From: Lophium mytilinum
Taxonomy: Eukaryota
Reading direction: 5' to 3'
Length of the DNA: 64,000 nucleotides
Assembly (NCBI GenBank): GCA_010093605.1
Contig: MU004184.1
Span: forward strand, 1,622,801 to 1,686,800
The notes beneath the pieces are model-generated. The model worked only from the letters and a program-made list of their open reading frames with translations, ran no database searches and was not told the origin of the DNA. The number at the start of each line of letters is the position of its first letter. The first letter of the stretch is position 1. This document shows positions 1-64,000 of this stretch, in pieces. A program made the position numbers and the translations under genes.

Positions 1-581
1 GCTGCGTTGGAAAGGGGTGTGGTGACGAGCCTATGGAAAGTCTGCCCAGGGTTTGAGAATGAGTCTATGAGGAACGAGCTATGAAAATTCGGTATAGAAA
101 TCTTCGGAGTTGCAGAAAAGATGGGGTGGAGAACACTGCGGCTTTTGACAAGCCTGGGACGAGGCTGAAACCAACGCCGCAGATGCTGCTGTCCGAAGTA
201 GTCCAGCCAGTTTACAGACTGTTCAAAAAGATCAGTTCGTGACTTGTCAAGGCATATCGGAATTCTCGGGCAGCGATGAACCAGAATGCACAGACCTGGC
301 ATCAGCTGTAAAGACTGCCCTTGAAAAGAACCCAAGTTATCAAAATTCAGGTAGTGCACAAAAAGCCGACCCAGAGAAGTGCCAACAGTCAAAGAAAGGA
401 ATGAAGGGATTCCAAGATCAACGTGTTCCAGAATGAGACTTTTCAATAATCTCACGGACTGCACAAAACTGTTCAAATACCTCTCCTCCCCTCCTCTCTA
501 CCCCCTTTGTAACACGGACATCAATATCAATATCAACAGCAACCTCAATCTCAACATCAACATCATCCCTCTTTCCAACCC

Positions 582-2310
582 CTATACCATCTCATAACCC
601 CCCAACTTCTCCGGCTTCTCCACACTCCCCGCCACCAGCGCGATCAACGCCGCACCCACCCCACTCCCATCCTTCGCAATACCAATCCTCACACTCTTCT
701 CCCCCTGCACCCCAATCTCCGGCACCTCCCGCAGCGCCTCACGGATATAGCTCTCGAACTCAGGATAGAACTCAACCAAGCTGCCATCAACACCAATATC
801 AATGACATCGTCTTCCGTCACCTCATCCACCGTTCCGCGCGCAGGCTCCAGATTCTCCTTCGCCTCGGTCGTCTTTGTGCCAGAGGGCTTCGAGGTGCCC
901 AACCGGCCCGTCTCGATCACGATCGCGCCAATAGCGACGGCCGCGAGGCGCGCGGCGCGCTTCCCGACGGCGTTGGCGATGAGCTTGACGGCTTCCGCGT
1001 CTTCGGCCGACACGGCGTTGATGCCGTAGTCCTTATCCAGCGTCTGGCGCGTGATGCGGAGGCCGGCGCTGCTGTCGCCCGCGCAGATGCTCAGGAAGCT
1101 GGTGTCGATGCCCCATTGCTTCCAGATGGGCGACGACTCGGCGATCTGCGTTGTCGAGTGGACGTCGTTGGTGGCCGAGTTGTCGTCGCGGAAGAGGGTC
1201 ACGCTGGGGTCTTTGAGCAGGCCGACGAGGGCGAGGCGGAGGATCTCGCCGAGGAACATGCCCGAGACGCGCTTCTCGAACATCTGGATGCCTGGGTTCA
1301 CCGAGTCTTTGTCTAGGGCCGCGTCGTAGGACGTATTTGGGAGGGTGCGGAGGGAGTTGTCGAAGGAGCCCCATTCAGTGTTTACGATCATTTCGCCGGT
1401 TGACTTGTCGAAGTCGCCTGCGTCTTTGTTGTTCAGGAGTTTGCTGACTTTGGATAGCTTTTCCACATAAGCGCCGTTGGTCCCTGTGCCAAATATGGCG
1501 CCGAGGAGAGTGCCCGTCTTGCCAGGGGAGGTGTATGACCGGGCCATGAGGGTTCCAACGGTATCGTTGACCAAGGCAGCCACTCGGACTGGGAGATGTA
1601 GCTCATCTATTTCAGTCTGTAGCAGGGCGCAGACATCCTTGCCCACCGCGTCCTGGATGTCGAAGCCTTTTGTCCAGCGCATCAAGAGACCCTTGTTGAT
1701 CCCAATCTGGTGCACAGGGAAGCTAAATGTGAATCCCAGATTGAAAATCTCCTCTTGCTTGAAACCCCCCACGTTTGAAATCGTAGCCCTTCGCCGGAGA
1801 GTACCAGCATAGTGGTCCGAGTGGTGTGCCTTTAGAAAACCCTCAATCTGTTTGGCGAGGAAGGAGAAGAGCTCTTTGGATGTCTTGGCCACCATCAGCT
1901 CGCGGGGAATGGCGACTTTGCTCTGGGTGAGGGAAAAGGTAGTGTTGCCGTGCAATTGGATGGAGCAGACGCGGAAATTCGTGCCCCCTAGGTCCACTGC
2001 CATGTATAGACCCTGGTTTTGTTAGCACTGCAAATAGATGCTGTGATTGATATCCAACTACCTTTTCGGTCCCATTGGGCACTGCTGTAACATATGTAGG
2101 AATCTGGCTCATCTCTGTGCCATCTTTCTGCAATCCCTCGTCTAGAAGACACCAATGGAGTCAGTAAAGGTCCAATTGGAGCAATTGAGGGGCACTAAAA
2201 GAGCAATCCTGACCCAGCTCCCGTATGAACTCCTTGACCGCCGCTCGCACCCCCTCAGCGGGGAACTCGAATTCAGCGGCCACCCGCTTCGCCTGCTCTG
2301 CTAGAGCCAT
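582..2310 (-). CDS. GLK1: Hexokinase family sugar kinase, glucokinase-like (3 exons: 2310-2214, 2141-2062, 2012-582)
   Basis: Motifs AVDLGGTNFRV, LGFTFSFP, RWTKGF, VNDTVGTL, IFGTGTNGAY, NTEWGSFD, FEKRVSGMFLGE and DGSGVGAAL. Two GT-AG introns (2213-2142, 2061-2013) join MALAEQAKRVAAEF... in frame to the 473-aa ORF. Confidence 0.93.
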
Positions 2311-3990
2311 ACTTCGTTCGGTATTGGTATAGAAGGTGCCAGAAAACTGCAATTGCTGCTCAACCTTTGCGCAGACAGGTGGACTCGATGGGACGAGGGC
2401 GGGGGTTGCAGGTGACGTCGCACGCGGCGGGGTTGCAGGCCAGACGTGCTTCTCGGGCGAGGCAGCAAAGAAAGATAGGATCTCGTGAGGCAGACGTGGC
2501 GCGAGCAGCTGGATGGCGAGCACAAGTACAAGAAGGGCGGCGCTGAACAGGTGACGGGCAGCGGGAGAATCGCGGGGCCTCACGATGCGGACGGGACGGG
2601 AGCGAGCGGAAGACGAGGCTGAAGAGGAAGGTGTTCGAGATTCAGCACCGGCCAGGCTAGATTCCTGCGAGCAGATCCGCCAGCTGCTCGTGACGTTGGC
2701 GCTCAGGATGAATTCGTTGTGGGCTGCAACTCGAGCCCAATTGCCATGCGCACTGGCGGGGTGGAATAGCGGGGTCGACGATAAATGCCGCCTTTCAAGG
2801 TTTGAGAGCGGTTGGCGGGAGCAGCAGTAAGCACGGGAGCACAGCGTTGGCGCGGGCTAGGCGTCGGGCGTCAATTGAATTGAGAGCAATCAATCTGGCG
2901 TTGAGATAAACACCGTGAGGGAGGGACGTTGCTGATCGTCGTCTTGGAGGCGAGAGTCTGAGCGCGGTGCTGCTAGAAGGAACACAACCGCGAGGCCGGC
3001 GACATTGATATGTGCCCCCTACAAAACCACTATGCTCTCCTGCGACCCCTCCCCGCTTCGTGCTGACCGACCCGGGTGCTACGTCGGCGGCTGAAGCCAT
3101 CCCTGGTTCTGGCCTTTATCTGCCCTCATCCAACCAACTGCCAACATCAGACGAGAAACGGGATATCACGTGCTCAGGCCATCTCTTCACAAGGCATATC
3201 ATAGAGTCACTGAAGTCACTGCAGTCACTGAGCAATTGCCTGTGAAAGTAGAACCGCCACCTTTCATTCTCAACCAACTTATGTATGCTTTGCTAGAACC
3301 TTCCAATGCCACGGCCCAATGGCCGTACTGTTTTGCTTCCCCATCGCCCCTCATGCTTTTGTCTCTGCGACAAGAGAGTATAGATAGTACAAGACACTCG
3401 CTGGCCAGAACCAACACATGCCCAATGCCAGATGCGATGAAGCCTTAGACATGTGCTAGTAGAGAAAGAAGGAAATTGACACGCCCCAACCCCTCTGGTA
3501 AGCCCATGCAACAATTAGCGGGTCCCAGCTTTCTCAACGCGACGTCGCCGCTTAATCTCTGTCCTATGTACGACCTGATTAGACCCAAAGAAAAAAAGAA
3601 AAGCTTTCCTTAGCAAGGAGCGTGTGTGTACGTGCAAGGTATCCTCCGGTCGCCGCCTCTAATTCCCATCATTAAAATCTGCTCAGAGCCCGCCAGCGCT
3701 CCCTGCAGCCTCGTAAAATGTCCTGCCAGCGGCGGCCGGCAGGCAAAAAAAGAGATAAAACGGGCCGATCCCCGTTTACGAGAACCGTCAAGAAGAGAAG
3801 GAGTGGATACAATCGATGCCGTCAACAGCAATGTAGACCGGGCTAGAGACGCCGCCGTGGCCGCGCCCCGTCCCGAGTTTCGCTCCCGTATATGGTTGGT
3901 TTCGTCAATATCGCTCGAATGGAAACGGTGTGCATGCAAACTTCCAAAATACTCCAAGTCGAATGCCGCCAAGCAAAAATTATCCCTCTT

Positions 3991-6687
3991 TTATCGCACA
4001 CCGATCGGAGGACGGGGTCCTAGACTGCTCTGACTGCTGTGCGCAGACGGCTCGGAATCTAGTTGGGCACTCGCGCCGCTATCACCACTCTCCGCGCTAG
4101 CGCTCGCACTTCCAGTCAGACTGCGCACTTGGGGACCGACTTTGGGCGGGTAAAGGGTGCTCACCCCTGCTTGTTGCTCGACTTGTTGAGGAGCCACTGC
4201 ATTGCCATGTCCCGGAGGATGTCGCGGCAACGGCTGCCTCATGTTTGGCGGTGATGGCCGCCCATTTCCGTTCGGCATTCCGTTTGGCATCCCGTTGGGA
4301 TACGTGGGATACCCGTTGGGAGGCGACGGCCGCCCTCCCGGTCGGGGGCCAGGGCCAGGGCTGAGAGGGTTGCCTGGCGATTGACTTATGCGCCGGTTCA
4401 TCGGAGGGTACGCGCCGTAGCTACCATTTCCTTGCAACTCGTCCAAGCGAGCTGCCGTTAGTGAGTTCGTCCTTGATTCTCGGCCCATCGCCTCTCTATC
4501 AACTGTGCCATATCGGTTGGAAGAATATCCCATCATAGCGTTGTTCATTATAGAGTCATGAAGGCCCGGAACGTCTGCCATCATCCTAGCGCTGGTGCGG
4601 TTCTTGTTCATGCCAGCCCGACCAAATGGATTTCCTCTCCGAGGGGGAGGGCCACGGCCTTCGAATCCAGCCGAGTCAGGGTTTTTCCGAATTTGGCTGG
4701 CGCTGGGCACTTTCCGGTTCCTGCGAGAAGTGACACTCATCATGTCGAAGTTGTCCGTGTCAATGATAGGGCCAGCACGACCAGCCATAGGGTCAAAGAA
4801 ATCGTCTTCGTCCTCGTCTTCATCGAACCCGCCCATGTGCGATGCTGGAGGTCCTGGTCCTGGTCTCCGAGGTCCCCTTCGCATGTTGTATTCTTGTTCC
4901 CTCATTTGTAGCTCTCTTTGGCGTAACATGAGTTCCCTTTCGCGGAGTGCAAGATCGCTCGACGAAGAGGCCATGTTGTTGTTGTCATACATGCCGTTTG
5001 GCTCCCCTCCAGGCGCGTCGGCTACGTTGTCATACAGCATAAGATGGCTGAACTCTTCTAAATCCCCACCTTCGAATGAGGGCCGGCGCTGCATTTGTGG
5101 ATTTGGCGGACCGTATCCATTGCCGTTCAGTCTTGGAGGGTACCCATTCATAGGGGGAGGGCCCCGACGAGCCATGTTTGGCGGAGGCCCAGTCATTGAA
5201 GGCGCACGACTGCCGCCTGGTCGAGGACCGCCATTCTTCATGCCATTCATACCGTTCATTCCATTCGCTCCAGGAGGTCCTCGTGGTAGCGGTGCCGACG
5301 ACATCCTGGGAGGAGGGGCTTGAGAAGGAGGTCCAGGGGGACCAGGAGTCGGGGATACTGATGACCCCACGGGTCGGGTTCGGTTCACCATGTTGACATG
5401 GTGTATCATGGCGTATAATGTCTCGATACGGGGGACCGAGACGTTATACTCCTTGGCAAGCTTCAACGGAGCTCCGAGAAACGATTCAATCTCCATAGGG
5501 CGCCTGCCCTCAAAATCCTGGTACATGATGGTGTTGCTGTCCGCCGGCCGAATCATGGCCTCGATTGTCTTCTCCTTGAAGTCGGCAGGGAAGCTGCATT
5601 CCAAGGCCGTAGCCAGTGCCAATAGCTCGTCGATGACGCCAATGACCATAGCCCTTCCGCCAACCTTTTCTAGGATTTCTGCATGGTTGGGAGTTTCGAA
5701 CAAAACACTGGCCGGGTGGAAAGCGACCGGACTGGCAACTAAATTAGCATGAGTACGTAATCTATGAAGAGTAATAACTTACCCAACCATCCGCTCAAAT
5801 TGCTGCTGTCGAATGTTTGGTGACACCATGCAGTCGACTTGGCCTGAACTTAGAGTCATGGCAAGTGCTTCCGCCATGTCGGATTGTATCGATACTGGTA
5901 TCGACGGATTCTTGTTGGCAGGCCCAACCCAGATTTCCGTGGCACCCTTATGCTCGAACTCGCTAGCACCTATCTGTGAGACCTCCGCTCCCGACACCAG
6001 GGACAGCACCACGTTGGTGGGATATCGCTGCTCCAAATATGATTCCACGCCAAGATTGGCGGTCGTGTTCATGAGAATGCAGGTATGCTGGGGCGCGACG
6101 ACAGATTCGATGATGTTCGCAATGTCGTAGACGTCGGGGAGGGCCTTGATGCAGAGGAGGACGTAGTCGAAGGGAGCCTTGGAAAGTTGAGCGGCATCTT
6201 CGGGTGTTTTGACGACTATCACGGAAATATGTTAGTGAAGGAGCTTTAGATGCTGCACCGGGGGCGCCATACCTGCGTGTGGTTTGAACCGCTCATTACC
6301 AAACATTGCAGACCTGCACAAGAACTTGGGTCAGCATGCTTCTCCGAAAATTGTCTCAGACAGGTAGTACTGACTTGAATGTTATCCCGTATTGAGCCAC
6401 GCTCTCGTAACCGCTCTTCCAGACGAGGGTGACATCGCAGGCATTTGTTGCTTGGAGCCGCCATGACAAGAAGGCAGAGACCGAGTTGCCGCCAACTATG
6501 GCAATTGTTAGCTGGGAAGAGGCAGAATCGGCCATGAGGAAGTGTGAAGGAGACAAGAGCTGTGGCTGGCCCGATAACGCGTGTGTGGCGCTGGGAGGAC
6601 CAGTGGAGCGATTGGGAGAGAGAAAGAGGGCACGAGGACAGGCAACGCACCTGAAAGAATCCGGAGTCGAGGGGGTGCGGGAGCCAT
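3991..6687 (-). CDS. Svl3/Pam1-like protein: ketopantoate reductase (ApbA/PanE)-like N-terminal domain plus long Pro/Gly-rich tail, multi-exon
   Basis: Spliced N-terminus MAPAPPRLRILSVGGNSVSAFLSWRLQATNACDVTLVWKS; FDYVLLCIKALPDVYD; MYQDFEGRRPMEIESFLGAPLKLA (ApbA_C-like). ORFs 6356-6799, 5779-6222 and 3991-5703 are linked by GT-AG introns. Confidence 0.85.
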
Positions 6688-9600
6688 AGCTAATGTGGTA
6701 GCTCCCAGCGGTGAGAAAGGGTTCGGGCGTTAGAGGTTTGGACGAAGCCAAAAGTTGGCGTGCAGGCGGGCGCTGCCAGATCGAGGGTGACGGGGGCACG
6801 ATTGGAGCAGACGTAATTATTGATTAAGATAAAGGCTGAGAACGAGCGTGCGGCGGGCGTCGAGGCTCAGGCTGGCGCCGACATGTATTCGGGCGATAAA
6901 AGAGAGGCGGTTCGGTGCTGGCGGTTGGCAGACAGCTGGTCAACGGTCGCGAGAGAGGCCGGCTTTGGAGGCGGAAACTGCCACTGCCTGCTTAGGCGCG
7001 ACGAGTGGACGGGCCGGGGGGCGGAAGGCGCAAGTACACGAATACAGCCGACGCGACCGACGCAGGATTGCAGATTGCACCGCAAAGGGGGAAAGCGGCG
7101 ACAAGAAAGCGAGTGGCTGCCGCGGCGTCGAGACGGAGGGAGGAGGCAAAGGTTAGGTCGCGGGTGGAGGAATTAAGGGCTGGAGGTGGAGAGGAGGCGG
7201 AGAGAGGGAGGTCGGGCGAAAAGCGCAGCAGAATTGCTATCTCTATGTAAAAGCTTGATCGACGCGGGCCTGTTCACTGCACAGAAGTAGGCTGCTAGCA
7301 CGTCCATCCACCTCGCTAGCCACGGCACGGCCGCGAGCATTTGACGGCATATCATATCATATCATAGGAATATCAGATCATGGTCTTCGCCGCTGCTCGC
7401 ATAGCGATTTACGCCGCCCGTGCCTTCTGCATACCAACGTCTCTCTGCTTGGTGTTTGTCTCGACACTTCGCCTTCACCACGGTGTCTCGCGCTATGGCC
7501 GTGGGAGCAGCTCGACTGAGGCCTATCTCCAGCCCGGCCCTGGTAAGATTACCGTACGGATACAGCTTTGAGCAGGGCCACCGCTCCAGCGACATCCGGG
7601 CTGCCGCCGAACCCTGCTTCTTGCGTGGCCACTGGGCCGGCCTATTGAGCGTCTGCTCTGTCTGGATGGGTATCGCCCGCGCACACGCTGCCCGATGCAC
7701 TGCAAGCGCTGCACTCGTCAGGAGATGTCTGGAGCTGCCTCCGAGGACCGTAGAAACGACGGCCGCCGCGACGACAACCCCACCGGCACGGCACACGGCG
7801 TCGACGCGTGGGTTGCGGCGCGACTGAGAGTTCGGACAGTTCGTACGCTGCGTGCACTTCTTCCCGGGAGGCCACAGTGAATTGGCACAGAGCTGCCGGG
7901 CGCGTTCTCGAGGTGCAGGTTCCACCCTCTCGTCCCATCATCCATCGCCAAGCTCCATAGCTACGACGGCTGTCATTTGCTGGCTGGGACAAGCTCCACG
8001 CCCACTCATCATCAACGCCGGGCCCGAGCACATCGAATATCAACATCCCAGTGCCAGCCATGGTACCTGTGCGAGCGTAGGTGCTACCGGCCTCCGCCCT
8101 GGAGACGCCGCCTGGGCAACGGTCCTTGGACGGGACTGCTCACGGTGCTGCTTGTGGGATAGTCCTCACGGCTTTTGGCCTGGAGAGGCTACGCTCGCAA
8201 TATTTTACAACGTTAAACGGCGCCCACAACACGCGCCTGTCTGACGCTGACGTACCCGCGCCGCTGGATGGACTGCCCTGTGGGGCCCACAGCCTGCCCC
8301 TTTTCATCTCATCAAAGGCCAACCCACACCACCAGAGCCACCGTCCGCGTTGCTCCGCCGATGACGAGGGATGCCCCCAGGGACGGACTGCAGAGTCGCG
8401 TGTGCGCAGCCTGCACCGCTTTCTGGAGGATCCGCGAGGCGCACTGCAGGACGCGGCGAGGGCGAGGCGGAAGAAGCCAGGACGTCTGTAAGAATAGACG
8501 GCCGTTCAGCGCCACGTCTCTGGCGAGCCCGTCTTTGGCAGAGTCGATCGACATTCGGGCCCAGGGCTGGCGCGGATCCGAACCCTGGCCCGTGGAGCCC
8601 GTGGAATTTGCTATGGGTCTGGTGTGCTGGGGGCCTCGAAATCTCTGTTCGGCCCCAGAAGTTGCGCCAAGCCCGATATCAAGCCTGTATGTCGCCATCA
8701 CCCTTCAGGATGCGAACATGCAGGCAGAGTCGCTGCTTTCTTGCCTCCGACAGCCTGTTGCTTCTGCGGGTCGACGCCACTCCGGAAGCTACCCGTACAC
8801 CACTGTTTCAAGACGGACGTCTCACAGTCATTAACGAATCCTTCACAGTTGGGACAGCGTGCAGGGCCGATTGGGAGCATCGCACACAGTTCGAACCTGG
8901 CGAGTCAAAATAAAGACGCGGTGGCAACACGACTGCTACCCGAGCCGCTAGCTCCATCGTCGGACAGGTTTTGGCACTGATAGACGACGCTCGAGCTCCA
9001 CCGCCGCTGTGGGAGCCTGCGAGGCGACGACCCACGCGACAATTGCCGGCGAGCATCCTTGGAATGCTCGTCGCGTGGAAACGCGCTCGCTGTGTGCTGT
9101 GGTGCTGCCGTGCTCCATTCTTGCTGACGAGTCCATTCTGTGCTCCAGCACACCAGCGAGCGACGACTATCTCTGCATCTCAGCGAGGCTGTGCACGTCA
9201 ATCGCCATTCTATCTGCGCAAATCCATACTAGAATTCCCTCAATCAATATTTCGGAGTCCGCCATCGCTGATATCCCTTCCTCCCTTTCTTCCATCGATA
9301 GCCGGCCACCAACCCAAAGCATCACGAAGCTAGCCCAACTCGCGTATCTAACTTCACCAAAAGCCATTTAGCCTCACAACTCCCATGCACATCTGGCACC
9401 ACCCACACCGCTTGACAATCCTGGGGATGCGGCGCCTGGCCACGTCGCCCACGTCCTGTCGATCATGAACATGCCCGTTGGACGAAGCTCCACGAGAGGC
9501 TCACGGGCTCCCGTGGCGTGCAGCCCACCTTTCCCCTTTCTGACCTGGGACCCCAATTTGGCATCCCCATTTGACGCCTGACAGCTCTGACAGCGGTCTG

Positions 9601-11747
9601 GAGGTCGATCGAAGCTCCTTACTCGCTGGTTCCTGACGCTCCTCCACCCCGTCTCCCCCAAACCGGCGCCTCAGTCCTCTTCCAGAAAACCCTCCAAAGA
9701 AGGGCGCCACCGCCCCGTGCCGCCGCCTCTGCGTTGGCGCGCACGGGGTCCAACACGCCCCGTTTCACGGCATTCGAGTTCGTGGCGGCAACCAGCGACA
9801 AGACGGAGCCTCTGAGAAAATCGCATGTTTCTTTGTTGTCAGTGGCTACATATGCCAATTTCCTCTTGCCGCCTCACAGCAACCATCATCCTATGCTTTC
9901 CGCTGCTTTCGCGGAAATTTGTCCCAAAAGCGTAACAATACGAGTCCTCCAGTGAAAGGGAGAAAGCATGCCAAACCCAGCACACTCTCAAACAAGCAGG
10001 TCTACACCCCGCTGCTGATGATACACAGCCCTACCAGACCCTATTGCAAGCTACTGGATGCACATTCCACATTGCCATGCTACCTAGTCTGGTCCATGTG
10101 CCATCCCCTTCCGCATCGTCCGTATCGCAGTTGCGGATCAATTGCATTCGGGTAAAATACGAATGCTAAATCCCCGGGACCAGCCTAGCACGAACATCAC
10201 CCGCCCATCCACTAGTTTACCATTCGCCAACTCACCAGTGTCGTTATTCGCCCCAATTCCAGCACATCCTCCTCGCTTGTGAACTCCCCAGTCTCACTAT
10301 TTGCCTCCCCCAAACTCCAACACTCAACCATTGCGCTCGCTTAGAGATCTCCGCTCAGAGTGGCGCACTAGAACTCAAACCCCTCTGCAGTCGCCTCCCC
10401 CATCATTCGGCAAGCCAGAATGCGTGAATCTGCAATGCAGTATGGTCTATCATTTTCTATTTTTACATATTGTCCTAAGTTCCAAATCCTATCCTGCACA
10501 TTTCTCCGACTACATCCTATCACCCCAAGCGAAATTTGCCTCTCTACCCTTGCACACAGTAGGGCAAGCACCAAGCACCCAGCTAGCACTTGCTGACAAG
10601 CCTCATCGGGTCTGGAGTCGGAGACATTCTCAGACATCCCAATCCACAATAAATAGTGGTCCCGCTAAACGTGTCAAGCATTGTGCCAAGTTTCCTATCG
10701 CTGCTTTTTTGAGGCCACCACGACTCGTGCTGGGGGCGATCCTATCGCCGCAGCGCACCATCCACATCCGAACCCATGTCCGGCCATGAGGAATGCAGAA
10801 ACAGGGCAGCGGTGATTGCGGAGAGCAAATACGGTAGGGCGTGTACATATACGGATGTGACCGGCTCACTCTGCCTACATGCATTGCTAATGCTGTCGTC
10901 TCCGTCTCCGTCTCCGTCTTGGTTGAACTCCTAAGCTTCCCTCCCAACGTCCTCCCAAATACGTATAACTAAAATAAGGGGGCTGCCCATGAAAGCTGTA
11001 TGCATAACGAATCCAACCAAATGTCACAAATTTCAAAGTCTCAAATATTCGCAATTTCCGTACCAAAATTTCGGGATCGACGTTCTCTTCGTTGTACTGT
11101 ACAACGAAATCGTAACATTACACTTGGTTATATCAATCAAAGGTTATACTGTTTTTGCCGCCGATAATACAGGCTCGTACAGAGCTTCGGAATACAGTAG
11201 ACTCGCCCAACCTCTATCTCTTACCAACAAGGGTACTGTTTCTCTAAGAGACCTGCGTCAATTGCAAAATGACTTTGGTAGTCCAATTCAATCTTACAAT
11301 TAATTATTATGTGGTCTACTCCCCTATTTCCGCTACCTGCTCCTACCTTTGCCTAGCCAAGCTGGGTATGTCACCCTCTGCATATCCATCTTCCTCAGCG
11401 CCAACGCAAAAACAAATGCGCACGTGCAGCGCTCTTAGTCTTCAATTTTTGTCCCCCATGTGGTTGCGACCTTCAGCAACTGCGCATAATTATGTTATTT
11501 CCCTCCTTTTCCGCGACGTGTCTTTGCAGCTATATCATTCATAGCTTCCTTCCAACCTTCTACGCTTAGTCATCGTAGATATCGTCCTCAGCTTATTCCC
11601 TCCCCCAGCCCTCGTCCTCAGTTGCTCATAAACTTCCAACTTGTCGCTCTTAAACTCCCCCTCTTCCTACGCAAAGAATGACATTACAATACCACATAAT
11701 CGTAAACTGCCTTGCACTACCCCGCGCCGGGAGTCCCGCACCATGGA

Positions 11748-11829
11748 TCTAGTACAATGTGGGGGATGATCGTAGGGAGAAGCATAGTTGGGCTGGCGGT
11801 GAGCAGTGCGAGCTTTGTAGTGCCGTTAT
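11748..11829 (+). pseudogene. Fragment of an MFS sugar/myo-inositol transporter gene
   Basis: Translates as SSTMWGMIVGRSIVGLAVSSASFVVPLY, matching the sugar-porter TM4 signature GR-x-x-x-G-x-x-x-G-x6-P-x-Y. No other recognisable exons nearby, and the frame runs straight into a minisatellite. Confidence 0.6.
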
Positions 11830-11832
11830 ATG

Positions 11833-12145
11833 TTCCTATATTCACTCTTATTACTCCTATTACTCCCATTACTCCTATTACTCCCATTCCTCCTCTTACT
11901 CTTATTACTCCTATTACTTCTATTACTCCCATTACTCCCATTACTCCTATTTCTTATACTTCTTACACTTCTTACACTTCTCACACTTTTTACACTTCTT
12001 ATACTTCTTACACTTCTTATACTTCTTACACTTTTTACACTTCTTACACTTCTTACACTTCTTATACTTCTTATACTTCTTATACTTCTTACACTTCTTA
12101 TACTTCTTATACTTCTCACACTTCTTACACTTCTTACACTTCTCA
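11833..12145. repeat. 9-bp minisatellite with two sub-arrays (TTACTCCYA then TTAYACTTC); no G on the + strand
   Basis: Read directly: about 313 bp with no G. It explains the spurious ITP/YTS, poly-Leu and RSI/RSV ORFs in several frames. Confidence 0.95.
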
Positions 12146-13362
12146 GTGAAACTGTCGTAGCTTAAGGGCAGCCGTGTGCTTACACCACTACTCTAAGAGC
12201 TGGGGACTAGTAAGGGAATCGGGTATTGGAACTAGGTTCTTATAAAGCACGGTGAAAACGTAGGTGCAGTCCCGTATTGCAAAAGATATCTCTAAGGATG
12301 GATGACGAGTCTAGTCTTGTTAACTGGCTTGGGATAGATTAAGTCCAGGCGGCGAAACGATGGCGAAGCCGAACACGAAGCTGAGCAGGGTAGATACGTA
12401 GCAGGAACGAATTCTTCAGCCGGCTGCGGTATACAAATCGCCGAAGAAGTAAATTAGTGACATTGAGTTTTAGTGTACTACATATTGCAAAGCTCTTTTT
12501 CCTCTTAAGCTCCGTTGGTACGCAGAGCCAGGTTTCTATGTTGGGCTTGATTTGAAAGTAGAAGTGTAATGCGTTTAGGTGAATCCCCACTGCTATAATC
12601 TAACTAGTCTGAAGCCGAATATCAAACAAGTCACGGTCTGATGAATGGTTAAGATGTGATAAAAACTATACAGTCTGGCATGTGATATAATTACCGGTTT
12701 CTTCTAAGAATACTCTCCTCACGTATTGCCTGAGCTTCATTTAAAAATAGCGTTGCTTCGTAGACGGCTATATGCTTGCGATGTTCATTTAATCATGCAA
12801 TCCTGAGGCGCTACTTACATAGGTAATTGAATCAGTAAGAAAGAGAAAGGAGGGGTGTAGGATTAAATAAAAGAAGACGACGCAAATTTTTTAGAGTTGT
12901 GAAGCGTCTTTGGCCTAAGAGAAACGAGTTCATAGACTGGAATAGATAGGCCGTCACAGATCCGCCTACGTTTTCCACCGCCACTTGAAGTGCTTTAAGT
13001 CATTTCAGGCCATGTATGTAGTTCTGCCATAAATACACGAGGCATATCGCTCTACCAATGTCGAGTCCCTGAAAACGTACAGACTTTCCTAAACAGCGAC
13101 AAAAGAGCATACGCAGATTCTCGTCAAGGCTCCGCGGATGATGATTTCTCTCGAACTGATCATGTATGTTGGCTGCAGAGTAACTGGGAGTGAATGGGAC
13201 GGAGGTGCCTTATCGATAGTGGGGTGCCAAGAATTCTAGGATCTTAAAATCGACCGCGCACTATGCCGCCAGAATCGACGTCGACAAAGACAAGAACAAC
13301 CACGTCGCCGCCCTGTCTCCCCTCCTACAGCCCACCAATTTTCCCACGACGCCGCTATCACC

Positions 13363-14733
13363 ATGCCGGCGCCGACCACCACTCTACTCATCGAGGGTAC
13401 CTTCGAGGAGCTCGTTGACGAACTTGCAACATACATCGACAATTTGAAAAAGGCACACGGCGATGAGGAATCCAACATCCAGGCCGAATGCACCTCGCTA
13501 TTAGCAGAGAACAAGAAGGACGATGTGTTGAAGAAGCTGGTGACGGGTAGTGCCACCCTGAACGAGGCCCCGGAGAAGGGTGAGTTCCGCATATTATGTT
13601 TAATCTAAGTTGGAACAAGCATCTAACAAAACTGTTGCGCAGAATTCATAGCCGCCTACAACCTCCTCGTCCACCTAATACGGCAATCGCCAAATCTAAA
13701 CATGTTCCTCCCCCGCGTGTGCCAGAACCTCACCGCTCCAGTCAGGTCCTCGCCAGCCAACGGCGCCGGCCTGGCCCTCTCCATCCTCAGCACTGTCTTC
13801 AACACCCTGCAGCCAGACAATGACAACCGGTATCATGTGTTCCTCGCCATTCTAAACGTTGTTCGACGGAGCACCAACTTCGAAACTCTCCGCCCCCAAC
13901 TGAAGCATCTCGACCAGTGGCTAGCGGCTTGGGACATGGATGAAGAAGACCAGCGGAAACTCTACCTCGCTATTGTTGAAGTCGCTACTGTTGCGGGCGA
14001 AGAGGAGCAAGCCTACCAATACCTTGTTCGGGCCCTACGAACCATTCCCTCTGACGAACTGTCGACCCCAGAATCGCAACAACTCTCCCTGCGCGCGCTC
14101 AAATCTGCCCTCACCCACCCGACCCACTTCGACTTCCAGGATCTTACTGCCCTAGATACCATCCAGGCTCTCCGCAACTCCGATCCCATCTACTTCCAAC
14201 TCCTCGAGATCTTCACCGCCGACCTCTTGGACGACTTCAACGATTTCAAGGACGAGCATGACGGCTGGATCGAGGAGCAGGAGCTGGATGCTGATGCGTT
14301 GAACCGGAAGATGCGACTCCTAACACTCGCCTCGATTGCCGCAAGCACCGGCCAAACACGCTCTCTCCCCTACGCCCATATCGCCAAGGCACTCCAGATC
14401 CCATCCTCCGACGTCGAAATGTGGGTCATTGACGTGATCCGGGCCGGCCTTGTCGAGGGCAAGCTATCTCAGCTCACGCAGACCTTCCTCATCCACCGCA
14501 GCACGTACCGAGTCTTTGGCGAGAACCAGTGGCGCGAGGTCGCATCCCGGCTAGACATGTGGCGGAACAGCTTGGTCGGTGTGCTGCAGGTAATCCAGAT
14601 GGAGAAGGCGAGTTTCATTCAGATGAAGGATGCAGAGAACAAGGAGATCGAGGCGAAGCTTAATGGTGCGAGCGGTAGGGGAGGCGGGTTCTCGAAGATG
14701 ACATCGAGGAGAGAGGAGCCGGAGTTGGAGTAG
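13363..14733 (+). CDS. eIF3m: Eukaryotic translation initiation factor 3 subunit M (PCI domain); intron 13580-13642
   Basis: MPAPTTTLLIEGTFEELVDELATYID...EKEFIAAYNLL; PCI region RKMRLLTLAS...VEMWVIDVIRAGLVEGKLSQ...RVFGENQW. Canonical GTGAGT...CTAAC...CAG intron. Confidence 0.93.
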
Positions 14734-15149
14734 AGGAGTCCTGTTCCCTTTTCTTCCCTTTTTATTTTGGGCGATGGGATGAAGTCAGTAGGTTAAAAGA
14801 TCGGGCGCGGGTGGGTCAGGCGGGCTTGGGTTGCATCTCTCGGGTGTGGGATCGATCAAGGGATGGTACGAAGACTCAAGAGGTACGCGTACATGACACA
14901 TGGCTCATGTACCATAAGTCGTGGAAATGAAATCCATCCAAAGTCTCTGTTTTCTTGCAGACCCTCCAAGAGTGCTCGAGTCTCGCAGGTCCCTGCGAAG
15001 GTTGATCCATGATCAAGGCACGTCTAGCTGTTGGGACATAACAATGACCTACAGCAAGCAAGGCTGGTAGCAATGAGGTTCGACTATGTATACAATGTCT
15101 TCTTTGGTCAACGTTCGGACGCTTTGACGGAGTCCAGCCCAAGCGGAGC

Positions 15150-15840
15150 AAGAAGAAGGTATAGTAGAGGACCTCCACTTATTAGAACCAAGTCTAGTTG
15201 CAAGTTGTCACATAATCAACCACGCAAGAGGAATTACTAGACGCGGAGAGGTACACCGAGTGCCCGCTTTCTAACCTAGAAGCAACGAGCCCTGAATCAG
15301 GTCTCCAGAAAAAGGATTAAAAGAAGCCGCTGAAGCGCATCTATTTATTAAATTAGAACTCCAGTTACAAGTTATCACATATTCAACCGCGCAAGAGCTT
15401 TTTTAGTAGACGGGGAGGGGTACGCCTCGTGCCTATCTTGGTACCCCTTTTTCAACCTAGAAGTATACGGGCCCTAAATCAGGTTTCTAGAAAAAGGATT
15501 AAGAGAAGCCGCTAAGGTGCTTCTAATTATTAGGTTAGAACTCCAGTTACAAGTTATCACATATTTAACCGCGCAAGAGCTTTTTAAGAAGACGCGGAGG
15601 GCTACCCCTCGTGCCTATCTTGGTCACTCTTTTCTAACCTAGAAGCAACGGGCCTAAATCAGGCCATCGACAAAAGGCTCAGGAAAAGCTACTAGAGCAC
15701 CTCCACTCATCAGAATTAAAGTCTAGTTACAACCTTTCACATAATCAACTGCGCAAGAGCTTTTTAGATATACGCGGAGGGATGCGCCTCATGCCTACCT
15801 TAGTAACCACATTCTTAATCTGCAAGTAACGGGCTGAGAT
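15150..15840 (+). repeat. Tandem array of about 4 diverged ~180-bp units
   Basis: Core AGTTRCAA-N5-CACATA-N-TYAACYRCGCAAGAG recurs near 15196, 15363, 15545 and 15725. It is followed by ACGCGGAG, AACCTAGAAG and AATCAGG in most units. Confidence 0.9.
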
Positions 15841-16124
15841 TTTGTTGGATTATGAAATTCATCTATAGCAATCGTGGCTGGTAGCAAATAAGATGGATGC
15901 TGATGCAGATGAAATTCACTTTCCGCCAATTGATCAGGCTATACCAACTGCAAACGAACAAACTTTCGAGGAATCGCAATTTTCATTTAATGTAGTAACT
16001 CGCTGCACACCTCCAAAACTCCTCGAAGGCCTCCAAGAAGGAGTGGCACTGGAAAGAAGACACAACGAATAACGCTATTCCTGCCGCTTCGGAGGTAAAG
16101 CAACAAACAAACTCAGCAGACATC

Positions 16125-17050
16125 TCATGCCTTAGGCCTCGTGCCTTTTGCAAAGAAGACAGTCCGCTCCATCTTCTTCCCTCCAAACTCCATATACACC
16201 TTCTCCTCCATCACACTAATCTCAAACCCCACCAAGCCCGCCTCCTCAAAGAACGCACGAACCCCCGCCTCATCAAACGAAAAGACCTTGATCGCAGCAC
16301 GCATGTCGCTCGGCAGATCCGCAGGCTCGTGGGAATGGTGCCCTTGATGGTGCGAGTGGTCATGATGATGGTGGCCGTGACTATGCTCGCCATGTCCTTC
16401 CACGGTGCCGTGGAAGACGTCCGTGTCCGGCCCCTGGAGGAAGTCGCTGATGACGAGCACGCCGCCGGGCTTTAGTCGCTCGGTGAGGCGCTTGGTGCAG
16501 AGGACGACGTCGTCGAAGTGGTGGTACCCGGCGCTGACGACCGCGAGATCGAAGTTGAAGAATTCGGGCCCTGAGAGCGCTTCGGGGGGCTCTGGGGCGA
16601 ATAAGTCGCCTACGACGGCGGAGATCTGGGAGTTTGGGAGGCTGGATGATTTGGCCTGCTCATTGTATGCGGCGACCATGTTCGGAGAGATGTCGATGCC
16701 GACTGTGGTAGTTACGTAAGGGCCTAGTGCCTAAGGAGGTCAGTAGGTGGACAGGAAATGTGTGCGTGACATATCGAGCTTACTCGGGAGACCATGCCGG
16801 TTCCACATGCATAGTCAAGAAGTCGGACGGTCTTGTCAGAGTTGGTGGCGTCTTCGTCGAGGAAGTCTACTCCAATCCAGTCACGACGAGATCGGAAAGC
16901 CTCAATCAGCTGTGGGCCCAACTTCTTAGCCCAGGGCGAGCCATCGTACATGTCGGTCAAGTTGCTGTTAATGAGTGAGCTTGTGTCGACATCAGAAAAT
17001 GGAAGGTATCTTTACTCGAAAAACTTTCGATTCGCTTCTGCTAGGGCCAT
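16125..17050 (-). CDS. Class I SAM-dependent methyltransferase with His-rich insert (3 exons)
   Basis: Motif I LLDYACGTGMVSR, then VGIDISPNMV, FDLAVVSAGYHHFDD and RLKPGGVLVISDF. Start MALAEANRKFF at 17050, joined by GT-AG introns. Confidence 0.85.
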
Positions 17051-17359
17051 TTTGATTCAGTCGAGGATTAGAAAAGTGAAAGATGATATGGAGGCTTTGC
17101 GTTGGAATCTTGATGGTTTTTTCTAGGTTGCGCTGGAACAACGGTATCTTTATACAAAGCGCAAAGCGCCTCCTCGCGTAGCGTTTAGTGTGCTGGTAGT
17201 GGAAGTCGCCGACCATCCATGCTCGGAGACATTTCACAGAACGTTCCTATTGGTCCAGAGAAGTTGCAAAGTTCTTCTTCGAGAGTGATATCAATAGACA
17301 AACCGGAAGCTTTTATGAACCTTCAGGCAGACGTTTCGCGGGACCATTGGACTACGGCA

Positions 17360-18342
17360 TCAGTCGAACATGCCGCCAAGATCAGCGTCCGACTCATGAT
17401 TACCGTCCGTATTCTCTGCATTATGGAGGCTTTGCTGTCGAATAAGACCTTCTTGCCTCTTCCGTTGCCGTCTAACCTCAGGATCTTCGTATCCCTTTTT
17501 CACATGCTGCGGTTTGGCAGAGCCATTCGCCGAAGCATGACTATATTGGCTGTGAAGAGCATCGCGGAACCTGAGGATGCGGTCACTGTTAATTTGAAAC
17601 CTCTCATTGGCCAGCCCTACCATCATCCGGAGATAGTCTTCATCGATAAAGGCAACGTTACAGCCACTGGGGTCTTGATAACCTATTATGGAATCGAAAG
17701 AGAACCCAGCAGAGCGAATGGCGACCATGGGATTTGTTTCTCCCTGCACGGAATTGAAACCCATAGCACCACTTTCTCGGAATGCAGCAGTGTTTGCAGC
17801 AGATAGAACGCGTTGAGCATGCTCAAACGAAGCCGTCAATAAGTGCAAGATCTGTTGGAGTGTTAGGAAGTTGGTAAAACGTTGCATCAGAGAGAGTCGA
17901 GCGTTACCATAGGCTCAAACTTTAGATGAATGTATCGTCGCCCTTGCTCGTGATACTGGACATCCGAGCTTCCTAAAGACTGCAATCCAAATTCGCTGAA
18001 AAAGGAATGTTTAGAAGGACGTTTCGAGAAGTCGATTGGATCATGAGACACGAAAAGCCAAGTACCACCCCCTCCTTTGCCCCCAGGTGTGGCACGGGAG
18101 GGGTCATTGTCGTCAAGAGTCTCTAGTGTTGGAACGTTCTTCTTTCTACCTTCCAGGAAGACGCTAATTCTACCAGCGCAGCTACTTGTTGTCACTAAGC
18201 CATCCAAGGCGTTGATCTCATCGATGAGAGTTCGGATGCCTTCATCGATAGAGCCTTTAGGAGATAGGTCGTTGTAGTCGTCTACAGGTACAGCAAGCTG
18301 CTGGAGTATGGTTGCCTTTTTGGCTTCAAATAGAGACGGCAT
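17360..18342 (-). CDS. TYW3: tRNA wybutosine-synthesizing protein 3 (tRNA-Phe yW methyltransferase), 2 exons
   Basis: DLSPKGSIDEGI, TTSSCAGRISVF, LKFEPM|ILHLLTAS, AAFRESG and MVAIRS motifs of the TYW3 family. One short GT-AG intron near 17.9 kb. Confidence 0.92.
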
Positions 18343-18521
18343 TGTTTACGGCAGGATGGTGTTGAGGTTTTTGTCGTGGGGTTCGAGCGGCAGATCCCCA
18401 AAGTGCGGGTCATTGCGCACGGACTCCCTCCAAATTCAACTCCACATTCCGACCACTTTTGTAGCTTCACACAACAATATCAGGATCCAATTTGGATACA
18501 TCGGACCTTTTGAATAGAGCT

Positions 18522-21500
18522 ATGCCTCGACGCTCAGCAAAGCAAGTAAAGGCTTCGGCCTCCCGCAGCTCCTCCAAACGACCTGCATCCCCGAAGGCAA
18601 CACCCATCCGGCAGTCCAAGCGTGCCAAAGCTACCCCTGCCAAAAGCTCATACTTCGAGCACGACTCCGAGGACGATGTTGACGATGCAGTCTCGGAGTT
18701 TGCAGAAGATGCCGACGGCGGAAAAGAGTCGGTCTACGACGAAGACGAAGCTAAAACAAGCCCATCGCCCTCTGCCGAATCTGATATTGAAGCGGAAGAC
18801 AGCAATGACGAGGACGAAACGCCACGCAAGAAGGGTCAGAAAGCCCAGCCAAAGAAGGGAGTCTCAATGCCAATCCGAGGTGGCACCAAAGACAAGGACC
18901 TCTGGAAGACGGGTGCCAAACTGCCACCCGGATCCCAAGTAATCATCAAGAAGCCTAAAGCTCGTGACGCCGGGGACACGCCGTACACCGATGAGAGCAT
19001 TCACCCCAATACTATGCTGTTTCTGAAGGACCTTGCTGCAAACAACGATCGGGCTTGGTTGAAAAGTAAGCTAATTCCTACACTTGAAGTAGAGGTGTTG
19101 CAAGAGCTGGCTTGATATGCAAGAGGCTTCACGGTCTTTCAAGTTACCTGCAGCTAAACGGGTCTTCTAGTGCATGATCCGGACTATCGAGCTTCTCTTC
19201 AAGATTTCACGACTTTCTTGGATTGTCTTACGCAAAAAGTCATCGAAGTCGACGAGACAATCCCTGAGTTGCCTGTGAAAGATATTGTCAGTTTCGAGAT
19301 AGCATGAACATGGGCCACTGGATTTGTCTCTGACGCTGCTGTAGATATTCCGTATCTACCGCGATATTAGGTTCAGTTCGGACCCTACCCCCTACAAGGT
19401 GAGAGCCCGTCTCAGTTTGCTTTCGTTAGCATACTCAAGGATGTGTGCGGCGCAGCTGGCGACCGTCATGGGGGAGGCACAACGTTCTTCTGGTGGAGCC
19501 ACGACATGTTGGCTTGCAAGTGCAGCTCCAGATTGTTACACACTCCTTAGGGGCCCCTTCGAGCATCTCACTGGCCATCGCCCAGGCTATGGCGATGTGA
19601 CATATCAGCTCTTGCATATGAGCGTCTGCTAACGGTCTCTAGACTCATTTCTCGGCTGCATGGTTAGCTTCCGGCCTATCTTTCATGCATGCAAGTATTG
19701 ATATTTGAGTAGGTCACGCACTGGCCGAAAAGGACCATATGCAGCGTATTACGTGCAGATCAAGCCTGGTGGAAACTTTGTCGGTGAGTCTTCGTATCTC
19801 ATTATTTAGCTGCATTGGCACAAGAGCATCTCGGGGGCACTGCATCTACGCGAGCTCTTTGAGAGTATGCATGACATGGCGACAACAATCCTCAGGAGTC
19901 CTGCTGTGGAACCACAAACAACGTAGGATGCCGTCTACGGCACTCCTTACCCGTGTGCTTCAGCACTCCATGCAGCCCGCATGATTGCTCACTGAGGCTC
20001 CTGGCGTGAAGCACAACCTTGACGAGGTTGCTTGGGCATGGGACTTGACTTGTTGCACAACCAATTGCGTGCACGCAAGTCTACATCACGTACAACCAGA
20101 GGCGGGGAGAACATGGCTGCTTCTTGGACTACGTCTACAGAAGTGCAGCAAGTGCATGCTGCATGCAGCATCGCTCAGGCCCACGGGAAACCCATGAGAT
20201 TCGACCTCTTGTACTCCCACACAAGCCGCAACTTGGTCAACAGGGGCTCGAGAACCGCAATTTCAGCTCCGTTCAACTTCCAAGCCTCATTCGCCAATGC
20301 GGCTCTAGAATCTGGCTGGATGATGCCTAGGCTGTGTTGTCCATCGAGTGACGCTGTCTGGACTGTTGACGCCTCAGTGTCGGCCACCGCAAGCATTGCT
20401 CAACGGCCGCCAGTATATATAGTCTCCTCCATATCGCGCTTTCTCGGAAGGTTCGGTCAAGAGGTCATTGCTTGTGGGGCGCTTTTTGTGCAGTAAGCGT
20501 CGATTGTGAAAGGGCGGTGGGTCCTGGTGCCAGGTGGACCGCCTAACGATCGCGACGAAAGTCTAGGGAGGAGGATGTGGGCTAGCACGCACGACGCTGA
20601 AATCTGCGAGCTTCAGTCAACTGCAAGCTTGTATAGGCTGTCGGATTGAGGTAGTATGATGAGGTGGTTGATGACGGCGTCTGGAGACTGGAGTGCGCTG
20701 CAACGGTCAGCCGAGGGGTCAACAGCAGACTCGCACCCAACAGGAGCCAACTGGATCCAATACGCTGCTGCAGTTGGACCATGAGGAGGATATATAGTCG
20801 TCGCATGCCTTTTCCAGGAGAAACAGCAGCCCTCAGGTTGTTTTTCTCTGTTGGATCGAGGTGTCTGTCGCCGAAGCAATCTGACCACAGCCTAACAGTT
20901 CGACCTCAGTAGCTTGGACAGCAGACTGACGCTGCACTGATGCCCTGAGATGTCTCTTTGCCATTCAGCGTGTCTTTGTGTATTCTTCTGGCAGGCTAAC
21001 GCGTGTTTGAAGGTGGAGGACTGTGGTGCCCAGCAGCTGAACCGCTCGGTCTCCTGCGACGCGACATCGACAGGAAGCCGCACAACATCAAGCGTGTGCT
21101 CACTGATGCTGGAATCCGACGAGCATTCCTCGGAGGGGTTGCCGACAGCGAGAAGAAGGCTGTGACTGCGTTCTGTAGTCAGTCCGAGAATGCGTCGAAC
21201 GCGCTCAAGACGAAACCCAAGGTCAGTTACTTCAGTTCGTCTCACTTCATCAAGCAAGCACTAGGTCGCATCACCTGCCAGGGGCTGGAGCCCTTATGAA
21301 GCCTGTTTAGCAAGCAGACACTGGTGAGTCTACTGCTGTTGAGGTTGCCGTTGGGTTGTATACACGCGTCCCGAGTGCAGCCAGTGCACGACAGTCGATA
21401 GTACGGTCATTCAGAGGAGAAAGCAACAGAGATTTCGAACTGTCTCGTCCATACAGACATGGAAAGACGATGCAATTGATGGCTTGAACGGAGGTCGATG

Positions 21501-22670
21501 GCTGTAAGGGCGGGTGCGGGTTAGGTCCCTCGAGCGGTCGCTACCAAGACATATCAAAATGGACCAATGTCATTGGGCGGAACAACAGCATCCCGGAAGA
21601 CCTCCTGAATTATGGTAAGGAACCCACTCCGATTGAATATATAAATCTTGCTAATAAAATACTCTATACGTCTATCCATAACAACACCTAAAGCCCGCTG
21701 AGAAAATAAATGGGTGTTGTTTTGGAACCCATCTCCTCCTCAGGAACAACCGGCCCTTCTCCATCGTCGATGCGACGGCGTCACCGGCGCGGCGAACCTT
21801 CTTCTAAACCGCTTCACTACGCCAGCACTTGCGGCCAAGGAGATCAACCTACATGCCTACTTGGAAGATAGTCCGACGTGTAATCAGGGGGACTGACTAT
21901 CAAGGAACCATCACTGATACAGCCCCCTATCGGCTTATCCATTGAAAAAGGCTAATGTGAAAGTCTAACTATTGTTTCTGGACACGCATTTCTGAAGCGA
22001 GCGTCTTCCATGTTATGCCGAAAGAAAGAGCAGAACTGACAGACTCTGATAGGGATATGAGAACGATCACAAGGACATCCAGCTCCTGCGACTGAGGAAC
22101 TTCACCATCGGGACGAAGCTGGCAGACGATGAGGTCGTCGGACCTAAGGGTCTGGACCGGATAGTCGAGCTGCTCTCGCGCCTGGCGCCCTTTGTAAGTG
22201 CCCTTTCCATCCTTGCGTCGCGCCCGTCTTGCCGTCCTCAGCACCAAGGACGGGGGCGACGGATCAGACCATATTCTGCAGCGGATCAGAGCGGGCGAGC
22301 TGAAGGGGGGGCAGCGGGCGGCCTCGATGCAGCAGTCTTGCGGTTTTCAACTCTGGTACCCTAGCTGGTAGCCTTCGCTGGCGCTGGTGCGTTGGCACTG
22401 CAGGCGGAGAGGCCACCTGAGTCCATCCGCAGGCCGGGCCACGCCGCTGCTCGCTCGAGTGCTGAGTCGCTTGCGCCTGCGAGTCGCCTCCAAGGCCGGT
22501 GAGCTGGCCCATTTCCCCACCCAGCGCTAATGTGGGCACTGCCGCAGATCACATACCTCAACAGCGTCGTGATGCCCGACGCAGCCGCGGATTCGAGCAG
22601 CGACGAGGACTCCTCAGAGGCGGAGGGCGAGGACGAGGGCGAGGACGAGGGCGGCGAGGAGGGGGAGTAA
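18522..22670 (+). CDS. DUF2461-like conserved hypothetical protein with acidic/basic N-terminal extension, about 8 exons
   Basis: Spliced product contains FLKDLAANNDRAWLK, IFRIYRDIRFSSDPTPYK, GPYAAYYVQIKPGGNFV|GGGLWCP, ALKTKPK|GYENDHKDIQLLRLRNF and ends ITYLNSVVMPDAAADSSSDED...GE*. Introns include 19784-21012 and 21222-22052. Confidence 0.85.
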
Positions 22671-25600
22671 CGCGGATTTGCGACGAGGGGGGTAGTCGGG
22701 CAGGATAAGCCTGTGTGCGGCGAGACAGGCAGCAGAATACCACAAACGGCATGCAAAGCCCTTGCAAATACGACGGCGACGGGCTGCGATTGGCACAGCG
22801 TGCGTGTGGTGCTGGGTGACGCAGCGAATGAACGTGGGCGTAGAGCCGCCCCGGCAGAGGCGCATCTGCTCTCCACTTACGTGCAGTAGCGTCGTCTGCC
22901 CTCCCGCCCGCACATGAGCTGAAGGTCACGTTACCTGCTAAGCTGGCCGCCCGACAGGGAGGTCCTTGGGCACCGAGCCGAGTTCTGCCGCGATCGAGCT
23001 ACGGCCCGCTCCATGTGCTTTTCTGCGCCCGCGTGCCCAGGTGTGGAGAGAGACAGTGCGCCGAGGAACAGCCGGTCCGCTGCGCGCTGTGACAGCACTC
23101 CCCTTCACAGCCAACACCAGCCCAGCCATTGTCACCAGTCGCATCCTGCTCATGCATAGGCATCCATCCATCGCACTGCCGCCTCGCCGCTCGCCCGAAC
23201 TTGCTTTTCGCTCGCAGCAGGCCGTCAGCAGCTAGGGCTGCCATGCTACGCCCCGCCGCGCGCATCCTGGTCGTGCTGCCGGGAACGGTTTGCGAATTGT
23301 TTCTGAGGGACGGCCCGCATTCTGTGCAAATTGGACTAGGGTGTCAGGGCTGTGCCACTGCTTCCAATCTAACCCTCCACCTCGTCCGCACACGGCCGCA
23401 TCTGGCAGACTGGCACCCACCCGTCGGCATCCTTCGCCGCCGTTGAAGATTATACCGCTGCATGTGCGCCTGCGGCGTCGCGAGTGTGGGGTCGAGCGGT
23501 GTGGGTGGTCCTATTTCCTGTCAGAAGCCGGCTCGACGGGGTACGTCTTGTCCGAAGCGCTGCTCGTCTGCGTCCTCTTGGCAAATGGGCGGCCGAATTG
23601 GCGCTGGAGACGGGCGAGTGCTCAACTGTACGGAAACTGTTGCATCTTGGTGTTGTCGCTGGGCGTGGAGAGGCTCGCACGTCAGTCCTGCGGTAGCGAT
23701 GGATCGGCGCCGTGAGCTCACCAAGCATCGTCGCCGTATCACGGCCCTGGATACCGCATCGACCCTCGATACCGGTCAGCTGCTGGAGGAGAAGGTGGCT
23801 CCCCGGCCCCGACGGTGAATTTTCCAGATCGTCCCGCACCACATGCGTCCCCTGCTGCTTCGCTGGCCTGGTCGAGCATGATGCAAACGGATGCGAGGGA
23901 GAGGGCGCGGACCGATGAACTGCGTATAGCCGCAGCCGATACACTGGGATCCTGTGCGTCCGTCAATACTGGGCAACGTCAGCAGGCTCTTTCCGTCGTC
24001 TACATCTTGCAGACGACGCCCTGCACCTCCATCACGATTCCTTGTGTGACGGGCAAACGCGGCCAGGATAGCGAAGCACAGTTCTGCACCTCGCTCCAGA
24101 CCGCGTCACAAGACCTGCCAGACTCCCTCTTCTCTGACATCGGTGAGGAGGAGTGCGGCGCAGCGGGCCAGGATTGATAACGTCGTTGGCGGGGCTATCA
24201 CATTTCCGTCTCGTATGGTGTTGGTGGCAGAGCACGCTGCAGAACACCTTCAACACATGCTCTATTGGGGTCACCGTCCCGACCCGCGCGGGGCCAAAAG
24301 CAGCTGACGCGATGATGGCAGGCAGATGCGACTCGGGATGCCGCCGACATCGCGCTGCGGGCTTGGTCTGGTTGTGGGAAGTGAGGAGTAGCGTCTGGAG
24401 TGGCAGAGCGCCTCAGGAGCACTGCAATCTGCATGCAACTCGCAAGATCGCTTGTCCCCGTCGATATGCGGCCTAAAGGCCCGTTATAGGCGCAGCGTGA
24501 CGGCCGTGCGACGAAGCGCGACGGTTGCACAAGCAGTCTGATATTATTCCCTAGACGCGCTTTTCCCGCCAGCCCACGCCATCCCACCATCGCCAGTTTC
24601 GCCCCGGCCCGTGATGTTTCAGCGATAGTTCCCGGCGGGCGCCCTGCACTCTCCCGCTGTCCGGAGTATCAGGGACAGGAACTGTGCAACTGCCCGTTCC
24701 CCTGTTGCTGTGGGCAGCCTTGGGCGCAAGCAAACGCTGCAACGCAGGCTGACGACGCCGAAACCGTCGACTGCGAGCCCGTGGCCACGGCCGTCCAGTG
24801 CCAACACACGCTGCCCAGGCTCTCTGGCCACACACCGGTCGGTTCGTGAGTCCTGTTCCAAATGCCTCGGCGGGCGTGCATGGCGCTATGATAGGCGGCC
24901 GCTGCATCATACGAGTTCTGGTAAGCACGGGAGGAGCCCGATAGTGCTGGAATGAATCTGACGGGTACGGGCCTGTTGATCCTATGACCGCGAAAGATTT
25001 GCTGCGTTGCGGCGGCGGCGCTGGATTGGATTGCAAGCCCTGCGATCGATGGAGACGCTCAACTAGAGGCGTTCCCTCCAACACCACTCCTGCGACGACA
25101 TCTGCTTGCCACCAGCAGCGCCATCGCCAAACGGTTCGCGCGGCGGCTTGGTTCGCCCCCCGGTAGGTTTCGCCATCATTGCCAGCTGCGGGAAGGCCGG
25201 CACTATTATAGAGCATTTCTCGGTTCCCTGGGCCTGTCAGCGAATGGCCAGCGCGGGGACTGGGTTTCCGGGATGCTGAATCGAAGCACCCGGGGCAGAC
25301 GAGCGCATGTAACAGCGGGCAGCAGCACGGTGAGTTGCCCACTGTGATTCGAGCCCACACCGGCAGTGACGACATGGCTCGCGGACGACGACGGCAGGGC
25401 GAGCAGCGCACATACGGCCCGCCGGTCGGCTCTATTTTGACTTAATATCTCCAGAGTTGCGCGGCAGCCTCAGCTCGCTTTGCTGACGTGCGCTGACTGG
25501 CCAGGCGCAGCACCACCAACAGCCTTTTACCGTCGCGCATTCTGTGATTGGAGGATGTCAGGAGGCCGCATTTCAGGCCGATCCACCCCCCGACAGCCCT

Positions 25601-27846
25601 ACTGCCCTTTGTCCCTCGGCGTGCAGCCAAACGAGCGCCCGGCCTGTGACTGGGGAGCACCCGCTGACCAGGGTTGCGGCTGGCGCGCCGGCCCCTCGCT
25701 GTGACGGGTTCGCAGGGCCGTGGGTCGGCCAGCAGCGTCAGGGCCTTCAGGGAGGGAGGCCCAGAGGGTGGAGCTGAGAATGAGGGCCTCGTCGTGGCAG
25801 GTGACGTTGGCACGGCTGCGACGGGTCTTGGACGGGTCTTGGAAGAGAGGCGCGCCATGGTTCGCAGCGGGCGGGAGTCCTTGTGGTCGGGAGTGGTTCG
25901 CCCCCAGCGGCGTGGTGGGTGGTAAAGGGTGAGAGGGTGGAGCTGGAGTGGTGGAACTAAGATAGGGTTTTGCCGCGCCCGATACGCACCCTGTAGCGCG
26001 GCCGCAGGGACTCCAGGGAGGGCGGCCGTTAGACGGACGGAGAAGGCCTGTTATGTATAGTCTGCGGAGCGTGGCGGCCAGGAAAGCGGACAGCCAGAGC
26101 AGAAGGGCATGGATGGAGACGGGCAAGTGGGCGGGAAGTGGACAAGCAAAAGCGGATCGAGCAAGCAGAAGCGGAACAAGCGGCGAGCGAGCGCGTCAGG
26201 GTGCGTCAGCGCTCGAATATGACTGCGGCACAGTAGCTGGGGCATGCGGCGTTGAGGGGATGAAGGGGATGAAGCGTCGAGAGCGTTGCAAGGCCGTTGA
26301 GCGCTGGATGTGACGATGCGTGGAGTCTCAAGTCTCAAGTCTCGGCATCTGCGTCGTCTGAGAAGGGAAGTGACGGCGCTGGGGGTGACAGCCTCGGATG
26401 TGCCGTACTCAAAGTGACAAAGTGAGGTAAGCTGCAAGTGGGCAGGTGATGTGAATTCTATTCTCTCAGGGCGCGGTGTCAACCAGGGACATGCTGCTTT
26501 GTATCATCGTCAGGGTGACTGCCTCGTGTGCGTCGTGTGCTGCGGGCCTCGTGGCCTCGTGGCCTCGTCGACTCCACCGCGGTGCCCAGGTGGTGTTTTT
26601 GCGACTCCAATTTAATCGCGGAGCCAGGGCAGCCACGAGGCGCTCTGCAGCGTGCAAGAGTGCGGCGGGCAGGTCCGCTACGGGCCTCAGCTAGCCTGTA
26701 AAGTTAGCTGCAGCTCCAGTTTCTCCCTGCGGAGATCCCCAGGCCCGCATCCACCAATCGTCCAGCCGAACGCCACGGGCCGACCAGCAGCACGGCTAGG
26801 GACAGGCTAGGGACAACCTGGGTTTCTCGTACCCTTGTTCAGCGTCCTACATAGCAGCATCGCCCCAAGCCGTCGTCTGTCAGAAGCTGGCACTGCTAAG
26901 CTAGCTACATCGATAGCACGCCTGGCACACTGGGATCCCGTACACTATGGCAGGTCACGCAGCTGCTTTGGGCTGGTCACGCCGGCCGGCCCGTCTGCTG
27001 CCACCCGAGCCCGCTCTCGCCGCAGTGCAGCAGCGTCTTGGTCCACGGTCCTTAGTCCTGGCGTGCGCGGTATTATTTTGCGAGGCCACAGGCCCAATGC
27101 ACAGCTGGCACACCGTACCGTCGCTCGGCGTGGGGCACTGCAGCCAGCCGACCGACACGCCTGAAGCCTGAGCCTGAGCCTGCACGCAACTTGCCGAGCA
27201 GCAGTAGGCCTGGCAGACCTGGGACCTTGCCCTTGGCTGCCCGCCCGCGATGGATGCCAGGCCCGAAGCCGTGCCCGCTTGGGCCGCGACAGGGAGGCAA
27301 AGGGCAGCCGACGGTGACGGCAGGGAGGTGGCCGGTGCTGGGTAGTGTGGGTGATGGGTGATATTAACAACGGCACGCCTTCCTCGGGCTGTTCTAGTGG
27401 CCCTCTGCCGTCTTCCCAAAAACTCGCCCTCACCCTCTCTCGGGTCTTCGCCTCCAGAGTGTCGGATCGGAACTCTCCCCACTGCGCCCACGACCTCCAG
27501 AGCGACGAGACCCTCGACACGCCCGTCACCAAGCCCGCCCGCCGCCTCGGGCGCATCGATACATCTCCTCTCCACCCCTCCAACGATCGCCTGAACCCTC
27601 ACCGAACCTGCATCCTGCCCGCCTGCTGCTTGGCGCAGCACTGCCTCTCTGACCTGCAGCCCTCCCGCCTCCTGCGGGCCGCCCTCTTCTGTGCTACACC
27701 AAGCCCGCCGCGAATCACCTCCCTCCCTCCCCGACCACACGCTCTGACACCGCCCGCGCGCCCTGGGCATGGTCGACGTTGCACCCGAACTTTAAGGCGG
27801 ATACAGACACGGCGCCGGCTGCTCCCAGGCAGGACTCTCACTACAA

Positions 27847-29250
27847 ATGTACCCCAACCACCCCGGCGGCCACGGTCACAACGGACAGAACGGCCACAAC
27901 GGGCAGAACGGTCTCAACAACGGCCACGGCGGACAGCACCCTCACTGGAATCCGAACCAGCCGCCGCACTCGCAAGCCACCAACGGCGACTACCCTCCCC
28001 CGACTCACGTATGTTGCGCTGCCCTGCGCCCTCGCCGTCTTCATTCACTGCCCTCACTGCTCCCTCACTGACCCACGCAGCAGCACCCAGCACATCTCGG
28101 GCAGCACCAGCATCATCCAGGCCATCCGCCGCCGCAACCCACCGAGCCTCGCCCCGACGCTGGTCTGCAACATCACCAGATGCCTGGATATCGACTGCCT
28201 CCGCCAGGCGACTGGGCTCGTGGAGGTCAACCGCCGCTTGATCCGTATCGCGGCGGCCCTCCGCCTCCCTATGGCGGCCCTCAGCAGCCTGCCCCGCGCC
28301 AGCGCACTGCCATTGCCTGCCGCTATTGCAGGAGACGCAAGGTAAGCTAAGTCGTTGCTCTGGCTGCGTCCCGTCACTCACGCTGCCCCCAGATCCGCTG
28401 CTCCGGCTTCGAGGCATCGGAAGACGGGCGGTGCACCAACTGCTTGAGGTTCGCCCAAGACTGCATCTTCACGCCCGTCTCAGCTCAGACGCAAGCCTTT
28501 GTGCCCGCTCACACGCGGCCTTGGCAGGGCGTTGGGCAAGCTCCGCAACTGTACGGAGCGTATGGACAGCCTCTGCCGCCGCAGACGCACATGCAGGAGG
28601 CCTACGCTCCGCCGCGCGCGCAAGGCTATCCGCTGCCTAGCCCGACAGGTCCGTATTCCGCTCCTGGTCCGTATGCATCTCCTTTGAGCTCTGTCTACGA
28701 TGATCGGGGCGCTCGTGATGCCTACAACAGCAGGAAGCGGCCCCTGGCTGAGCCTCACACCCCGACTCTCCCCCGGCCAAATCCTGCTTCGGTATCATCA
28801 CAGCTTCCCCTTCATCGAGGGCCAGGCTCCGAGTATACGTATCCTGACCCAACCGCTCTAACACCGGCCGCTGTGTCTCCAGCTTCCTCTTCGGCTTCAT
28901 ATCACTCTGCGCCTCAGCAGCCGCAGCCGAATCCGTACTACACCACCCAACCACCGCGCCGCTCTTCCCCTCAGAGTGCCTATTCGTACGATCCCAGTCG
29001 CACTTCGTCGTCTCCGCACACGCAAGCGGCTCCGAGCACGCCGGGAGGCACCCCTCAGCAGGCTTTCGCCCCAGAAAACGCCCTGCGCCCGCTTCCACCG
29101 CGCTCTGACGGCAGAACTCCACCGCCGCCAACGTCGTCGTCCTCTACGAGGCCAGGGATGCGCATTAGCGACATCGTCGGCGACTCGGGCCAAGGACGAA
29201 GCTCCACTGACAGCGATATGCTGAATCAACTCAATAGGCGACCAATGTAA
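27847..29250 (+). CDS. Zn(II)2Cys6 transcription factor (tentatively McrA-like), 3 exons
   Basis: Spliced binuclear cluster APRQRTAIACRYCRRRK|IRCSGFEASEDGRCTNCLRFAQDCIFTPVS with His/Pro-rich flanks and C-terminal MRISDIV...TDSDMLNQLNRR. The McrA assignment is from memory and needs BLAST. Confidence 0.88.
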
Positions 29251-32184
29251 TTACCGTAATTCTAAGACGTGATTTGGTGTTCAAGATGGGTTCGCAGGTC
29301 GGAACATGGCCTGGAGCTGGATCTCTAGAAAAAAGGCCAGAAAAATCACTCGATGTGGACAAGATTTTGAGTCTACCATTTGCCCAACCCAAAAGTTACG
29401 TCTAAAACGGAGCGAAATATGGAGCGGTCTGATCTTCGAATTCTTTGCTTTCCGGAATGCTTTTATTTGCCTTACCTCGATATACCCGTCAAGGAGTGGG
29501 TCTCGTGAGTACTGGCCGGTGCTTGTGGGTGGGAGGTACAATTGCAGCGATTTTTATGCATGCTTTCATTGCGTCTTCTTCCGTTCTCCTCAAATTCCAC
29601 ACAAATATCTCTCCGTCTCTCTCTAGGTCTCTTTGATCGGTGAATCTTCACGCTCGTATGGTGCGGCTAGCTCTCCGGTGGCATTTTCGGAGTGAACTTT
29701 GGCATTTGCGCCTTCCGATGTCTCTGCGTGTTTCAAATAACGAGTGCCCATCATATTTCCATGCTTCCCGCCGCTCCGAAACTCTTCGTGGGCAGGCTTT
29801 CAATTATGGTATGCCAAACATACTTAATCTGACTACCCTACTCGTAGTCTCTATGTCTCCCCTGGTTCTCTTTCCTTGGCCAACCGCGGAAACTCAGGCG
29901 GACTAGCCTATGGCACAGTCTGAGCTGCGGTAATCATATTTCATTAGCTCCACGTGTCCGGCTCGCAAAGTTCCGTAATTCCTTCACATGATATTTGCGC
30001 GAAAAAATGGGGGCCGTCTGCGGGACCAGTGGCAAAAACCAGCCGTGAGGCCGCGAAGCACCAAAGTCCTAGCGGCCACGCAGAAGCACATACCGCTTTT
30101 GTCTCCCGCATGCATGAACGCATCGCCAATGGCGGTGTAGTCTTGCGGGCCGGCGCGCGACTTTGTTCTTCGAGCCGCCGATTTATTTCCATTACTTGTC
30201 ATGCGGTCTCGGTTGTGGCTTACGTGGTTCATGTTGGTGGTGCAGCGTTGTCCTGTTAGATTGGTCGGTGGAGCAAAATGGCGGTGGACGTCCTTTCTGC
30301 ATGTTCAACTTTTCTTTCCAAATAGCGAGCAGCAAGCAAGCGAGCGGATCGGTGAACGTCTAGGGGTCGCGTAGGCGGGTGGATTGCGTTGTGCTGCATT
30401 GAAGCTTTCGCTTTGATGTCTACGGTGATGGCGGTCGGCTGGTGGTGTTTTGTCATGCGACTTACCAGGCCGGAATATTTGTCTTGCGTTTTCTGCGGTT
30501 TTGCGTCGTCCAATTCTTCTCTTTTTGTTGGTTCTCGATTCTACGTTATCGAAACCTAGTGGGGTGGCGCGCTTGCTTTCGGTGCCATATGGGGTGGTTG
30601 GTTTGGTTGGGTGGGTGGCAACTCTGTTTTTTCTGCTATGCTTTGCTACGGTTGCTTTTCGGGAGGCTGTCTGAAATGTTTTTGCGTTGTTTGCTCTACT
30701 ACTATTACCTATGTTGGCTGCTTTTTTTAATACGTTGCGAAAATTAGCGTAATATACGCGAGTATCTTGGTATCTTACTCACAACACCTCCCTGTCCCAT
30801 CTGCACATGTCTAATTTCATCCTCCATATGTGGAGTTCGACGCAGCCGCTTGTACTATCATTATCCAGCAAGGTGCTCACGCAGTACCTCACAGTGGCGT
30901 CCATTTCCACGTAGTCACCGGACTCGAGACTGAGGGGTCGGCGGGCGCCTCTGATCGGTGAGGATGTGGTGGTGACGGCGTGTGTTCGCTGCTGCGCAAC
31001 ATTAGACCCTCGTCGACCAGCTCGATAGAGCGCGACTTGCTTTCGAGGGCTACAGGGCTGACGGGAACACAGGGCTCATGCACCCCGGATTGCCCTTCTC
31101 AGCTACATGCAGACGATAGAGGGAGCCACTTAAGCAAATCGAGTCGGAGTATTATTTTCCGGGTTTGGGATATTAAGCTGGTCGCACCACTCTCCAAGTC
31201 ACGAATATCAAATACAACCCTGGAACATACACACCCTGGAAGCAAGCTTCGCTGTCCTTATTCCTAAACCGGCATTTACTCCCTCTAATCCAATCTAGTG
31301 CAATCCAATATCAACCCCACCCAACATCCAACACCCCCCATCAACCCCTCTCAGCCACCGGAGCAAACCCGCTGACCACCACCTCCAATCCGTAAACCGG
31401 TATCCTCTTCCGAACCCCTGTGCTCCCGTGCTGACATGCATTGCATAATCCTCACGAAGCTGGCAGTGAGTGTCACGCCTATCTTACATACATACATCCA
31501 CCAGCGCGCGGGTTCTCCCGCTCCATACCACCCAATGCCGTCGGGGGAGAGGAGGGGGGGGAAATCGTATAAATAGACCCGGGGGAGGGGTATGCCAAGG
31601 GGTGGTTCGGGGGCGGGAAACACGATCCCTGCGTGTGGTAATCATCTCGCTGATACGTAGTGTGGTCCTGCGAGCACGCGTTCGCCGGCCCGCTTTCGAT
31701 ATAGCAACGGTGCGGATGCCGGGTGGAAGGCCAGCCTTACGGGTTGCCGGAAGAGAGAGGGTGGGGTGTGGATACGAGCGAGTGGGGGAAAGGGAGGGTA
31801 GGGGTGTTGAGGTGTTGGATTTAGAGTAGGGCTGACAGGGGGGTTGGGTTTGGTGAGGGCGTGCGTGTCACCCGGGGCTTGGTCACGCGAGAGGGAGTGC
31901 GATGGGATGTGGTTTTGGACGGACGGTGAGGGATGGATTGGGAGTATAAGGCGAGGAAGTGTATGGGCTGCGGTCCGTTGCGTTTTGCGCTGGTTGGACG
32001 GGGTTGGGGCAGGGCGGCCAATCATTGGGCTGGGATTGGAGTGGTCTACCGGATGCGGAAGGACGTGTGATTTGCTGGGGAAGGCACGTGATCATTGTGT
32101 GGGCGGTGAATTGATATTGGGGTAGAGTCTTGAGAACTTGATAGATGTAGAGGAAAGTGACTACGCTTTGTGTATGTGATGGTC

Positions 32185-32790
32185 GCTCTGCGTCTGATAG
32201 ATTGAGTTCACGCGGTTGATTCTGTGGAATCTTGTAACTAAAGCAACTGAGTTTTCAGCTGAAGGGCTTAGAGGTGGAAAATCATCCTAATAACGTCGGC
32301 TTGATCTAGCGTACTCGGTTTTTGGTCAAGTAAATGGGATAGCCCAGAGTCACGTGGCGTGCACGCCGCGTCTCTCAAATTCGCTTTCGCGCGGTCGAAT
32401 CTATCAATATTAGTAACCGAACCGAAAAATCTGACGGTGGGAGCGCTTCACGAGTCTTTTTCGAACCTGATGCCGCAAGTCTGATTTAGAGCTTCTGGTT
32501 GTGGGGTACCATAATTGTTTTCGCGCGGTTGATTCTGTGAGTATTTGCAACGAGAAAGAGATCCTGACCTCGGAAGCACCTCAGCCCCCTTTTCCAGAGT
32601 CTGTTGCCACAAGTTTTACTTAGGCTTTCTGATTACGAGGTTGAAAGATGTACGTGACGTTCACGCCGTGGCCACGCCGTGTCAGGTAAATCGAGTTCAC
32701 TTCGGTTAGATCTGTAAGTATTTGCGACTAACTCACGCAATCCTTCCACGAAGCGCTTTCAACTTCCTTTAAACAGTCCTTTGCCGTCAA
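32185..32790 (-). repeat. Second, inverted array of about 4 diverged units of the same ~180-bp repeat family
   Basis: CGCGGTTGATTCTGTG-N-ATYTTGYAAC-like core near 32211, 32390, 32524 and 32702 is the reverse complement of the core in the 15.2-15.8 kb array. Confidence 0.75.
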
Positions 32791-33309
32791 CCAGATTCCG
32801 GGCTTCCTTTGTTCTGATGAAACAAGTGACTACGCCAGGTGGAAAGTAAGTGTCGTTTGCGCGAGAGGCTGAATCAAGCCCAAGGATAAGGTCAAAGTTG
32901 CCAAAGTATAACCGAGAGCCCGTCCGAGGTGCCCAATTCGCACTCGTATGAACTTACAAACGCCCTGAATTAGCGTCATCAGCTTTTGCCCTGCACCTGG
33001 TACTCGATTTGAACACTCTTTTCGTATGCGGCCTCTGAGACGCGCTGAACTGGACCACGGATTTAGAGTTATCAATAGGATGTATGAACGGGAGCCAGTC
33101 TGTGCGGATTCGCCCTCTTTTGTATCTTGTTGCTAGACGTGCCAACTGATCCACGGTTTCGCAGTAGGGTACCAGAGCTCTAACATATGAGATAATGCTA
33201 CACTTAGAGCTCAAGGCTTTCGATTCACTGAGAATGCCTCAATCACGAGATGATGATGGGGAGGGTTTGATAGAGAAGACAGCGTTTGGTGCACCTACTC
33301 AGTCTATCT

Positions 33310-34911
33310 TCAGCCTCCGCCATCCCTTAGTTGAAGATCCTCAGACCGGCCACCATATACTCCTCCGTCTAAGATCCACTGTTCATTATCAGCGTTGTCG
33401 TCTTGAACTCTCCGCCATGTCTGCTTCTTCTCCATCTCCACTCCCTTCCCCTTCGCGTCAACCCGAGCAACTGGCCGGATCAACGAACCAAGCAAAGGGT
33501 TCTGACTGAACGCGCCCCCTTTACCCCGCCCACCACTGACTATGGGTTCAGCTACTCCTTCATCCTCGTCCTCTGCCTCGCTCTCCGGGGTTTGAGGTCG
33601 GTCCATCTTAGCCATCCTCTTCACTATCTTGCCACCCACAAGATCGATCGACACAACTGCCCTCCGCTTCTCGTACTCTGGTCTTGCGCTCCACTCCTGC
33701 TCCCGTAACACCTTTTGCTGCTTCTTAAGCTGCAGAGCACGCTCCTGCGGACTAGCCCACACGCTTGTCCCCGAATCTGGCGTCTCGAAATCTGCTGCTT
33801 CATCGTGAACCCTCGTCCGCCGCGCATTCTGTGCCTGGAACCCTAGCAGTCTATCGCGATGCTCCTTCGCTTTTGCGAGTCTCTCGGACTCGGAGTCTGA
33901 TGCTGGCGCAGACGATAACGGCGTTACTGAGGGCGGTGTGGCGAACGGACGCGGCGCTCTAGCAACTTCTGCGCGCTTCTGACCGGCGTTGTGCGCGGCC
34001 ATCTTCTCCTTTCCTAGGTCTTCACGTAACGTGTGGAGCATTGCATGCGTTTCTTCAGAGCTTAGAAGAGGCTGGCCACAGAAAGTACAAGGACCAAGTC
34101 CCTCCTTCACACAGATGATCTTGCCACAGTTGAGGCAATTAGGCGCGGCAGCGAGTAAGGGGTGTCGCGTGGCCATGCAGTTGCACCGGCGCTTTTGGAT
34201 GTTGTCTTGAGAGGCGGCAAGCGTGGGATTGGTCGAGATTTCGAGGGCACGGATGGCTGAGTCTAGATCTGCCATTGTGGAGGAGTCGCCGTGCATGGAG
34301 TGGCCACCAGTGATGTTGACTTTGGCTTTCTGCTGTTGCTTTCCAGGTGCTGGTGAGGTGGTTCGTGATGAGACACGAGGAGGTTTGAGGTCCCCTATCA
34401 TGGCACCGGCCGCAGAAGGGGGTAGCTTTGGAGCAGGGGCAGGACTCGGCCTGGTAGTTGGAAGCTGGACGGCATCTGGCTTTTCGTGTAACGCAAATGC
34501 GTTGTTTGGCCTGCGAACTTTTGCGTTGCTCGCGACATAGTCTTCTTCGTCCTTCTTAACATACGCGCCTGAAACGTTCCCGTAATTTTCCGGCACGCGA
34601 GGAGGCGGCAGTCTGTTCAAACCACCTGCTTTCTTCTTCTTCGGCTTGGACTTGGGCACTTCCGATAGATCTGTTCGTGATGCGCCTGGTTGCGTGCTGT
34701 GAGATGCTGACTGCTGCTGCGGCGCACGCCGGTTGTTGAACGCGGTGATGAACTCTAGCGCTTGCGGCGTATCCCCGAGCAAGCCTTGTAGATTCTCAGC
34801 AGCCTCATTCTTGGGCAAGGTGGCTGTATGCGATATAATCTGCTTCAGTGAGTCCTCGTCAAGTGGGAGGAGGCGAGAAAGTTGAGGTAGCGCCCAGTTT
34901 GAGAGGTCCAT
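33310..34911 (-). CDS. RQT4: C2HC5 zinc-finger protein, Rqt4/ASC-1 (TRIP4)-like
   Basis: Single 533-aa ORF with N-terminal PWI-like region and CNCMATRHPLLAAAPNCLNCGKIICVKEGLGPCTFCG (zf-C2HC5), followed by HRDRLLGFQ...RTRVHDEAADF. Confidence 0.88.
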   Translation of the reverse strand: MDLSNWALPQLSRLLPLDEDSLKQIISHTATLPKNEAAENLQGLLGDTPQALEFITAFNNRRAPQQQSASHSTQPGASRTDLSEVPKSKPKKKKAGGLNRLPPPRVPENYGNVSGAYVKKDEEDYVASNAKVRRPNNAFALHEKPDAVQLPTTRPSPAPAPKLPPSAAGAMIGDLKPPRVSSRTTSPAPGKQQQKAKVNITGGHSMHGDSSTMADLDSAIRALEISTNPTLAASQDNIQKRRCNCMATRHPLLAAAPNCLNCGKIICVKEGLGPCTFCGQPLLSSEETHAMLHTLREDLGKEKMAAHNAGQKRAEVARAPRPFATPPSVTPLSSAPASDSESERLAKAKEHRDRLLGFQAQNARRTRVHDEAADFETPDSGTSVWASPQERALQLKKQQKVLREQEWSARPEYEKRRAVVSIDLVGGKIVKRMAKMDRPQTPESEAEDEDEGVAEPIVSGGRGKGGAFSQNPLLGSLIRPVARVDAKGKGVEMEKKQTWRRVQDDNADNEQWILDGGVYGGRSEDLQLRDGGG

Positions 34912-35159
34912 GATGTCGACTACTGTTACCGTTGGAAAATATACCTCGGGATCCGTATGGATAATTCAGGAAGAGGTGTTTTTGTTTCAATTGCAATGGT
35001 GTTTGAAGGTAGTCAGTTTGAAATGTGAGGTGGGAAATCACATGGGTTTATGTCAGCAACGCCAAGACGCTCTAGCATTCCCATCGCAAACGTGCAAGGT
35101 CCAAAACCCCCGTAACCACACTGCTCACTCATCTACTTGTGCAAGGTGCAAGAGACAAG

Positions 35160-35700
35160 ATGGCGACAGATGTGGCTCTAGAAACGACTATGGTAATAAA
35201 AGCCAATACACGGACCCATTCAATAGCTAGCTAACGCATTTAAGGGCGTCATTACCGTCGAATTATACAACAACCAAGCCCCGAAAACCTGCAAAAACTT
35301 CGCGACCCTGGCTCAACGTGGCTACTACAATGGCATAGTAGTTCATCGTATTATCCCAAACTTCATGGTGCAGACTGGTGACCCAACTGGTACGGGTCGA
35401 GGCGGCGCCTCGATCTATGGTGAAAAATTCGAGGATGAGATCGATCCTGGATTGAAGCACACCGGAGCTGGAATCCTCAGCATGGCGAATAGCGGACCAA
35501 ATACGAACGGTAGCCAGTTCTTCATCACGCTGGCACCGACCCCCTGGTTAGATGGCAAGCACACAATATTTGGGAGGGTCAAAGGTGGAATGAGGGTAGT
35601 GCAGAGGATGGGAATGGTCAAGACTGGTCCTGAGGACAGACCGGTTGATGAGCTCAGGATCGTAAAGGCCAAGGTTGTGGAACAAACGGAGGAGATCTGA
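35160..35700 (+). CDS. CYP1: Cyclophilin-type peptidyl-prolyl isomerase, PPIL1-like (one intron near 35193-35243)
   Basis: [74 protein letters not shown] and [12 protein letters not shown]. Confidence 0.93.
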
Positions 35701-36112
35701 CCTCACGGCATTTTGTATTGCCCAAAAACCATTCCACGGGCCTAGAAGTGAACACGATGGGAGAATCTCACGACAACCTTTCTACAACGGAGCGAGAGCT
35801 GACGAAAAACGTATCGAAAGTCAAAAAGGCCAATGACGGCGTTGAACATGAAAGGACGAAATAAGGTGAATAGGGCTACGTAAGTATGCTATATTTCCAT
35901 CTACTGAATCCAGCAGCTAAACTTCGAAGACGAATCTAAGCTCTAACCCACAGTCATTCTTGTCAACCTTGAGGGAACTGATTCACTCTTTTGCCCGAAG
36001 TCCTTAAGGACAGATCTCATAGTGCGGTAGCTCCATGAGAAGCTTTTTTGTTTGAACGCCGATGATATGCGTGGAACGTCAAAATTCTATTCAGTGAAAA
36101 GGGTACGATTGA

Positions 36113-38067
36113 CTAGTACAACCAGGGACCTATAGAGCGTTAGTGAGCTGGAAGGTCTAGAGACATTTGTTATCTTCAACCTACCTCTAATGAAACTGTT
36201 CTCTTGCTCGGAATGTAGAGGTATACGCATTACGTTTGTATGCACAACTTCCATTGCAAGTAAGGCATCCTGCGCTTTCACCACGAACCTACGATGGAAT
36301 ATCAGCTCAAGTATCTCAGAAACTTCCAGCGATAACGCATTAGACTTGCAAGAGCAAACTTACGATATGTTTATCTCGCTGGCCCCTTGGCTAATCAGAT
36401 AGATGCTTACCCTCGCACTAGCCAAGGCGCTGAAAACCTCTCCTGAAATCCCGACCATATTTCGCATCTTATGCCCGACAACCGAAATAATAGACATGTG
36501 TTTGGCCACGGTTACAATTCCGATCTCAGAGAGCTCTGCCACGGTTTCTTCGATGTTACTGTTGCTCTTCCTCGAGCCCTCAGAAGAGACTGCAAGACTG
36601 AGCATCTGCTGGCTGCTGCTGATGAGATCAATTGTATATTCATGGCGTCCGAGCCGCTGCGCTATTTGGCCGAGGAACTCTTGAGGTCTTGCTCTACCGT
36701 TCGAGCGGATGTTGAACACCGTAATCGAGTCCTTTGCCGTCACAGCAGTGGGCGTACGTCGATATTGACTCTCTCCATAGTACCCGTTTTTAGTCATAAA
36801 TACAGCCTTCGTTCTCGCGGCATCGTCTTCAGATGAAACGGGCGATGAATTTCCTGGGGTAGACTTTGGGGAGGTAGTTGGTGTTGCAATGGAAGGAAAA
36901 ACTATGGTTCCAGGTCTCTCTGGATGCTTCACATTCTTCAGCCGCAGTGGTATTTGCGCGTTGCAGATTTGCTCGATAGTGAGAGGATGGATCACCTGTC
37001 GCACTGTTAGAGATCTCCACTGGAAACTGAAGTACACCATCTGAATGGAAGCTTGGGGAAACGCACCTCGCTCCCGTAGTATGTAAGCTCGGCAGCCTCT
37101 TCTGAAGTCACCGTAGCGAGCAGCCTGGCCGACTTCACCTTTCGAGGATCTGCCGTAAATATGCCATCGACCTCTTTCCAGATCTGCAGCTCTTCGGCGG
37201 TGACCGCAACAGCACACAAAGCGGCACAGAGATCAGAATAGCCCCGACCTACGCTACTGACCAGCGATTCAGGCATCGCGCCAAAGAAGCCTATGCAACA
37301 AGGTTACCTCTAGCAGATATTATTATTAGGGGTCCACAAAAGAGGTTCATACCAGTAATGACCGGCACTCGTTCTCCACAACCGTTGACTTTCTTCCGAA
37401 TTGCGCCCGCCAGGCCTCCCAGAAACTCAGCGGGGTGACGTCTGAATGCGGCGGCGAGCTCTTTCTGACGACTCCCGTAGGTTTTTTGGACGATATCATC
37501 CAACACAACTACTTCGGCATCGATGTCCTATACAGATACTAGTAAGCACCGTCTCAAATGGCAACAAATGTCACAAACCTTCATTTTCAGCGAAGCAACT
37601 ACCAGCCGACAAGCTAGTGTCTCGCCGACCGCCAGGACTCGATCTTGAGTACGCTCCGATATCTCGCCAATAGTCCAAGTCGCCTTAAGAAAGCTTCGGA
37701 GGTGCTCGCAGTCATTTTCGATGCCTTCGAGTAGCTCATTAAGCACGGCTTCATGGCCTTTTTGCTGCTCAGCGCCACCGACAACAGTATCCGCAGCGTC
37801 CAAGTGCTCTAGTTTAATGATGTCGATAACTCGATCCAGCTCCACGGTTGACGTCTCGCTGGAGGTCGCGAGAGTTATCGCGTCGAGGAGGAGACTTGTT
37901 GTTCCCTGTGTCTTCTGGGTGCCTGATCGAGCGCTGCAAACCACAGCGACTTTGTACCTTTTCAGATAGTCGGGGATGATGGTGCCAGTGATTGGTTCCA
38001 GCAGCTTCCCTATAGAAGTACCTCCGTATTTCTGCACAACCCATTGACGTGTCTCAATTGAAACCAT
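36113..38067 (-). CDS. Aspartate kinase (Hom3/FUB3-like paralogue) with two ACT domains, multi-exon
   Basis: VVQKYGGTSIG, VVCSARS, DRVLAVGE, PVITG|FFG, VGRGYSDL, IWKEVDGIFTADPRKV, EAAELTYYGSE|VIHP and ACT2 SVVGHKMRNMVGISG...ISQGASEINIS. A last short intron gives C-terminus ...NSFIRGPWLY* (stop at 36113). Confidence 0.92.
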
Positions 38068-38219
38068 ACTTGTATCGAGATGTCTGGATGCTAGGAAGAA
38101 TGATGTTACGATTATTTACGGACACTACATGCTATGAAAACTTCCTTGTTTATACAAGTATAGCCATTGTGTAACCCTGCACATCTCTCGTGAGGTTGAG
38201 GCGCTTGCCACTAAGTTGC

Positions 38220-38319
38220 TGCCGAAGGCGCTAGGGCGATGCCGAAGTGCACTGGGCCCCCACGGGTTTTGATTGTGGATCACAAGCGGAGCGGCAGCAG
38301 CCGCAGTCTTACGTCGGCA
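38220..38319. promoter_or_regulatory. TGCCGA motif cluster upstream of aspartate kinase (putative Zn2Cys6 sites)
   Basis: TGCCGAAG at 38220 and 38240, and TCGGCA at 38314. Confidence 0.55.
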
Positions 38320-38787
38320 TTCTAGCTTTCCTTATCAATCCCCGGGATATGGTCTGGTTTAGATCGCCTTTGGGCTGCGGCACGGAGTAACGTCCTGAGG
38401 AAGGAGATGGACTTACGATTGGCCGTGTGTCTTTGGAAGTAAGCTACGAGCAAGTACGCACAGCGGAAGCATGATGGAGAGGTTTCGTACTTTACAGGCT
38501 CGCATACAGCACTGTTTCATAATATTAGGCACACGGATTTACCACTGCTTAAGTACAATCCTCCTCACTCAACACAATTACGAGGAGTACTCCAGCCCAA
38601 AGTCAAAAGGCAGTCTGGTTCGGACTACTTGAAACTTGACATTGCGTCTAGATATCTCAAACTTTATGGGGATACTTCAAGCAGTGGTAAAGAGGTGCAC
38701 AGACTCAAAGCCTATATCTGTAGTATGCAGGAGATGATGGGATCTACACTTTTCTGTACATGAAGACGAAGAAACTCTTGCAAACCC

Positions 38788-40375
38788 TTAAAACTCCCCA
38801 GATTCTGCCTCCCCAAAGACGCTACTAACGATTTCATCTGGTCTCACTCCCTCGATAGAGTCTTCAAGATCCGTTTCGTAGAACCAAGGGCATCGCTCTC
38901 GGAGGTGGCACGTGATTGCCCGGCTCAGTGCCTCAAATTCTAAGAGGAACCCGTCGTGTCCGTCTTGGGACTCGAGATTGAGGAATTTCGCCTCTGGTAA
39001 AGCCTCCGCGAGTTGAACCTGTTGCTCCGCCCTGAACAGAACGTCCGTTTCTACGCTGATTACAAGGGCTTGCGGAGGGACATTCTTGAATACATGCTCA
39101 AGATGTTCTTTGTGAGGAGGTATTGGGATATCGAGCCCTAATTGTATAGGTAACCGGCCGCGGGTGACGTCGTGAGTGTCCATTTTCGCCGTGAGATGGA
39201 TGTAGCAGTTGGCATCGAATCTCTGTGAAATTCAAAGTATTAGCCAAGTTTTCAATTGCAACATATACTCGTCTAGTTGAGGGCCTGAAGAACACCGGGA
39301 GCGTAGTAGCTTGCCTTTAAGAATTTCGCTGCCTGGTATTTGAGGTAACTTTGAGCTGCGAATTCCATGGGCGCTTGACCGTTCTGATCTATACATGGAT
39401 CCATCCGAGACTCTCTTGGATTTTCATTCTGACACGATAGCGGAGTTGATCCTACGCAACTAGAAGACGACGGTGGTGTTGATAAGCCTGTCGGCACCAC
39501 CGACGTAGATTGCTTCCTTTGGGTTGCTAGTCGACGGCTGAAGCGCTCTTCGAACGAGTTGTGCGAGCGATAAGTCAGCATGGCTATCATCCTCGCCGTA
39601 CTTAGTCCTTCAATGGGCTGTCCTGATGGCTCTGGAATATACCAACCGCTTTTAAAATTAGCATCCGCGTAGATGCTCATTCGTTGCGTTTCTCCCCACG
39701 CGATACCCCAGGCACTATGGTAGGCCGAAGTAGTAATCGGAACAATGTTCTTGACATATCCAACCGGTGTGCAAAGCGGCCACTCCAGGGTAGCCATTCC
39801 ACCCATAGATCCCCCGATCACAGCTGCGACTTCAGAGACACCGAGCTGATCAAGAACCATTTTTTGAATACTAGAATTCATGGGATTAGAACGCCTCCCC
39901 AACCCAGCTTTTCTGGTTCTTACCGAACGTCATCACGGACACTGGTCCTAGGAAATTCCGGACCATACTGCCGGCCAGTCTCAGGGTTGATGGTGAGAGG
40001 TGAAGCCGTCCCGTAAGGTGATCCGAGCATGTTCGCGCAAAAGATGAAGAACCGTCGAGGGTCAAACGCCTTCCCTCTACCCATCAGCGGTTGCCACCAG
40101 TCTTCCGCGTCGGCACTGCCTGAAAGAGCGTGACAAAGAACTAGACAATTACTGCCGCTTTCGTCAAGCGTGCCCCATGTTTTGTAGGCAACAGGGACCG
40201 AATAAAGCTGATGTCCGGACTCAAGGGTAAAGTGCGGTATCAGTGCGAACTTCTGATGTTTTACCAGATCGGCATAGTAATTGTGCGGTGCGGTGATAGG
40301 GCTGATCTCTCGTGAAATAGTAAGTAATAAGTTCGGAACGCCGCGTTGTGGTAGTTCAGACTTACTAGTTGTCAT
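38788..40375 (-). CDS. Homoserine O-acetyltransferase (Met2/FUB5-like); exons 40375-39924, 39870-39315, 39222-38788
   Basis: FTLESG, CHALSGSADAEDWW, NMLGSPYG, nucleophile GGSMGG, Asp in ETDVLF, His in GHDGFLLE and RFDANCY. CHALSGS/GGSMGG match homoserine transacetylases rather than Cys2 serine O-succinyltransferases. Confidence 0.92.
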
Positions 40376-40951
40376 TTTAGCTTTCCGTGGGAGTGTTCTT
40401 CCTAGCGATGAAATGCACGAGGATAGGTCTCTTGATGCAAGGAAAGGTCAAGGATGGACTTAATCTGGCAACACCAGATATTGACGGAAGTTTTACTAGC
40501 ACTGGCTTTTGAGGGATTCGTACGAGGTAAAGCAAAGTCCATAGACAGTTCTAACGCATCAAGTCCAGCGGTATAGTAAGGTGTTAAGACTTTTCTAAAA
40601 GCATTAAACTCACACTAGAGCTATAAGTTTCAAATGTAAGCAGGAATTACTAGTACCCGGGGATAGCTTGCAAAAGCAGCGTGGCGAATACTCAGGTAGG
40701 TTCTCCGCAGGGTTCATTTACGCGAGATATGAGATATCCTTGTTGACTCGGCGTTTGATATGTAAGTGTATCGGGGTCTGGGTCGATCTGCCGACCGGCT
40801 CGCCATGTGCTAAAAAGCACCTTACCTATGCCAGAGTTATTTTGCAGCCTCCGGTGCAGAACCTCTTTAAGAAAAGAGGTCTGCTTGATGGGTATCACCG
40901 GAGCAAAAGACGAAGACTTGCAGACATTATTTCTCAGCATTCTCTAAGAAT

Positions 40952-42348
40952 ATGACAGGAATGCTTGGAAACACGGTCAAGGTAGCGGCAGTCCAAGCTG
41001 CGCCCGTATCCTTCAATCTGCACGAAAGCTTAGATAAGGTTTCAACACTCACCACGGAGGCTGCCAGGTCGGGTGCCGATCTGGTAGTCTTCCCGTATGC
41101 CGCTCTCTTTCTCAGATGTCGATTAAAAGGAAGCTAATCATAACTTAGGGAAGGATTTCTTTCTGCTTATCCGTGGAGATACGCTTTTGATGCTACGATT
41201 GGAGCTCGGGAGCCAAGAGGTACATCAATTTTACTTACCACGAATAAGGAAGATTCTGACACTCCGGGTTGCTTTAATAGGTCGAAAATGGTTTGCGAAA
41301 TACTACAATTCTGCGATAGCCATTGAATCTCCAGAATTCCAGATCCTGCTCAGCATTGCTAAAGCAAACAAAGTCATTCTTTCCGTTGGAATAATCGAAA
41401 AAGATGGAGGTACATTATACTGCTCCGCAGTTCTTATTGGAAGAGATGGAAAGTTACTCTCTAACCACCGAAAGGTAGGCAGGACTCACGCTAGCTACAG
41501 GAATGATGAACGTTGGTAACAATGACTAGCTGATCCCTACGGCGGCGGAGAGGCTAGTATGGGGCCGCGGGTCCGGAGACGGCCTGAAAGTTGTGGATAC
41601 AGACATTGGAAAGGTCGGAGGCCTGATATGGTATTTGATTGCCGTGATTTGTGCAAGCGATACATGCATCTAATGAAACGTAGCTGGGAGAACTACATGC
41701 CCGCCGCAAGGCTGGCGTTGTATCAGCAGGGAATTGAGTGCGTCAATCTTCGCGCGGCTAAACCTGTGAGAGCGCTAATAACAGTCTGAAGAATCTGGCT
41801 TGCCCCAAATGCCGACGACCTGCCAAGTTGGACAGCTTCGATGCAGCATATCGCAAAAGAGGGTCGTTGTTGGGTCATCTCAGTCAACCAGTTTTGCAAG
41901 GTAAGGTTCTAGAAAAGCCTCGCTGTCGATACTCATAACAGCAGGTGTCCGATTTTCCTTCGGACTATCCACCATTCACTCCTGAGCACTATGATCGACA
42001 GCCCGATGGGTCGGCTTGGACTCCGGATGCTATTCTCAACCATGGCGGCTCATGTGTCGTTGGCCCATTGGGAGTTTTTCTGGCTGAACCTTTGTGGGAC
42101 AAGGAAGGCATTATCTATGCTGATCTCTCGAGAGACACTTTGATTGAATCTAGGGTATGTAAATCCGATCAAGATGATACTCCGGCGCTGATGTCAGTAC
42201 AGATGGATTTCGATCCAGTCGGAAGCTACTCTCGACCGGACATATTGTGAGTTACCGCAGTCTATGAGGGGGTACATATGCTAAGAATTTGGGCAGTTCT
42301 TTGCACGTTAATACGAAGCCCGGTGTGAATGTTGTTCTGAAGGAGTAA
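40952..42348 (+). CDS. Nitrilase (CN hydrolase branch 1), plant NIT4/yeast Nit1-like, about 9 exons
   Basis: KVAAVQAAP, catalytic Glu in LVVFP|E, Lys in [15 protein letters not shown], Cys in ICWENYMP (Cys codon split by an intron), [18 protein letters not shown] and [12 protein letters not shown]; ends ...VVLKE*. Confidence 0.92.
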
Positions 42349-42748
42349 AGGAGACGTTGATTGCACCTCAAAGTCGACGAGGAAGAGTATGCTCAGAGCG
42401 CCAGGAGAGTCTAACGCCCTAAGACAGCGTGCTAGACTAGGCGTAGGCCAGATAAAGAAACATTTCCAGGGCCTTGTAGTAAGAGGCTCTTACGTCGATG
42501 GCTTGTTCTGCTGCGGCGAGTTACAAGATGAAAGCCATGCAGTGAAGAAGTTTGAAGAGCGCCAAGCGCTGACTAACATGCACGTGACACTCCTTTTCGC
42601 CAGTTGGACTTGTCCCTCCCCGCTCATTCATCCCTCAACAACCATATTCTACTCACAACTCCACAGGACGCCGGGCTGAGCTGGCCTAGCAAACGCACGA
42701 TCTTACGGAGGTCTATTTACAGTTCTGTGGCGTGTTCTACATATCTGA

Positions 42749-42813
42749 TGCCGAATGCTCATAACATGGCCGTCATCAATGCCGAAGCACAGTGGGCCAG
42801 ATGCCGATCGGCA
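42749..42813. promoter_or_regulatory. TGCCGA motif cluster upstream of the cluster TF (putative autoregulatory sites)
   Basis: TGCCGA at 42749, 42780 and 42802, plus TCGGCA at 42808 (palindrome TGCCGATCGGCA). Confidence 0.55.
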
Positions 42814-43166
42814 AGATGCAACGGCAGAGCATTCTACAATGTTTCAACCGCCTGGGCATGCCTTATCCAATCAGAAGCGCGATCGCTCACAAGTTCCCGT
42901 GATTTTCTCAATAAACGTCGTTGATAACCCACAGGGCGCTGGTAGGCCCTATTTTTCCTCTCTATGTGTGCATATCTAGGTACGTCTTGCACGGGATAGT
43001 GAGATTGTCAGACCATCACTGCTACTCGGCGTCAGGGAAGAGGTCTATAATGGATATGTACTGTCATTCGCCTGTCTTCCACGAGGTATTTGACTGATGC
43101 GCTTTTTTGCTCGGGCTTTGGATTAACTCGAGCTTGTTCTTCTTACTCCCAACGCCAACACGTGCC

Positions 43167-45630
43167 ATGGCCATGACAACAACAAGCAAGGGCAAGGGCA
43201 AGCGAACCAAGCCTCCTGTTAAGGTAGCTTGTCTTGCTTGGTAAGTAAGATTTAGGTCTATGTTACATTCAGTTAACATAGAGTGATGCTGACGGCGATA
43301 AAAGTCGAGCTTCACGCATTAGATGTGACGGTAACACTACCTGTGCGAACGTATGTACCGAACGAAGTCAAAAACTGTTCGGGAACTGATGTTGTAAAAG
43401 TGTTTCGCCAAGGATCAAGAGTGTGTATACACCAAAAGCAACCGTGGTGGGCCTCGGGTCTCGCGGAAAAAGGCCGCTCAGTATGTTCAACCTCATGGCG
43501 AACGAGAGCAGCAAGAGCAGTTTCTTCCCTTCGATGACCTTACGCAAATCGACCTCTCGAGTTCGCTAGAATCATATCAGAGCTCATATGACGATATGTT
43601 CGGCGACATCATCATGCCCATGATCACGCCAGGGGCGGGACTGAAGAGCCTGGACAGTGATCAAATCTTTCATAGTATCTTTGGCAACATAACCGAGTCT
43701 AGCTCAGAGAACTCGAGTTCCTCAATCAATGAGTTCCATGCACCGGCTGCAGAATATCGACTTCGACCACGTACGTACGGAAGTGACAAAGACATGTGAG
43801 CATCACTCTTCGCTAGCCCAGATCTCTTTTGATTGCTCCATTCGAGCATTCACATATACGTGTCATCCAGGTCCGCACTTAGACCAGGCGCAAAAGCTGA
43901 TATAATTCCAAGACTGAATGCGTATTATATCTACATTCATCCTTATTTCCCGATCTTGCCGCCGCCGGAGTCCGTGGTCTCTATCGACAACCCTTTGGCC
44001 GACAGGTCACACGAGTTCGAACCTTCCTCTCCTCTGAGTCTGGCTATATCAGCTATATTGTCGCTAGTGCCGAACCCTGAGGATAGGTGTCCCCAAAGTC
44101 CGGAATCCGTTCTCTTTCGGAGGAAGCAAGCCCACCTCTTTGCACAGTTGGCCATGGAGAGCATCGAGATTGAGTCGGAAATACTTGCCTCTACGACCTC
44201 GCCTGCTGAGGCTCTCGGTAGCAAGCCGTCATTATTCAGAAGAGATCTTTTCCACCCGAAGACTCCCGTGGAGCTAGAAAGTATCCTAGCATACCTTATG
44301 CTCAGCGGCTACGAATATGCACAAAGAGGGAATCTAGCAAAGATGCGAAATAGAGCTAGCCAAGCCCTTGATGCCGCAACCCGGTTATGTTTACAAAAGG
44401 ATATCACAGGGGTTGGTGATATTTACCGTGAAGCAAAACAGAGGGCTTGGTGGATGACAGTAAGCAATTCTCTTGTAGTACAGAACTATAAAACTACAGT
44501 GGCTAATTAAAGCAGTATGTTTGTGTCCTACAATGCTCCATCGTTACTAGCACCGCTCCAATAATGGCAATTGACCATCAATCTTTCACTACCCGGCTTC
44601 CGACAATCAAAGCAGACCCTGGGGCTTGGAAGGCATTCATCGACGCCCAGCAAATGATATGGAGGTGTACAGAGTATACTATATCCTTGAAGCACATTCT
44701 GGACTCTGGAAGAAGCCCCTCGGTGCTTGACTCGCAGATGAAAGCTCTGGATCATGAACTGGACTCGCTGATTGAAGACCAAAATTTGGATCTAGACATA
44801 ACATACTGTGACCTTGTTGACGTCGACGAAGGTGTGCTCGCAAGATCGCTCCGGGCGCAGGCCCAAATAAAGCTTCAGAGCTCTAAGATTAAGCTCCATC
44901 GGTACAGGGCATTTCAAGACGCTCCACTTTTCACTCAGAAACACTGCGATCTCCAAGAAAGATCAAAGCCCTCTTCTATCGTTACTCCTCCCTCTTGCTG
45001 TAGCGGTTCGCTGTTCTCAGAGTTTCCCATTTCTTCTCCAGACCGCATGAGGCGCACCTCCTCCGCGTCAATTTCCGAAGCGTCGTCACCTGGCGAATCA
45101 CTACTCAGCGATATACCATCGATGAAAGTTTGCTTGAAATCTGGATTGTCAATATCGAGGCTCTTTGAATCTCTCCCATATCCATATTCGATGCGAGCAC
45201 TAGATACATCTTCGTTTCCATTTGCATATCACAGCGCCGTCATTCAAGCGCCCAGAACTATGCCGGCTTTTGCCTGTTGCGCAATGCAAAGCAGGTAATT
45301 ACCCCGAACTACGGCTCAGAGTTTTCGTCAATCGCGTACTAATAAGACATCCGCAACAGCTATGCATTGCTCATGCTCTGCCGAAAAAGTCGTGATATCA
45401 ACCGAGGCTCATACAGTGGAAATCCAGCTGCTAGTGGGCTCGGGGAGCTCTATTCAGGAATACGGCGTGTATTGAGTGCACTTGAGAACTATGCGATTGC
45501 TTTTGAAGCGATTGACGGCATGCGAGGTATGCATGAACTTCATCCGTAACAACATAGGTACTGATGAAAGAAAGGTCAAATACAAGAGGCACTTGAAGTA
45601 GCTATTACTGATGATGGAGCAACGTGGTAA
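43167..45630 (+). CDS. Zn(II)2Cys6 transcription factor with fungal-specific TF middle domain (cluster regulator candidate)
   Basis: Spliced CLAC-RASRIR-C-DGNTT-C-AN-C-FAKDQE-C cluster, then LNAYYIYIHPYFPILP, YEYAQRGNL and RAWWMT. Last exon ...DGATW* ends at 45630. Confidence 0.88.
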
Positions 45631-46464
45631 CACACGGTGGGACCAATAGACGTGATTAGTTAAGGATACGCGTCAGCGTCTTCATCAAGTCGATTTGCGA
45701 GCTGAGCGATTTGATATCTATACCAGTTTTTACCGAAGCCGCTTGTATCTACTAGGTGTCTGAGGAGCAATTTGCGACCATATATTGACACTGTCTTGAA
45801 TATCTCCTTAGCGCAACACGGCAACGGATCTAGCGGAGAGTTAGATATGTAGAGATGAGTCTCTGGGCGCGTTATCTTCCCTTGTCTACCTAACGTGATT
45901 TCCAATCACATGGGATGGGCCTCTTGAACAGTGCAGTCGTATTTATAGCTTCATTTCGGGGAATTTTGCTATGTTTACAGCGCCACATGCCGTTGTGGAG
46001 ACTCGAAGAGCACGATGTCATGTTCTCGACACCATTGCTACACGCAGGACCGAGGTTCAAGATGCAAGATGTCACGTGGACTGCCACTTTATGTCCAACA
46101 AAGCCTGTTACCACAATCGTCTAGAAACTCCACACAAGCCATCTCACCACCATCTACTTCCGCGTCTTCTCGTGGCTGCGAATCTTGTCAGACGGGAAAT
46201 CAGGGTGCGTAATTGTAGTACAATCTCTATTCCCCGTACTAGTGACGCAGACATCTGTACTAGTGACGCGGGCACCCATACTGGTGCCGCGGGCGCCGAT
46301 GGGCTTAGACCGTTTCATGCGGGGAATGCTCTCGGGCTTTGCCTCAAATGGCTCACGGCATCCAATGCCCTCGATAGACACAGGCATGTAAAGCAAATAC
46401 AATCGGCTTCTGATAACAGGCGACGCAACGGTACCGTGGATCGGCCAGAGATAATGGAACGCAT

Positions 46465-46488
46465 ACTGAAGTCGGTGCCGAGTTCAGT
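46465..46488. promoter_or_regulatory. Imperfect 24-bp palindrome with CGG-N2-CCG core upstream of the sulfhydrylase gene
   Basis: ACTGAA-g-TCGG-tg-CCGA-g-TTCAGT, ending about 145 bp before the ATG at 46633. Confidence 0.5.
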
Positions 46489-46632
46489 CACCACAATCAC
46501 TTAGACCGAAATCATTCTCATATCTCTTATATTTAACGCATCTATCCAGTCTTCATATCTCTAATCCAGTCAATATCACTCGCACACGCAATTCTACTAT
46601 TTTCTCACGTCCCGAACTTAATTCCTATCAAC

Positions 46633-48240
46633 ATGGTATCAGGTCACTTGGGTCAAGTTACGAAGTAGGCTTTCCCCTACCGTCATATTCTATGACCAAG
46701 GACATACTGACAGTATAGGACCCCAGAGTTTGAGACGCTTGCTCTCCATGGCGCTCAAGAACCAGATCCCATAAATGGCTCTCGTGCGCTTCCTCTCTAC
46801 CAGACTGCTGCATACAACTTCACAGATGCCGCCGATGGTGCTAGCAAGTTCGCGTGGTCTAAGGATGGCTACGTCTATACTCGTATGGGCAATCCGACCA
46901 ACTCAGTATTCGAGAACCGCATGGCAATGCTTGAAGGAGGAGTTGGAGCGGTCGCAACAGCGTCTGGTCATGCTGCTCAGGTAAGTTCTACGAAAGCGCA
47001 TATGCAACGAAGCTTATATGTACATCAGTTCATGGCAATTACGTCAGCATGTGAGCCAGGACAGAACTTCATCAGCACAATGAATCTCTATGGAGGAACA
47101 TTCAATCAGGTATGCGGTGTATCTTCAAGTGCCGAAACTTTCACTAATTCTATAAATCAGTTCCGAGTTTATATGAAGAAGTTCCACATTACGTGCAAAT
47201 TTGTTGAAGGACAAGATCCCAATAACATCAAGAAGGCCATCGACGAGAACACACGCGCGGTGTACGTGGAAACAATCGGGAACCCCCAGTTCAATGTGCC
47301 GGACTTAGAGGCAATTGCCAATGTCGCCCACGAAGCCGGAATACCTCTTATCGTTGACAACACATTCGGCATGGGCGGCTACCTTTGCAAACCCATCTCT
47401 CTGGGTGCCGACATCGTTACCCACAGCTGCACCAAGTGGATTGGTGGTCACGGTACATCAATGGGAGGTATCGTCATTGACGGCGGCCATTTTGACTGGT
47501 CTGCCAGTGGCAAGTTCCCCGGCTTCACCGAGCCCGCAGATGGCTACCATGGCATGCGGTTCTGGGAGACCTACGGGCTCAAAGCGCTGTCAGCCAAACT
47601 TCGCATGGACGCAATGCGTGACTTAGGTCCGTGTATGTCCCCTTTCAACGCTTGGCTGTTCTTGCAGGGTCTGGAGACTCTAGCCTTACGAGGTCAAAGA
47701 CATGTTGAAAACACTCTCGCATTCGCAAAGTGGCTCCAGGCCCATCCATGCGTGGCTTGGGTCAACTACCCCGGTCTCGAATCACATACAGACTACGCAC
47801 GTGCCAAAAAGGTGCTTCCAAAAGGAGCTGGAGGCGTTCTTACCTTCGGCGTAGCTGGAAACATCAGCGAGGTTGCTGCTGTGGTTGACAACCTGAAGCT
47901 TTGCTCTCATCTTGCCAATGTTGGAGATGCGAAGACACTCATCATCCACCCTTGGCGGACAACCCATCAGCAGATACCCGACCAGGAAAAGATCCGAGGT
48001 GGAGTCACACCAGACATGATTCGAGTCAGTCTCGGCTTAGAACATATCGAAGACATCAAACATGACTTCGAGCAGGCGTTTGTGGGAGCTGGTTTGAAGC
48101 CGGCGCAAGGATGGATTCCAACATGGAAGAAGGATATGGAAAGCAAAGACTGGAACGAGGGCACCCTGTATGCACCCGCACCCGGAGCTCCCGAAGGTGT
48201 CAAGGAGATGGCTGCTCGTGCGATAAGTGCAAGCGCATGA
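46633..48240 (+). CDS. PLP-dependent O-acetylhomoserine sulfhydrylase family enzyme (Met17/FUB7-like paralogue), 4 exons
   Basis: FETLALHGAQEPDP, YTRMGNPT, LEGGVGAVATASGHAAQ, ETIGNP, VDNTFG, PLP-lysine HSCTKWIGGHG, QGLETL, LANVGDAKTL and IRVSLGLE. Confidence 0.93.
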
Positions 48241-48619
48241 GCAAGGTTTTGGGTGCTACATTAGGTGTTTCGTTCGGGCTAGAATAACTTTGCTAGCAGA
48301 GCATTCGCGGTTGAGATTTCATCGGTTTCCATATTCTCAAAGAATGATGAAGTAACATCCCGAGAGCATTAAGTGCTTGGTTCCTTTCTTAGTAGGCACC
48401 TCCAGTGCTGTACATCGATATGTGCCCAGTCCTTTCACCTCGTCTCTTCAGCACATCGTTTCATATGATTAGCAGTCCATCAATGCGAACGTGCGTATGT
48501 CTTCAATCTACTTAACCTATATACAACAACGACATCCACATCGAGTAATTCCATCTATCAATCAACCCTCCTTTAAAGCCTGATCCAAGCTGAACCAAGG
48601 GACGGCTCGAGATGTTGGG

Positions 48620-49792
48620 CTAGTCTGTCCCTCCGCTTGTGATTCTACGACCATATCGGGTATATAGCTTAGTGAGGAGCTCCCGCGCGATCAGGCCTCG
48701 CTCGAAGGACGTTCGGGGATCAAACTTCGGACCAGAGTATGGAAATGAGACAGTCCCTGTGAAGTCGGTCTGCCCCTTTTCATAGAAGTTCAGTGAAAAG
48801 CTCTCTGCCTTCTTCAACATCTCTCTCAAACATGCACCGATGGGCTCGCCTCTCTCTTCCGCTTGCGCGGCCCAGCTCCATAACGATGGGTCGTGGAAGT
48901 CAACGCCGTCCTTGCGCGGGAGGATCTGCGCGTTGAATAGCAGATGACGCACGATTTGCATATTGCATCCATGATCGATGACTGCAGCCTGGATGAAGTC
49001 GGTTGATAGTGCGTTCCCTACGCCCAACAGAACGGCAAGGGCTGCGACAGCTCGTTCATTTCCTTCTTGGATGGCCTGGTGAAGCCCTTGCCTTGCCGTC
49101 TCTCCTGCCATCGAGCCCGCCCAATCAATCTCGCCATGAAAGCAGACCAAAACATACAGAAGATCCGCCTTGGCCGTAGTCCAAGGTCCGCAAAGTAGTC
49201 GGTCAGGAATGGCAAATCCTTCGGCGAACCCTAGATAGTCAATCTTGCATAGCTTGTATGGCCACAATCCGTCGAGGTAGCTTGGGTCTGGAGCTTGGAT
49301 TCCGGTGTCGCCCCATCCACTCGCTTCTGAATTTCGTTTGAGAAGAGTATAGGCTCTCTCCGCATAGCTGAGGAAGAACGGCCATGAGAAGAAACGGCAA
49401 GCTAGGAGCTCTGATTGGAGGGTTACGGGGGGGTTTTGATCGCCACGCGTTTCGAAGAAGGCTTTGATACAAAATCGAATGCGGATGTTCTGTGAAGAGA
49501 GCTTGGCACCGAGTAGTGAAGAGCTCCGGGGTAATGCAATATTCATGCTATGGAGAAAGATGATTTCTAGAAGCTCCTGGGGAATGCCCTGGAGAGAAGG
49601 TTTCGCTGCCTCGGCCATCTTCCTGGAACGGTTTCTTGCTCTCTGCTGTCGTAGTTGTGACGGGAACTCCAATACCTGCCGCTTCACAGGCCGAGGAGCG
49701 TCGCTTCGAGCAGAGTTGTCGGAAGATGCCAGCTGCGATGGTGCCCTTCGCTTGGTGCGTTTCCCCCGGACGTTGATCGGGGTGAGGGCCAT
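48620..49792 (-). CDS. Conserved fungal hypothetical protein (possible F-box-like N-terminal segment)
   Basis: Uninterrupted ORF. It is open to 49846, but MALTPINVRGKR at 49792 looks the likelier start. Contains SLQGIPQELLEIIFLHS and is divergent from the next gene. Confidence 0.7.
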   Translation of the reverse strand: MALTPINVRGKRTKRRAPSQLASSDNSARSDAPRPVKRQVLEFPSQLRQQRARNRSRKMAEAAKPSLQGIPQELLEIIFLHSMNIALPRSSSLLGAKLSSQNIRIRFCIKAFFETRGDQNPPVTLQSELLACRFFSWPFFLSYAERAYTLLKRNSEASGWGDTGIQAPDPSYLDGLWPYKLCKIDYLGFAEGFAIPDRLLCGPWTTAKADLLYVLVCFHGEIDWAGSMAGETARQGLHQAIQEGNERAVAALAVLLGVGNALSTDFIQAAVIDHGCNMQIVRHLLFNAQILPRKDGVDFHDPSLWSWAAQAEERGEPIGACLREMLKKAESFSLNFYEKGQTDFTGTVSFPYSGPKFDPRTSFERGLIARELLTKLYTRYGRRITSGGTD

Positions 49793-50013
49793 GTATAGAC
49801 AACTGGTGCCTGGGAGGCGTCGTCTCGCAAGGATTAGCGGTTCCATTGCGAGTGGAGGTGAATCTTGCCGGTGGCGCTGGCCTAAACCCGAAGCTGTGAG
49901 AACGGCCTTGGCGCGGAGATTCGTTCTTCCTCTCCAAACAAAACATCCCAGCTGAACTTCACTTCATCAACCTCGCGGCCGACACCGTTTAATCTGTCGC
50001 GTTACTCTCTACC

Positions 50014-51365
50014 ATGCAGGTCCACGCCGTCCCGGATGCTGAGCGCGTACACGACTCTCTTGGGCGTCAGCTCCCCTGGGGTTTCGAATATGCGGAGTGA
50101 GTTAAAACGTGCAATTCTACACCAACAACTTCAGGATAGCTAACATGTTTCTGTCGCGACGTAGCTCCGATCACAACCAGCGTCGCATACCCGAAGAGAA
50201 GGGCCCTTTCGGCAAGTCGACGAGAGGCAGGCTGGGCAAGTCACGAACCAAAACAGCAACGCCTGCGCGAACTGTCGACCAAGCGAAGCTAGAGAACTTG
50301 CGCGCTATCGACGACATATTCAACGCCTTCAAGAACGAGCCCAAGAATAAAGAGAGCCAGACAAGTCCAAGGAAACCAGGCGGAGGTCTTGTGGCTTCAC
50401 AATCGGCGCCAAACCTCGACATCGGCGGAGCCATCGCTGCGGGTAGTGCTCAACAGACAGTCTCCACAGAGCCGACGCCTGTGATTCTGTACGGCTACGG
50501 GAGCGACCTGCAATGGGCAGCGATTGACCACTATGAGAAGGTGTCTAACGGGTTTATCTATGAGGAATACGATCGCACCCCTATGCAGCAGAGATACAAC
50601 CTCTCTCTGAGTCTGCATCGGTCAGCCGCGCAACGAAGTCTCGCCAAGGAAGCCCTCCGGGACACTAACAAGTTCGTTGGAGGCTATCACTGGATCAAAG
50701 TCACCTTCGATTCGCCAGAGTCCGCAGAGCGTGCCTGTCACTATTCACCGCACGTAATCCATGGATACCAGGTTCATGCAGAGAGATATAGAGGGACTGG
50801 ACCAAACGCGGATGTTGCTTTCCCGGCCACCAGTGGGCTTCTCTCCTCGCAAACTAGTTCGCCGAATCCGTCATCAACGACACTCCTTGCGGCATCACAA
50901 TCACAGACCTCCGAGACTGCGTCATCCGCGACAGCAACCGCATCGATACCAGCTTCCACCGTTCAAAATACCGCCAGTCGAAGTGTTGCAGGCGCTAGAG
51001 CGGGGTTGGTACTGGGAAACCGAAATCAGGCCGCTGAACCGGCAGGCGCTGTTGCCTCAGGCACGCAACGGGAACCAGCCCGGCAGCCCACCCTCCGGAT
51101 CAAAAGTGCCAAACTAGGGAAGATGTTGCCAGCCGATCAAGCTGTCCTTCCAGCGGCTCCTCTCTGGCAACAGACGATGAGAAGTGTCCCCGTGCTCGGA
51201 TGGGTGTTTGGCAGCGGACATGAAATTATTGGCAATCAAGTGCCGCGTAAGGCGGATGGGGGCTTCGACTCCGATGGCGCCAGCGTCTACTGGAAGTTCT
51301 GGTACATGATCGACTCTTGCTTTGGGACTGACTTCTGTGGCGTTCGGGGTGATGAAGATGATTAA
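50014..51365 (+). CDS. Nup53/Nup35-type RRM nucleoporin-like protein (one intron near 50096-50164)
   Basis: MQVHAVPDAERVHDSLGRQLPWGFEYA spliced to the long ORF; VILYGYG...GGYHWIKVTFDSPESAERAC resembles the Nup35 RRM; aromatic amphipathic C-terminus. Confidence 0.7.
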
Positions 51366-54300
51366 AGATCCACTCTCGAGATCTGGGAGTTACGGATTGG
51401 CTCGGAACAGCTGTGGGTTGGCTTGGAAGGTTTTGCATTGTGGCATGGCATGGCGTTTCTGGCATATGTGTATTTGAACGACACATTGACATCTCGAAAT
51501 CTCTTTGACTCCAAGGTTCCAAGCGTTTGGGCTACACTGCGGGCCACCATACTTCAAAATACCCGCTTCATTTTGTATACATTAGCATGGAAACAAAACA
51601 CATACAAGACTTTTCTGTCCACTGCAGACGCATTAAAGTAAGTCGAGGTACGCATGACAGTAGTCAGAAGCTTTGGCCATATCTCAGACAACGTCCTGCC
51701 TTCCTTCCTCCCCAATGCCTCCAGCCCCACCTTGATCTGGTTCCTCATCCCTCGCAGCCTCCAATTCTTCGACTCGCTTCCCCATCGCTACTCTCGCCTC
51801 CTCAAACCATTCTAAGTCGCCTCATACCTCGTCTTGTGATTCTCCTCTTGTATCTCAATCTCGCACTTCAGCGCTTGCGTGTCGCTCTTCAGTACGTCGA
51901 CGGCCCACTTGGCGTCACTCTCACGTGCGTACCATATGGTTAGGAAGAGGTTTGTTTCTTTCTTGGGGTGCAAGACAGAATGCTTGCAGTCGCAGTGGAG
52001 GCAGTCTATCTCTTCGTGTAGAAGAGCTTGGGCATCGTTGTTTCCATTCACAGCTTGACGTCTTTGAAAGAATTTTAGGTGGGCTACGGGTGCACTGGTG
52101 CAAGTACTAATCAAAAGGATGAATAATATCCATCATTACCTCCCATCGAACTCTTTGTGGCTGTTGTTCCATGTGCCTTAGTAGCTACCAGAGCCAGCTT
52201 ATTTTAGGATAGGAGCAGAGGTGCGAAAGAGGTTGCTTTGTTGTTCGTTCTAGACGAGGCCGGTATTGCTCAAGAGGAGACCCCATATGAAGCTCGTTTC
52301 TATCCTGAAACATTTGAAACTGAAACATTTAACGCAAACGGATCCGGCCAACTGCATCCAAGACTCGATATAAACTACTGTGATTTGCTGGAGGAAGCTA
52401 GAATTCCTATCGACCTCTATCTCTTGAACGGTGTATCTAATCTAGTTTGCTTCAGTAATCCGTTGGGAGTAGTATCGTATATTCGGACATTCTTACACAT
52501 TTGAGCTCCTATCGGCTTCGATCTCATATAAAAACTTACTTGTGTCGTAGACCCTTGGATAGTGGCAGACCGTAACTAGTACGCCAACCCTCTGATAGTG
52601 TTAAAAGAGTTGAACATGTTGCCACCTTGGCTCGTCCCTGACCTAGGTACCAGTGTTGTCGACCGAAATCGCTACATCTAACCGGCGCCTGTCCCCTATC
52701 TCCGCATCCACACCGCCATGAACCTATCGATCTGAGGTGCAAATGCAGCCAATAGGGTGAGCCCAACGACAGTAGTGACACACACGCCTTGGATGACACG
52801 CAGAATTTTGACGGCGATTGCTTCAACGGCTCTACCAACGATACAGTAGCGTATGAGAAACGCCCAGGGGCTAGGATCCATATGTGACTAGATGATCCAG
52901 TTGAGACGAGGGTAGGGATGGCGGACGAGGATGCCGCCGTGACGCAGGGTGCCTATGAAAACATACGGCATGGTAGTAGTGAGCGGAGGCAAGATGGATG
53001 AGGTAGTGGTTTCGAAAGACGTAATGGCGTGTGTCATGTAGCAAGAAACAGAGAAAAGTCGTACGTGCTCGTATTGCTGTCAATGAGGAAGATGTACAAG
53101 ATAGGGAGATATCTAAAGGAAGGTAAGGTGATACACAATAGGGCGCCGTGCACCTTCCGTGTCAGTGACTGCTCCTACGTAACAACCTGTGTAGACAACT
53201 AGATATTAGTCTTTTCATGAGTAACTAGAAGTTCGAGGCTCAATTTTCTTTAACTCCCGCACGTGCACGCGCCCGGTCTTTGTTTACTGATACCGTGAAG
53301 TCCTGTTCCAACATCTAGCACCTAGATATACCGGCATTGTAGCCAGGGGATTGTAATTTCAAGACCGTAAGGTATAGACTCTTCAAGTTATTCTGATAGA
53401 ATCGAGAAGGCCCATAATTTTCACAGACGCAACTACGCTCTAGTGCAAGATACAGAGAGATTGCAAGTGAGAACTAAACTACAAACTCATTTGATTTGTA
53501 CGTACTCCAGCTGCAAAAGTCCTATAACCCTACTCACGACTTACCATACTGGCCCTAAAGTAAGCCTGTATCTTCTTAGGAGCGGTTGATTTGACATGTG
53601 ACTACCACGGTGTCTTGAGTTGGTCCGAAGCTGGACTCATCACTCCTATCCGTACTGCAGCCCACTTTCAATATGAGGAAGATTACTGTTCTGGCCTTGT
53701 GTTCGTGGCCTTGAACTATGAATCCATCTTACTATCTTGTATGCTTGACCATTGAGCGACGCCTACCTTCATCAACACTGAAGTCGAACCCGTCAAGCTT
53801 TCCCCCAACAGCTCCAGAGACCCACTGAACCTCGCAAGACTCCTTACTTGCACCGAAGGCAGATTTTTGCAGCATTACTCTGTCCCGGGGGACTTTGCGC
53901 CAGTATTAATACGCATTGGAGATCAGCATCTCAGAAGCTCCTCCACAACTACTCTTCCCAGACACGCTCTCAGGTACATAACAAGGACCTTCACTCATGC
54001 TCGCTGGGGATGGAGATGAGTAGACAAGGTCCTCAACCTCATTGAGAACGTTGGTGTTCGCGACAACGTGCCGAACCCAGCCCCGGCTATATCTGGTAAG
54101 TTATCGAATTTCCAGTGCCACGAGCCAGCCAGCCAGCCCCTGAAAGCCTTCAGAATCATATTTGCTTGACTGAAAGCCGTTTCTAAGATCAATTAGCCCT
54201 CGTCAGAAAGTACGGTGTGTCAGTTCTCTCATGAGGCGGTGACTGCTCTAGTCATTGTCAGTGACCCCAAGGCCGCCCATACGAAGCACTACGAGCGAGA

Positions 54301-57300
54301 TATCCCCGCCGATACCGCTTCAACAACCTGTTTTTTGCGGAAGAGATCTGCACCATATCCCCATCTCGATGCGCTGCATCCCCGGTACAAGGACATGCAG
54401 CAAAACCACGAGTCGGCCGCATCCAGAGCCCACAACGCGCGACTCCGGTACCCGCTCAAACCCGCTCAAGACCGCCTCCAGAGCCCCATTCGGGTCCTCT
54501 ATCACGTTCCCACACGCTCGCACGTGGCGCCTATCTGACTCGGGCTGAGACCACCGCTTCTCTGCACCATCTGTCACAAAGAGTCAGTGGGAATGCCGGC
54601 TGCAGCCATCCCGCGCTACGGCCATGCAAGAATCCCACATCCCGGCTTCCAGGTCCTTGTCACAGTAGTGTGAAGGCCAAGGTTGAAGAAGCATGCCTGA
54701 GGCTTTCTAGCACGGTTATTGCCGCGGGCACTGTGCGACTGCTGACCCACCCCGGCCCTGGAAACCCCACATTCAACGCCAGTTCCGGACAATCATACTC
54801 GTCTATACCTGTTGCGTTGGTAGTCAGTGTGAGGTGCTAACTACGTACCCGCAGACCGTCGGCCGTTGCATGTGGAGTGGGCTAGGTTAGCTCTAACGGC
54901 GCTGGTGTTGCATGCATCAATACTTCTGTGAAAGTGTTCGTTCATCCAGCTGCTAAAAGAGGGTTGACAAAGGAGGTTGATCAATGTAGTCCTCTGGCTC
55001 TTTACTGGAACCAACATTTGTTCGAAGCCAAGCTGCAAGGTGATGCGGTATCAGCCTGCCGAGAGGCGAAGAAAGCTTCGGAATCTCCTCGATGTAGCGA
55101 GTTGGCCGTCGAGGACTGGCGCGGCTAAGAGTTCCGACGAACCAAAGACGCAGGGCCGGGAGGTGCGTTTCAGAGGCATGACAGCGGCAGGTGCCGAAAC
55201 GGCAGGTCAAATGTCCTGTCGAGGCGAGCAAAGGGGATGATCCGACAAGTGGGCAGCCGAAGGGTCCAGTGGCAACTGCGTGCGAGGTTCACGATCGGGT
55301 CTCTGCCGCCTTTCGGGTGAGGACAAGGAGAAATGTGGAGTGGGTATGCGCAGGGGGTCCCGCCGGGATACAGTCGAGGCGAGTTGGTTTTCAGGTTCCG
55401 TCATGATGCTCGATGATCGACTTTGGCTGAGGGGGATTTGCCGGGCGAATCTGCTCACCTACATATGTAGTGCCGGATGAGACAGACTAAACAGTTATTC
55501 CCGTGGTGTTTCTCGCAAGGCCGCCTACAAGGGACAAGGGAATAAGGCTCTAGAAGGTACTGCGAACGGAGAGTGCCTGTCGGGCGATAGACAGGTCATA
55601 ACATCGCTGGTTATTCTTACCGTCAACGAGCTTGTCGTCATTTCACATCTTACAACAGTTGAGGCCGTGGTAGCTGGAGTACCTATGTAGAAACTCACTA
55701 GAATACCGAGTCAGACTCTATACTGGTGGGACTAACAAAAAGCACTGATCTTCCCGTTAGGTGAAGACCCGCGCACTGGCTATTCGATTGACATCGTAAC
55801 TTGACTAACGTTCAAGACATAAGCACATGTTGGCATGTTCATGAGAATGCTTCGAATACTGTTCCCTCGGTAGATGATAAGTAGAAATCTGTGTATCCTA
55901 TCCTTGCGTGAGCGCGTGCGTAGATCTCCAGGTCAAGCATATGCGTGCAAGTGCTAGAAATTGAAAATCTTCCGGCGAATGGATGAACTGGCAGTCAGAA
56001 CATCGTATGATTCCTGGGGCTAGCCTGCGCACAGGGGGCAATAGTGCTTTGCCGCCCAGAGCGCCGTCCCCACGGCTGCATCCCGAAAGGCAATGCAGCT
56101 GCAAGATGCGCTGCAACATACTGGCGGCCGAGCCAGGCAGCCGGGACTTGATAGTTGCATTTGCCGCTGAAAGCATTCCTCAGTATTGCTCGGATGCTTC
56201 CGGGGAATCAGGCACGTAGCGGGTCGTGCATTTTCCTTTCAGCGATCCAAACTAGAGGATCCAGGCGGTTGTCAGCGAAAGGGGCTACAACGCCGAGCAC
56301 AGCGATGCAACCGAAGTTGCGCCAAACAAATGCTCTGCCGTTGCCGCCACCTGCAAGACGAAGGACCTCATCTCCATGGAGCGAAGGCCTCCTGCACTTT
56401 CAAGGGTATGCGCACCCACCGAGGGGACAGATGACGCGGAACTGATGTGTCGACAGACAGACAGCCCCAGCATCAGGTGCCAGCACCAGGCGAGACGTCT
56501 GACATACCTTGTGAAAATCTGATGTTCTCATGGACTCGCATAGAGATCTGCTGGGAGCAGCCATCCAGCAACAGCATTGGGCACACCCACGGGGATTCGA
56601 CGGCCAGGTAGATGATCGTGAGATCACGATCGACCACCCTCTCACCCTGCGAAGTGCTACCTTCATAACGAACGTAAATAGTATAGGTAATAGTAATATG
56701 CCGAAGCTGAAGGCTGCCGTGCCGATATTATTTTCGTAAAGCACTTCGGCGACACGCATCCGCAGGCAGTGAATTCGTGTTGCCCCAAGAGGGCCGAAAT
56801 TTCAGCGAGACAGGCCGATAGCCATACGTAGAGCACGATGCGGCTTGTCATGTACCCGGCAGAGGCATGCGACGTATCGACGGCACATCACTTTGCTGTT
56901 AAGTCTAAGCAGTAGGGCCCGCGTTGAGCTCAGGGAGGGGACGGCGCCTCTCATTGTGGAAGCGGAGTGGAGGCACCCACTCCGGATAATATGAGGCTTG
57001 GCCCGACATACGGCTCACAGAAGTCGAAGCCCCAGCCGAGTCGATGCCGGCGGCCGTGGGGGATGGATCTACGTCAGCCGTTCACTGAACCCTTGTTGCA
57101 ACGCAATAATACCACGGCCTAAGACCCATAAACGGTATCATATGGCATGGGGTCCCGCAGCCCTGAAGCCGTTTCGCTAGTTGGGTTACGCTCAGCGCTG
57201 TCAACCCGAATCCGTCAGCCGTTGGCGCTAGGGTTCCCGTTCAGGCTCTGTGCCGCTTCCTTTTGGCAGACTTTGCTCTCTTTCCTGCCTCCACCCATGG

Positions 57301-60300
57301 TGTGTGATGGGTTCAAGGGTTGGCGCCGCGTCGCTTGTGTCCCCGGTACTGGTTCAATTATCGCAGCCAATTCAGAGCACACGTCGCTTGCTAACCTCTA
57401 TTTTTACTCTACCGCATAGACTTCGAATGCGGGGCCGGAGAGATAGAAGTCCCCGGGAGAAAGCCAGGATTGAGAGCCCGACATCACATGTCTGTCGTGT
57501 GGTAAGAGCCGTACAGATCTGATTCATGGGGATTCGAGACGTGAAGAGCACGGCCTCGAGCAAAGGATCGGCCTCACACGCTCATGTGGCATGGCATCCC
57601 CAGAGGCTAGGGCGGCAGCCAGCTGATCAGCCAGGACTAAAGCATTGCTTTATGCGAGGCTAGAAGGTCATTGGCTGACACACGACGGCCACACGAGACG
57701 GTCCAGGTGGCCCGCACTAAGTGCTATCGAGAGAGAGGGCTGAATCATGACGAGTGTGCGACACCACTGCGACGGAGACCACCAAGAGCGTCTTCAAAAC
57801 TGTGGGTAATATGGAGTGTTGTGTCTGAGTCGTTTTCTGAGCTCTTCCATGTACGTTATGCACGTGCTTTACGAGGATGCTGGCGATTGGAGCGTCTTCC
57901 GGCTGCTGCCAGCATAGTGGAGAGCCTCATGGCGGGTTAGATCAACAAGGTGGTCAGAGCCGCGTGCAATATAGAAAATTGGTATGAGTTTACAATGATT
58001 TGCTTGGGCAAGGAGCTGAAGTGCAGGCCGAGAAAACATCGTAATCATGCGCGGCAGGGTCATGTAACCCAAAGAACCAAAAGGGAAGCTATGAGATAGG
58101 AAATGGAGGGTGACACGGATACTTCTGGAATTTTCAGATTGCCGTGCATGCATCTTGCTTGCATCAACGTAGCCTAAAGAGGCGCTGGCTGCCAGGTCAG
58201 CCTCACTCTCGGGGGCACTCTCCTTTGAGCTGGACATGAATAAGTTTCAGAATGAAGGGCATTGGGATCATGCGCCCAAGCGACGAGACCCCCGCACATA
58301 CTGTATGTAAAGGCCATTGTCGCCAGAACAGGCGGGACAAGGACATGGCTGCGAGAATATGATGTACGGATGACAGCGTCGAACGTAGCCGATAGTCGCC
58401 AAGCATCAGGCGGCCGTAGGAAGCCTCCTCTGGCAGTGGAACAAAACCACGGTGCTTGCAGATGCCATGCGAAAAGGGCATTGGTGACGGCCCGGGGTGG
58501 CTGTCGCCGTGTAACGGTGAAGGAAGAGGCGTCTTTGCTGTAGGGCTCGCTCGTGCGGCTTCGATCCCGGAGGGACAGACAGGGCCATGGCCAGACGTCA
58601 AGCAATTGGAACCGGGATCGGCGACGACGCAACGTGCGTGCAAGCGAGCCAGAGATGGCGGGAGAGGAGCAGGGGAGAAGTGACAGGCTGGGCTGGATCC
58701 TGGGCAACCAGGGGCCGCGGGCTCTTCCAGGATGCCCCATGGTCGTGCTGAGGTCGCGGGGTGAAGCAGATCGCAGCTCTGCTTCTGCTGTGGGAGCCAA
58801 TCGGGACCGTGCTAACTGGCATGCACCAGGTGTGTCCGATCGGTTCAATTTAACTACGTCCCCAGGGGCGGTTCAAAGCACTGGCCCAAAGTGCTGCTTT
58901 GTTGAGCACTCGCAGCGCAAATTGGAGCAGCAGGCATCGCTAGCAACTGTCAGGAGGCATCGCGAGGGTGCTCCACTGTGCTAGCCATAACGTGGCAAGA
59001 AGTCCGGAATAGAACTGTGAATAGGGGCAATGGATGTTGTTTGACTGTACGAAGACTCACCAAGATACGCAGACCTCCAGCAGGACGTCCAGCCTTGGAA
59101 GGAGGGCTCGTTGCAGGTGGGTTCCAAGGTTGGCTACACTGGGTGACTGGGCAGAATTACTTTTGCTGCTTTTTGACTTTATTCGCGCCAAGCGCCTCAT
59201 GTTTCCGAACCTGGGGCCAATCACTGAAATGCGCTTCAATGTCCGCTGGACAGACACGAAAACTCGTGCTGCGCCTGCAGAGAAATGTGCCGAGGGTGCA
59301 TCTGGTGTGAGGTTTGCAGCGACGAAGGCACGCGAAAGCACGCGGCTGCTTTGAGACAACACGGCCCGGCCTGGCGACGATGCTCGATGCTGGCCGACGG
59401 CGAAGGCTGCAGATGAGCGACCGAGTGGCCCGGCGCCGGCGAGCAGGCCCACGCCGCACAGTCGTCAACGCTGAAGCCGGGTAGGGGTCCACGCCAGGAT
59501 CGCGCGAATCCGCACGTCCCACGCAGCCATGGCAGCTCCTTCGCCTGCCCAGGTGCGCGTTGATTCAGCATTGCATGTGTGCTTCGGGGAGGCGGGTCGA
59601 GAGAGCGGGAGGTGACGATTCTCATCCAGGACAACGCCCTCGCCTCCAGACGCCTGCCCAGACGCCCGCCGGTAGTGGAGGTTGCACGAGCGATGACATG
59701 ACGGGGCTTCTAGACGCCTTCGGCTTGGGGAAGCAGCCGAACGATCGCCCTCTGCCGCTCCACCTGGCACCGTCGTCAAGCTGCGTGAGCTGCCACGTCC
59801 ATCCTTGCGGCCCCCAGCCGTCGCCGTCAACTCTCCCGGCAGATCATGCACACCAAGACCTCCCCTGCCCGAAATGGCCGCTCCCTCGGGCGAGCACCGC
59901 AGTTCGACAAGAAGGCTGCCCTCTCTTTCTCATCTGCATCTGCCCCCTCTGCACCACCACTGGGCTCTTTCTTTGCTCGCGGCCAGACCTGCGGCCACTC
60001 TCCGCCCTACCTGTCCTGTCGGGTGCCAGCAAGCGATGCTGCAGGAGGCTGTCATCTCCACCGCCCGCCGCAGTGAGTGTGGTCGTATCCGGGAGCCCGG
60101 GACAAGTCTTTCTCTGGACATCGTGCGACAGCCATCCCATGTCACGAGAGCCGCTCTTCAGAACAGCGCCCTTTGATGTCCCTGGATTAATCTCCTGCCC
60201 CGCCTATCACGCCCACGCGCCACGCGAACGGCGGCGTCATTGGATGGGCCTCGAGGATCTGATATCACCCGTGTTGAAGGCTGAGCGGCCGCGGGTAGCT

Positions 60301-62898
60301 CGGCGACGCTGACGAGGCCGACGATGGGCTGCCGATGGCCGCCACCTATGAGAATAGACTCGAATAGCGGCGACGGCTGACTGCTAGGCTGCTGACTGCG
60401 GATGAGCGACAAGATGATGGCTGATGGCGCGGGAGGATCCGGTTGCCGGGGTCGTCGACGGTGCGGTGCACTCTGGGAATCGGCGGCGACCCGCTGTATC
60501 GACGATGCTGTATCGACGATGCTGTGCCGCAGTGGTGCCGCGAGGAATGTGAATCGGCGCGAGGATGCAGAGATGTGGCGCTTTGCAGCAAAAGAGCATC
60601 GCTGTGGCATCGTCATCAGAGCTTGCGGGCGGCCATGGGAGAATGGGGAGAGATTCCGTGGTCTCGGAGGCCCTGGAAATCGACGCCTGATTATGGAGAC
60701 GCCTAGCTGCGACGCCTGATTCTGACACGGTGACTCGGCTCGGCCTCGGGCTCGCGCCGGGCTAGGAAGCTAGAAGTGCTAGTATTTCGAGGACCAAGGG
60801 ACGATTGCGGGAGGTCAGTGGTGACAACGCGCCAACGCCAACGCCAAACGTGGCTCCCAGGTTTTTTGATCGACCCGCCAGATCTCCTCCACACACAGCA
60901 GCGCCAAGGCCAGGTCGACAAGCCGCCATCCGCCCTCACGGGCATCGCATCATGCACGACGACTGCAAATCCACTGCAAATCCGCTGCAGTCACGACGCC
61001 CCCAAGCCCGCTGCAGATTGCTAAACTGGACTGCTGCTGCACGCACCGCGCCAGCCTCAATACGCTCACTCCCCGGCGGCCTGCTCCACTCTACTGGCTT
61101 CGTTCTTTTTGCTTCCCGCGCTTGCCTGTCCGCCTACGCCCTCGCTCCGCTCCCCCCAAGACCTCGCTGAAACGTATGGCCTCCGCAGACCCCATTTTCG
61201 GACGTAGTGCGACCTGCCGGCAAGGCCGCGGCGGGGGACATCGTGAGAGGCTCGCGGGCTGCTGATGAGGCACCACACTCCACCAGGCCGGGCAGCGAGT
61301 CAGAAGGGCGATGCGGCCACACAGTGAGACGACGTGCTGGCTCAGGCAACGCACCGGCGCCAGCGACGTGGAGAGACAGGCCGCCGCTGGACCATGGACG
61401 GAGCCGGCGTCCAACGCCGCCGCCCTTAGATCAGCCATGCGAAGATCGTCGTTGAGCGCCCTCGAGCCGTTCGCTCGGAGGTTTCCACTGGGCTGCTTGA
61501 CACAGCGCGATCAGCAGCCGGCGGCCCAGCGCGCTCGAATAGACTGCTTCTGCGGGCGATGGTGGGCGCCTCGCTCGCCTGGGAGCACGCTTTTCTGGCA
61601 CCCCTAGTAGAGCGGGACGCTTCGTCGTTGCTCGCACCCCAAAGGCGGCTGGCGCAGACTAAAGTGCCGTGTGTCCCTCGTCCTCTCCAGGCGACACGGC
61701 CCAGGACGGCAGCCAGGGTCCTTAAAGCGTGAGGCCTGTCTCTTCTGCTTCGGTCCCATCCATGCGTCCTCGCTGCTGAGCGCTGTCCCGTCGAACCACC
61801 TGCCCGCCTCCGTTTGCTCTCGCGCCTTGCCGGATCGCTGCATCGCTGCCACTACTGCTGCCGCTCGCCGTCTCGTCGTCGACCATCGCTGCTGTGTTCT
61901 TGCCAGACAGCCCGTCGGAGCATCTCACGTCGCACCGGTGTCGTGTCCCGTGCCCGTCACGTGCTACTCCGCTGCCTCAGGCGCCTGAAGATCATCGTCA
62001 CATCGTCAACCACCACCGCCGGCCATCACCAGCTCTCCGATCGAACCGTGGCCTGTGTCATTCGCGGGCTCGAGTCAACAGGGCCCTGGCCGACCTGTCC
62101 GACAGGCTCACGCAGCGTCAGGATTCAGCAGCAGCATCGCCCGTCACCATCCCATCCCATCCATCGCTAGTGCCGTCACGCACTCCGCACCCGCCCAGGA
62201 ATCGGCATCCCAGCGGCGCCCACCTCTGTCACTCTAACCGAGGACTTTATCCGTCACGCTGGACTCGTGGGAGCTTTGCCGCTGTGTCGCTCCGCCGGCC
62301 GCCCTCCTGGTCGATCTGCGGCGCATCACTGCCTGTCCTTGACGCGCCCCTGCTCGCGTCATTCCCCAAAGCGCTCGACAGCCGGCGCGGTATAGATTGC
62401 CCGGCCGGGGTGCTTGTGGATCTCCGTCCCTGCCCGAGAGACTGCTGGCCGCAGGGAGCACGCTGCTCCAACGCTTGTTGCGCCGCCTGTCTGCACTGCC
62501 GTTGCGAACGCTGAGCGCGGCCAATTCTCTTACAACGGGCCGCCCTCGCAACGTCGCGCAAGTGCCTATCGCGACCAGGGCCCTCGTCCAGCCCAAGTGC
62601 ACACCCTGTCCCAAGACCCACCCTGCTGGCAACCGTTTGGAGAGACGTACTTGAACCCTCACCAGGCCCGCTGCCCTGTCCCGCTGTCGCCGCATTAGCC
62701 TCCGCCACGGCTCGCAGACTGCTCCATATACTCCTCCTACGCCCACTCTTCACCGTCTTCAAGGCCGCCTCCCAGCCTACACGTCCCGCCTGTCTGCTGT
62801 CTGACCAGCGTTGTCTACTCTTCTTTCTCCTCTACTTTCCGCTCTGCTTCCCTCTCTGCTCCGCTCTCTGCCTCTCCCTCTGCTGCGATCTATGAGCG

Positions 62899-64000
<1,102 letters not shown>

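Follow-up and report, generated by a model that had tools for sequence, protein, structure and literature searches.

A conserved five-gene cluster in Lophium mytilinum and other Pezizomycotina, a candidate for cyanide assimilation via O-acetylhomoserine

Genes at the locus

The window analysed here is a stretch of 64,000 nucleotides from the ascomycete Lophium mytilinum. It contains a cluster of five genes, encoding an aspartate kinase (AK), a homoserine O-acetyltransferase (HAT), a nitrilase (NIT), a Zn2Cys6 transcription factor (TF) and a PLP-dependent enzyme of the Met17/MetY type (OAHS), whose features are listed in Table 1.

Table 1. Features of the cluster, in window positions
Feature	Position	Strand	Properties
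AK, cluster-type 'FUB3-like' aspartate kinase	36113..38067	-	6 exons, 546 aa; AA_kinase and ACT by Pfam on exon pieces
HAT, Met2-family homoserine O-acetyltransferase	38788..40375	-	4 exons, 461 aa; Pfam Abhydrolase_1
HAT/NIT divergent intergenic region	40376..40951		shared bidirectional promoter region by position
NIT, NIT4-like nitrilase	40952..42351	+	9 exons, 326 aa; catalytic E48/K134/C169
TF, Zn2Cys6 transcription factor	43167..45630	+	7 exons, 687 aa; Zn2Cys6 motif read from sequence
OAHS, cluster-type 'FUB7-like' Met17/MetY PLP gamma-substituting enzyme	46633..48240	+	4 exons, 484 aa; PF01053 E=3e-122

The AK model is identical (546/546 residues, 100%) to the L. mytilinum protein P0469, named 'aspartate kinase [Lophium mytilinum]', in which AA_kinase and ACT domains were found with Pfam. 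HAT, which would be 480 aa long should its first, 57-nt in-frame intron be retained, has the nucleophile elbow GGSMGG and its His in DGHDGF; among solved structures its ortholog is closest to CefG (2vat, 1e-87), followed by bacterial homoserine O-acetyltransferases. HAT and NIT lie head to head, a layout that recurs at the related loci L002 and L007. The catalytic residues of NIT stand in FPE, HRK and CWE contexts, the catalytic Glu is followed by a YPWRY loop specific to the clade, and the Mytilinidion resinicola protein P0164 is 93.5% identical to it. The Zn2Cys6 motif of TF, CLACRASRIRCDGNTTCANCFAKDQEC, is spread across three exons, and the TF ortholog P0315 has Zn_clus and Fungal_trans domains (Pfam). 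In OAHS the PLP-Lys lies within SCTKW, and the PDB matches include 8ovh (2.5e-138) and FUB7 (8erb, 1e-136).

A preliminary description, made from the window alone, had proposed five contiguous intact genes with a NIT4-like nitrilase, unrelated flanks and no PKS, NRPS or transporter in or next to the cluster, and these points were borne out. The spliced models of all five genes are free of internal stops and retain their catalytic residues, in agreement with the Pfam matches. The top solved structure for NIT is A. thaliana NIT4 (6i00, E=2e-87/2e-88), far ahead of the runner-up (8e-53/7e-46). The left flank consists of a TRIP4-type zinc-finger gene and a cyclophilin gene and the right flank of two ORFs with no Pfam family, and neither flank was found again in related loci. 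A scan of ORFs within the window cluster and around it turned up no PKS, NRPS or transporter family. The shared promoter motifs of the same description were not reproduced: the four window promoter regions have no 7-mer in common, no set of three or more shares a 9- or 10-mer, a lone 8-mer found in three is below the shuffled mean, and 6-8-mers are shared no more often than in shuffled controls. Likewise, no 8- or 9-mer is common to the orthologous promoters from the window, L002, L007, L019 and L003.

Splicing was assessed from one RNA-like run (X1), whose contigs were compared with the genome, and was seen in four of the genes. All introns of TF (6/6) and OAHS (3/3) appear as joints, and joints confirm introns 39871-39923, 39223-39314 (GC-AG) and 40309-40365 of HAT. 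One of the five AK introns is spliced (37291-37352), the remaining four being retained in the contig, and none of the eight NIT introns is, contig 40366-43239 being colinear with the genome. X1 thus shows HAT, TF and OAHS as spliced and NIT as covered in unspliced form, which does not support co-expression of NIT with the rest of the cluster.

Conserved linkage and specialised enzyme clades

The cluster is no local accident, and its linkage is conserved in Pezizomycotina: across five classes, about 50 species have its genes adjacent, on the same contig or merged into single mis-called proteins. All five lie together on L002, an 18-kb metagenome contig, and four on L007. Merged gene models join HAT, AK, OAHS and TF in Cudoniella (P0248), NIT, TF and OAHS in F. 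solani (P0295, with the gene order of the window), AK and OAHS in Thermoascus (P0255), NIT and OAHS in P0030, P0372 and P0391, TF and OAHS in P0311 and P0351, and AK and HAT in P0402; TF orthologs adjoin OAHS in L002, L007, L019, P0248, P0295, P0311 and P0351. In 15 species, among them Lepidopterella (OCK74948/50), Rasamsonia (KKA22267/71), Parahypoxylon (KAL7626855/56) and Alectoria (ASARMPRED_000879/880), the accession numbers or locus tags of OAHS and NIT differ by 1-5. AK or HAT lies on contigs of the same size as OAHS or NIT contigs in about 50 species, a hand count matched on equal contig sizes, and some of these contigs span just 14, 20, 27 or 62 kb. NIT and OAHS form the most constant pair and are directly adjacent in many Xylariales and lichens, while clade-type OAHS genes at L003 and L004/L036/L038 have no partner genes within 5-10 kb. 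Retention of the nitrilase next to the AK, HAT and OAHS trio in other genomes, the decisive check on the preliminary description, thus came out strongly positive in L002, L007, the merged models and the neighbouring accessions.

Fusarium kuroshium has an aspartate-semialdehyde dehydrogenase fused to the cluster AK, which supports a role of the cluster in the path from Asp to homoserine, that is, in OAH supply. The carriers are ecologically broad and include wood saprobes, endophytes, lichens and thermophiles. A DSBA/GST-kappa-like gene comes after OAHS in Xylariales.

The prokaryotic loci surveyed offered no independent precedent for a MetY-nitrilase pairing. No MetY, MetX or AK gene was present in the flanks examined of 80 bacterial/archaeal NIT4-like nitrilase loci, just two of which have a CysK-like gene beside the nitrilase, and of 79 loci with an OAHS-like gene only the two fungal ones have a nitrilase next to it. 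A MetX-like gene, with 30-40% identity to HAT, adjoins the OAHS-like gene in 10/79.

Judged by trees and alignments, OAHS and NIT belong to specialised paralogue clades and are not ordinary Met17 or NIT4. The cluster-type OAHS clade (52/133 rows, support 100, stem 0.34) is separate from ordinary fungal and bacterial Met17/MetY and is patchily distributed. It has 13 clade-specific positions, and a clade-specific Asp sits where ordinary enzymes have His (81/81). The general MetY active-site architecture is retained, including the equivalent of TmMetY Arg270, a residue that walls off the second-substrate site according to PMC8191291. This retention is compatible with a small nucleophile; it is no proof of one, since FUB7 also keeps the Arg yet accepts a larger nucleophile. 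NIT forms a well-supported fungal clade with YPWRY beside the catalytic Glu in 85/87 rows with a readable motif, and YPRG is kept in 19/20 readable rows of the comparison set P0220-P0240, which is bacterial and metagenomic plus two fungal rows. The change from YPRG to YPWRY is one expected of an altered substrate, and the differences near the active sites of both enzymes lead us to expect a non-canonical substrate pair.

These clades bear on two other readings of the cluster. AK, HAT and OAHS could be HOM3/MET2/MET17 duplicates forming a second, conditional homocysteine/methionine (or selenium/sulfur) module with which the nitrilase is loosely associated; three of the four enzymes do make up the direct-sulfhydrylation pathway, and bacteria often pair metY with metX, as the MetX-like neighbours counted above show. 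We nevertheless regard this as quite improbable, given the constancy of the NIT-OAHS pair, the patchiness of the OAHS clade, its long stem from ordinary Met17 and its changes at otherwise invariant positions. The genes could also belong to, or be left over from, a secondary-metabolite cluster of the fusaric acid (FUB) kind, as is hinted at by the UniRef names 'Aspartate kinase FUB3' and 'Sulfhydrylase FUB7' on members, by FUB7 among the top PDB matches of OAHS, and by a Fusarium transcriptome paper that lists FUB3/FUB7 'orthologues' for F. solani-clade fungi without FUB2, FUB4-6, FUB8 and FUB10 (PMC6167834). This would be very surprising, since genes for a PKS, an NRPS-like reductase, an oxidase or an MFS protein are absent from the cluster and its surroundings in the window, in L002 and in L007, OAHS matches the Met17-type 8ovh as well as FUB7 and is unlike FUB7 at clade-specific sites in the alignment, and the constant partner is a nitrilase, missing from the FUB cluster as given in PMC6167834. 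In the F. solani clade, the cluster genes have apparently been taken for orphan FUB3/FUB7.

Proposed cyanide-assimilation route

From the genes and their arrangement we infer the substrate of every enzyme, the order of the steps and the regulation by TF. The Pezizomycotina cluster would be self-regulated, would convert Asp to O-acetylhomoserine (OAH) and would then capture a small cyano nucleophile, most probably HCN, a reading to which we give about an even chance of being right. AK, with the housekeeping aspartate-semialdehyde and homoserine dehydrogenases, would raise the flux from Asp to homoserine, and the Met2-type HAT would convert homoserine to OAH. The Met17/MetY paralogue would turn OAH into a PLP-bound vinylglycine ketimine, to which cyanide would be added at C-gamma, giving gamma-cyano-alpha-aminobutyrate (2-amino-4-cyanobutanoate). 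The NIT4-like nitrilase would hydrolyse this product to glutamate and NH3, and/or hydrate it to glutamine, and TF would turn the cluster genes on. The net conversion of Asp + HCN to Glu/Gln + NH3 would thereby detoxify cyanide with retention of its C and N.

The cluster has neither a nucleophile-making gene nor a tailoring enzyme, and if the nitrilase acts on the OAHS product, parsimony requires that the nucleophile itself bear the CN group. Omura and colleagues (in 2003) are said to have found that an OAH sulfhydrylase makes gamma-cyano-alpha-aminobutyrate from cyanide, and its formation from cyanide was reportedly described by Brysk and Ressler (in 1970). Against the route stand the clade-type OAHS genes that have no partners nearby, the missing prokaryotic precedent and the cost per HCN of ATP, 2 NADPH and acetyl-CoA; cyanide hydratase is already present in many ascomycetes, according to PMC7503981 and PMC6928751.

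The same OAH supply, gamma-substitution and nitrile hydrolysis might serve another cyano compound as the physiological nucleophile, which is possible although unlikely. Thiocyanate (via S-cyanohomocysteine to homocysteine, CO2 and NH3), cyanamide or a plant mercapto-/cyano-compound are candidates; with any of these, the cluster would serve to assimilate the compound, to detoxify it or to build a non-proteinogenic amino acid. The gene linkage and the clades agree with this reading just as well, OAHS and NIT both differ from canonical relatives near the active site, and the gene following OAHS in Xylariales hints at thiol chemistry. Relatives in the PLP family also take varied nucleophiles, an example being FUB7, which is among the closest solved structures. 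However, no cluster gene would supply or import such a compound, the retained Arg270 equivalent is easier to reconcile with a small than with a bulky nucleophile, and the broad ecology of the carriers speaks for a small molecule that is found everywhere rather than for one tied to a host.

Cyanide could likewise be detoxified by a plant-type route with sulfur recycling. Here the nitrilase would act on beta-cyanoalanine as NIT4 does, a substrate either plant-derived or made by a cysteine-dependent cyanoalanine synthase whose gene lies outside the cluster and which releases H2S; the resulting Asp would pass through AK to OAH, and OAHS would recapture the H2S as homocysteine. Among solved structures, NIT4 resembles NIT most closely by a wide margin, Asp from the nitrilase is the substrate of AK, OAHS keeps the general MetY active site with Arg270, and characterised fungal NIT4 homologues hydrolyse, and prefer, beta-cyanoalanine (PMC7503981). 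We consider the scheme improbable, since a PALP-fold cyanoalanine synthase is absent from the ORFs scanned within the cluster and in its flanks, and from L002 and L007, the loss of a His invariant in 81/81 sulfhydrylases and the YPRG change are unexpected for canonical substrates, and the tight NIT-OAHS adjacency suggests consecutive steps.

The cyanide-assimilation route via OAH, already proposed in the preliminary description, draws support from the linkage, the specialised OAHS and NIT clades and the F. kuroshium fusion, and receives none from promoter motifs, bacterial pairing or a spliced NIT transcript; cyanide is its presumed nucleophile and 2-amino-4-cyanobutanoate its presumed intermediate. 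Our literature search found no description of this fungal cluster, and if the reading is true, conversion of cyanide to glutamate by this route is not yet described in fungi.

Comparison with known systems

The Fusarium FUB3/FUB5/FUB7 module, to which the CndF and LolC systems are related, similarly clusters AK, HAT and OAH-dependent gamma-substituting PLP paralogues that supply and use OAH. Its PKS, NRPS and oxidase partners are absent here, where a nitrilase is the constant companion; the OAHS forms a clade of its own, with Asp for the invariant His that FUB7 retains, and the present cluster occurs in five classes, not one genus.

The fungal NIT4-related nitrilases NitTv1 and NitAb also hydrolyse a cyano-amino acid (Rucka et al. 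2020, PMC7503981). They were studied in isolation, the text of PMC7503981 containing none of 'neighbo', 'homoserine' and 'sulfhydrylase', and NitAb, as given there, carries an additional loop of 25 residues and has its catalytic Cys at residue 195, compared with Cys169 in the window NIT. Strobel's psychrophilic basidiomycete, as covered in PMC6928751, likewise converts HCN to glutamate through an amino-nitrile and its hydrolysis. There, however, 4-amino-4-cyanobutyrate arises by Strecker-type addition to succinic semialdehyde, placing the cyanide carbon at C1 where the route proposed here would place it at C5; its enzymes were, by that account, never identified.

In plants and some bacteria, beta-cyanoalanine synthase and NIT4 similarly take cyanide to a cyano-amino acid and on to an amino acid and NH3, with a related nitrilase. 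The acceptor proposed here is OAH (C4) instead of cysteine/O-acetylserine (C3), so the product would be Glu/Gln and not Asp/Asn; the PLP enzyme is of fold-type I (PF01053) and not a PALP-fold relative of cysteine synthase, and in the nitrilase loop YPWRY takes the place of YPRG.

The bacterial gamma-cyano-alpha-aminobutyrate route shares the proposed step from OAH and cyanide by a MetY-type PLP enzyme and then leads to glutamate; we know of no gene cluster or dedicated nitrilase for it. By a table in PMC13257105 it is biochemical and bacterial only, described for Chromobacterium violaceum and for the OAH sulfhydrylase of Bacillus stearothermophilus CN3. The MetY-nitrilase pairing is absent from the 80 + 79, mostly prokaryotic, loci bar the two fungal ones, and the fungal cluster differs further in having a dedicated paralogue, OAH-supply genes and a regulator.

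Gene models and transcripts of the cluster

The window consists of fungal DNA with short introns, in which stop-to-stop ORFs and Pfam scans of their pieces placed five genes at 36113-48240: an aspartate kinase (AK), a Met2-type homoserine O-acetyltransferase (HAT), a NIT4-like nitrilase (NIT), a Zn2Cys6 regulator (TF) and a Met17/MetY-type PLP enzyme (OAHS). The cluster ends proposed in the preliminary description coincide with the stops of AK and OAHS. Domains found in the pieces were AA_kinase with ACT_9, a Met2-type alpha/beta-hydrolase, CN_hydrolase and Cys_Met_Meta_PP. Spliced models were built with homologues as guides. All five are open, with canonical GT-AG introns except for one GC-AG in HAT, and the catalytic residues are there, which bears out the earlier reading of five contiguous intact genes.

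Features of the cluster region in the Lophium mytilinum window (window positions)
Feature	Position	Strand	Model or remark
TRIP4-type zinc-finger gene			left flank
Cyclophilin	35227-35700	+	left flank
AK	36113-38067	-	6 exons, 546 aa
HAT	38788-40375	-	4 exons, 461 aa
NIT	40952-42351	+	9 exons, 326 aa
TF	43167-45630	+	7 exons, 687 aa
OAHS	46633-48240	+	4 exons, 484 aa
ORF	48620-49963	-	right flank, no Pfam family
ORF	50106-51365	+	right flank, no Pfam family

The AK model is validated by its identity, over 546/546 residues, to a database protein annotated as aspartate kinase of L. mytilinum (P0469); it carries the motif KYGGTS, and P0469 matches AA_kinase (1e-30) and ACT_9 (4e-21). In HAT, GGSMGG and DGHDGF represent the GxSxG nucleophile and the histidine of the alpha/beta-hydrolase fold, and the PDB matches are CefG (1e-87) followed by homoserine O-acetyltransferases (1e-60 to 1e-49). 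TF has a complete CX2CX6CX5CX2CX6C read across exons 1-3; no Pfam match was obtained from the window's own TF exon pieces, while its ortholog P0315 matched Zn_clus (1e-6) and Fungal_trans (3e-8). GC content is 0.475-0.50 in the cluster region and rises to 0.63-0.64 in two blocks, 22-28 kb and 58-64 kb.

Splice joints were sought in one public run, X1, which contains 87% of the region's sampled words; its record is not labelled RNA, and its contigs nonetheless show splice joints. All three introns of OAHS, all six of TF (among them the third, 117 nt long, and a small one towards the 3' end), three of HAT and one of the five of AK are spliced in X1. No NIT joint was found in this run, where the contig over the gene (40366-43239) is colinear with the genome. 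Since contigs cannot rank expression and the NIT joint is absent, our conclusion is limited to the other four genes: AK, HAT, TF and OAHS are transcribed and spliced in the X1 sample.

Among the HAT introns spliced in X1, that at 39223-39314 (-) has the GC-AG pair (GCAAGC...CACAG), and a 57-nt in-frame one at 40309-40365 (-) directly follows the fourth codon; retention of the latter would add 19 residues and leave the frame intact. A further X1 joint skips 36260-36319, with GT..AG on the + strand, antisense to the 3' part of AK, and that contig also shows a loose end, at 35930. The transcript at 35930-36320 looks like an antisense or read-through product from the neighbouring cyclophilin gene on the left. 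The promoter motifs that had been described as shared did not hold up, as exact k-mer sharing was no better than in shuffles, both within the set of four promoters and between promoters of orthologous genes.

Conservation of the gene set

A scan for OAHS of the window type yielded 79 metagenome-contig loci, all of which were searched by tblastn with the five window proteins. Locus L002 (18 kb) has the complete set, arranged TF(-), NIT(-), HAT(+), AK(+), OAHS(+), and L007 contains TF, OAHS, NIT and HAT. The head-to-head HAT/NIT pair is common to the window, L002 and L007, and the TF-then-OAHS tandem to the window, L007 and L019 (TF and OAHS). AK accompanies OAHS in L026 and L029; OAHS stands alone within 5-10 kb in L003, L004, L036 and L038; and ten loci of bacterial type have only the ordinary metY-metX pair.

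Merged gene models in the databases, which imply adjacency on one strand, provide further cases: HAT+AK+OAHS+TF in Cudoniella acicularis (P0248), NIT+TF+OAHS in Fusarium solani (P0295, order as in the window), AK+OAHS in Thermoascus crustaceus (P0255), NIT+OAHS in Xylaria polymorpha (P0030), X. flabelliformis (P0372) and Annulohypoxylon nitens (P0391), and TF with OAHS in Penicillium expansum (P0311) and a Helotiales species (P0351), the next locus tag after the latter being an AK+HAT model (P0402). Accession numbers or locus tags of OAHS and NIT lie 1-5 apart in 15 species (for example, accessions OCK74948/50, KAH7110546/48, KKA22267/71, KAL7626855/56, KAI0866706/07 and OTA66438/39; tags VTN02DRAFT_845/848, HYALB_00008192/93, ASARMPRED_000879/880 and OEA41_001844/45). 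AK and HAT fall in the same runs, as in Pycnora (M1827_002179, AK; 2181, HAT; 2182, NIT), Letharia (HO133_007319, OAHS; 7321, HAT), Colletotrichum jinshuiense (EsH8_X_000484, NIT; 486, AK) and Paecilomyces (DTO282F9_1274, AK; 1278, OAHS). In about 50 species, by hand count, the longest-contig figure is identical for AK or HAT and for OAHS or NIT; for large contigs equal figures mean a shared contig only, and several are small (14, 20, 27, 50, 62, 78, 92 and 100 kb).

Carriers belong to the Dothideomycetes, Eurotiomycetes, Leotiomycetes, Sordariomycetes and Lecanoromycetes, and include wood saprobes, endophytes, plant pathogens, thermophiles and lichen fungi. The best 120 matches to the Cudoniella HAT+AK segment all come from carrier taxa. 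The nitrilase is kept beside the AK/HAT/OAHS trio in other genomes, a point that the preliminary description had set as a test, as shown by L002, L007, the merged models and the accession, tag and contig matches over five classes. The genes flanking the window cluster were not found in the related loci. The set is a conserved metabolic gene cluster, linked in distant genomes while the flanks differ. Because the OAHS and NIT trees both broadly track fungal classes and both place Paecilomyces and Penicillium near Sordariomycetes, the phylogenies suggest that the cluster was inherited as a unit.

The cluster has lineage-specific features. In Xylariales (P0008, P0331, P0366, P0368) a DSBA/GST-kappa-like gene comes immediately after the cluster OAHS, as in Xylaria cubensis (KAI0866706, NIT; 07, OAHS; 08, DSBA-like), and is sometimes fused to OAHS in gene models; no such gene occurs among the window ORFs scanned. 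In Fusarium kuroshium, a cluster-type AK is fused to aspartate-semialdehyde dehydrogenase (ASADH) in a gene model (P0501, CDV36_000928), four locus tags from OAHS (CDV36_000924), which makes ASADH a sixth, lineage-specific cluster member. The AK(-)/OAHS(+) pairs of L026 (1-3940) and L029 (7160-11290) are divergently arranged, and their position within the OAHS clade is at the end of a long branch (0.33); NIT, HAT and TF were not found in the 7 kb to the left of the L029 pair. This arrangement may represent a derived variant whose function differs.

Members of the cluster are mis-named after genes of the Fusarium fusaric acid (FUB) cluster, with 'FUB3' and 'FUB7' among their UniRef names. That the set is a FUB remnant is nevertheless highly improbable: the PKS FUB1, an NRPS-like gene, an oxidase and an MFS gene were absent among the ORFs scanned in window 27-57 kb, L002 and L007. 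For the window this agrees with the earlier statement that no PKS, NRPS or transporter lies by the cluster. The accessible part of a Fusarium transcriptome study (PMC6167834) lists FUB3/FUB7 'orthologues' in fungi of the F. solani clade without most FUB genes, and these are plausibly genes of the cluster described here.

For the prokaryotic comparison, 80 loci with NIT4-like nitrilases were taken and 144 of their 152 nearest-neighbour ORFs were scanned (six very long ones and two others were left out). OAHS, HAT or AK beside the nitrilase was found in 0/80 loci within the flanks examined, and the neighbours were heterogeneous. Conversely, among the 79 OAHS-type loci, only the fungal L002 and L007 have a nitrilase as neighbour of the OAHS-like gene. 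Among the ORFs scanned, a PALP-fold neighbour of the nitrilase turned up in just two loci, L095 and L100, besides a threonine synthase in L111. In the former two, both of Acidobacteriota, the PALP-fold (cysteine-synthase-like) gene comes immediately after the nitrilase (L095, 6912-7256; L100, 6909-7835), the order expected of a bacterial cyanoalanine synthase/NIT4 pair, in 2/80 loci.

Divergence of OAHS and NIT from canonical relatives

OAHS covers PF01053 profile positions 1-380 of 381 (E=3e-122). Its PLP lysine lies in SCTKW, aligned with Lys210 of Thermotoga MetY (TmMetY), and the DNT aspartate is there. The Tyr-x-Arg pocket (YTR) is kept, and AMRDLG aligns with LLRDLG of 7kb0. Conservation extends over the C-terminal half of the active site and includes the Arg270-equivalent. 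The roles of these pocket residues follow the available portion of PMC8191291, according to which this arginine forms a wall at the second-substrate site of Thermotoga MetY and keeps cysteine out.

In a FastTree phylogeny of 133 OAHS-type proteins, the window enzyme falls in a 52-row clade (SH-like support 100, stem 0.34 substitutions/site) that includes every nitrilase-linked OAHS. Met17 of Exophiala, Capronia and basidiomycetes and bacterial MetY lie outside it. Identity to the window protein is 66-88% within the clade, with Lepidopterella palustris at 88%, and at most 62% outside. By this tree, the window OAHS, lying in a clade apart, is not an ortholog of housekeeping fungal Met17; we regard a reading of the cluster as a spare methionine module as very unlikely. 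Thirteen positions are fixed differently in the clade (36 members compared with 81 other proteins). At residue 50 of the window protein, in an N-terminal loop, all 36 clade rows have Asp whereas all 81 others have His, the residue retained by FUB7 and Met17. L54K, L57W and F290W are likewise clade-specific and are sited in the same loop or in the SPFNAW segment.

The spliced NIT model has the catalytic residues E48 (VVFPE), K134 (HRKLIPT) and C169 (GLICWENYMP), and its ortholog P0164 covers CN_hydrolase profile positions 1-254 of 256. NIT shares 93.5% identity with a protein of Mytilinidion resinicola. Its closest solved relative is Arabidopsis thaliana NIT4 (6i00, E=2e-87/2e-88), the next matches being at 8e-53/7e-46 and cyanide hydratase 9ofa at 5e-30. 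In the nitrilase tree, 102 of 121 rows, NIT among them, form a fungal clade with support 100; OAHS-linked nitrilases are dispersed throughout it, and its sister consists of bacterial and metagenome sequences. In the window protein, the loop after the catalytic Glu has YPWRY in place of the YPRG of NIT4. Where the motif could be read, YPWRY stands in 85 of 87 rows of the fungal clade; NIT4 has YPRG, as do 19 of the 20 readable rows of P0220-P0240, which are bacterial or metagenomic apart from two fungal ones. As judged from these alignments and trees, both OAHS and NIT have diverged from their canonical relatives.

The changes in both active sites speak against a plant-type route in which NIT would take beta-cyanoalanine to aspartate, AK would use the aspartate and OAHS would recapture sulfide, and so does the lack of a PALP-fold synthase among the cluster ORFs scanned; we consider this route decidedly unlikely.

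Candidate pathway and comparison with known systems

FUB3 and FUB5, which are homologous to AK and HAT, are thought to raise the supply of O-acetylhomoserine (OAH). AK and HAT would do the same here, a role backed by the ASADH fused to the cluster AK in F. kuroshium; the presence of AK and ASADH in the cluster also argues for homoserine rather than serine as the HAT acceptor. The OAHS paralogue would then swap the acetate at C-gamma of OAH for another group, and NIT would act on its product. As the cluster has no gene for making a nucleophile or for tailoring a product, and as NIT and OAHS are the most constant pair, the simplest scheme would be one in which the nucleophile itself brings the nitrile.

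OAH sulfhydrylases reportedly form gamma-cyano-alpha-aminobutyrate, in work ascribed to Omura (2003) and to Brysk and Ressler (1970). NIT4-type enzymes hydrolyse beta-cyanoalanine, one carbon shorter, according to the accessible part of PMC7503981. Together these make cyanide the obvious candidate; it would give gamma-cyano-alpha-aminobutyrate and, in the end, glutamate or glutamine along with ammonia. We give this reaction sequence about an even chance. Counted against it are the lack of a MetY-nitrilase pairing in the prokaryotic loci, of a spliced NIT transcript in X1 and of a shared promoter motif, together with some solitary OAHS genes. A different cyano nucleophile, thiocyanate or cyanamide for instance, seems unlikely, as does a non-proteinogenic amino acid as the product; in favour of this reading, the DSBA/GST-kappa-like neighbour specific to Xylariales hints at thiol chemistry. 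The wider form of the cyanide reading, that many ascomycetes possess a dedicated, regulated pathway from HCN and OAH through gamma-cyano-alpha-aminobutyrate to glutamate or glutamine, with a PLP enzyme and a nitrilase that together evolved away from Met17 and NIT4 to serve it, is put slightly below even.

Fungal cyanide tolerance is usually ascribed to cyanide hydratase and alternative oxidase. An assimilatory route, if confirmed, would be a third mechanism, with a gain of nitrogen. HCN is set free by plant hosts both from cyanogenic glycosides and in ethylene synthesis, so that the route would matter for plant-fungus interactions; it could matter also for wood-decay communities, lichens and cyanide bioremediation. 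Among gamma-cyanoaminobutyrate pathways, it would be the first to be defined genetically in any organism and the first of a eukaryote, and it would account for the orphan 'FUB3/FUB7' genes of fungi without the fusaric acid cluster. Two new biocatalysts would follow, a PLP enzyme making a C-C bond with cyanide at an amino-acid C-gamma and a nitrilase for cyano-amino acids. The chemistry aside, the finding defines a cluster of five genes whose conservation spans five classes of fungi.

The cluster is real and deeply conserved, and it is apparently undescribed: a full-text literature search, with subscription journals outside its reach, found no paper on this gene combination. The closest known systems are the FUB3/5/7 module, the plant cyanoalanine synthase/NIT4 pathway, Strobel's basidiomycete amino-nitrile route (available portion of PMC6928751) and the bacterial gamma-cyanoaminobutyrate route, which is known biochemically only and is listed as bacterial in the accessible text of PMC13257105.
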